Positions 1 through 64,000 of a stretch of 64,000 bases of DNA are shown here, piece after piece. Numbering within the stretch: the stretch's first letter is position 1; the number at the start of each line of letters is the position of its first letter. The notes below the pieces were generated by a model. That model was not told the DNA's origin and did no database searches. It was given only the letters and a program-made list of their open reading frames with translations. Made by a program: the position numbers and the translations under genes. Where the stretch lies: the NCBI GenBank assembly GCA_000182565.2, contig KQ257464.1. One strand, written 5' to 3'. Source of the DNA: Spizellomyces punctatus DAOM BR117. Taxonomy: Eukaryota.

Positions 1-2468
1 AAAGCTGGGGATGAGGTACTGTGTCTTCAGTTGAGCCTCACCGTGGATTTAGCTGACGCTCTGCCTCTAGGCCAAGGAGGAGGTGAAGGACGAGGAGCAA
101 GGTTTTGCTGAGCTTACTGAGCTCATCCAAGACACGGACTTCATCGCTTCCTTCAAAGGCTTAATTGATTCTCTCAAAAACGGTGCGGTCCCTGCTGAGG
201 AATCATCTGTAGCGGTGACGGACGGTAACGAAGACGGGGATGTGAAGAATAATGATGACACCGAACCTACAACAGCAACAAAAAGCACGCCAACGGGTTC
301 GCTGACATGCAACATCAGTGATAAATCTGTTCGACGACAAGTGCACATGATCATCAAGCGGCATTTCGGAGATTTGATAGAAACCCAAGGGGGCGAAAGT
401 AGTATTGTATTTGTGCCGCAAGGAAAGGACTCTGGAAAACGGTCGGACCGTCGTCAGGGCAAAGGTACGGTTCTGGTTTGGTTGGAGTACCTGAATAAGT
501 AGTAAATTGTTTCCAAAAGGTCAGAAGAAGGGCTGGAACAAGCGCGGGCCTACGAAACGAGATTGGGAGGCGCGCGGTGGACAGTATTGTGAGTTTACGC
601 TTTACAAAGAGAATAAGGACACGATTAATGCCATCAACATGATCGCAAAAACGTTAAGGTAAGGTCCGTTATGTGGACTCTGCTGGATGCATTTCTTTAA
701 TACTCTACTTCCAGGGTGAACTCAAAAACATTCTCATACGCGGGAACGAAGGATAAGCGTGCAGTTACAACACAGAAGATTACCGCTTGTCGGGTGAATG
801 CCGAACGACTGAGTCATTTGAATAGATGCCTGAGGGGAATGGCATTAGGTGATTTCAGGTCCGTTCTTCCAGGTTCCACGAAAGCCATAAACCTGGATAG
901 TGGGCTTACATCATAGATTTAGATACCGACCGGATCAAATCGTGTTGGGTGATTTGAGCGGAAATCACTTCAAAATTGTGCTCAGGTATATCTGAAAGTT
1001 TGATTGCACGTTGTTTGACCCGCGAGAAGCTCATAATGAACATCATCAGAGAAGTTCAGATGGAATCACAGTTGATGTTAGAGAAGGCCATGGAATCCCT
1101 CCGTTGTAATGGCTTTATCAACTACTTTGGTATGCAACGATTCGGTACCCGCTCCACACCCACATACGCGGTAGGTATCTCCTGTCTCAAAGGTGATTTC
1201 GAGAAAGCAGTGAATGAAGTCATGGACATCAAAGAAGGGGGTGCGTGTTCGCCCGATCATTTTTTCGTAACGACATGTAGCTGAGCACCGCCTATCCATT
1301 TGTGCAGAGCGAGAAGAGTTTGTAAAAGCACGGCAACATTGGAAGGAGCATCGGGATCCTGAGGCGGCGCTGGAACTATTCCCGAAGGCTTGTCTAGCGG
1401 AACGCTCCATTATCGGCTTCTTCAAGAACACTGGTAGATTAAATGACTATCTCAACGCGTTGGAAGCTGTGAGTAGCGTTCGCCAATTGTGACGCAAGTT
1501 CATCTGCTTATAATGATCTTCAGATCCCGCGAAATCTGAGAACTCTTTATCTACATGCGTATCAAAGCTTGGTATGGAACAACATGGCATCTGAAAGGCT
1601 ACGCATGTACGGTGCAAAACCGGTTCTTGGCGACATTGTTGAGCTATCGGGACAAGATGATAGCGAAGAGTTGGACGACTCGACAGCGGATGGACTCGGT
1701 AATGAGGATGCAGTCGCCGCATTGTCAGAATTGGAAGCAAAGAGCAAGAAACGTGATGTCCAAGTGGCTATACTCGAAACGGACGAAGATCTCACAAAGT
1801 ACACCATGGATGACGTAGTGCTGCCACTCCCTGGACACTCGGTGACATATCCAGCTAACGAGATCAAGGACAAATATGTAAACTTTATGGCACAACATGG
1901 ACTTGATCCCCATAATATGGTCAGAAAACAGAAGTAAGTTCTACGACGCCCCTGAGAAGTGCCACTCGTTGCACCTTCTGAATGACATGAGACTGATTGT
2001 CGCACGTAGGACATTCAGTTTACCAGGATCTTATCGAAAGATCCTCGCGAAGCCGAAGCACTTTGACTGGTATGGCCCACGCAGTAATCCATACTCCTTT
2101 GCTACTTCATTTCTCTTGACTGTCACTCGCCAATATGTAGGAAATTGCTCCGATATGATGATCCGGAGATGGACTTGCAGTTGACCGATATGGACCGTGT
2201 AGCCGGAAAGCCAGAACCAGAATCTAAGGATGGTAAGGCCACTGACACACTATCTTATGTGGATCTTGTGTTGTAAAATCTGGTTTCATCCACAGATGGG
2301 AAGCGAGTGGCGGTCGTGCTTGATTTTACGCTCGCATCTTCACAGTACGCGACCATGGCTCTCCGGGAATGTATGAAAGTTGATACCACCTCAGCACATC
2401 ATGAGCAGCTGGCGCAGTATTACGGATCGCAGAGAACGCAGACGAAGGAGACGGTCGAGAGCGTTTAA
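1..2468 (+). CDS. PUS7: TruD-family tRNA/mRNA pseudouridine synthase, 5'-truncated by the window edge, multi-exon
   Basis: Spliced exons give LYKENKDT, FSYAGTKDKRAVTTQ (catalytic Asp motif), LGDLSGNHF, GFINYFGMQRFG, YLHAYQSLVWN, SLPGSYRK and FTLASSQYATMALRE. Stop TAA at 2466-2468. Confidence 0.95.
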
Positions 2469-2652
2469 TGCCATTGAACAGCGCTAATTGCATTTATCAC
2501 GTGAATCTCTGTTGACATTGCTATTTATTTGAATATAAGGATAAAGATAATCAGCAATGCCGACTTCGAGCATGGCTATACCGGATGGTAGTGTCGCTCA
2601 ACAGTCATGACGTCGTCTGCCTACTGCCTGCCGTGCCGCAATTTACTACACC

Positions 2653-3082
2653 TCAGAACTGGCCCGTGCACTTTTCTGCCAATGCTCTAATTTGTCTATT
2701 CCAATTCTCCTTAGCTTCCGATGACTTTCGTCGCCAGTCTGGTACACTTATCGCCTTTCCAAAGAAGGAAACATTTGAGTCGGGGTTACGTTGGTAGACG
2801 AGTGCGTAAGGAGATGGAGCGCGGGGAGACAAGGAGGACGGGACAAAAAGTGACTAATTACATGCGAACTGTTTAGCAATTACGGACAACTCAAAATACG
2901 AGAGCACGGGCTCTTCGCACCTGGTCTTGAATTTCTACCGGCAGGTTCTCCTCGACTGTCCGCTGCATTTGTCGAAATGAAGTCCGTGCATATCGGGTAT
3001 CTTCCTCAATACGAGAACTGATGAGGTGGTATAAGGTAGCGCAAGCCAGAAGGCCGGACGTCAACGGCAGAAAGAAAGGCAT
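2653..3082 (-). CDS. MIC12: Small mitochondrial membrane protein, MICOS subunit Mic12/Aim5-like (2 exons)
   Basis: ATG at 3082. N-terminal hydrophobic helix MPFFLPLTSGLLACATLYHLI. Intron donor at 2920. Exon 2 ends ...EAKENWNRQIRALAEKCTGQF*, resembling the Mic12 'K-x-x-WN-x-x-I' motif. Confidence 0.6.
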
Positions 3083-3227
3083 TGAAACGCAGGATGGAAA
3101 GTGCAAAACCAGGAGAGAAACAGCATGCAACCTGCTCATGCCGGCCTACAGAACACCATGGCAACAGCAACGTCACGTGGTTGAACCTCGTAATCTCAAC
3201 TTCTCTCCGCGATTTTGTGAAGGATGA

Positions 3228-4141
3228 ATGGCACATACACAAGTATCTCGTAGAACTCAAGTAAAAAAACCTCACAGTCCATGTGCTTTCTCTACTAGGC
3301 CTTCAGTTCCAGGTTCTGCCGAAACTCAATCGTTGCTGAATAATCCGGTATGGCGCGATCGCTTCAAGCTTCAGTGCATCGCCCGAATAAAAGAATCTCG
3401 GGACGCTGAAGTTCGGAGGAGGAGGTTTGCTGGACATAGCGGTCCTTCGGAGAGGAGAGGAGAACCCCAATGGAGGGGTGAAGAGATTGCTCCTGTGGGA
3501 CAAGTGGTGAGGCCTGCATTGCCCTTGTTTAAGACAAGCTACATGTGCTCAGACATTTCTTCCCAAGTCGACCCGTTCCTTCGCCGAAGGCCATTGTCTG
3601 GAATATCATATGGAAGCAAGTATAGAGAGTAGAATTCCATTTGAGCATGAGGAGGGCACAATACGCGAACTGTCAACACCAGCAACCGACGAACCATCCT
3701 CCTCTTTATGGAACGATGAACTGGTAGCCGCATATAACAGCTCATTGGTGCATGGGATCAACCCCGATGAAATGATGACGGAATCTGAATTGCCAACCGG
3801 GGTGGCCTATGTCACGAGTCAGGCGCAGTGCATTGTGTGTCAGCGAGCTTCGTTGATTTTGGAATCCAATGCGATAACATGTCCTTCGTGTGGTCTGCGG
3901 ATAGACTGTCGCCCAGACACCGCTTCGATTGATAATTTCATTGCTCACGTTAGACAGCTATGCATCAATCATGAGTAAGAGGGCCGCACCGCTATCGTCT
4001 ATAATAGTCTTGCTTGCTCACCAAGTAACGTATATATTATCCAGGCAGACATGCGCTGGTCATCCACTATTCACCTATGATACTGAAACCGGACTTCTCA
4101 TTCTTTGTAGTATTTGTGATGCATATGAAACTGTCGGTTGA
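3228..4141 (+). CDS. RPAIN: RPA-interacting protein (RIP/RPAIN), 3 exons
   Basis: N-terminal WRDRFKLQCIARIKESRD matches the RPAIN importin-binding motif. C-terminal Zn finger CIVC...CPSC...HEQTC...LCSICD. Confidence 0.85.
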
Positions 4142-4664
4142 TGGAAGTGATTGATTAGAATTTATGTATATAGTGCATGAGTAAAATAGATAGCCCGTAG
4201 ATGCTGGCACACATTAAATATAGGAGATGCAGGAATGCCGCAGACGTTACATTCAGTCAGGCTGATATGGTGGGAGCATCGTTCTCTTGTTCATCAAAAA
4301 ACGTTGGAATAATCTGATCGCGAATGACGTAATCGTCAGCGTAAGCCCTTCTGACGATATCAGATGCAGCACCAATCATGAAAACGATACTGCCAACACC
4401 CAGCTAACGACACACCGATTCACAAAGGGTCTTGATCTAGTACGTTGTGATTCCGTAAACGGAGGAGAAAGGAAATGTGAGTTCATTAGCCGTCGGCAAC
4501 AATTTAGAACCTCTTTGATGGAAATGGCTACTGAGCAGATTCCATCGATTCTGCTGGTGTTTCTTACGTAGCCACATGGCTCATATCCTGCCCTCCACAT
4601 TGTCCTTGTTCTGAATGAGCATCGATTATCTTTGAACTCTCTGCAGTTCTAGGTATAACCTTTC

Positions 4665-5578
4665 ATGTCTTCCTGCCCGACTTTCACCGATGGACCTGTC
4701 CTCTCACTTTCCGATATTTGGCGGTCGTGTGGGGTCTTACATCCAGTTGTTGTGGGAACTTTTGGATTCTTTGTATGTGGCTCTTTGTTCTTGTATGCAT
4801 CATCATGTGGATGCCTCTGATTGCGTCAAACACACACCTACACACACAGTTCCTTTGGGGGACATTCAGACTGTCTGGACCCCGAACGCTCGCGAAAGTG
4901 ACAGTCACAGATTTCCTTGCGTCGATCACAATCGGGTCGACATTGAGTCGCATGTTGACTCAACCGGATGTTAATTTAGTTAGAGTGAGTGCCGTTGTGA
5001 GATACATGTGCTACACCCAATTTGTGTCCCTTACGACGATGAAGGGCACCATTTCTCTCACAGTCATCCTCGTGCTGGAATTCTCCTTTACGTTTCTGGC
5101 TGTTCGGCTACCTCAATTTACGCGTATTCTACGCAATCCTGTGCGTCTCCTGGTCTACAATGGATCGTTCATAATGCCTTCGATTCACGCCAATCGGTTA
5201 TCTCCTGATGACATCTATGGCGCCCTTCGTCAGAAGGGTTATGCAACCGTTTCACATATTGAGGCAGTGTTTCTCGAACCCAGCGGAGAATTTAGTATTA
5301 TCTCGATGCAAAGTCTGCGGCAGGGAGGCAGATATGAAGCCTTGATGGCTGTTCCCGAGTACCGAAGGGTGAGGGAGGCTGATAGTGATAGGGATCAGCT
5401 AAATACTGAAACAGACAAGAGTGAGGAGCTTGCTGGGCCCGACGTTGAATCAGCGCAGACCTACCGAAACTTATCGGAGCCTATTGATACCTATTTCAGT
5501 TGGAAAAGTTCGCAGAGGAACAAAAAGAATCATGTGGGTAGTAGACGCGAGGATCTCCAAAGGGTAGGAGCTGAGTAG
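4665..5578 (+). CDS. DUF421/YetF-family membrane protein (3 exons; introns 4773-4849 and 4985-5044)
   Basis: Spliced product ...VVVGTFGFF|FLWGTFRLSGPRTLAKVTVTDFLASITIGS...PVRLLVYNG...RLSPDDIYGALRQKG...AVFLEPSGEFSII follows the DUF421 pattern (R-x-SGKRTL..D..GS; LE-x-x-G-x-x-S). Confidence 0.85.
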
Positions 5579-6087
5579 AGTGGAATGGGAGTTTTGTGTA
5601 TATGTAACATGAGGCGTCAGCAGAAAGACTTGCCTTTCGCTCATGCTATTAACTCATCAATCTGTTCATAAAATCCGTCGTTGGAATTACGCTTTAAGTA
5701 CAGATCGGAGTAGCCGCGTGCAGTAAGCTCGAGCGCTACTCCGCACCTTAACGAACGTTCATGAATACAGACACACCTTCAACACAAATCGCCAGTTAAT
5801 TTAAGCTGATCGACAGATCAACCTTGACAGGGTAACATAGGGGAGACCACAGCCCATGGATAAATGGCCTTCTCTCTCATTCCACACTAGCGACCAAGAG
5901 GCGATGACATCTACCACTGCACTCAGAGGAAAGCAGCGGTAGCAAGGACCTGGAGATCTTTGTGTAAGATGCAGCCAGGACGGAAACGTTAAGGTTTCGC
6001 TAGGTGTTGATCAGTAATCGGGCAAATGTAATATAATACACTCATAATTCATCAATCTATTGCAGAAAACGAGTACAAACACGGTCT

Positions 6088-7046
6088 TCATGAAAACTAC
6101 AATGGAATCATTAGCCAGGGTATGCGCAATCGTCACAACTTTGGTTATTAGTTGAGGCTTTACCTGTTGCAGATACTGGAGAAATTTGATATTGATTTGA
6201 AGGTTAGTATGACCTGCATTAAGAGGTAAACCCAGCCTCTCCAGCCCGAAATGCTTACCGATTCCGCTACGATACGAGCTCGTGCATTCAAGCTCAGCTT
6301 CATTTCACTAATCTCCTTATCAACTTCCTCCATGAACTGGATAATAAAATCTACTAGCTTGTGCTTATACATCGTTTCTGTATGGTGGTTTGTCACCAAA
6401 AAGCTAATATCATACCCCTATTCATTGCGTGTATTGAGATCCTGCACTATTCACTAGGTCCCATCATATGAGAACGTACCTCCACAGGTTTCCTCCTCAA
6501 GATAAAGAAGCTCTCCGCCCGCAGCATCAAAAACCGGGTAAACTTGTGGCACAATATTCGCTCAATTTCATCGGCTTGTTTGACCTTGATGCTAATTCGG
6601 AGGGAATTGATCGATCCTTCGATGAGAACTTTTTCGTTTTCGTTACGGCTAATGACGACCGGGGTTAAGAGAACTTCTGAGGATACTCTACAGATGGTGA
6701 CAGACGACGGTTGGCGCTACATGCAAGAAACAACGGACCTTGGCGGCCTGTGAAAGAACTGGCAGTTTAAACAGGCACTCACCTTGCTTCGACCTCAGGC
6801 TTATTGTGCCTCTCGACTACTTGTGATGAGAAGTTCTCCAGACACATTGCTGCGGTCACTGTTGACCGTACTGCCGAAAGGTACGGGCGAAGAGTGTTTG
6901 ACTAGATTATAAAGACAACTGTGCGTCAGTCCTGTCACAAAGTGCAATCGCCCGGGAAACGTCCTGTTATTAAAAACTACATTGCGCTTGCTCTTCACCA
7001 ACAACCGCAAGCGCGTCCGTGTAGATAGCATAATGATACTCACCAT
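6088..7046 (-). CDS. ARPC4: Arp2/3 complex subunit 4 (p20/Arc19)
   Basis: First coding exon is ATG only (7044-7046), then [74 protein letters not shown]. Last exon FS*. Confidence 0.97.
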
Positions 7047-7461
7047 TGTCACTAGGGTAAATGTGCGGTGTTGCTCGATTGGAAACGGAAGACGCCAAGT
7101 GCAATCTCGAGAGTTACGCGGTTCCGAAGCACATTACGCCCAAACTCTAGGAGTCACGTGATTACCTTTGCCTTTGGGCCTTCCTAGTAGATTCAGTTCA
7201 ATTCACGCTCCCAAGCAAGGGGTGCGAAAGAACGGCGTACTGATAGTAAGAGGTCTTGCTATCTACTGCTGCTGCAAGGAAATGTATCAAGAAAAGGTCT
7301 GCCACCATGTACAGTAACAGGGAGTGTCGGGAACTACAGAAAACGTATCTAAAAATGAAAGATCCGCCCCTCGAAGTCTTCCCTTAGCCTATCGCCAGAA
7401 AATAGAAGAACAATGTGCAAAATCCAATAGAGCTGCTTCTCAGGCCCATTTGGTGCCGTTG

Positions 7462-8591
7462 TCACTGACGCTGCTGCTCAGCGTCCTTTATCTCTCCTTC
7501 ACGCTTTGTTGCATTTTGAACCTCATAACCGGACATCCCAGCGTCTCCAGCTTCCTCAGCTGAAGGTGAAGGTCCAATTCTCTCCTCATGCTTTTGAAGT
7601 TCTGCAGAAAGCCGAAATATAGTCGCTTGCATATCCTCATTTTCCCTATCCAAATTTACGGCAATTCGATCCGCCTCTACCAGAACGCCCAACGTTAGAT
7701 ATGTGAAGAGTGCGTGATCTCGAAATGTCATTTTACCTTCAAGTTTTCGCTCTAACTTTGCCACCATTGCCTTTTGAATTCCCAATGCAGTTTGGAGCTG
7801 CTCTACACGTCCTTGACACAGCTGCTTACCAAGTTCTTCGTTCTCTGTTTGGAGTGCCTTCAATTTCGCCACTAGCTTTTTCCCAGTGATGCTTCCGAAA
7901 CAATCACGTCTTTGCAAGATGATAACAAAATGGGCTTTGCTCGAATCTCAAATTTACCTATAGGGTGTGAATCCTGTTCCAAGAACTTCCCGTTGAAGAT
8001 TTTCAATTTTCTTGTTTTTCTCCTCCAACTCCTTTCTCATGGCTTTATACACAAGCACCCACGTCGGATCTAATAGTTTCCGCCTCATAGCCTGGATCTC
8101 GGGTATCGATTGCTTCGTCAGCTCGTCAACCTCACCCTACGCAGGCAAGTACTGCTATAATATACTCGAAAGATGGCGTACGATGATCAACAGACGCTTA
8201 CCGACAAATTGGTTAGATCCTGTTGCTTCTTATTCAATGCGAGCAGCAATGCACTCTCTGCCTCATCTTTCTTCGTTATCTCTTCCTGATACTTTGCCAG
8301 CATTTGTCGCAGAAGCTTGTTTTCCGTTTGAAGCTCTTCCAGCGAAGGATTCGGTGCGCGTGAGAACGTGCAAGGATCAGAGGTCTGCTTTTCATTGACG
8401 TTTACGTTGCTACTCGACGCTGCTGTCTCCCACACGGGTGTCAGCGGGACCGGACATTGCTTAAGCAAACAGAGGTAAATCTTTTTTATCAGACACGATT
8501 AGGAAGAACTACATGCCTTTTTGAGCTGCGGTTCAGTGAAGGTATATGGAGGCTCGGGTGGCCCACGCTTCAGGGGAACGCTGACTGCCAT
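7462..8591 (-). CDS. WTAP: m6A writer-complex subunit, WTAP/Mum2/FIP37 family
   Basis: RRKLLDPT..., GFTPYSITGKKLVAKLKALQTENEELGKQLCQGRVEQL and LDRENEDMQATI match the WTAP coiled-coil core. The start at 8591 is inferred via a GC-AG intron. Confidence 0.88.
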
Positions 8592-8987
8592 ATTGTTATC
8601 TCTTGTCAAAAACCACAAAAATGCAGAAAAGGTTGCATTTCTGACGTACTGTTCTGCCCGCTAATGCTCATACTCTACGAACGGCGTTCCTTAGAGTAGC
8701 GGAAACGTTGGTCTTACTGACAGCTTTGAACGATTTGCTGGACGTAATCATTGATCTGGCACACGTAATCAGCGGATGGCGCAGCGGTCACAGGAACTTC
8801 TCGCACTGAATGACATGCTCTACATTTCGGATATTTTCATACAGATTTGATATGGGATTCTCTCAAACGGATTGGGGTGGATTGAGACGTTGGACACACA
8901 ACCTATCGGATATCAGCATACACCGCCCATGAATTATTGTATTGTATACCAAAAATTATTTATATCGAAAAACCGTTTCTGTAGCTG

Positions 8988-13766
<4,779 letters not shown>

Positions 13767-14327
13767 GCACTACCCTTTCCCAAACTATATCTATACCAAA
13801 TCCTGCTAATCTTCACCCTTGTCCGCTCTCTCTGGGGGTGGGCTTGGTTTGCTTTGAATTGCCAGAATATGGAAGAGTTCCTGTCAACGACAAGGTCAGA
13901 ATGTCTAGTTTTTAATTAAAACAAAAATGGATAAATGAAGAGAACGCGTACGGACAAAGTATGTGATAAGCGGCTGTCATCAGTAGCCTCGATCGTAGAG
14001 CTTGGCAGTCTAAACAATTGCCAGCCAAGCCATTCATGATTTCGGAGGAACGGCTTATGCTCACGGATCCTGAGCTGCTGCCGGACGCACGCAGTGTTCC
14101 TATTCACAGTAAGCCTAAAGGTAGGTGGCCTGGCACATATCTGTCGTACTTTTCGAGAGTGCAAAAGGGGAGGTAATAACAGCATCGAACAAGAACCACG
14201 ACCGACTTCTGCCCGCAGTGAAGCTGGTAGTACAAGAAGAGCGGACATAGGCAGGGACTTGCAGAGGAACGTAACTGTCGAGGCTTCGCAGACTGATAAG
14301 AAGGCTGGCCAGTGCGCGTTCAGGAAC

Positions 14328-16291
14328 ATGGCTGGCTCGGATATTGTTATACACGTTTATGATGAAAACAGAAATGGTATTGCTCCAATACAGTTGATAC
14401 ATTTTTTCGAATCTGTGAAAGCACCCTTTTAAAAGCTCATGCAATGACTAGCTAAAAGGGACTTTTTCTGCAAACGATCCCTGCTGATCGGGCAGATGAG
14501 CTACTTCTCCAGTTATCTGTATGACCGCACGGCGGAGGAGAATGTGGAAATCGATGTGCACTGCGATGTGGAAGTGTTTGAATGGCTCATGGCCTACATA
14601 ACGCGACGAAAGCCGGCATTTGGTGATTAAAGCTCGGTTGGTGAGATTGCCACCTTCTTCCCGCGTTAATCTTTATTAAACGTAAGATAGAGGCGCGGAC
14701 GGCAATCAGTATCCTTATTAGTTCAAACTTCCTACAGATGTCAGCATTGGAGGACCAGTGCCTGAAATATGTTCATGATCACATAAACGAGATACTAAAA
14801 GGTACCTCAATTAGTTTTTGCGTCAAAGTTTGCGGCTCTCATTTCTTTTTCTAGTTCCCATTGACATGGGCTGCTTGAGCAATATCCTCCTGCGCAAGTA
14901 AGCTAAATCATGTCAGTTCTTCCACCGGATTGTATTAAATCAGTATCGCGTAGGCTTGCAAGTTTATTCAGCGTCGATGAGCTGTCAACGATCACTGACC
15001 CGCGCGATAAAATCTTGAGGTACAAGCGATGCAAATTATGGAGCAGACGGCCGAGAGGTATATTTAACATCATCCTCCAACAGTCAATTGTACTTTACAA
15101 AGCTCAGCGAGATGTTGTCATCGGCAACTGGCAATGTTATTCGACGCTGCATACAGTGTGGGAAACCCTACGCACGCAAACAAGAAGCGAACCTCCGCTG
15201 CAGGCGAGCAAGTCTCACATTGGACACGCACGGTCGTTTGCACTCTCTACATGAGAGGTTAGCTATTCGTGAAGCGCAACAAAATTCTGATTGAGAACGC
15301 TGATAGAATTGTGAAATGGCGCAGAGATCCCCAATTTGACATCAATGAATACATCGCAGGACTCCATGCAGGTGGCCTATCATGGAAGGAAGTGTATTGG
15401 AGGTGAGTAGCATGTTGACGAACTCGGTCTTTAGACTGTGGCGTGACCGCTCATCACATTGTTCATCCAGAATTTGGGGAACCCTCAATCATCAGCATTG
15501 CACAACCTGCGATGAAATATTTGCTTGCGTAGACTATACTACATGTGCGAGACACACAAGCATAGTTAGCTTTCCACCAGGCGAAGCACTGAAAGGATAT
15601 TATCCATGTTGTGGAGCGCAGGAGTTGAAATTCAACCCATTTCAGCTACCCAAGGTAGCCTAGCCGGATGGAGACCACCTTTGGTTCACTCTCATATCTC
15701 GTTCGCTATTGTTCAGGGATGTCGTCAGTTCACCCACACCCCGAGTTCAATGAGCCATGAGATAAACGGAATATTCCGTTCTCACATGGCGTATATCATT
15801 CGCCCCCCAGGCCCAACGGCTGAGAACGATCCGCCATCGCAATGCGTAGCCGCTGCTGTCGAAAATGATTCAATAGCTGGAAGTGAAAAGAGGGTTTCCT
15901 CCATGGTCAATACCTTTGTAGATGTTTTCAGTGTGTGGAAGCCACCAGTAGGTTCCTTAGCATAACTTTGTTGTGAGTGACAGGTGAATTTATCAATTAC
16001 AGGTGCAGGTGTGGGACTTTAAACGCTTCAACTCGAAGGAACAACTCCTTACCGCGAATCCAAACGCTTCCAACTTATCTTCTTCCGGTACTGTACATGG
16101 CTCGGATTCGCGGATTTTTGCGGTTCCTCTTGTAAATAGGAAATCACAGCACGCGCAAAGGACAGAAGGTAGGGATCTTGGGGTGTAAACGTCACGGTGC
16201 GAGACGCTGAGAACTTGTCTCTGTAGACACAGCCAGGCTGTATGCGATGATCAAACAAGGAAGATTGACCTGTAGGAAGAATCTTGGATGA
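14328..16291 (+). CDS. KIAA1841/SANBR-like BTB protein (DUF3342)
   Basis: IVIHVYDENRN-AKRDFFCKRSLLIGQMSYF, EIDVHCDVEVFEWLM, ISILISSNFLQM, YWRIWG, YPCCG and C-terminal AQRTED all resemble KIAA1841. The ends are approximate. Confidence 0.8.
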
Positions 16292-16402
16292 TACCCAGTG
16301 TAAAATAGTATAAATATGAATAGAATATATTCAAATGATCATCCAAAGAATGAAAAAATCTACAAAGACACAATCCAAGGGACTATGCAGACCAAAACGA
16401 AA

Positions 16403-19400
16403 TTACAATCCAGTTACAGTATATGGTGTTTTGGGCTTTTTGGTAGCCGATGATTCAGAATCCACGTCCGCTAGACGCTTTCGTGTCACTGCCCAGGGTG
16501 CAAGACTAGTTCTGTCTACAACAGTTGTCGGCGAATCGGGATTGACATATGCTTCCTGGGCATTTCTTTTGCTGCTCGAGATTGGTATGGTGACCCATGG
16601 CTGATCGTCTGGCTCGCTACTTATAGGTTCGAAGCCAACCGCAGTGCAGAGATCATTGGTCCGAATGACTTCCAATGCCGTGGATCTCAATCCCGTTACA
16701 TTATCCGAAGACAACGGTGTTACCCGTGCTTCAGTTGGCGCTTGGCCACCCGTACAGACGTTTTCGTGAATGGTAGGATCAATGGAAAGTCTGCTTGCAG
16801 GTTCGCTAATGCAGTCCCCCAGAGGTTTGATGGCTGCTTCGGAGAGATTTTCTGAAGCAGATGCTGGCGCTGGTGTCCGTACAAGCATTCCCTCTGGTGC
16901 GGAAGCACCTACACTCTCTGTGGATGATGGCAAACCTTGAACCCAGCGACCTACAACTTTGGTAGGTGTTTCCACAGCCGAGCACAGTCGCTGGTGTCGT
17001 GCGAGCGGGGTGACATTCATTGCAGGCAGCATGCTTCTTCTTAAAGAGGGACCTGTAGTGCCATCGCTTGAAATTGACCACTGACGGCTACCTCCCCGCG
17101 GCGTACCACCAGAACAAGCTGTGGGTGAATGTATACTCGTTCCACCTGATAATCCCGACCAGCGTTTCTTTGGTGAAAGATCCTCCGCATTCAATACCTG
17201 TAAGGTGACATTAGCCAGGATTACGACGAATGGCAAAAGACCGTGAAACGGTGCTTATTGGAAACATACAGTTTTCAAGAAGTCGCTATGGCTTCGAGGC
17301 CAGTATTTTGAATTAGCTCTCGGGGTGCTGCTGCCAACAGTCAGCACCTCGTCCTCGTCATCCTCATTTTCCACTTTTTCCGCGTCGACACCCCCGGGAT
17401 CATTGTCCACCTTTTTCGAGGACTCGATGTCTCGGTACTTGGCAAGGTCGCTGCTCTGCTGTCGAAGAGGACTCATGCCAATTGCAGATGACCCGTCATC
17501 CATCAGCCTGCTTCTTTTGGCGATGCCTTCCATGATCGACGCGCCTCGTTTAAAGGATGATCGCTCGGAGAACGGGGTCGTAGGGTCGTTTATATTCGCA
17601 ATGGTAGGTAGAGAGCTTGTGGTGTTCAGGTCGTACATAAGGTGAAGATGTCTGCCATGAATGGGTGTCGTAGCGCTGGGCACGTTAAAGGCGGCTGATA
17701 ATGTGGATGGCTGGGGGGTCGTGAATACACGCACATGGTCCGTATACGCATTTGAAGATTCTACTTTCTCGTGTGTAACATCTTCTGTTGAATGAGCTGC
17801 AATTTGTGTACTGGTATCATCCGGATAGCGAGCAGGTGGGCCAGGTGTTCCTTCCGCGGTAGGATGCTTGTGTAGCACGTTGGTAGTTGGCAGTGTTGGT
17901 GTTTGGCTTTCTACGAGCACAGGCGCCTCGGAGAATGTCTTGTTGTTTTCAGTAGGACCATTGCTTTCAAGACCGCTTCCGTCGGTTGTGTGCGCAACGA
18001 CACCAGATTTGCCAGCGTAGGCTGGTGCAGCGAGGGCGCCTTTCGTGGAGGGTAGCTCGGCTGTGGTCATTGTGGGTATATGTAATTGAATGACTTTTAC
18101 GTTTTGAAATACTCGCGTTACCTTGTGATGCTGAAATAGTCATTTCTGCGTTCGGCTCTTGAGCTCCATCTGCAGGCTGACTTTCTAGGACAAGGAAAGG
18201 GTTGTCTCGGTCAGTACGACTGGGCTTGCAGAACCCACTTAGACTTTGTCGTCTGATGACATTAAGGTTAGCATCAGTGTCATCACGGACTTTGCGCATT
18301 GTTGCTGAGGGGCGTTGCTCCAATATTACGGTATCTAGGACATTTGTAACGTCACCCTCTTCTTTGGATGTGGCCAAGGGAAGCATTTGCTTCGTTTGAC
18401 GGGGCGATTTTGGAGGGCGCTGAAGACTTGCAATCAGATTGTCAAGTTCCTGGAAGTTTGCTTGACGCAGCCAACTCTTGTGTATCTTGGATTCAATGTG
18501 CTGGACAACAATAATGCCGCCGCGCAAGTTCAGCCATTACAATAGCTGAATCATTTCACAATTGGGACACTCACCTCCGCAAAAACATCATATTTTATGT
18601 TGCAGTTTTCGCAGTAGCCCGGGCGGTTGTAAAACGCCTTTCCAGCAATGCGATGGTCCCTACGCAGCGTTTCCTGGGGTCGCTTCCGATCCCTACGCTT
18701 CTGAATGTGCGGTTTGTTTCGGGGATGGACGACAAGCTCACGTTGTCCAAGTTGAGTCATCTTGGCATCCTTTAAAGGTTCTCTCTTTGGCAAGACTGCC
18801 GTGGATCCGGATATGAGCCCTGAGGCCGCTGAAGCGACAACGCCATGAAGGCGATGTAGCGCGACCTGCCTTTGTAAGTCATTCTCCTCAGTATCACTGG
18901 AATGCGCATCGCTTTCGTCGACTAGTCGTAAGGCCATTGGGCCGGCATTCGTCACCTCGTCTTGTCCATCCCTGTCGCTAACGCTAGTTGAACTGTCGTC
19001 ACTTGCAGAGCTTGGATATCTGACGAAGGCGCACCGACCCTGACGATCTTTGAAGAAGATTATCGGCCATGGGGGATTCTTCGGATCTTTCGCTTCTTTA
19101 TACTCTTTCATGAGAATAGGCTTATGCAGTTCCAAAGCGTCTTCTACAAGTACGAATCTACTTTTAAATGCTCGGAATGCAGCTTTCTCCTGCTCCGGAT
19201 CCCTGTTGGTCGAGAGACCGTACAGCTTTTCATCACGGAGATGATCCTGCAATCTACGTGGCACTGTAACTCCGTTGAGGGCCTTAAAAATGCGTACGAG
19301 TCCTGAACGACCGGATATACATTAGTAAGTTCAATCACATTTGCAACCCACATTGAAAGTCGCGGCTCTTACTGTCTAGGGACCACACGACAGCGCCAAA

Positions 19401-20573
19401 CTTGCGTGCGATGGATATATTATCTTCATTCTGCTTGCCTCTCGACGCAGAGAAATTGGGAGCCTATCAGACACACGAATGATCAATAAGTTTGCCAATT
19501 CGGGAACGGGAACCAAACATTGAATGTACTTGAAAGGCACTAACCCTTCTTCCAGATCTTCAGTTTGCAGAGTGAGATTGTAAGGAAGCAAAGTTAGCGT
19601 AAAAAAGCGACAGGAGACAAGGGGGTTGCATACACGTACGGGCTGCCAAGTTTGCCTGGAGACAATCCGCGGTTGGGTGTTGTTTCCTTGGCCCGCACAA
19701 CACTACCCGTGGTGGCAGAGCTTCTGGATGGCGTTTTTGAGCCATCTCTTTCCAGTGGAATGGGTTTATTAGTGACGAGATGAGTGATGCTTTTATTCAT
19801 AAAAAGCTCGACCGTCTGGTACATTCAAAGCTGGTGAGATCATTTGAGCTTCGGACACGAAAATGAGAGGTGATCCTTACGCCTCCCAGTTCTTTTATTT
19901 GGCGACTAAGATCAGCTGCCACTTTATTATCAAAGCAGTCAAAAAAGAATCTGTAGTTCTTGATTTTGCCTTTGAACTGCGCGAGCGCGACAGCCTTGTC
20001 GGCTACGGACTGCGTCGCTGGAGCAGAAGTCCCCTTTGACTTTCCTGGAGTTCTCTTCACAGAAGGGGTACGTGGTGTGGCAAAGACAGTAGTGGAACGC
20101 GCCCTGCTTGCGTCGGAAGTGGCAGATTCAGGCTTTTTGGTTTGGGATGGGGTGGCAGGTGTGTGTTTTTCGATCTTCCTTGCGGCTTGGCCGGCGACAG
20201 GAGTGTCGCTCGGCCCTTTCGCGCTTGACGGCCATAGCGAATTGGGCTTTGTGGGCCATGGGGGCGTATTCTTACGATAGTCGACAGAGCGTAACGGTGT
20301 ATTGCGCGCGCTCAAGGGCGGCTTCGCCGCGCTGGTGGGCACTACGGTAGAAGAGCTGCCTCGCGCAGAAATAGAGCTTGCAAAGCCATGAGGGCGGGTA
20401 AATTGAAATATTGGCTGCTTGACCTCAGGCGTGTGAGCCATTGACAGGTCGCTTCCCATATTCATTCCATTCCACAGACTTCCCAACGGTGCAGGCGTGT
20501 CCACCGTCGTGCGGACCTCCGCAAGCTTCTTACGCGTTGAGCCTGGTTGCACATTTTCACTCTGGTCGACCAT
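16403..20573 (-). CDS. DBF4: DDK regulatory subunit Dbf4/Dfp1/ASK
   Basis: Motif N/BRCT (YRFFFD...IKELGG-TVELFMNKSITHLVT), motif M (FVLVED...KPILMKEY...WP) and motif C Zn finger (PGYCENCNIKY...HIESKIH), followed by a long S/T/P-rich tail. Confidence 0.9.
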
Positions 20574-21154
20574 GACCGTTGGCCCCTAACCGCGTTTGTT
20601 TCCGGCTCGTTCACTGCTACCGAGAAACAAACGAGTAAGTTCTCCGAAATGATGCAACCGGTGATTTTCTGCGGTTTGGCAAACGCACCGGATACTCTCC
20701 CACCTGAAGCAAGGGGTCAAGCATCCAAAATAACAAGTACTGCTAACATGTGGACTGCGTTGGCGCCTTCGCTAACGTTTGAATACGCAAGAAAGATAGC
20801 AGGCTCGCACTCGGGGCGGTCGCCTTCAAAAGCAGTTTGATCACCCTGACGTAAGCCCAGCCGTGAGGGACCTCTCTTTTTCCAGGGGGACAAACACGTA
20901 GGAATGGCACACTCAGTCGGCGCTATTCTGGAACCACAAATATGCCTATAATACGGTCTGCGAAGGCGAACGGAAATGTAGATGGTGCTCAAAAAGGCGG
21001 TCTCGTTAAGGGCGACCTACTCATCCTGTCCGGACGTCATTTGGACCAAAATGGTTACATTTGCAATTACCGCGTTGTTCAATTTATCACCTTTTGAATG
21101 CCTTCTTGACGTTGTCAACAGTTGAGAGATGATGCTGTAATAAAACGATATCAA

Positions 21155-23587
21155 ATGGCTTCCGACGAAATCTCGGGAGCTCCCAAAGTCACCACCGACC
21201 ATGAGAACGGCACCTCTCCGTCAAGCGGCGAGAAGAGAAAAAGACAAACAAGTTGGGATAATGAACCTGGCACCGACTCACAGCCGTCCCCAAAAAATGC
21301 ACGCACAGGTATGCCAATCAATATCTTTCCCCGTCGATCCGTCATGTACTCTCTGACTTCTGGTGCGTGGTCGACAGATGGTGCGACCTTCTCTGAACCC
21401 ACTACACCAGCCGCCGCTAACCCCACAAGGACACAGCCCTCTACTCCTCAATCACAACCTTCGATTCACCCTACCTCTACCAGTTTAACGGCAGAGCAAC
21501 GAGAGAGGCTCGAGAAAGCAAAGGCCTTTGCCCGTGAGGCCACACTAAAGGTATTTGACTGTTGAATAAAACGTCTGCTTTGATGGTAGGTCGTGCGCAC
21601 GCTGACCAGTCCATGCTCAATCGTTGCTGGTCCAGATTTTACAGTCCAAACTGGCCCAAACCCCGCTGGTGATTCCCAACGCAGCCTCCCTAGCCGCCGG
21701 CGTAGAAGCCCGATCTATTGCGGTGATGAGCCGCATTTACGTAGGCTCGATCAACTTTGAGCTAACAGAGCAACACATCAAAGCGGTGTTCAATCAATTC
21801 GGCTACGTAAAATCCGTGAGCATGACCATTGATCCAGCTACTGGCAAGCACAAGGGATTCTGTTTTGTGGAATACGAGGTACCAGAAGCGGCAGAATTAG
21901 CTTTGGATCTTATGAACGGAGCCGAGCTCGGAGGACGGTAAGATTTCCAACAAGACGATCATGGTGGTTCGGGATCAAGGAACTGAATCGGTATCGATTG
22001 GTGTAGCCAACTAAAAGTGGGACGACCGAATAATTACAACCCAACTGTTGCCAAAACACTTCCCACACCAATCCCACAACGCCTCTACATCGCCAATGTC
22101 AACGAGTTCGTGTCCGAACAGAATATCGAAAGCATTTTCGAAGCATTCGGAAAAATCAAAGGATGTTCGCTGCTTGTACGTACTACAAACCAAACTCTAC
22201 TTACTCTTTCTGGATCCCAAATCTCATCTTGTTCACTTGCAGCCAGATCTAGTACAACGCAAACACAAGGGCAATGGGTAAGTGAAAGGGTGATTGTGTT
22301 TGGGCAGAAGCGCGGGCTGTGCGGTATATGGGGTACCGTTGGGACGAGGCGTAGCGGGTTTTGCTATACTCGCGAGGCTCTTTATGTTGGGAGTTGCCGG
22401 TATTGACCTTCCCTGTCGTCCTACGCTTTATTTTTCTTTCTTTCTTTCTTCCTTCTCCTGAACATACCGCCCCTACTTGCATTATATCCGTATTGTCATC
22501 CACATATCGCCAGCCGATGGCCCAAGCTTTGTGTGTGACACACTCTGCCATGAAGTCAGCCGTAGGAGACGGGGTCCAACCACCCTTTCCGGCCTGATAC
22601 ATGCTGGACCTTCTATCACCGTGCGACGCCAGTGCAAGCAATGGCTGACCGCGATTGTGTGTTCTTGTAGGTATATTGAGTTTGAGGAGGAAACTGCAGC
22701 GATAGCGGCTCTCGCCAGCATGAACAACTTTGAACTCGGAGGGCAACCCTTGCGTATGATGAAGGCCATGATTGGCGGGCCACTTCCCCCTGGTATGAAA
22801 AGTTTGGAGACTATGCCACCGGTTCCTGTGGTCGCTACCGTTCCTGCCAGTGTCCTAAATGTGGCTCACAACATCAATAACACGATTGGTATGTGGTTTC
22901 CTTCTGCTACTGTGATCGCGAACGACAGGTTTAACGGTTTGTCGATGAATCAGCACAGAAAACCGGCGCTGCTGCAGCAGCTAGGCTCATAAATCCTGCG
23001 CTGCAAAGTGCTCTTGCCAAAGTTCAGGCAAGAGTAAACGAAGAGAACGCCGCTCTAGAGGAAAACATGTCCATTAGTGCAAGTCAGCGATATTCGATAA
23101 TGCAGAAATTGATGAGGAGTGATGGAAGCCAAGAGGTGAGTGTTGTGTAAATAGAGTAGAGATTCGAGTATTATTTGATGCTCATTTCATATGCGTAGGC
23201 ATCGTCACCTGTGATTGCGCTTCGTAATATGGTTGTGGTGAAGGATCTGGATGATTCGCTGAACGACGAGATATCAGAGGAATGTACAAAATATGGGCGG
23301 GTTCTAAAGGTCTTGATTTGGGTAGATCCTGTCAAACAGGCAAGCGATGCCTTGAAGCCAGACGATAATGTGGATATTTATGTTCAGTTTGAGGCGCCAG
23401 AAGGTATGTTACCTTTCCAAAATTCGTCGACCACAGGTTCGAGCTGATATGGTTGTTATCTCCAGCGGCGAGACAAGCAAGGGCAGCGTTAGATAAACGC
23501 TTTTTTGCTGGACGACGGGTAGCGGCATCCTTTTTCACGATGGAGGAATTTGCTAAATTGGATTCGCAGACAAATGCAACCATCTGA
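21155..23587 (+). CDS. PUF60: Poly(U)-binding splicing factor PUF60/half-pint (RRM1, RRM2, UHM)
   Basis: MSRIYVGSINFEL...DPATGKHKGFCFVEYEVPEAAELAL..MNG..LGGRQLKVGRPNN, RLYIANV, MNNFELGGQPLR, EENMSISASQRYSIMQKLMR and UHM VIALRNMV...EISEECTKYG...RFFAGR. Confidence 0.93.
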
Positions 23588-23803
23588 ATTTCTATCCGTT
23601 TGTTCATTTCATCACCAACATGAAACTGATGCTATTTGCATGTTCGAAACAGTTGAGAAAGGATGCAACTAAATTTACATAACGAAAACTAAACATGTAC
23701 AAATTGGGACTCAGCTATGCTGGTCTAAATCTAAATGAAACTAATCCAAAATTAAAAATATGTGGAGCGGCTGGCCACACCTGGCTCAGCCAAAAGTGAG
23801 TGC

Positions 23804-24525
23804 CTACCACCAGCGCTGCGAGGCTACCCTCCAGTTCCACCATTCGGCGCCTGCATAACCTAACCAGCCCAACACAAGGATCCACCCAGCGCTTGCAGCT
23901 GCCTTTACAGTGCCCAAATTCTTGGTCTCCTGTCCGACACCAGGGGTGAAGAATCCATACGAGAAGACAATCCCACATCCGGCATCTCCTTGAGCTTTTT
24001 CAAACTCTTGACAAGATTTCTTCAAACCAGCTGTGACGAGCGATGCTGCAACCAATGCGACAAGAGTGTACATTGATGCGACCACGGCGAATGCAAGAAT
24101 CACCCGCTTTGCACGAGCCTGGTCTTTGGCCAAGAAGTAAAGCAAAGTACCACCGAGGATAATGGACAGGAGGATACCAAGAATGCCAACACTAATAACA
24201 TAAAATGAGGACCCACGTTGAAAGCTCCACAAATGTTGGCTGGTCACTTACCCAACAGCAATTCCGCAAGCTGATGAGTCCGCATCGAACAGGCGCACTC
24301 CACCCTCCTCATGATAATTACCAACAAAGAGTAGACTACAGATGTGCAGAAAAAACAAACTGTTAGTACAGGGGCCCAAGGAAAGACAATAACCCTCTGA
24401 AATTACCAAACACGAGACGGCCCGAATTGGGCTTGGTCCGATATTCCGCCAGTAAAGATGGCTGCAACGACCAACAGCACCACGTAGAGTGCTCCCCACG
24501 CTAGGGTCTTTGCATTAATGTTCAT
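23804..24525 (-). CDS. Four-TM membrane protein, MARVEL/TMEM179-like
   Basis: Three exons giving four hydrophobic helices, with Cys pairs in the loops (CSLLF...SSAC; GLKKSCQEF...GCG) and a final AGWILVLGWLGY. The family assignment is tentative. Confidence 0.55.
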
Positions 24526-24763
24526 CTCGTGCGTCCTTGTCTTTGTTCGGGGGATAATGACCCAACTTGAACCTTTAAAGGTGGAAAGGTGCGAAAGATG
24601 GCTTTTGAACCCGCGCAAGTTTTGCTTTAATTGCGGAAAAACGGAAGTGGTCACATGACTAGCTATTGGCATGGCAACAAGAATGCACGTGGATTCAACT
24701 TGATCAAAACAAAAAGAAATATACAATTGTGGTTGCAGCACTTGGAAGTTGACATCTGGAACA

Positions 24764-26274
24764 ATGGTATTTGTAAAGGCAGGCATTTGGGGTAGGTACA
24801 AGGGAGATGAGGAGGGTCCATAGCATAATATGGATGACAGTTACATGACTCTTGAGGATGGCCATGTATGCGCGACAAACCTGCTGATCTAATCTTCCCA
24901 CAGGCCTTACAGTTGAGGCTGGCAAAGAGTATTCGCAGATTGTCGATGATTCCTTCTGCATCACAATGGTATGGATCGCTGGCATAACTATAAAGAATGG
25001 GACTGCATACAATGAGCTGACGTCTCTTGTGTGGGTAGGCCGCGTTAGGCGCGCAACTTCCTAAAAACGGAGGTCGCACCTCAATCTCTATCAAAATTCA
25101 TGACAAGGAATTTGCCGTGTGCTCATTGACTCCTGGAAAGATTGAGCAGCAGGTCCTTGACTTGACTCTCCTTGAGGGCGAGGAAGTGACCATCAAAGGC
25201 ACTGGAAATTGCCCTGTCGATCTGACGGGTAACTACTTGGTTGACCCTTACGACGAATCGGATGACGAGGATGACCTTTCAATGGAAATCGATGGTGAGG
25301 GTGAGTACCTGTGCCTCCAGAGTCGAATATCTCTGATTGTTGCTAATGCGGCCCATTGTCGGTCTCCAATAGACATGGACTCTGAAGACGCTGAAGGCTG
25401 GGAAGACATGGACGACGACGAGGAGGATGATGATGAGGAAGACGATGATGAGGAGGATGAGATGGATATTGCTGCGCAGCTGGACGCCGCGTTGAAGAGC
25501 AAGCGGAAGCTCCCTGAGATCCCGTCGAGCAAAACCACCAAAAAGGCCAAAATTGTGGAGATTGAAGAGCCAGCAGAGGCACCGGTAGCAAAGACCAACG
25601 GGACCCCTGCAAAGAAAGATGCTAAAACGGACGCCAAAAAGGACACCCCCGCCAAGAAGGAGGCTCCTGCAAAGAACGCGTCTGCTAAAAAGGACGCCAC
25701 CACCAAGAAGGAAACGCAGACCCCTAAACCTGAACCCACCAAAAAGGCCGAAACCCCCGTTTCTGCCAAAGCTGTCGCGAAGCAGCAGCAAAAGGAACAA
25801 ACAGCTACGCCCAAGGAGCAAAAGGCTGAAAAGTCTGCTGAAAAGCCTGCAGAAACTCCCAAATCTACAAAAAAGACGCTTGGGAATGGACTGGTGGTGG
25901 AGGACGTTACTGTTGGGACTGGAACCAAGGCCAAGGCTGGAAAGAAGGTTGGCGTTCGTTACATTGGACGCCTTGCAAACGGCAAAGTATTTGATAGCAA
26001 CACCAAGGGGAGCCCATTTATTTTCCGCCTCGGGGCTGGAGAAGTAATTCGTGGCTGGGATCTTGGCGTCAATGGGATGAACATTGGCGGAGTCCGCAAA
26101 TTGACTATTCCTGCCAGTCTTGCCTACGGGTCTCGGGTAAGTTTTTTCAATTATTGATCAAAGGAAATTTCAAAATATTTAACAAATCTGAGTTTTTAGG
26201 GTGCTCCGCCTGACATTCCACCCAACGCAACGTTAGAGTTTGAAGTTAAACTGTTGGAAGTGCGCAATAAATAA
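24764..26274 (+). CDS. FPR4: Nucleolar FKBP-type peptidyl-prolyl isomerase/histone chaperone (Fpr3/Fpr4 type)
   Basis: Nucleoplasmin-like N-terminal domain ([15 protein letters not shown]...VDLTGNY), acidic tract, Lys-rich linker and FKBP domain ([16 protein letters not shown]...VIRGWDLGV...[20 protein letters not shown]). Confidence 0.93.
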
Positions 26275-26654
26275 CGTGACCTATGCACGTGCATTAGGCA
26301 AATGTGATTGGAGGAAATTTGTGTTGTGGAGTAATAAACGGCCCTTGAAGCAAAATTTTAATTCTTGGCCGCTCGTTACCTGATCTGTGGATCTGAAACG
26401 CCCCGTGCCCCCCTTTTTGCTTCAGCGGCTTTTGGGAAATGGAAGGAATTTGCGGGGGGGCCATTGGGAGGTGTGCTGACCATCACCATTTTTATTATTG
26501 GCAAGAATTCTTGGCTTTAGGATATTTTGGGGGTTTTTTTTATAATGATGCTTTGAGCAGAACTTCCCTTGACCACTTGGACTTTGGGGGGGAGGAAGAA
26601 GGAATGGAACCCTAGAATACGCATTATTATTTACACTCCAACATCATCATCATC

Positions 26655-27714
26655 ATGTCCGCTTCCATGCATGCTGTCCACGACGGGTTTGCGGAGCGCA
26701 GCAGCAACCGCACGTCGCGGGACATTGGCGGTTGGTTCCAAAAAAAGTGGGTGTCCGTCTTTCGCAAGGACAAGCCGACAACGAGGACGACGAGGACGAA
26801 TATCACAAGAAAGAATGTGCGCTCGTCTTTCACCGACTCGACGACACACGCGTTCGACTTTGGCATTCCTCTGAACGAGGCTGGCCGCCAGGACCACGGC
26901 AGAGTCAATGACTGCCGAAGAATTTGCTCGAGCCGTGGGAATTCAGATTTTGGTCGCCAGCGACGCCGAGAGAGACTGAAACTTGCGATACGAAGCAGCA
27001 GCAGTGTCACGTTTGAGAACACGCGCGACATTTTCTCTCGNNNNNNNNNNNNNNNNNNNNNNNNNNNNNNNNNNNNNNNNNNNNNNNNNNNNNNNNNNNN
27101 NNNNNNNNNNNNNNNNNNNNNNNNNNNNNNNNNNNNNNNNNNNNNNNNNNNNNNNNNNNNNNNNNNNNNNNNNNNNNNNNNNNNNNNNNGACATGTCTCT
27201 CTTTCAACCACCTACCTCATGCAGTGATTCCCGGTCTGGACCCGTGGAATCTTGTTACCCCTCCATTGCCACTAGTTCCCCGCTAACCATCTCGTCCTCT
27301 TACGAGTCACCGCTTTACCTTCAACGATCACGGTCTGTTAGTGTATTCATACCACCACCCACATCCGAAAACATTATTGCATCGAGATCCGCCAGCGTGT
27401 GTATTCCGGTGGTACCTCCCACCTCAACATCCTCCCACCGCGTTGTCGAAGTCACCAACAAGGGACGCTTCACCCTCACACGAGAACGAAGCGACCATTT
27501 CACTGCTCGCCGGCCGACGCACACGCGTTCCGTCAGCTCGATCAGCCGCTTCCAAATTGTTCGACCTACCTTGTCCAGCCCCAGTGAACCTCTCTTGGAA
27601 GGCCCACCCACACCCTCACCTACAGAGCGACGTGCGTCTGATGGTGATACTAGCAAGATGACTGCATTCAAAAGTGGGACATTAAAGTCTATTGATAGCG
27701 GTGTGTCAGTCTAA
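26655..27714 (+). CDS. Hypothetical Ser/Pro/Arg-rich protein spanning the assembly gap
   Basis: Open frames on both sides of the N run (MSASMHAV...; ...KGRFTLTRE...IDSGVSV*). The frame across the gap cannot be resolved. Confidence 0.5.
27041..27189. other. Assembly gap (149 N)
   Basis: Run of N characters. Confidence 1.
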
Positions 27715-28340
27715 TAGGACCGATCTGAACTCTTTGTATATAGCTCTTGTTTTCTCCCACATTTCACTTTGTATGTGATTGCACTCCCCAGTATCGGTGC
27801 ATTTTTTTTTTTTTTTGGTTTCGTTTGTTTGCGCTAGTTGCATACCCCAAAACCTGTAGATTTATTAGTTGCGTTTTGCTTGTTACCAATAATATGATAA
27901 ATGTCAGACGAGTCTCTATCATAAACTAGTAGAGTTTACATGTAGAAATAATATCTTCAATTACGTTTTGGTTGTTTTTGTAAATCTCAATTGTCACCCA
28001 TTCTTGTAGGTGATCTTGTTGCATGCTGGAGGTGGACCCGTGGCTAATAGAAATGTGGCCGTTTTTTGTTCGAAATGTGCACGGCATATTTATCTTTTGA
28101 AAAGGCAAAAAAAGCCCCCCAAAAACCTACGTTTTGAAATAAACGTCTCGCTTTCCTTCTTTCCTGCTTTTCTGTCTTACTTTTTAATACGATAGTTATA
28201 CCAATCATTATTTACTCCATCAGGGTACATTACGCACTCTGGATCTATAAGTGTGCCCAATCAAACATCTTAAAAAAAGATTTCAGATATGTATCGTATT
28301 GCCATTATACTGTCCTACACATGAGGTCATAAGTTTCTTT

Positions 28341-29363
<1,023 letters not shown>

Positions 29364-29844
29364 GATTGTGAGTTTTCTTTCTTGACAGAGGATGGGTTTG
29401 CAAAAAGGTTTAAGATAACGGGGGGGACGAACGCGTGCCGAGAGAAAGAGAACCAGATGACAAGAAACAACGGCGGACAATTAACAAGACGCTTTAAACA
29501 AAATCGTTACGAGCAAAAATGGAATTCCCCAATGTGCGTTCAAAATAAATTGGGCATCAAGAGATCGCCGACAAGGAAGCACCAACACTCACACGGACCG
29601 CTTTTAGCCCTCCCCCCCCCCAAACTGCACCAGCATAAGGGATGGCGCCCTGTTTCCCATTTAGGATCGTACAGCGCGGCACAGTCACATTAGCAATGGA
29701 TAGCGTGGCCATTTCCCATTTTGGGTGTGCATTATATAATGTGTTATTGGATTTTACAATGAAGGAAATTGTAAAGCATTCACGCATCAGGCAATCTGGT
29801 TAAACAGCATTCAGAACACACACAACGACAAGCACTTTCTGACC

Positions 29845-30087
29845 ATGGCATCGTCGCATCCCGTCCACACGCCCCAAACTCCGCACCACCATCACGAACA
29901 CGACCCAGCGTCGCTGGGCTCTGCAGCAGAAATTCTGTCCTTGGCCGAAGACGTGGCCACTCATGCAGTATCTGCCACAGCGGGCGCGTTAAAGCACCGC
30001 AAGGATGAACATGATAAAAAGATGGTGGTAAGGGCGCAGGAAAAGGAAATGGAAAAAATCACCGACTGGCTGGAGGACGAGCGTTGA
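29845..30087 (+). CDS. Hypothetical 80-aa protein
   Basis: Intronless ORF with good start context (accATGG) and an upstream TATA-like TATTATAA near 29731. His-rich N-terminus, charged helical C-terminus. No family recognised. Confidence 0.55.
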   Translation: MASSHPVHTPQTPHHHHEHDPASLGSAAEILSLAEDVATHAVSATAGALKHRKDEHDKKMVVRAQEKEMEKITDWLEDER

Positions 30088-30297
30088 TAACCGTGTCTTG
30101 TTGGGAGCTTTTCCTCGTTTGTTAAGTATACCCTCGTGACTAGCCAAAATGCGAATGTGTAGGTTTAGGATAGCAACTAGTTCCTGCACTCCCCATCTTT
30201 TAGACCACAAAGATAACCCCTTGTAAATATCATCACTATTCTAAAAAAAAGCGTTTGAAAAACACACACAATAACATGTCAGGTAATAAATAACAGT

Positions 30298-33200
30298 TTA
30301 GATTCCAGCTTCAGCTGATTGTTCATAAGCCTCAATGGGTGGACATGAACAGATCTATCGCAAGCAGCCAATGTTAGAAACAGTTTTTGAGCCCAAAATT
30401 AATAGAGATCCATCCAGACTTACCAAATTTCTGTCTCCGTGTGTGTCATCCACCCGTCCGACACTAGGCCAAAACTTTTTCTTGCGCAACCCAGGCATGG
30501 GATATGCAGCTTCTTCGCGAGAATAAGGACGGTCCCATTTTTCGGTCAACAAATGCTCGACAGGATGTGGTGCATTGGTCAATACATTGTTGTCGCGAGG
30601 TTGACGCCCTTCCTCAACGGCGCGGATTTCCTGGCGGATCTGGATCATGGCATCACAGAAACGGTCGAGTTCTGCTTTAGACTCGGACTCGGTGGGTTCA
30701 ATCATGAGAGTGTTGGCCACAGGAAATGACATGGTGGGGCTGTGGAATCCGTAATCCTGTATCAAAAAGAATGCGGTTTGAGCACAGGACCTCTTTTTCT
30801 ACTATCAGCAATTCCACCTACGTGCAAACGCTTTGCAATGTCGATGGCTTGAATGTGAGCTGAACCATCAAAAGGTCTGCAATCGATGATGAACTCGTGG
30901 GCGCAGAGACCATTGTCGTTTGTGTAGAGAACCTTGTAGTGTTTCTCTAGCCGCTTGAGCATGTAGTTGGCATTCAGCAATGCAACTTTTGTGGCCTGCT
31001 TGACACCCTCGTCGCCTACCACAGTATACCATGTGAATACCCTAGAAAGGATAAAATCATGGTCTTTGAAACTTACCCATCATCTTTAGGTATGCCCACG
31101 AGATTGGCAGGATGCTAGCGGACCCCCAAGGTGCGGCAGACACTGGCCCAATGGCCAACTCTCCGCTCGTCTTGACGACGGGGTGCCCTGGAAGGAATGG
31201 TGCAAGGTGGGATTTGACTCCAATGGGACCCATACCAGGTCCGCCACCGCCGTGGGGAATACAGAACGTTTTGTGGAGGTTCAAATGGCACACGTCAGCA
31301 CCAATCTCTGCGGGCTTGCATAGTCCGAGCTGTGCATTAAGATTTGCTCCATCCATGTAGACCTGTCCACCAAACTCGTGTACAATGCGGCAAGCTTCCT
31401 TGATAGTTTCCTCAAACACACCGTAAGTCGAAGGATAGGTAATCATGGTCGCTGCCAAGCGGTCCTTGTGCTTTTCAGCCTTGGCACGAAGATCAACCAG
31501 ATCCAAGTTTCCGTTTTCTTCACACTTTACAGTCACGACTTGGAAGCCAGCCATGGCAGCCGAGGCTGGGTTGGTTCCGTGTGCGGATACAGGGATCAAG
31601 CAAACATCGCGATTCTGCTGTCCTTGCGATTGAAGGTATGCCTTGATGACACGAAGACCGGTATATTCCCCTTGTGCACCACTGTTTGGCTGCAGAGAGA
31701 TCTGATCAAATCCAGTCACTTCACTCAAAGCATACTCCAATTCTTGAAGCATGATTCTGTATCCACTTGCTTGATCGAGCGGAACAAAGGGGTGGATGTT
31801 TGCAAACTCGGGCCATGTAACAGGGATCATCTCGGTCGTGGCATTCAACTTCATGGTGCAAGAGCCAAGAGGGATCATGGCTTCTGCCAAAGACAGATCC
31901 TTGCTTTGCAAGTGGGAAATATACCGGAGCATTTCGGTTTCAGAATGGTACGAGTTAAACACGGGGTGAGTGAGGTAGGCGGACGTGCGGGTGAGATTCG
32001 CTGGAAAGTTTTGTGCGGGAGTGGCCGTGGTGATGCCGAGCTCTTGAGCAATGCTATCAAGAATTGGCATTGGGACAAAGTACTGCTTTCGAGACCCCGC
32101 TCGGTAGCTCTCTTCAAAGGATGCCGTCGCAAATACTCTCAATAGGTCATAAAGATCCTCTTTAGAGACACTCTCATCCAAGGTAACCGCAATGCTACGA
32201 GCATCGACCTGGCGAACATTAATACCGGCCTCCGCAGCCGCGAGCACCAATTCCTCAGCATCGTATTTCAGTTCAACTGTAACAGTGTCAAAAAAGTTGT
32301 CCGTCTTGACAGTGTGGCCCAGCTTCTTGACCCCTTCAGCGAACACAGCGGTCAAGTTATGGATACGCTGAGCGATCTGCTTGATACCTTCAGGACCGTG
32401 ATAGACAGCATACATGGCGGCCATATTGGCCAAAAGAGCCTGAGCAGTGCAAATGTTACTTGTCGCCTTCTCACGTCGAATGTGCTGCTCACGAGTCTGC
32501 AATGCCAGACGGTAAGCTGGGTTGCCATTGACATCCTTTGAGACACCGATAAGCCGGCCTGGCATGTTGCGTTTGAGTTCTTCCTTTACGGCGAAGAAGG
32601 CCGCATGTGGGCCACCATATCCCAACGGCACTCCAAATCTTTGAGAATTACCAAACGCAATATCTGCGCCGAATTCACCCGGTGGCTTGAGTAATGCAAG
32701 CGCCAAGAGATCGGTTGCGCAGGTAACCATTGCACCATTGTCATGTGCCTTCTTCACGAACGATTCGTAGTCCAAGACCCGTCCATCCGTCGTGGGGTAC
32801 TGACGAGGTCAATAGCCCGGTGAGAAACTATACACATGGCAAGTGAAGCAGGAGGCGGGATCCTACCTGGATGAGAACTCCCATGACCTTGCCCTTGTTG
32901 GCGGCAAAATCATACTTTTCGTAATCTCCCACTACTACTTGAATACCAAAACCTTCGGCCCTTGTCTTCACACAAGCAATAGTCTGGGGATGACATGCCT
33001 GATCCACAAAAAAGATTGTCTTGCGGCGCTTGCCAGCAGCAAAGCACATCATCATCGCTTCACCGGCAGCAGTGCCTTCGTCAAGGAGGGAAGCGTTGGC
33101 CACAGGAAGGCCTGTAAAATCACAGACCATGGTTTGAAAGTTCAAGAGTGACTCGAGACGGCCTTGCGAAATTTCGGGTTGATACGGCGTGTACTGAGTG

Positions 33201-33718
33201 TACCATCCGGGATTCTCCATGATGTTGCGTAGAATGACTTTTGGGGTTAATGTATTTGTGTATCCCATTCCAATATATGACCGGAATACTTTGTTTTTCG
33301 AGGCAATGTGCTTTAATCTTTCGAGTACTTCTGTTTCTGGCACACCAGGACCGAGCTTTGTCTGGTTCTGAATGCTGATTGATGCAGGTACCGTTTTCTG
33401 GACCAGTTCATCCAGCGAACTGACTCCGACACTATCGCACATCTTTTGAATATCACTTTCGTCAGGACCAATGTGTCGACGTGGGAACGTGTCGAGAGGC
33501 TCGAACACGGGCGTGCTCGCATTCGTAATGGTCGCGAAGCCGGCATGTTTGCCAATGATTGCTTTGCCCAAGGAAGGTGAGAAAGAGATTGAGGCGTGGC
33601 GAGTGGATGACAGTGACGAGCACAGTGTTTGGGAAGAAAGCTCAACGCTAGCGTATTGTCGACGCACGGCGTTACGCGCGCCTCGCGTCAGATGTTGTCG
33701 TAGAACTGCGGTCAACAT
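30298..33718 (-). CDS. GCV2: Glycine dehydrogenase (decarboxylating), glycine cleavage P protein, mitochondrial
   Basis: Presequence, then [36 protein letters not shown]-site [28 protein letters not shown] and GDRNLICSCPP. Confidence 0.98.
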
Positions 33719-35422
33719 GGTCTGGCTACCAGTGAAATTCCACGTCAGAAAAAACTGTTAAAGTTCCAGTGCTGTCATCCATGTTAAAGTATACCAGTAG
33801 AAAATGTTCCAGAGTGAAAAGCGAGAGCACTAGCACAAGCTAGCGGAACACGCAGGTCAACTCTTGCGTTATCAGCTGGAGCAGGAGGCCAGAAAGAACC
33901 CGATCGCCGTGCGAAAAGTAGACCAAACGTCCTGCGGATGGTGGACAAACAGTGCCCCAAAGATAAGCCAAACGCGTCCCGTTCGTCGGACACTCTCCGA
34001 TCGCTTGCTTTTCAACGACTTACTTTTTTTTTATCCGCAACCCAGAACGTTTTGTTCTTTGGCCAAACGAGCAGCAGCTAGACAAGCAACAAGGCCAAAT
34101 GCAAGCAGGATGCAAGAACAAGAACAAGGACGAACAAAAGAAAAATGGGTCAAAAGCGGACCAAAAGATTGATCTGCTACCATAAACTGCAATTTCCATA
34201 TAGCAGTTTATAGTAAACCCCCAGCTGCAACTCCCAATTTTTGGGGAACGGACTTTTTTTTTTTTTCTTTTGGCAACTGGCCAACGGGCAATGGAATATT
34301 GCATTACGAGTATGTCCGATGAACAAACGACGAATGACGACGAGCAACGACGAGCAACGACGGCCAACGATGGGTCGACATATCTCGCGTGCATAAGATG
34401 CTTTAGACGTCGTAAGATGACATGACGATATCTCTTAAACATTTGCATAAACACACAATACATCCTACCATCCTTTCACACATCATTTGCTACATATTCC
34501 AATCTCCTGAAATCTCTCCATTCCTCCAAAGCAATTCTAAAATCTCGTCGTCGTTTGCTCAGTGGCACAGTCACACAAATACACCAATCAATGTATAGCA
34601 CGTGATAATGCAAAGCCGCGTGTGTCCTTCCCCCCCTGCGCGTCGCTTTTGCTGCCCGTCCTCCCTTCCGTTCGCAGCCATTCGGTTTACTAAATCACTT
34701 TCATCCCATTCCCATCCGCCGCCTGCTCTGCCCATCTCACCGTCTCGTCATTGTTATCCATACACAGGATTGACCACTTTCTGTGTAGGCGACGTGTACG
34801 GTGTGCCATCCAGTCTGTGATCGTAAACGTCTTGCTGGCGTTCTAGATCTAAGAGGTACCACGGCTCGGCTGCTTACCCAAAGCATCGCTATAACTTCGA
34901 ATCCCGATACCATTCGTGTGCTTGATAAAAGCCCTGTTCCTACCACCGCCCTGTCCTTTCGTTACCTGTCGCAGAACATCGGACCTGTCTCTCGTATGTC
35001 GTCCCTGCGCTTTCTACATTAGCATCATCTGCCGATCTATTCGAGTTCATTGCTTTCTCGTCGTACTGATTCATCTCCTATTATCTTTGGGATTTGCTTC
35101 TAGTCCCTTCGCACACTTCGCTTTATCTGTCTGGCTTCTTCTGTCCTTACCGTCTTCGACGCCACCGCCAGTCAACCGCTCTCCACCATCTGTTCATCTG
35201 GCTCTATACCATTATCGTGTAGTCCACCGTTACCGCTTGTTCGCGTTCGCATCGTCCAGTTCAACCGGGGTACGCATTGGTGCGCGTTTGTGGTAATTTC
35301 AGAATATGGTTTTAACGTTCCTCTTGATATGTTTCCCCAAAAGACTGCTGTCCCCAAATCCGTCAGCCACGCTAGGAAGACTTCAAAGTGCCGCCAAAGG
35401 GGACGGAGAACCGGGCACGAAT

Positions 35423-38262
<2,840 letters not shown>

Positions 38263-40229
38263 GGAAGGGCATGTCGGCTTGTCTGTTGCGTTGGTGTTGG
38301 GCTTACAATCTTGAACAGTTTCATCTTTTTGGCGGAGGCATCCTTACGATCTTGGGTGTGCCTATATGGATGCTTAGGTTGGGGCACCTTTTTTTTGGAC
38401 ATTATATTCGGGAGCATTTCATCTTTGGTTGAGGGGCTTTGTGCCGTCGTGTAGATTAGTTATTTGGGAAGACGTAGCTAAAAGCTACCAGAGGAATATA
38501 TCCTCTCTTGGGCTGAAATGTGTGTAAGCGATACTTTTTTTTATGCTATCAGACACGGAAACAGAAGTACACATTGTTTGCAGGGCACTCGTCCTTGTTG
38601 CATTAACCTTTTGAATTGCAGAGGTAGATTATGTCCTCATGTTCCTAGTATTCTGACAAACTTGAAAGAAAAGCAGCCAGACACACTGATAAATATCGCA
38701 CCTAGTTGAAAGAGACAACCTACTGAACTGTATACGACTGGCCCCTTGTTGCGATGCATGATACTCTTACCCACCACTTCCGCAAACACAACTGTATGGA
38801 AATGCAACAGCCATGTCATGTAGATTGGAAGGTGGATGTAAAGTTGTTAAAGTGCAAAAAGAAGAGCTCTCCGTTTTCTTCAAATACTCCTCCAAACAAT
38901 CACGTGTACTGGTAAATGAAATTGCATAGCCACATCGTGCGGAGGGTGTTTTCTTGGTGCTAGCATCGGGACAATCCAGGCAGGCACTGTATCTTACAGC
39001 GACGAGTGTTTCTAACTGTAAGAATGAACTTGTGAATCGCTGCTTTAGGGCTATTGGGCTCTCATCTCGGGGACATTCACTTGGCATTTCCTGTTGTCTT
39101 GTCTCATTCATGACAACCCAACGAAGATAACGTCACTATGTGCAGTATATCTTGTCCCTCTGGGACAGGCAAATACGGCCATAAAGTACGGCATTGTCCA
39201 ATGTTTCAAGGAACTATAATAATGGCATAAGATACTATGGATCCAGTACTCATTCAATAGTGGTCAAAGGGTGTTTAATGAGAATCGCAGTGATGGGTTA
39301 TCCACCTCCACTTCGCCCATAGGGAACTTTCATTGGGTTGGTATATGGCACTGTATACTACATATAAGAAACGCAACACGCTATCCTTTCTTTTAACTGC
39401 CATCCGTCATCTAAAATCTCAACCGAACAGCGCCAGCGTAGGTGTATCTTCTGTGATCAGGATGTGCAGGCTAATGTGATAGCTGTAATGATTTTCATAT
39501 TTGCTGGTCTAATATAATCAATTGGATGGAATATTGGACCTTAAAGAGCATATGGACGACTAGCTCCATTGTATACAAACGTCATAAGCCAGATGCGGGA
39601 GATAACAGTTGCCGGAGAATGCACGCGGACAAGGTAATGTAATGGTGTGCGGAACGTTCGCATGCTCAGCTGTCTGTTCGCCAAAGCCACTATCCTTCAC
39701 GCTGTCATCTATAAGCCTCCTGACTAACACGCTGATAACAAACAAGGGCTATAATGACAGATGCTCGGTTCAACTTTAGAGGAAAGAGTCTGAAAAATTC
39801 GTAGTGGGCAGATGTTCACCAAATCGCTCACTACCACCAGAAGGAACCCAAGCAGTGCCTCTTTCCGATCCTTCATGACGATGATTGTTCAGGGCTGGCA
39901 ACGAAAACAAATGATTGCATCCCAATCCATTTGGTCGTAACATGAAGGTCACTATAGTTTCAATTTGTATTGGACGTGGCTGATGAAGTAATGAATCCTG
40001 GGAGACGCAACGCTGCGGATACCTAATCCTGGCCGAATGTGAAACCCCAGAGGGTGATCCAGCAGTCACACAGCCCACAAAGCCGCATGAATTAGATACG
40101 CTGTCTGAAATATCTACCATTCTTTTTGGTGATTCCACCATGTGATAAAAGGGTGACGTCGACCGGCCAATTCTGTGCAAGCACAGTATGGATGTGGTTT
40201 CTAATATGCTTATCAGTATATTTGGCAAT

Positions 40230-42103
40230 TTATCTCTTTCTCCTGCATAGATGGGGTCCATGTTGTTGAACGTCCTCTGCGGTTGCCACAGCCCTAAGGA
40301 TGACCGTTAGCAATGAAAACACACATCAGGAAACACGCGTTCTGCAAACCTTATGGCATCCGTAGGGAATTCTTTTCTTAGCAAATTGGCCAAGACCCGG
40401 GAAGGACCAATAACCACCCAGTCATGCACGTCGTCATCTTTTGCGTAGCGGATACTTCGTTGCCATTGAACGGTTTTTGTAATTTGTTGATGAAGGAGAC
40501 TCTGAATTTCGGTGGCGTTCCCGAGCTACAAATGCGGTTCGCATGAGTTCAGCGATTGTCGATACGAAATCCGATGGCCGTACGACATACCGGCATACCA
40601 GTGACGTTAGAGATCACCTCTATCGTGGGGTCATTGAAAGATGCTCCATCCAAGGCAGGCTTCATCTCATCGGCTGCAGGCTGCATTAAATCGCAGTGAA
40701 ACGGTGCAGACACTGGCAAACCCAGGGCGCGACCAGCGTAACCCTTTGTTTGAATTATTGAACAAGCATAATCGACGCCTTTGCTGGTTCCGCTCAAGAC
40801 AACCTTGCGGGGATCATACGATGAGGATCGAACCAACTTGCACAAGAGTGATCTAGATTCCAGTAAAATCCTACCTGTGACCGACTACCGGAAACAGCCA
40901 TTGCGTCAGAATAAAATCCGCAACTATCAAGAGAGTTTCTAAACGCACCTATTTATATTCGCAATCTGGGCCACCTCGCCCTCCGGTAAGGATCGCTCAA
41001 TTTTTGACATCAGCGCCTCGATATCCTCCAGATGATCTCCATTTATAATTAAGGCTTTCATAGTTGTCTTCCCACTGTCTACACTTCTGTGCATTGCTTC
41101 GCCGCGTAGGCGCTGCATAGAAGATAATCCAGACCCCGATTAGGCATATGCCCACGGACTGACGTACATGAGTGTACACACTCACCACAAGCTTTATTGC
41201 GTCCGACAACCTGATGAAACCGAAATCAATACAGTTGCTCTCATATTGCGCATAAATGCGCGTATACACACAACTTACGAAAGTGACTGTGTCGCCACCA
41301 GGGCAGAACTTTCAAATAGTATATGCATCAGCGCATGAACAGATTCACAATTTACCTGAACGTAGATGGACCAGCGATACTCACTATTCACCAAGACTGT
41401 GTCCCAACGCGTAGGTGCATGAATTTATGTCAAAGCCAAACTCTGTCTGTAAGACAGAAAGCATCAGCATCCGCACTCTCATTGATAGTCGCGGGCAGGA
41501 AAGCTTTCCGTACCTCCAAAACTTTTAGAAGAGCTATTGAATGACACAGAATTGCTATTTTTGGCGGATAAAAATGAATTATAATCGTTCAAGCTTTGCG
41601 ACGCCTTCAAAATGCATACCTGGCTGTGCATTTTCTGTAGATGTTAATGTTTGCTAACGAGTTGTAGAGAAAAATGAATGAGACTAAATCAATCCATGCA
41701 AATTTTATGATGCACGTCAGCTTGGCCGTACTTGGGGTCCTTCGAACATGAGCTTCTTCAATCCTCCTCCAACCGCTTCATCAGATGCATCTATGACGTC
41801 TCTCGCCGCCTTGAAGTTTTCATAGATGTCTGCACCCATTCCTATCATACACACGTGCAGAATAAGTAACTAAAGTTGAAAAAAAGTCGCGCAGGTAGAC
41901 ATTAGTCCGTTGGGTGACAAGTACCTACATGCTGACACATGAACGAAAGGGAAGAAATTAGTATGCAAATGTCGACCAATGAGCCGTTGAGATCATACCT
42001 GAGCACCCTGGCCCGGAAACAAAACGGCAGTCTTCCGAGCACCAGGAGCGGCCGTATGTCCAGTCTGAGTTCCGACACCCATGCGGGAAACAAGATGACT
42101 CAT
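40230..42103 (-). CDS. MCT1: Mitochondrial malonyl-CoA:ACP transacylase (FabD/Mct1)
   Basis: AVLFPGQGAQ, LTSTENAQP, ALGHSLGEYSAL, RRGEAM, QIANIN, LPVSAPFHCDLMQPA, VISNVTG and QQITKTVQW, across many short exons. Confidence 0.92.
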
Positions 42104-42967
42104 GAGCCTTTCCTCGTTTCGTAGTACCGTCAAGAGCAGAACATTACCAAATGGCGTCTTGAGTGTTGCAGCGTGACGACTGCAAGCCGCGTCCCCTTCC
42201 TCATATTTCGCATCATCGTGCTGATATACTTTTTTGGTATAAAGTTTTGTCGATATTGCTTGTAGATGGAAACTCAAAAGATGGCCTCCATCCCGCTCCG
42301 CGAAGGGGCGACCATCAGAGCGCACATGACTCATGATGCACATGACAGTGATTATGCAAGCCGATCTTTCCGTTGCTCCCCGCGTCGTTGAACTCGACGT
42401 GCCCATCGCATCCTCATAAAGATTGCACAAGCATTGCTGTCCAAACTCTAGACAAATCTGCAGGCTGAGCGTACAGATCTAAGAACCTGCAGCATGTATT
42501 AAATAATCAAGCTGCCATACCCTCTTTCGTCCGCGGACTCGGACTTGGCCCCATCTCGAAACCTACATTTTGTTCCCTTCCTTCTTCGTCCATACCATTA
42601 GGATCAGATGTCCCAAATACAGTTGGATACGCCTGTTTGAGATATATCTTCTTTATTTCAATAGAGTTTCCAAGTATTGTGCCCAAAGACAGCCGCCCCT
42701 CAATAAAAAGTCAAATGATTTAAGCTCTTGAAAGCTAGACATACCTCGTTCCCAGGAGATCCTACTTATAGAATGCGTTGATATTAATATCAAGATAATG
42801 TTCCCGTGGAGCTGTCGGAGGGGCGGACATGAGGTTTTATTCAACACTGGGATCAGTAAACGATAGCGCAAAGTGTTGATGACACACAAAATGCACAGTC
42901 ATGGAATCAATGCACTGATGGTACTTGTCGAGAGATCTGACTTTTCGCATGATCTACAACGATAAAA

Positions 42968-45900
42968 ATGCCCTCCCCATCGCCCCGACTGCAACCTGAA
43001 CAGAATGATGTTCCGTCTTTTGCAAGCGCCCCGAACTTGGGCATCACTCTGAGAGATGCCCCTGGCACCATGCCCGCGTTCTCCTCATTTCCCTCGTTGG
43101 GCATGGCGGTTTCTTCGTTCCCGTCATTCTCTTCGGGCCCTGACGTTTCTGTCGAGCGGACATCCCGAACCACAGAACCGTCACAGCACGAGCATCGTAC
43201 TTATACCTCTTCTGAATCAGACGACTCGCTTGACGAGCGAAATAAGAATCGCGACCACGGGCGGGAGACTAGAAAGAAACGGAAGCGGAGTCACAGTCGC
43301 ACCCGACACTCTTCCAATGACCGAGACCGCGATAGGAAAGATAAGAAAAAGAAGAAAAATAAGAAGAGTTCTGTAGGTTTGATTTTGAATTTCCTCTAGT
43401 AAAGAAATCTGCGCCTCCTACGAGCCCAGCAGGGTTACTTAGTCTTGTCTCTGAAAACAGGGAGCGAACGCTGAATTGACCTTTGACAAGTATGTCTTAT
43501 ACGACGCAATGGTGAAATCCTGCTAATGGACAGCTCACTAACTATTAATAATATTATAGAAGCCGAAAGGGCCATGGAATCGTAGAAACCAAAGACTTCT
43601 ACTTAGACCGGAGGGGCGATAAAGGAAACATAGCCTTGGAAAAATCCAATCGATACTCTGAGCCAACTTATAAACGATGGGGAGGTAAGTCTAGATTTGA
43701 TCTGAATGGACCATGCTTCCATTGGATTGAGATGGTCGAATCTTTTACAGATCATGTGTTGGGGTGCCCTGATTGGTTGATTGACGACAAGGCAAGCAGA
43801 AAAAGCAAGTATATGACTTTGCGTAAACAGAGGTTCAATGATAGTTTACGTGGATTCGGGGTATTTTGTGAGAGTTTTGTATTTTTGGTGGAATCAATAG
43901 ATAACCTCATTTTGATTAGAAAATACGATACGAAGACTTTCGACGTTCGCTCCGAAAAGAGCCTGTCACCCTAGAAAGGTAAAACTCCACTTGATTTATT
44001 CCGACCAGTCTCTACAGAATATTAAAGTAATCTCTTACTGTCATATCAGATTACTGGCTGATGTGGTCACGACAGATGATACTGGAAATGATTCGACTTT
44101 CATCGCCTTTCCGAGTGCTGTCAATGACGAGCCATCTAAGAACGTCGGTAAAATCGATACGCCACATGAGAACCCAGAGTTTGTTCGGAAGACCGCCGAT
44201 TTCAACAAACGATTACAGGAGGTTGTATAACACCTTACCACTTACTTCCTGAACAATACTTACCATCCATAATGTAGGAACCACATAATCTGTCGCTTTG
44301 GTTGAACTTCATTGCGCTTCAAGATGAGCTTGCGAAGGATCAGCAAGAGAAGAGCAAGCTGCGCGCTGCGATAAGCGAGAAAAAGCAAAGCATTTATGAG
44401 AAGGCATTGAAGGAGTTTCCAGATAATGAAGATTTGCTATCTGGATATATGACCACCTGTCAAGAAACATGGGAGTAAGAAAGAACGGGTGCTCGTCACC
44501 TTGTGAAATACCCCTCTAATGGTGCTGTCCTCTATAGAGCGACAAAGCTTTTGACAAAGTGGGATCGCATCCTCAAACGAAACACGAGCTCCATCAAGCT
44601 ATGGAAACAGTATCTGGACTTTCGGCAGACAAACTACAGCACCTTCAATGTTGCAGGCTGTATCGAGTTATATGAGAACTGCATTCATATTTTGATGCGG
44701 GATACTTCAACAGGTGCGCCTCACGAAGAAAGCAAAGCATCTGATTACCAGCGCACTAAACTATGTACACAATAGCCGTAGCGCGCAGGGAGGAGATTAT
44801 GCTTCACATATTCACAAGAGCCTGCTTTCTATTGGGCCAATCGGGTACGCGCTTTTGTTTTCGCCAAAGCAATCAGTGGCCGGCACTTATTCTTCTTAAT
44901 TAAAGGCTTTATGGAAAGAGCGGTTGCACTTTTCCAAGCAATGATTGAATTTACCGGATTCTGTCCTCCGGCCTTCACTAATCAAACGTTTGTGGAACGA
45001 TTGGCAATGTTCGGAGCATTTTGGGAGAGTGAGATGCCAAGGATTGGTGAAGAGGTACACTGCGCTTTGGCACGTTGCAGTGCACGTAACTGATACCTGA
45101 TCTGTCGTAACCTGCAGGGCGCAGAAGGTTGGTCTGCAAGCTTGCTCAAAGGTCTGTGCAAAAACATTGAGGTTAAGACATGGCCGCGATGAGCTCTCTA
45201 AATAGTCAGAACCATGTAGAGGCTCAGCTGTTACCACCACCTCCTTCTGAAGAAGACGCCGCGAGCACCAAGATGGGTGAAGGTATCTGGTTCTTATTAA
45301 CCTGTTCAATTGCACAAGTTGCTGAGTGCCCGAGTTTTTAGATGATTTTGAAAGTTGGCTTAATTCTGAAACCCAAGAGGAATATCTTCATTGGCAGCCC
45401 TCCAGGTCGACGGAAGACGGTATGTGGAGGAGAATATTCCCACACCTTTTTTCGGTCCCAGGATGCTGACCCACATTACCTACCCTAGAAGAGCTGGATG
45501 ATCCGTATCGAGCCGTCCTCTTCGAAGACATCTCTTCGCTAATGTTCGACATCACTTTGGAAAACACCAGAAGACAATTAATCTACAATTTCTTGCAATT
45601 CTTGTCGGTGCCTGTTAATGGCGGTATATCCTCCAATCACATATTCTTCCAGGAATCATTCCTGCATGCGGAATTTGCCAATCCCGTGCAGTCGGCACGA
45701 TTTTGGCCTTCTACGTCTCTTCCTAAAATCGATACAAACAGCCCATCCGATTCTGCCAGCACGGAGTCAAACTGTGGAATCTTTCGTGTTCCCCTAGCCG
45801 TCTTTCCGCAAACAATGGATACGCTATTTGGTGGAGATCACTGGTTCCGTGTCTGGGGCAGTGAAGAGGCCGATACGGTTAGACGTATAGGCGTTGGGAG

Positions 45901-47621
45901 GCACCAGTTCATCAGGTGAGTATGGCTAAGCGACATCCTCAATGGGTGCCGTCACTTTGCTTGTACCGTCATTGACATGCATCTAGAAATGTTTTGCAAC
46001 AGGCTCAGACAATTTCACCACCAGATCCGCATCTGATGCCTTTGCTCCTGATACTGGAAAGTGGCTTTAACCTGAAAAGGTCATTATTGCCCGCTTTCGA
46101 TTACCAGTTCTATTGGTTGTGATTAACTATACACTGTATGGATAGTGCACAGAAATCAGCCAAAGTACTCTTGAAAACGGAACGAATGAATCTGTCATTA
46201 TGGAACACGTATGCTCAGATTGAAGTATCAAGGGGTCATTTGTCCGAGGTATAGAAATGAAAAGTGCTGTGTCGCTCTCCTTTAGAAAGGCCAGACGTGT
46301 AATCCCATCTTCCAGGCGCGGAAGGTTTATATGACCGCGTTGATGTCATATCAAAGCTTTCCGAAGCAACAGCAGCTCGATGCTCCCCACTTGTATCGGA
46401 TGCTGGCGGACTTGGAGTTTGAGGCCAGGCGGCCAGAAAGGGCGCTTCGCATCTTGGCTGCATTTGGAGCAGAGGAAGCAATACCTGGTATAAATAGCTG
46501 AATGAGTTTCCTTCGCACTGCTTTGGTTGACATATTGGGTTGAACAGGAGAGGACGGCGAAGTGAGCCTGGCCCCGACAACGCTCTTGCGAGCACGAAAG
46601 GCAAGTGCACTAATTTTGCAAGTCTGTATTGATGGCGCGATGCTGACAAGGCAATTGTTCTCAAGGGGTATTCCCAGCGCCTGGAGGTCCTGATCTCGAC
46701 AGCTAATCCGGCTGTCCTGGATACTACGGCGTACTCTCTATTGACCATTCTGACTTGCTATGGTCTTATGGAATATCTCAGTCAAGGATTGGAAGAAGCA
46801 CAGCGGCTCTACCAACAAGTCCTGGAAACATTTCGACAGAACATCCATGAGGGGGAAACTGCAACAGTATTGGAGGAGGCCGTCTATGAAGGATATGTCC
46901 GATTACTTTATCGGCATTCAGTTTCTGGTTCTGCTTTCAAACCAGGGATTCTCAGAGGCGTGCTGGAAACGGCTCTCGACAAATTTCCTTGCAATACAAT
47001 ATTCCTCTCGCTTTACGGATGGAACGAGGCAAGGACCAAGATCGATAATCGGGTTCGAAGATTATTGGACGAACAATTAGCAAGGTAATGGACCTGTGAG
47101 AGCGATATGTAGTAGGACATTTCTGATAAAACCCCCCGACATGCAATTAGGAACCCTTCGCACATCCTCTGGACTTTTGCCATATGGGCGGAGCTCCATC
47201 AAAGACAGACATATAACGTCCACCTCGTTCGATCGCTCTTTGAGAGGGCCCTAGATTGTCCAAGGTAAGAGGGCACTTATGCAGCGGACTTGTTTACATG
47301 ATCCCTTAATTGACTCACTGACAGCTCAAGGCATTCGGTCTCGCTGTGGCAATTGTACATACAATTTGAAGTCCGTGAAGGCAATAGAGACAAGGCGAAA
47401 GCGCTTTTCTTCCGTGCCATCCGAGAATGTCCTTGGTGTAAAGGTATGTCATTGTAATCCTCTTTTCTGCGCCAGATGGTCAATGGCCTAACATCGGACA
47501 AGATCTATATATGTTACCCTTTCGGCTGTTGCGGGACGTGTTTGATGATGACGAGCTGACAGAGGTCATTACTCTCATGGAAGAAAAGGAGCTCCGGGCG
47601 CGGCGAACATTCTCAGTATAG
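42968..47621 (+). CDS. NRDE2: NRDE2 nuclear exosome/RNAi-associated HAT-repeat protein
   Basis: DRRGDKGN, FNKRLQEEPHNLSLWL.FIALQD, EKKQSIYEKAL, LWKQYLDFRQ, GFMERAVALFQAMIEF, FWESEMPRIGEEGA.GW, DPYRAVLFEDI, FFRAIRECPWCK and MEEKELR. Confidence 0.92.
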
Positions 47622-47764
47622 TAAAATCCCAATGAGGAATACTTTCGTAGCAAATGCACGGGCGTCCAAGTGATGAGACACTAAAGTTTCGATTCTAATT
47701 GTGTTGAGTTTATAATTCTTTATTCCCCCGCCCCGCTGGTCCATCTGCGCAATCCAGTGTGACT

Positions 47765-48188
47765 TCAATCATCATAACCGGCGGGAAAAGCGCGTGCGTG
47801 CTGTGGTACTGCAAGTGGAGACAATCTATCAATAATTCTAGTTGGCATTCTTGTTTAGAGTGCGGTCTTACGTGGATAGCTCTTTGGTGCGTCAACCGGT
47901 GCCTTGTAGCCCATTTCACGTCGCATAGGGTACACAGTAAGGAGTAACACAGGTCCTGATGGTATATATTCCAGTAATAAGTACGGTCATACTCATCATC
48001 AAGAGCTCACAGTCGTATTTGCCGCCTACAGACCTGTGATACCCAACACGTAGGAGAAGAAGATTGTTGGGTAGTTGTATAATTTATACCTCAAACTCGA
48101 GAATATCCTGCAGAAACGTTCCGCCATAAGCATGCGATGAGTAAAATCTAGGCGTGACAAACAGTTTACCCTACCCTGCGATGCCCAT
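47765..48188 (-). CDS. NDUFA3: NADH:ubiquinone oxidoreductase 9.5 kDa subunit (NDUFA3/NI9M), 4 small exons
   Basis: Manual splicing gives MGIAGIFSSLRYKLYNYPTIFFSYVLGITGPVLLLTVYPMRREMGYKAPVDAPKSYPLPQHARAFPAGYDD*, matching the fungal 9.5 kDa subunit pattern (P.IF.S...G..GP...P.R...YP.P..R...GYDD). Confidence 0.85.
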
Positions 48189-48566
48189 CGTTGTAAAGTG
48201 CTTGCCAACGTCGAGTTCGCCTGGCAAGATTTGCCAGTTGGGATCCAAATTGCCATGGCGCAGCAATCATTCCAATGCAATCCAAAGTAGAACCAGTCCA
48301 TCAAATTGGCTTGATTACCGACTACGTCGCCAACAGCGAGCGGCCAAACGCCGGCTTTGTGACCGTGCGTGCAACGACTCCATAACGAGACAATTTCAAA
48401 GTCAGCGGTGATCGGCAATTTCCGTCCTAGAAAGCGCATCTTTACCCGTAAGTTGCTTTTGCTCATACGAAACATCTTTCGTCACCTTTGCCAGCGCGCT
48501 TGCCAACATTCCTTTTTGCTCATCCAGTTAGTCTTATCTCAGACGCGCCGCTGTGATCGTTAAACC

Positions 48567-50321
48567 ATGCCTCCGCCAACTTCTCGCAGCGTTGAAGCCA
48601 TAGCGCGCACTGCTGTACTGGTGCGTGAAGCTGGCTTTACCTTTAAACTACGCGCCCTTTGCACCCTTCATCTGACCGCACGCAATACAGGCAACAACTA
48701 TTCGACGGAAAAATATCAAGAAGGGTCTGACCTTTACGGTCATGATTGTTGGTTAGTTACTCTGTGTGGATTGCAACATTAAGAGATTGCAACACTGCTA
48801 AACCATTGTCCTTGATGATATAATAGGGGCATCCGGTTTGGGGAAGAGCACCTTCGTGAACACTCTATGCGAGTCGCCAGTGTTCCCCAAGAAAGACTAT
48901 AGCAATCCTGAGAAGGCGGCGATTGAGCGGACAGTTGCAATCACCCCAGTTACCGTAGGTGAGTTATATGTAGACAGCAAATGCACTCCGTGGCTAGACT
49001 AAAATGTCATCTTTTTTGCTGGTAGATATGGAAGAAGATGGTAAATGAAGCTGAAAGTCGCTACTATCTCAAGCGTGGCTCTTGAAGAATTTGCTGACTT
49101 CTTCCCTTCGAATAGGTATCAAGCTATCGCTAACTATTGTAGACACACCTGGCTTTGGTGACAACATCAACAACGAGGGAAAGTGCGTAGTTGGCATCAG
49201 AAGGTCCGCTTTATGTTATTCTCATTTGCATTCCACAGCTTCCTGGACATTCTGGCGTATATCGAAAGACAATATGATGACATTTTAGCCGAGGAGTCGC
49301 GTATCAAGCGTAACCCAAAATTCCAGGGTGAGAGCATCAGCGCAATTGCCGTGATTCGAGTGTGTCTTTCTAACTTCTCAAAAAGACAACCGCGTCCATG
49401 CTCTTCTATACTTCATCACCCCAACTGGTCATTCGTGAGTGTTCTTGCAATAAGTTCAATTGCGTGCTGATTTTTGAAGCTTACTGGAGATGAATTTCTA
49501 ACAGGCTGCGCGAAATTGACATTGAATTTATGCGAAGGCTGGGCCGACGCGTCAATGTGATTCCTGTGATTGCCAAAGCCGACAGTATGAGGCCCCAGGA
49601 GTTAGCCGCTTTTAAGAAGAAGGTTATGGAGGATATTGCGTACTATAAGATTCCAATTTACAACTTCCCGTACGACGAAGAAGAGGATGATGATGAAACT
49701 ATCGAGGAGAACAATGAGCTTAGGGTAGGCATACTCTGCGTTGCGTCGGTCATCTCAACGCCCAATTCTGACGGACGGTCAATAGGCATTGTTGCCATTT
49801 TCTATCGTTGGGAGTGAGGAAGAAGTGGTGCTCAACGGCCGGAGAGTCAGATGCCGCCAATACCCGTGGGGTGTCGTAGAAGGTGAACCATCAATAGTCT
49901 ATCAATGCCAAGTGACGGGGTACTAAAGGTTGTCACTCTTTATAACAGTCGACAACTCGCGGCATTGCGATTTCTCAAAGCTGCGCTATATGCTCTTGAG
50001 GTAGCTGATGTCCTGAGAGACTTCAATATTTCTGCTTAGCTAACCAAGATCACTATCACCAGTTCTCACTTGCAGGATCTCAAGGAGATCACTCATGACT
50101 TCCTCTACGAGCAATACCGTACAGAAAAGCTTAGTAGAGAGGGAGATGTTGATCCGTACGTTCGTTTCACATTACGTGCTATAGTCTGAATCTGTTCTGA
50201 TGTAAGTTTTCTTTTCAGCGATGAATTGGCAGATGAGGAAGCCCGAACGGAAGCACAATATGCGAAGCGGCAAATGGAGATCGCGGCTGCGGAAGCGGCA
50301 CGAGGGTCAATGGATCAATAG
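48567..50321 (+). CDS. CDC11: Septin, Cdc11/AspA type
   Basis: [79 protein letters not shown] and [10 protein letters not shown]. Confidence 0.9.
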
Positions 50322-50528
50322 AATTTAGTTGAGGGAATAAACGATTTATGGCCTCTTTATAGACGCTTTTAGCGCAAGTACTGTTTAAAGAGTGGCGAGG
50401 GGCGAACCACGCCCTGCCGGTTCAGCGTCTTGCCACAAATTTTGTTATCAGCCAAGAATAAAATATTGCTCTAGACGTTCAACAAAAAAGTGTCATTGGT
50501 GATGGTCGATATATGACCGCCCTGCTGG

Positions 50529-51304
50529 CTAGGCACTTGCTGCTTCTTGCTTTTCGGTCTGTTTGCTGCAGTTAACAAAGTGACATGATCCGGGACCTGA
50601 ACAAGGTGAGACGAAGACTTGCCTCTTCCATACGTTTGAGGGTATTTATCACAGATCGTTTACTTGATTCCTGAAGCTCCCCCCCAATTAACAGCTCATC
50701 TACGTACGGAAACGTCAAGGACGGGTCAACTCAGTTGTCCTTCTTGATGAGCGTATTGGAACTTACCGATAATCATGTACGCCTGCTGGAAGTTGAATAT
50801 GATATCAAGCTCGCACACGTTGAGGAACCATTTATCCAGCACCTCCACGTATCGGTGAATAATTTCCAGTGTCAACAATTCATTATCATCCAAGTCGGTT
50901 CCGGCTATGAAGAATAAACTCGCATATCTGAGATTCAGCCATCAGCCAAACAGTCGCATACAATCTGATAGTAGACGTCCATTCTAAGTACCTTCTGTAA
51001 ACGACCTTAAAATCTTCAAAGGTGTGTTATTTCAAGACGAACTTTGGTGGATTCGACGTACTTCCGTTACCTTTGTACTCGAGAACGTTGCACATTTTGG
51101 TTTTTCGTCCCAAAACTGTTTGACTGACGTCTTTTACAGTCTTTGCCTTTTCTTTGGCTGTCCAGTCTGATGTGAACCATTTTGTCAAGCGTATCTTGCC
51201 TGTAGTTTTCAAGTTCCGAGAATGGTAAACAATGGGAATCGCAAGTACCTCCGCGCATCGATGTCACCTTGTCGAGACACCAAAAGCATGAATTTGACCG
51301 CCAT
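50529..51304 (-). CDS. APS1: AP-1 clathrin adaptor sigma subunit
   Basis: [70 protein letters not shown] and [14 protein letters not shown]. The 3' end depends on an inferred GC-AG intron. Confidence 0.92.
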
Positions 51305-51534
51305 TCTGAAGATCCGTACGGACACTAGTCAGGCTGTTCTAATGCTGGTACCTCGGCGTACGTTCGTACTTTGCTGGGAGAAGGAATCGCGTAACGTCGT
51401 TGAATATGGCGGTTGTGCTGCTTGTGCTGGATTGCTTACTAAGCCACAGCTGACTCATCGAGGATCTCGCAATCCTTTGGTTGATTTTGTCAAAGGTAGA
51501 TCGTTCTTGGTTCGTTCCTTTGGCATTGACAAAA

Positions 51535-53723
51535 ATGGCACAGATAGGAGGAACATCTTCGATACCGACGGCTTCTGGCCCATCTGCGAAACGTGCCTAT
51601 CCAACCCTTCTCGGAACTCCCATTCCGGAAAATACTCCACACGGTAGGACATACTGTTTGTGAACAAGTCAAGGTTTACCGTAGTTCTTGATACCTGTAC
51701 CAACAGCTGTATCGGTCACACTGCCAACATGGCGGGACAACGTTGGTTACGAAGAAGGCGACGAGCGGGTGCATTCGGTCCTGCGAAGTGGATACCCGCG
51801 CTTTGTTTATCATGAACAAGTGCGAAAGGTGGGTGTCTCTGCATTGTCACTTCCGTGGCGAACGCTCTTTTTGGGTAACAGTGATCTTGCTCTGAAGATT
51901 ATGGCCCTATGCGAGAAAAAGTTTGCCAAATCCACGGAAAGTTGCCTTGTATTTCCTAGCCGCCGGGTGGCCGAAGAATGCAGAGACTTCCTCCACTCAC
52001 ATTCTCAGCCTGTACGCTCTCCTGCATCTGGCTCGATCTCATTTCGGCCAAATATTTCCTCCTCACCAACCCGACGCTCCCTTGTGCGCATAGCAGAATT
52101 TGCAGTGACTCCAACCCATAACCCGTATTCCCCGCAGTCGGACGATCCAAGTACCTCCATTGTTTCCTCATTCCATATCTACGTTGTGTTATTTCCCTGT
52201 GAAGCGAAAGGCATCGCAAAACAGTTTTGGCAGCATTCTGGCGAGGGAATATCATCGCGTTTTGCCGAACATTGTCTTCGGGTGCTAAATGCTAACGACC
52301 GATCCAAGGATTTTGCTGCACCAGTACCGGGTGTTCGCGGAATGGGAAATGCACGGTATAGAAAAGGTGCGTATTTGCCTGAAGGACAGCAACAGCATCT
52401 TACTACGGCGGAAGGACAAGCAGTTCGGAATGAGCAAGATTTGTATGTTGAGGAACGCTTCGGGCGCAATCTGGACGTACGGCAAGCTGACGACGCTAAA
52501 CAACGCTTGAAGAAGCGAATCGCGGGCGTGCTAGGGGATGTAGACAACGAGTCATCAAGGGTCAACGAGATTGGCACCTCTATTATTGAGGATGTCCCTT
52601 TAAATCTAGGTGGGCGGGGAATTCTCGGCATTGCAGAGAACGACGTTTACCTCTTCCCAACTGGTATGAGTGCCATCTATAATGCACATCGCATAGTGCG
52701 AAAAATTCACCCGAATAAAAAAAGCGTTCAATACGGGTAAGTAATGCGGGCGTTTCTTAAGATTTCCGGGGGACCTGTCTGAACCTTTGATAGCTTTCCA
52801 TACTTGGATAGTCTTAAAATCCAAGAAAAGTTCGGACCAGGCTGTCATTTTCTAGGGCTTGGGGAATCCTCGGAAATTGATCACCTTGAGAACTCCATAC
52901 TTCCGTCTGAGCCAATATCGGCAGTGTTTTGCGAGTTTCCAAGCAACCCACTTTTGCGAACCCCTGATTTGCAGCGTCTACGGAGACTAGCCGATCGGCA
53001 CGCCTTCCTACTGATAGTCGATGAGACCGTTGGCAACTTCATAAATGTTGACGCGATGACGTGGGCGGATATCGTGGTGTCAAGCTTAACCAAAATTTTT
53101 AGTGGAGACAGCAACGTTATGGGAGGAAGGTGAGATGACCGCCAGATGTGACTCAAATAGGATTGGCAAGTGAAATTTAATACACGTTTAGTGCTGTGAT
53201 CAATCCGAAATCAAGATGGCACGAGGAACTCGCAGGGGGGATGAAGGAGTTATATCAAGACAATGTATGGTGTGAGGACGCCATTTTCCTGGAACGTAAT
53301 TCAAGAACCTTTGGACAGCGCATCAAAAGAATCAACGACACCGCGGAGATATTATGCGACTTTCTGCACTCGCAACCGAAGGTGCTTCAAGTGCACTATC
53401 CCAAGTACGTGGACTCCGATTTGTACCACCAGCATGCGCGACCCGATGAATCAGGGCGGTACGGATACGGAGGCTTATTTTCGCTCATCTTGCATACGGA
53501 TGACGCTGCTGTCCGGTTCTATGACGCCCTGGATGTTGCCAAGGGACCAAGTCTTGGAACCAACTTCACATTGGCAAGTCCATATACAATTTTGGCACAT
53601 TATGGAGAGCTTGATTGGGCAGCGCAATACAAGGTACCGCAACGCCTCATCCGTGTCAGTGTCGGTCTGGAGGATCCCGACACATTGCTGAAAATATTTG
53701 CAAACGCATTAAACTCAATTTAA
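51535..53723 (+). CDS. STR2: Cystathionine gamma-synthase (fungal Str2/Met-7 type)
   Basis: LGTPIP.NTPHAVSVTLPTW..NVGYEEG..SGYPRF, QFWQHSGEGISSR.AE, YVEERFGRNL, CEFPSNPLL, VDETVGNF, SSLTKIFSGDSNVMGG and KGPSLGTNFTL..PY.ILAHY.EL. Confidence 0.95.
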
Positions 53724-54253
53724 TAATTATTGGAACGCAAGAAATAGACGTTGCCAAATCAAATACATCTCCTATAAGTAGCATAATATGTAAACTCCCA
53801 AATAGCAAGCAATTAAATGTCAATGCACTTTGATCTTCGCGCAACCCTGGTGGCCTCGGCCAGTGTGTCCTCAAAGTCATCTGGCAACAGCGTGCTTCAA
53901 TCATAATATCTGGTTACCGATTTGCTCAACCGGGCGCCGATATCGCAGGAACAGCTCACAAAGCCGGGCTACGTTGCGCACATCCATGCATAGACTACTA
54001 TCATGTACAAATCTACAGCGCAAAGGATTGCGCGAACGACAAGATCTGTTGCCGAACCATGATTACGCACGTGATATACGATTTGTACAGTCATCATGCG
54101 CATATTTGCCGGATGGAATGTTGGTTTGGTTTTCCTGACGTCGGTCAACTTGTGGACTGGAAACATCTCTCCACAGGATTCATCGTTTTGTACATTTGGA
54201 ACTGCCATCCATCGAAACGCGATTGTACGAAAGCAGGCAGGAACTGAATATAT

Positions 54254-55944
54254 ATGTCTAGCCAACCCCCTCCGCCGCAACCTCAGTTTAAGCTCAAGCA
54301 GCGCAAGGTATCCTGATGACGACATTAAAGTGACGCTGTTTCCTGGCTGGCCTCAGCATGAAGTGCTTGATCCCTGCGAACGAACTGGATTTTAACGCTA
54401 CCCTTGTCCTCTCTTTACGCTCAGAGAGAAACTGTAACAAAGTATGAACCAGAGGCCTTCCGAGACTCTTTATTGAAGATTATCCCCGAGGATCCAGCTG
54501 AGATCGAAAAGTACGCTTCTATTTTGGAACTGAATGAGTCGAAAGTCGATTACAAACGCTACGGCGAACCTTTTTTTGAATTTCTGATTGTTGGAGGACT
54601 CATAGGTAGGACTTACTTTTGACGTTTGCGTGTTGACACAAATGATTGGATTGCCCTATTGACTGTGTGACACAGCACCCGGGGGAATCGTTGAGGATGG
54701 GCCGCGTAGGAACCCCTTCAGTATTTTTGCAGCCGAAGATTCCAAGGAGGCTGTCCGAGCGAGGGTGGACATAATCAAGTGCGTACTCTAGACAAACGTA
54801 ACCATCGTGAAATCGCGCGTGAACTAAAAGGGAAACTGGGATACTCTTCAGCAAGCTGACTCGTAGATACAAGTATCTGCAGAAGCGACTCGAAGAGTGT
54901 ATGTCGCACCTTCTTCAATATGTCAATAAATTTGGCGAAAACTCCCACAAGCTCTCGAGAGCTGTCGGTAGACTGATCTCCATCCAGCTGCTGCCGATAT
55001 CGGTGCTGACGAACCTAATGAAAGAGCATTTGGTCAAAGACGGTAAATCCGAATAAATGCACATGATGATCAGCTTGCTCAGACACTTACGCCGACCCTC
55101 TAGGCGCTTCCTTGCAGTTTGTTACTGGTGTATTCAGGAGTTACCTGGAGGACCAGCCCATTGACCACCTAAGCACTATTCTTAAGAAGGCAGGGTTGGA
55201 TGACAAATTGCTCGAGTTTTTTCCTCCAGGCAAACGCCAGGCGGAGTATGTTGCTCGCCATTTCGAGGCGGAGGGTTTGAAGCCACTTGTAGACTACTTC
55301 AACAAGCGCCAGCAGACGGCCGTGAAGGAGCAAGTGAAATCAAAGTTGAACGAGATGTTCTCATCCGGCACCCCACAGGAGGTTGGACATGTGTTTGCTT
55401 GTCCATGATATAGCGTAGCTAACCCAAAGTGGCACTCCGCACGCAGGCCGCAGGCTATGTTAAGCAGCAAATCGCGGTCAACAGCTGGGCCGAGACCGAT
55501 GTTGTGCCGATCATGTGGGATGCGCTGATAAGTTCAGTAGAATGGGCCGGCCGCCCTGAGCAACTCGAAAGTCAGATCAAGACGACGCTCACGGTAAGTC
55601 TGGCGGCAACGGAGCGTGTGTCCCTGCATATGAGCTAAAATATTTCTTGAAAGACATGGGGGAAAGTTCTAGCTGTATTCTGCACATCCCCAAAGACAGA
55701 AATTGGTCTCATGCTCAAGGTCCAGCAAATGTGCTATGAAGATGGACGGTTCCAAAAGCACTACCGGACTATTATTCGATATCTTTATGATGAAGATGTT
55801 GTTTCGGAAAGCGCCATCATCTACTGGTTTGAAAAGGGAGCTGGTGCATCGGGGAAGACATTGTTTGTAAAGCAGATGGAACCTTTTGTAAACTGGTTAA
55901 AGAGCCAAGACGACGATGAGAGCGAGGAAGAGGAGGACGAGTGA
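54254..55944 (+). CDS. BZW: eIF5-mimic protein (BZW/5MP; MA3-like + W2 domain)
   Basis: FKLKQRKR...YEPEAFRD, DYKRYGEPFFEFLIVGGL.APGG, KLTRRYKYLQK, KLLEFFPP.K, LY.EDVVSESAI.YW and FVKQMEPFVNWL followed by an acidic tail. Confidence 0.9.
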
Positions 55945-56041
55945 TTTTGGACAAGGAAAGTGTCATCTGTAGCGAAATACAACACTGAGTAGCTTTTAGA
56001 CGAACTATTTGTTTTTACTACGTCGCGCATTTTCATTCATG

Positions 56042-56065
56042 GTCACGTGTACAATAAGTCACGTG
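56042..56065. promoter_or_regulatory. Tandem GTCACGTG E-boxes upstream of XRN2
   Basis: Two GTCACGTGTA copies 16 bp apart, about 190 bp before the ATG. They match the RTCACRTG bHLH (Cbf1/USF-type) consensus. Confidence 0.45.
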
Positions 56066-56250
56066 TATTGCAGGACTCGTCTTTCAGTCGTTTTCCACCT
56101 CGTGGGAGCAGATCAAAACTGCTGAATCGTTTGCGACAAACCATTGCACACTTTGTCTTTGTTGCTGTCTTTGGTGCCTGACAACTCGGACGGTCTGCTG
56201 GTCGCAAGTTTTTTTTGTTTGAACAAGGAGGACTGAAAGCAACCTCCACC

Positions 56251-59200
56251 ATGGGGTAAGTTACTAAGGGTTGTTTTAGGGCAAATTCTTGAAACGGTTA
56301 TGGTGGATCACAGCTTGGCTATAACGTTGGTAACTTACGAAACAGAGTTCCGGCGCTCTTTCGATGGCTCTCTCAAAAGTATCCCAAAGTCACCTCACAG
56401 GTGATCGAAGAACAACCACGGGAGATCAATGGTCATACCATTCCGGTGGACGCCTCTAAAGTCAATCCGAACGGGGTGGAGTTTGATAATCTATACTTGG
56501 ATATGAATGGTATCATCCATCCTTGTTGCCATCCTGAGGGTAAACCGGCACCCGCGACAGAAGAGGAGATGTTTGTCGAGATTTTCAAATATATTGATCG
56601 CATCATGGCTATGATAAGGCCAAGGAAGGTCCTTTACATGGCAATTGGTACGAAATGCGGTGCAATTTTGTGTAGATGTGGTGCTCGTGCTCACTCATTC
56701 TCGCCCTACCTTATCCTTTTTCCAGATGGGGTGGCTCCGCGAGCGAAAATGAATCAACAGCGATCTCGGCGTTTTCGCGCCGCACAAGAGGCACAAATCC
56801 AACAAGAGGAGGAGGAAAGAATAAGAAAGGAATGGGAAGGTCTGATTTACTTGGTTTTGGACGACCGGGGCCATCTCACTCACTTCTCTTTAGCCGCTGG
56901 TGACAAAATGCCAGAGACCGAAAAGAAACAACATTTCGATTCAAATTGTATTACTCCTGGAACCCCGTTTATGACGAACCTGGCAGTGGCTCTGCGATAT
57001 TACATAGCAGATCGCTTAAATACGGATCCTGGATGGAGAAACGTACGTTTCTAGGTTCAAATGGTCTGCGGAAACATTGTCTGTATTGATACAAGTTTTA
57101 TTCTTTAGCTCAAAGTGATCTTATCTGATGCTAGTGTACCTGGTGAAGGAGAGCATAAGATCATGGATTATATACGAAGGCAACGGGGCCAGACTGGCTA
57201 CGATCCCAACACCCACCACGTTTTGTATGGTCTGGACGCTGATTTGATCATGCTTGCTCTTGCAACACATGAACCAAATTTCCAAATTCTGCGAGAGGAT
57301 GTGTTCTTTAATGATGCGAAAGATCGGGGATGTTTCATCTGCGGTCAGACAGGGCATCAGGCTAATGAATGCACAGGTTGGTTTCAATGTCTTATCTAAT
57401 TCTCCGTCATGCTGCCAGCTGAAATACCGTTTCAGGAAAGAAAAAAGAGAAGATTGGCGAATTTGATGAGAAAGGAAAAGTCGCTGAACAAAAGCCTTTC
57501 GTGTTCTTACATGTGAGCGTTCTACGTGAATACTTAGAAATAGAATTGAAATCTCCAGATCTTCCATTCGCATGGGACCTTGAGAGAGCTATCGATGATT
57601 GGGTTTTCCTCTGCTTCTTTGTTGGGAATGATTTCCTCCCTCATTTACCCTCACTGGAGATCCGTGAAGGTGCAATCGATAGACTAATAGAACTGTGGAG
57701 AAAGAATCTACCAAAATGGGGAAGTTATCTGACGAATAGTGGGGACATTGACCTTCAGAGAGTAGAATTGATGATGGATGACCTGGGAAAGGTTGAGGAC
57801 GATATTTTTAGAGAACGTCGTCATATCGAGGAACGGAGGAGGGAGGGAAGGAACCGTCGTAATAGGGAGCGGGAGGAAGCCGAAAGGCGGAGATATGAGC
57901 GCATGGACGCACCACCAGCCATTGTCACTGAAACACCTCCAGATTATTTACTGGAAACCTTGCAGAGTGGACGGAAACCTGAGCCCCCTGTGATCCCCAG
58001 TCGGGATGCAAACAAGGCTGCAGCAGAAGCTTTGAAGATTGCTTTGACTGGAGCAGGTCAGGATGTCACAGGCAATCCAGCTATTGAAACACATGCAGGA
58101 GTCAAAAGGAAAGCGGATTCCATTGAGAATGAGGCTACGGATGCTGTTTTTCCAGTTTCCACTGAAGTTCAGGACATATCTGATTCAGAGGAGGATGTCA
58201 CGGAGTCAAAAATTGATGATGAAAACGGTGCGGTGGATGGGGAGGGTTCAGATGAAACGCCGGAGGTGGAGGAAGAAGTAGAGGAGACAATGACTGTCGC
58301 AGATGTGCCAATTCCACACGAACCTCCGACGCACAAGCCAGCTGGAGAGGAAGAGGAACCCTATGACGATGTTCGACTATGGGAATCGGGGTGGAAACAG
58401 CGGTATTATAAAAACAAATTTGACGTAGAAGTGACGGACGTCGCTTTCCGTCGAAGGTATGAACATCCTGAAAACGTGTGCTAGAACCTTTATGTTGCAC
58501 AAGCTCATCTTCTTATTGATAACCCTTTAGAGTGGTGACTTCGTACGTTGAGGGGTTATGCTGGGTTTTGAAGTATTACTATCAAGGCTGCCAATCTTGG
58601 AAATGGTATTTCCCGTACCACTACGCTCCATTTGCCTCGGACTTCGATTTCATTGGAGAGCTCAATATCGTCTTCGAGCTCGGCACACCCTTTCGACCGG
58701 TTGAACAACTTATGGGGGTCTTGCCTGCTTACAGTAGACAGCACATTCCGCCCGCCTTCCAACCGTTGATGACCGATTCCGATTCGCCAATCATTGATTT
58801 TTATCCGGAAAAATTCCCGATTGACTTGAACGGAAAAAAGTTTGCGTGGCAAGGTAATTCGTAAAAGAAGTTATGGCTACCGCAGGACACAAATAAATAT
58901 CTATGATTTATAAATTCAGGCGTCGCTCTCCTGCCCTTCATCGATGAGAATAGGCTGCTGCAAGCGCTAGAAACAAGGTATCACCTATTGACCGAAGAGG
59001 AAGTGCAGCGTAACTCAAAAGGGGATGAAGTCCTCGTGGTCGGAGGTAGTCATGGTCTGTTTGAACCATTCTGTTCTCTTTACGGTAGACAAGCGGAGCA
59101 AACGGTGAGAAGCTCGAGTTTGCAATCTCGTATTGGCTTCAGACTGACAGAATACTTCCGGCAGCCAATTCCAATTGATGCGAGGCTCAGCCAGAAGTTT

Positions 59201-60329
59201 TTTGGTTCCGTTTTGCCAGACCCCAACGCCTGCTTACCTGGGAGCACCTTCGAATCACCTCTCTCTGCCTATGGTCTGGACGATATCAGTAACAATCACT
59301 CAATTAGGTGAGTCCTTGATTAGTTCAGATCAGTCTAGAGCATCTTCTCACCCCTGAATTCAGCGTACTGTATTACATGCCCGAAGTAGCACCTGGCCAT
59401 ATTTTCAAGGCTGAATTGTTACCAGGGGCACAATTTCCTAGTCCAGTCCTTGATGCTAATGACGCATATGCGGTTCGTATGGGTTACAACGGTCGTCGTG
59501 GTCGTGGTCGTGGTCGAGGGGGTGCGGCCGGTCGTTTCATCAGGTACTTTAGTGTGTGCACCTGTGTTACCTTGTAAAAGGTGAAATTTATGGACTCTTT
59601 GTAGACACGGTATGGGGGCAGGCAACACTTTTGGCCGACAGGGCTACGATAACGGCGCCCAAAGCTATGATGGGCGACGCAATGATTATCAGCATGACAA
59701 TAAGCGATCGCGCTACGATTCCCGAAATCAACACTCGGGAACCGGACTTCCGTATATGGGTAAGGTTCAGGTGTTCTCTAGTTTGTCTCAGTCATCCGCG
59801 CCGTTCTTACCCACGCGAGCAGGTGGCGGCGGATATGAACCGTATTCAAGTGGTAGCGGCGAATATCAACAAGGAGGGAACCAACAGTATGGAAGCTATC
59901 AAGCACAAGCATCGGTAAGATTACCTTTCTTGGATACGCGACAAACCGTGGCTCATTGAGGCTCACTTTCCGCTGTCTATCTTCCAGTACGGAGGAGGAT
60001 ATATTCCTAATGCGAACTCTGGTTACCAACAGAACCGAGGTTACCAAGGTGGATACACTGGTTCAGCCGTTGCACCGCCCGGAGTGACATCATGGAACCA
60101 AACCCCCGCTAGCAATCAGGCCGGTTATAACAGATCAGGTTATGGTCCACCCGGAGCGGCGGGCAGTGAGAGTGGTGGGAGACCTCACGCTGGGAATCTT
60201 GGCTGGAGTCGCAATGTCTCGGCCAATCGTGGGTCTTCGCGAGGGTCGGGGGGATATGGAGGCAAATTTCGAGGCGCCAATCGTCGACGTGCTAACGAAA
60301 GCCAGGGTAGAGATTTTAAACCATACTGA
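56251..60329 (+). CDS. XRN2: Nuclear 5'-3' exoribonuclease Xrn2/Rat1/Dhp1
   Basis: [71 protein letters not shown], Zn knuckle [22 protein letters not shown] and a G/R/Y-rich tail. Confidence 0.98.
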
Positions 60330-60750
60330 GCTCGCAACCTTGTAGCATTCCATGTATTTTTTTCTTTTGTAGCAGACTAGTTTCTTTCATTTCATCTTGT
60401 TTGTGATAACATTTATTGTAAGAAAGATGCCATGGTTTCTTGTTGTTAGACCGCCAATTACCGAGACCAGGGAATGAATGGTGCAGTACCTGAGACCCAG
60501 CCCAGATTGCCACGTCACTTGCAGGCACCTGTCAATCGGTATGCCCAGCATAAAAACGGAATTTGGGTAATAGATTATTGAGATCATAGCACTCAGCCCG
60601 CTGCTTCTCAAACTTCGGGTGACTGCATGGATGATACGATGAAACCGTGTTGGTTTCTTTTGACGTTCAGGTTGAAATATAAATCGTCGCAGAGATTTGT
60701 TTGTCTGCTGTGGTTGACATTTTCCCCGTTGCCTTATACCATCATCAGTC

Positions 60751-61181
60751 ATGGACCTGCGCATAAGGTTTCTTACAATGCTCATCATTAGTATTTGCCT
60801 TCTCCGCGTGCAACCCGTTCAAACTTGTGGTGCACATCATAATGTGCCATATGCACACCAAGATGTTTGTAAGTGTGGGACGTCTATATACCTTATCTAT
60901 GGATCCTCTGATTTCATGCTCTTACTTTGGGTGACGTGCACAGCTCACGGGTACTGCGACATGAGTCTGGAAACTGCAATTTCTCGATGCAAGAGTACCT
61001 ATGGTGAGAACGGAAAAGGTCTCCAGCATTGCATCAGCGGAGCACAGAGGTATGTCTTAAGCGTCATGACTACCGATTCCTTTGGTATATTTCATTCAAT
61101 CGCTTCCCACAATTGAACAGGGTTTACGGTCGTTGCATAGCTGAAGCTGATAAAGTTCAGCAGCTACGTGTACAGCAGTGA
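60751..61181 (+). CDS. Small, probably secreted Cys-containing protein (3 exons)
   Basis: Signal-peptide-like MDLRIRFLTMLIISICLLRVQPVQTC. Canonical donors at 60869 and about 61049 splice in frame to ...SHGYCDMSLETAISRCKSTYGENGKGLQHCISGAQRVYGRCIAEADKVQQLRVQQ*. Confidence 0.6.
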
Positions 61182-62872
61182 CAATGTTTGCAGATACGCT
61201 TAATAGCTGAAAAGTCTCTGAATGGTTGAAATAAACGTCGATTTGCTCATTCTGTCCTTCAGTGAGAATAAAACTGACCATTAAAAGGTACTGCGTCGTG
61301 TTGCGAGCTGGAAAAAAGTCATCTGTTCATGCCACTTGTTTTCCGTGCCATCCTGTTCAATTGCCACGAGCGGAGCTCCCGTCGACACTTGTGAGGGAAG
61401 GAACATGTCATTTAAGTTGATCTCTTTGACGGAACTTTTAAAACCTGTTAACATGCAAGATCATAGCAGCGTGGTGATATGCTGCCATTTCTACAATATA
61501 TTATTCATCCAGATTCACATAACCAAGACCACTCTTTTGTCAATCTGGCGCTCGCTGTAGGGGCAGATATTCAAAGATACTGCGTAATATTCACAACTGC
61601 ATCCAACTAGTCTCCAAAGAATGTAAAATGAAAGGGAGCAGATGGGCGTGGGGACCCAAGACGTCCTTGAATCAGGAATTAATACGACACCTATTGTATA
61701 TGTTGTCAACTTGTATTCAATAGGAGTTAGTCATAACCGAACAGAAAGAGCTGCAGACGGACGATTACGCAAATAATGTGAATTGAAATCGCGCACGCAT
61801 GGAAGATGGAATAGTACTGAGGCAACCGACATGTACAGGAAGAGAAGAAAGTGCATTTCTCATGAAAGGAATTCTTGATGCAAAAGTGACGGAAGAAGTC
61901 ATGCGATCAGATTCCGGGCCTGGGACTCAGAATACGAGTGGACACAAAGAAACTCCAAATGGCTTGCTAGCCATGGTGTTGTCCGTCAGAGTCGAGGCGG
62001 TTTACGGGACTGAGAGTGCCAATGTAACCAACTTGACTTGCTCTTGCTGGCTACAGTCCTGCAGTCTGTGCATTTCACATAACAATGGAAGCCTATCAGT
62101 CTGCAGAGAGATGCAGCCACTGGATCGAATGAAATGAAATGCAAGATGCCTCCCTCGATTTAGGCAAATGAACTATGCACAAAAGATGCTCCATCATGAG
62201 AAAACGGGTCCAATATGCGGCCATGAATGACTGCAATTACTATCCCTTGCGGCCATCTGCTTCAGTTGCCACATGCATATCATCAGTTATGACTCAATGT
62301 ATCCCCTCTTTTTTCTATATAAACACCCCCTCATCTGCCCCCTATCTTGTTCTTTACCCTCGACTCTCAAAGCATCTGCTCAACAAGTCTCAAGTCCACC
62401 ATGAGAATGCCGCTCTGGTGTCGAGGACCTCGCCCTCCCAACAAAAACAACATAACCCCTTGCAAACGCTGCTACTACTATATTGCTACGATTGCAGGTA
62501 TGCATTATCTTTGTATTTTCCCACGCCCATATTCCGAGTCTAATTCTGGTTTAATTAGTATCTGAACATCCTCCGACTAAAGAATTTCGGAATCAAGGGC
62601 TTAGTAGGATTTCTCTCGTGGTGGTGGGCTTAGTTACCCGGTTAGAACAACCGTAATGTATTGCATGTGTAATGGGGCCTAGTAGTAGTTGGTTGGTTGT
62701 AAGGAGGGAAGTACTTGGCTTTTCCGAACCAGTTATCGCTGGTTTATTCCCTGGTGTATTGTGTTGTGACATTTGTTATTGCCAATACACTAACAATGGA
62801 TGCAGAACACCAAAGGGAACGCGCAAGTGGCACAGTTTTGCTCTCTACTTGGCCAGATCGACTGCTATTAAG

Positions 62873-64000
62873 TTACGCCGTAAATAAGCGCAGCTTGCCA
62901 TCATGACAGCCAGTGGCAACCTTGGGGTAAAGTGGGTTGAAGTCAACAGATGATACGACATCCGTGTGGCCTGGTAATCTCTCTAGAACCGCGCTCTTCC
63001 GCACATCATAAAGGTAGGCATGATTGTCCTGTCGCATTCGAAGGTTAATATACGGTTCCCTGTAACCCCGGTGAAACAAGATGTTCCATTACCTCGGAGC
63101 CCGAGGCTATATATCGTCCACAAGGCGACAAGGCGCATCCGACTTGTGCATAACGATTGCAGTGTCCGTGTAAATGCAGTATGGCTCTTTCTTGTCTGAG
63201 ATCCCAGCATTTGATGGAGTCGGTGACCTGATGTGAAGACATCAGTTATTATGTCAGAAATTGAAATGGTGCGACCCCATAAACTCACCGCAGTGCTGAC
63301 AAAGACGTTCTCAAAAGCTGGGGGTGGATGTTCGTAATCCGCAAGTGCAAGTGCATGTATTACTCTTGTCTGCGCCTGACGTATTGAGCGGACCACAGAA
63401 CATTGGGCAACATCCCATACATGGATCTGCTTGTCAGAACAAGCTGTTAGGATCAGATGCGACTTTCTAGCATTCATGCATGCGAGGGCAGTCAGGCTGT
63501 GAGCTGAGGAGCTGAATTTCGAGGCCAATTTGTACCAGTTGTAGTTAAGCTGAGGGCGAACGGAACCTTTGTCAGGTTTCTCAAGGTGGTAGGTGTACAG
63601 GTTGCAATCGGGCCCCGACGGTATCAAAATAAACTGATCGTTGTAATAAAAGCGAGTGTGCCGTATTTCGCTGGAAAACGCTTGCTTAGTATCCACTTTA
63701 GCAGTCAGTGGGGGTACTTTGGGTTTCGGATTTCGATTCCCCAAGACCTTGCGAAATTCCAAAAGCGGCTCAGATTGCTTGACCGTCCACAGACGAGCAC
63801 TTCCGTCCAAAGACGCAGTCAGCAGCAATTGCCCATACTGACTTGTGGAAGAGTGGCTCCAGGAAACAGTCGTTAAGGGTCCGTTGTGTCCCATGAGGTC
63901 CTTCATGTGTGTTTCGCTGGAAAGCGGCGTGCGATGATATCTGGCTGTGCCATCGCTTGAAGCAGTTGCGCACGCGGACCCACTCGCGTTAAACTTGACG
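62873..64000 (-). CDS. WDR27: WD40-repeat protein, WDR27-like; 5' part lies beyond the window
   Basis: GHNGPLTTVSWS..LLTASLDGSARLW, IKCWDLRQ..LHGHCNR..GCALSPCGRYIASGSEDNHAYLYD and GHTDVVSSVDFNP..ATGCHDGKLRLF, resembling the WDR27 C-terminus. Confidence 0.8.

What the first reader, a model, noticed from the sequence alone, without database searches (positions are those of the whole stretch)
22277..22670. PUF60 intron with an internal branch point, long poly-pyrimidine tract and cryptic acceptor leading to a premature stop: candidate autoregulatory poison exon
Seen: this intron is about 394 nt, against roughly 50-80 nt for most introns in the window, and it splits the RRM2 RNP1 motif (KHKGNG|YIEF). 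It contains a branch-like ATTGAC (~22402) and a long U/C tract (~22426-22460, TTTATTTTTCTTTCTTTCTTTCTTCCTTCTCC). About 120 nt are AG-free up to the first CAG at 22511-22513. Splicing to that CAG gives GG|C CGA TGG CCC AAG CTT TGT GTG TGA, a stop at 22536-22538 upstream of several later introns. Possible downstream donors at 22562 (GTAGGA) or 22621 (GTGCGA, leaving a typical 50-nt intron) would make it a cassette exon. Known: PUF60 binds U-rich tracts to promote weak 3' splice sites, and related splicing factors such as RBM39 and SR proteins autoregulate through poison exons and NMD. Inferred: an AS-NMD feedback loop on PUF60 in an early-diverging fungus.
Basis: partly seen in the sequence, partly recalled or inferred. 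Interest (0 to 1): 0.72.

Follow-up and report, generated by a model that had tools for sequence, protein, structure and literature searches.

The report
Long regulatory-looking intron in chytrid PUF60
The gene for a splicing factor that binds U-rich RNA in the chytrid Spizellomyces punctatus has one oversized intron with an exceptional U/C-rich tract and a hidden splice site, which may let the protein limit its own production, although no RNA data yet show this.

Summary
The gene is SPPG_07380 of Spizellomyces punctatus, a clear PUF60 orthologue with 9 exons and 519 aa. The other seven introns are 62-85 nt. It splits RNP1 of RRM2.

The branch-like TTGAC, the 120-nt AG-free zone, CAG 22511-13 and the stop at 22536-38 are all present. 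The 29-nt pure pyrimidine run is the longest in the 64-kb window and appeared in 0 of 5000 shuffles.

I found no snoRNA, fold signal, repeat or ORF that would explain the length.

The only RNA run is 3'-biased and does not cover the intron, so poison splicing in this species remains untested.

New comparative evidence:
- The intron position is shared with Glomeromycota, Endogonales and other chytrids.
- In Rhizophagus-like contigs that lack four neighbouring introns, exon 5 is joined to an alternative acceptor inside this same intron, which gives a premature stop.
- Gene models of relatives break at this site in 21 of 50 cases.

A published fungal precedent exists in srp2/SRSF5, a long retained intron targeted by NMD.

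Verdict: plausible unproductive-splicing feedback, about 45%. A neutral long intron is about 35%. If real, it is a new member of a known kind.

The parts
21155..23587 (+). Coding region of SPPG_07380, the PUF60 orthologue (9 exons, 519 aa; RRM1, RRM2, C-terminal UHM)
22243..22277 (+). Exon 5 (35 nt), which ends with the first two bases of the Gly codon in RNP1 of RRM2 (KHKGNG)
   Evidence: P0002 is identical across the junction
22278..22670 (+). Intron 5, 393 nt, U2-type GT-AG, phase 2. If retained, a TAA at 22279-22281 stops translation at once
22278..22283 (+). 5' splice site GTAAGT (consensus)
22402..22407 (+). Internal branch-like ATTGAC. TTGAC resembles the CTGAC seen near the 3' ends of introns 1, 2 and 5. 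The A at 22406 lies 107 nt from the first AG downstream
22426..22460 (+). U/C tract. The pure pyrimidine run 22431-22459 (29 nt) includes (TTTC)5.5 at 22433-22454
22394..22511 (+). AG-free zone between the AGs at 22392 and 22512. Positions 22408-22510 are 77% pyrimidine
22511..22513 (+). Candidate alternative 3' splice site CAG. Its use would lengthen exon 6 by 157 nt
   Evidence: use is not shown
22536..22538 (+). In-frame TGA after splicing to 22514. It lies 350 nt upstream of the exon 6/7 junction and ahead of three later introns
22562..22567 (+). Candidate donor GTAGGA. It would make a 48-nt cassette followed by a 109-nt intron
   Evidence: use is not shown
22621..22626 (+). Candidate donor GTGCGA. 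It would make a 107-nt cassette followed by a 50-nt intron
   Evidence: use is not shown
22645..22649 (+). Likely authentic branch site CTGAC, with the A at 22648, 22 nt from the 3' splice site
22668..22670 (+). Authentic 3' splice site TAG. The 30 nt before the terminal AG (22639-22668) are only 57% pyrimidine
22671..22888 (+). Exon 6, which begins G|YIEFEEE (second half of RRM2)

Best explanation
Intron 5 of the S. punctatus PUF60 gene is an ancient intron that must be removed exactly to rebuild RNP1 of RRM2. I read it as a switch for unproductive splicing.

Two 3' splice-site modules compete for the one consensus donor at 22278:
- The authentic module has a perfect branch site (CTGAC at 22645), normal spacing (22 nt) and almost no pyrimidine tract, like the other introns of this gene.
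- The internal module has a weaker branch site (TTGAC at 22403), the strongest pyrimidine tract in the window (22426-22460), and no AG until CAG 22511-13.

Inferred mechanism: PUF60, alone or with U2AF65, binds the internal U/C tract and recruits U2 to the upstream branch site. The first AG downstream is then used. The resulting mRNA carries a TGA at 22536-38 ahead of three exon junctions and is removed by NMD. More PUF60 would therefore give less productive mRNA, which is negative feedback. A cassette form using donors 22562 or 22621 is possible but less likely.

Shown here: the anatomy, its statistical oddity, the age of the intron position, and use of an internal alternative acceptor with a premature stop in the orthologous intron of Rhizophagus-like fungi.

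Inferred only: any use of 22513 in S. punctatus, PUF60 binding, and NMD.
For: 1. Anatomy at the stated coordinates.

2. The 29-nt pyrimidine run is the longest in 64 kb and appeared in 0 of 5000 shuffles. The AG-free gap appeared in 117 of 5000 shuffles. Sibling introns have pyrimidine runs of 4-9 nt and 43-67% pyrimidine before their acceptors. A real tract is therefore unusual here, and it sits in the sense strand of the pre-mRNA of a poly(U)-binding factor.

3. PUF60 identity:
- RRM1 scores E 4.9e-43 to PUF60 structures, against 1.4e-27 for the next other protein.
- The UHM matches PUF60 best, at 1.1e-08.
- Named orthologues are listed.

4. The intron position and phase are shared:
- L001 breaks at residue 278/279.
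- Four models or ORFs of relatives end exactly at the Gly, and 17 read through or carry insertions there. That is 21 of the 50 proteins that hold the motif, against 2 of 50 at the intron-3 site.

5. RNA-like evidence in a relative:
- L001 lacks all four GT-AG introns (71, 75 and 66 nt, plus one cut by the contig end) that are present in L003. The two are 94-98% identical in exon DNA and identical in protein.
- L001 nevertheless keeps 214 nt at the intron-5 site.
- The first 31 nt of that insert are joined to exon 5 in L001, P0134 and P0020. In P0126, P0128, P0129 and P0132 they are joined to a different upstream end. P0122 reads on into other sequence.
- This is the signature of an alternative acceptor inside the intron. 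It yields a stop after 21 codons.

6. Precedents seen in passages:
- Fungal srp2/SRSF5 retains a conserved-position intron that is an NMD target and is among the longest 1-3% of introns (PMC4379411).
- A preprint abstract reports that mouse Puf60 affects its own splicing (10.64898/2026.05.17.725788).
Against: - There is no RNA evidence in S. punctatus. The one RNA run laid gives depth only from 23188 onward and none over 22231-22665.
- The public annotation holds a single 519-aa product. No second S. punctatus protein appeared.
- (TTTC)n is an ordinary microsatellite type and could be neutral.
- A distance of 107 nt from branch site to AG is long for an organism whose introns are about 60-85 nt.
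- The candidate cassette donors are weak.
- The Rhizophagus-like intron shares no recognisable sequence with this one. Its U-rich tract lies at the authentic acceptor, not internally.
- A more distant PUF60 gene (L004/L005) has no intron at this site.
- The reading of L001 as RNA-derived is an inference; a processed gene copy is not excluded.
- A premature stop follows 12 of the 16 internal AGs, so the stop adds little.
Confidence: 0.45

Rival explanations
1. A neutral long intron. An old, constitutively spliced intron happened to grow, partly through a (TTTC)n microsatellite, and has no regulatory role. The cryptic acceptor is never used at a meaningful level.
For: - TRF calls the tract a period-4 repeat.
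- There is no fold signal: z +0.44 for the whole intron.
- The best local window scores z -3.3 among 82 windows, on the minus strand in low-complexity sequence.
- Only one annotated product exists.
- The authentic branch site and donor are consensus.
- Intron sequence is not conserved with L001.
- Stops follow most internal AGs anyway.
Against: - It is a coincidence that the longest pyrimidine run of the window lies, in sense, in the only oversized intron of the one poly(U)-binding splicing-factor gene.
- The orthologous intron is also the long one in the relative: a 183-214 nt insert against 66-75 nt for sibling introns.
- That intron is alternatively and unproductively spliced in Rhizophagus-like contigs.
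- Gene models of nine named genera fail at this site.
Confidence: 0.35
2. Regulated retention or detention of the whole intron, without any cryptic acceptor. The intron is too long for efficient intron-definition splicing and is removed slowly. Unspliced RNA stops at TAA 22279-81 and is degraded or held in the nucleus. The pyrimidine tract acts as a binding platform that slows splicing.
For: - Retention gives an immediate stop.
- The fungal srp2 precedent is retention of a notably long intron (PMC4379411).
- Read-through models in relatives include P0122-4, P0130, P0035 and P0025.
- L001 keeps 183 nt of the intron unspliced.
Against: - No read over the intron in S. punctatus.
- It does not explain the ordered arrangement of branch site, tract, AG-free zone and AG.
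- Read-through in predicted proteins may be an artefact of gene prediction.
Confidence: 0.12
3. The extra length houses another element: an intronic snoRNA or other small RNA, a mobile-element remnant or introner, or a small gene on either strand.
For: Only the length itself. Fungal small RNAs of early-diverging lineages are thinly represented in Rfam.
Against: - No Rfam match with E up to 10 inside the intron, on either strand.
- No C box and no H box on the sense strand.
- No significant local fold.
- No second copy in the window beyond 13-30 nt chance matches.
- Intron ORFs on both strands have no Pfam family above cut-off.
Confidence: 0.04
4. An internal promoter. CT-rich tracts mark transcription starts in some fungi (recalled), so a 5'-truncated transcript encoding only the C-terminal half with the UHM could start in the intron.
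For: - Only the CT-rich tract.
- The open frame 22462-22992 runs into exon 6.
Against: - That frame has no ATG before exon 6.
- No read starts were listed anywhere (table 6), and depth over 22231-22665 is zero.
- The idea rests on recall alone.
Confidence: 0.04

Closest known systems
RBM39 (CAPER-alpha) autoregulation through poison exon 2b (PMC10477243; abstract and passages read)
   Same: RBM39 has the same domain plan as PUF60: two RRMs plus a UHM. The protein itself selects an unusual 3' splice site in its own pre-mRNA. The product carries a premature stop and is an NMD target, giving negative feedback.
   Different: - The RBM39 case was shown by knock-down, rescue and minigenes in human cells; nothing is shown here.
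- RBM39 recognises N(G/U)NUUUG directly at the acceptor. Here a long U/C tract lies 52 nt upstream of the candidate AG.
- The exon there is a true cassette. Here an alternative 3' splice site is the more likely form.
Fungal srp2 / animal SRSF5 unproductive splicing at a conserved intron (Lareau and Brenner 2015, PMC4379411; abstract and passages read)
   Same: - A splicing-factor gene.
- An intron position conserved over very long distances.
- The intron is notably long for a fungus.
- The intron sequence is not conserved.
- Unproductive isoforms carry in-frame stops.
   Different: - In that work, ESTs and an NMD mutant of Neurospora showed the event. Here the only RNA-like evidence is in Glomeromycota-type contigs, not in the chytrid.
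- The family differs: an SR protein there, a UHM-type U2AF-related factor here.
Distant branch points with an AG-exclusion zone in regulated 3' splice sites of animals (recalled; no paper read)
   Same: A branch site followed by a long pyrimidine tract and a long AG-free stretch before the acceptor.
   Different: The concept was derived from vertebrate introns. It is untested in fungi with 60-85 nt introns, and branch-point use has not been mapped here.
Mouse Puf60 'own splicing autoregulation' (bioRxiv 10.64898/2026.05.17.725788; abstract only)
   Same: The same protein family is reported to affect splicing of its own transcript.
   Different: I could not find which event is meant. The text contains no mention of NMD or a poison exon. 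Homology of the event is unknown.

Membership tests
PUF60 / half pint family of UHM splicing factors | Two N-terminal RRMs with PUF60-type sequence | tested here: met
   - RRM_1 scores E 5.2e-20 in exon 3.
- RRM2 is split: profile positions 1-30 in exon 4 (E 8.9e-05) and 43-70 in exon 6 (E 0.0019, 18.4 bits, below the 20.7 cut-off).
- The best five PDB matches are all PUF60, at about 1e-42.
PUF60 / half pint family of UHM splicing factors | C-terminal U2AF-homology motif (third, atypical RRM) | tested here: met
   Exon 8 matches PUF60 UHM structures best (1.1e-08), then SPF45 (3.6e-06). Pfam gave no hit for exons 8 and 9 alone.
PUF60 / half pint family of UHM splicing factors | Orthology to named PUF60 proteins | tested here: met
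   Chytrid proteins named 'Poly(U)-binding-splicing factor puf60' and animal PUF60/half pint appear among the hits, at 55-84% identity over RRM1.
Autoregulatory unproductive splicing (AS-NMD, poison exon or alternative 3' splice site) | The alternative junction is present in RNA of the organism | tested here: inconclusive
   The RNA run X7 gave 297 reads, nearly all 3' of 23188, and zero depth over 22231-22665.
Autoregulatory unproductive splicing (AS-NMD, poison exon or alternative 3' splice site) | The alternative form carries a stop more than about 50 nt upstream of a later exon junction | tested here: met
   In silico only. TGA 22536-38 lies 350 nt before the exon 6/7 junction, and three introns follow.
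Autoregulatory unproductive splicing (AS-NMD, poison exon or alternative 3' splice site) | The isoform is stabilised when NMD is blocked | not testable with these tools
   Needs wet-lab work or NMD-inhibited RNA-seq.
Autoregulatory unproductive splicing (AS-NMD, poison exon or alternative 3' splice site) | The splice choice depends on the level of the encoded protein, which binds the pre-mRNA | not testable with these tools
   Only the presence of a long U/C tract, the kind of sequence the family binds, is shown.
Autoregulatory unproductive splicing (AS-NMD, poison exon or alternative 3' splice site) | The event or its intron is conserved in orthologues | tested here: met
   - Position and phase are shared.
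- An internal acceptor with a premature stop is seen in Rhizophagus-like contigs.
- Conservation of sequence and of the tract is not met.
- Close chytrid genomes could not be fetched.
Intron-hosted snoRNA | C/D or H/ACA boxes with a terminal stem, or a match to a curated family | tested here: not met
   No Rfam match with E up to 10. No C box or H box on the sense strand.
U12-type (minor) intron | Extended 5' splice-site consensus of the minor class and a branch site close to the acceptor (consensus recalled) | tested here: not met
   The donor is GTAAGT and the branch site is CTGAC, both of the major type.
Introner or repeat-derived intron | Further copies of the intron sequence in the genome | tested here: inconclusive
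   No copy elsewhere in the 64-kb window. No whole genome is held.

The most novel reading that the evidence does not exclude
Unproductive splicing at the intron that splits RNP1 of RRM2 is an ancestral feature of fungal PUF60 genes, dating from before the split of chytrids and Glomeromycota.

In this reading the protein senses its own concentration through a pyrimidine tract in that intron. The trigger has been rebuilt in each lineage:
- an internal tract and alternative acceptor in Spizellomyces;
- a duplicated donor region and a 31-nt frame-shifting segment in Rhizophagus.

This would be a second deep-time case like SRSF5/srp2, and the first for a U2AF-related 3' splice-site factor.
Probability: 0.25. 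Interest if true: 0.62.

Novelty: new member of a known kind. Interest (0 to 1): 0.5.

Why it matters
Feedback by unproductive splicing is known for many splicing factors, but few cases can be traced across fungal phyla. It is barely explored for the factors that read the 3' splice site itself.

If confirmed, this would show three things:
- Chytrids, whose ordinary introns here lack pyrimidine tracts, still use a tract-reading factor for regulation.
- An intron can be kept long against the fungal trend to short introns because it carries a control device.
- A simple, genetically approachable model exists for how PUF60 chooses a 3' splice site.

If it is not confirmed, the intron is just an annotated long intron containing a microsatellite.

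Tried and rejected
- **RNA search:** no RNA holder was listed for 21100-23700. X1-X3 proved to be low-depth DNA contigs that include the introns, with 0 differences. The one raw-read RNA run, X7 (60-nt reads, 293 first mates against 4 second mates), covers only the 3' end. It says the gene is expressed. Five loose ends at 23464 fit splicing of intron 8. It says nothing on intron 5.
- **Whole genome:** none is held.
- **Rfam:** nothing inside the intron, and nothing relevant in L001-L003.
- **Folds:**
  - Whole intron z +0.44.
  - L001 intron z +1.13.
  - Sliding windows gave nothing convincing.
- **Bridging helix:** a 13-nt inverted repeat (22284-96 with 22577-89) looked like one that would loop out the internal module. 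It has zero pairing probability in the ensemble. Forcing it costs about 12 kcal/mol. Duplexes as good occur in 68 of 300 shuffles. Rejected.
- **Direct repeat:** the start of exon 6 is repeated at 22323. I judged this to be at chance level.
- **Repeat or mobile element:** no copies in the window.
- **Coding potential:** nothing in the intron on either strand. The bacterial-type promoter and terminator scan is irrelevant here.
- **Census of intron lengths in the window:** ORF-joining scans were too noisy to count long introns. I rely only on the eight introns of this gene and one verified 74-nt intron in the neighbouring gene.
- **Related DNA:** the genome-contig scan found none. The single metagenome scan gave five loci.
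- **Short protein fragments over RRM2:** none at E 1e-12.
- **Earlier notes of this scan:** none.
- **Papers:**
  - Searches for 'PUF60' with 'poison exon' and with 'autoregulat' listed no paper describing a PUF60 poison exon.
  - PMC6547761 does not mention PUF60.
  - Passages seen in PMC6142364 and PMC10639083 gave no intron-length figure for S. punctatus. Their supplements were not opened and may hold such figures or per-gene retention calls.
- **U12 reading of the L001 insert:** considered because its first bases at the conserved site are AT, then dropped. The boundary is better explained as a splice junction to an internal acceptor.
Full report
**What is there**

The + strand between 21155 and 23587 carries a nine-exon gene. 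Its 519-aa product is identical to P0002, the protein SPPG_07380 of Spizellomyces punctatus DAOM BR117. The window is therefore chytrid DNA, and my model agrees with the public one.

The protein is a PUF60 orthologue:
- Exon 3 gives RRM_1 at 5.2e-20.
- Its five best solved-structure matches are all PUF60, at about 1e-42. The next different protein scores 1.4e-27 and RBM39 scores 3e-15.
- Exon 8 matches the PUF60 UHM best, at 1.1e-08.
- Relatives named puf60 or half pint fill the homologue list.

**The observation**

The intron lengths are 69, 85, 69, 67, 393, 65, 63 and 62 nt. It sits in phase 2 in the Gly codon of KHKGNG|YIEF. Pfam places RRM profile positions 1-30 in exon 4 and 43-70 in exon 6, so the intron does split RRM2.

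- ATTGAC at 22402.
- No AG from 22392 to 22512.
- CAG at 22511-13.
- A TGA at 22536-38 after splicing to 22514.
- GTAGGA at 22562 and GTGCGA at 22621.

The authentic 3' end has its own consensus branch site, CTGAC at 22645, 22 nt from the acceptor.

**Is it more than chance?**

- The 29-nt pure pyrimidine run (22431-22459) is the longest pyrimidine or purine run in all 64 kb. Only two others reach 20 nt.
- A run that long never arose in 5000 dinucleotide-preserving shuffles of the intron.
- TRF sees it as (TTTC)5.5.
- The 120-nt AG-free gap arose in 117 of 5000 shuffles, and it follows largely from the pyrimidine richness (77% over 22408-22510).
- The stop codon adds little: 12 of the 16 internal AGs would lead to a stop.
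- The seven sibling introns have pyrimidine runs of only 4-9 nt and 43-67% pyrimidine before their acceptors. Ordinary introns of this gene manage without a tract, and the one real tract is internal.

**What it is not**

- No Rfam family matches inside the intron at E up to 10 on either strand.
- There is no C box or H box on the sense strand and no convincing local fold.
- No other copy exists in the window.
- No ORF in the intron has a family.
- An inverted repeat that could have bridged the intron ends has no thermodynamic or statistical support.

**RNA in this species**

No indexed RNA run holds the stretch. The one raw-read RNA run of the same species label is strongly 3'-biased. It gives depth 4.5-18 from 23188 onward, at most 0.45 in any earlier bin, and zero over 22231-22665. 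The gene is expressed, and loose ends at 23464 fit removal of intron 8. The decisive junctions are untested.

**Relatives**

One metagenome scan gave five loci.

L004 and L005 (56% GC, 59% identity in RRM1) have RNP1 of RRM2 in one piece, so there is no intron at this site in that lineage.

L001 and L003 encode proteins nearly identical to Rhizophagus and Glomus PUF60:
- L003 has four GT-AG introns. Three are 71, 75 and 66 nt, and a fourth is cut by the contig end. Two of them lie at the positions of S. punctatus introns 3 and 4.
- L001 is 94-98% identical in exon DNA and identical in protein, yet it lacks all four exactly. L001 is therefore cDNA-like.
- Other short JGI members of the same protein cluster (P0125, P0127, P0133, P0134) also run through spliced upstream junctions. 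The collection evidently holds transcript assemblies.
- A processed gene copy is the alternative reading of L001.

The only non-coding insert in L001 lies at residue 278/279 of the query, in the same codon and phase as the long S. punctatus intron. It measures 214 nt from the conserved site, and 183 nt from an internal GTAATG. That is about three times the length of the sibling introns in L003.

**An internal acceptor in Rhizophagus**

The first 31 nt of the L001 insert follow the end of exon 5 directly in L001, P0134 and the R. irregularis model P0020. In P0126, P0128, P0129 and P0132 the same 31 nt, read in another frame, follow a different upstream piece. In P0122-4 and P0130 (R. irregularis) the sequence after exon 5 reads on into something else.

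One downstream segment joined to two upstream ends, plus a read-through version, is the signature of an alternative acceptor inside the intron. I infer this from proteins and two raw contigs, not from the genomic sequence. Used from the conserved donor, it gives a stop after 21 codons if the rest is retained. If the 31 nt were included as a cassette, it would give a frameshift, by my reading.

More broadly, among the 50 fetched proteins that hold the RRM2 motif:
- 29 are contiguous across the site.
- 4 end exactly at the Gly, as a phase-2 GTAA or GTGA donor would cause.
- 17 read through or carry insertions there.

These anomalies cover nine named genera of Glomeromycota, Endogonales and Spizellomycetales. 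Only 2 of the 50 are odd at the intron-3 site. Eleven of the 21 anomalies come from Rhizophagus, and predicted proteins are not transcripts, so this shows a difficult, widely shared intron rather than regulation.

**How it most likely works**

I take the intron to be a device for unproductive splicing, as set out under Best explanation. Two 3' modules compete for one donor. The internal one is favoured when a tract-binding factor, most simply PUF60 itself, is abundant. Use of CAG 22511-13 puts a stop 350 nt before the next junction.

Three published precedents fit:
- RBM39, with the same domain plan, selects the acceptor of its own poison exon (PMC10477243).
- Fungal srp2 retains a conserved-position, unusually long intron and is an NMD target (PMC4379411).
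- A preprint abstract says mouse Puf60 affects its own splicing.

I put this reading at about 0.45, a neutral long intron with a microsatellite at 0.35, retention-only regulation at 0.12, and other elements at under 0.1 together.

**Comparison and novelty**

It would work like the RBM39 and srp2 loops. Membership in the class of autoregulatory unproductive splicing is not established, because the three defining experimental features are untested (see Membership tests).

My two searches listed no paper describing a PUF60 poison exon. If the event is real, it is a new member of a known kind. The added interest is that the same intron seems to be used in two fungal phyla.

**Limits**

- No chytrid relative's DNA could be fetched.
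- Supplements of the papers were not opened.
- The Rhizophagus genomic intron was not seen.

Noticed in passing
window 23599 and 23653 (minus-strand transcript ends); neighbouring ORF 23804-24247 (-): RNA reads carry poly-T loose ends before 23599 (5 reads) and 23653 (16 reads), and minus-direction depth reaches 81 at 23623-23700. The convergent downstream gene seems to be polyadenylated 12-66 nt past the PUF60 stop codon (23585-87). The two 3' UTRs would then overlap.
   Followed up: partly
L001 588-618 and 619-801; proteins P0020, P0122, P0126, P0128, P0134: In Rhizophagus the orthologous intron seems to hold a 31-nt segment with its own acceptor and two donors (GTTATT at L001 603, GTAATG at 619). 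The peptides suggest that the region around the donor is duplicated inside the intron. In Rhizophagus, Gigaspora, Diversispora, Dentiscutata, Cetraspora and Jimgerdemannia models the residue after the Gly is H or Q (codon CA.). The second intron base would then be C, implying a GC-AG intron. This is inferred; the genomic DNA was not seen.
   Followed up: partly
L003 1189-1254/1263; L001 about 418-426; P0122 versus P0134: A 9-nt alternative 3' splice site (two AGs 9 nt apart) adds or removes three residues (DNI or DNV) in the RRM1-RRM2 linker of Rhizophagus-type PUF60. Both forms occur among the fetched proteins and contigs.
   Followed up: partly
protein P0127 (JGI contig of 1024 nt): After GGR this Rhizophagus-like product continues with a peptide resembling L003's third intron in translation. 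The exon encoding QLKVGRPNNY...TAATAA may be skipped in that transcript.
   Followed up: no
protein P0001 (Spizellomyces sp. 'palustris') versus window intron 6 (22889-22953): The 99%-identical orthologue model is 21 aa longer exactly at the position of intron 6, where an in-frame stretch is read through. This is either a prediction error or an in-frame retained intron in that species.
   Followed up: no
window 17970-20585 (-): The upstream neighbour is a Dbf4/Dfp1-type gene (Dfp1_Him1_M at 9.3e-20, zf-DBF at 9.4e-05). A 74-nt GT-AG intron (18501-18574) splits the zinc finger. This is one more verified example of the short intron size typical here.
   Followed up: partly
window 22323-22334 versus 22670-22681: A 12-nt stretch inside the intron repeats the acceptor and exon-6 start with 10 of 12 bases identical. 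I judged this to be at chance level.
   Followed up: partly
window, position not looked up: The window contains 149 N bases, which indicates an assembly gap somewhere.
   Followed up: no
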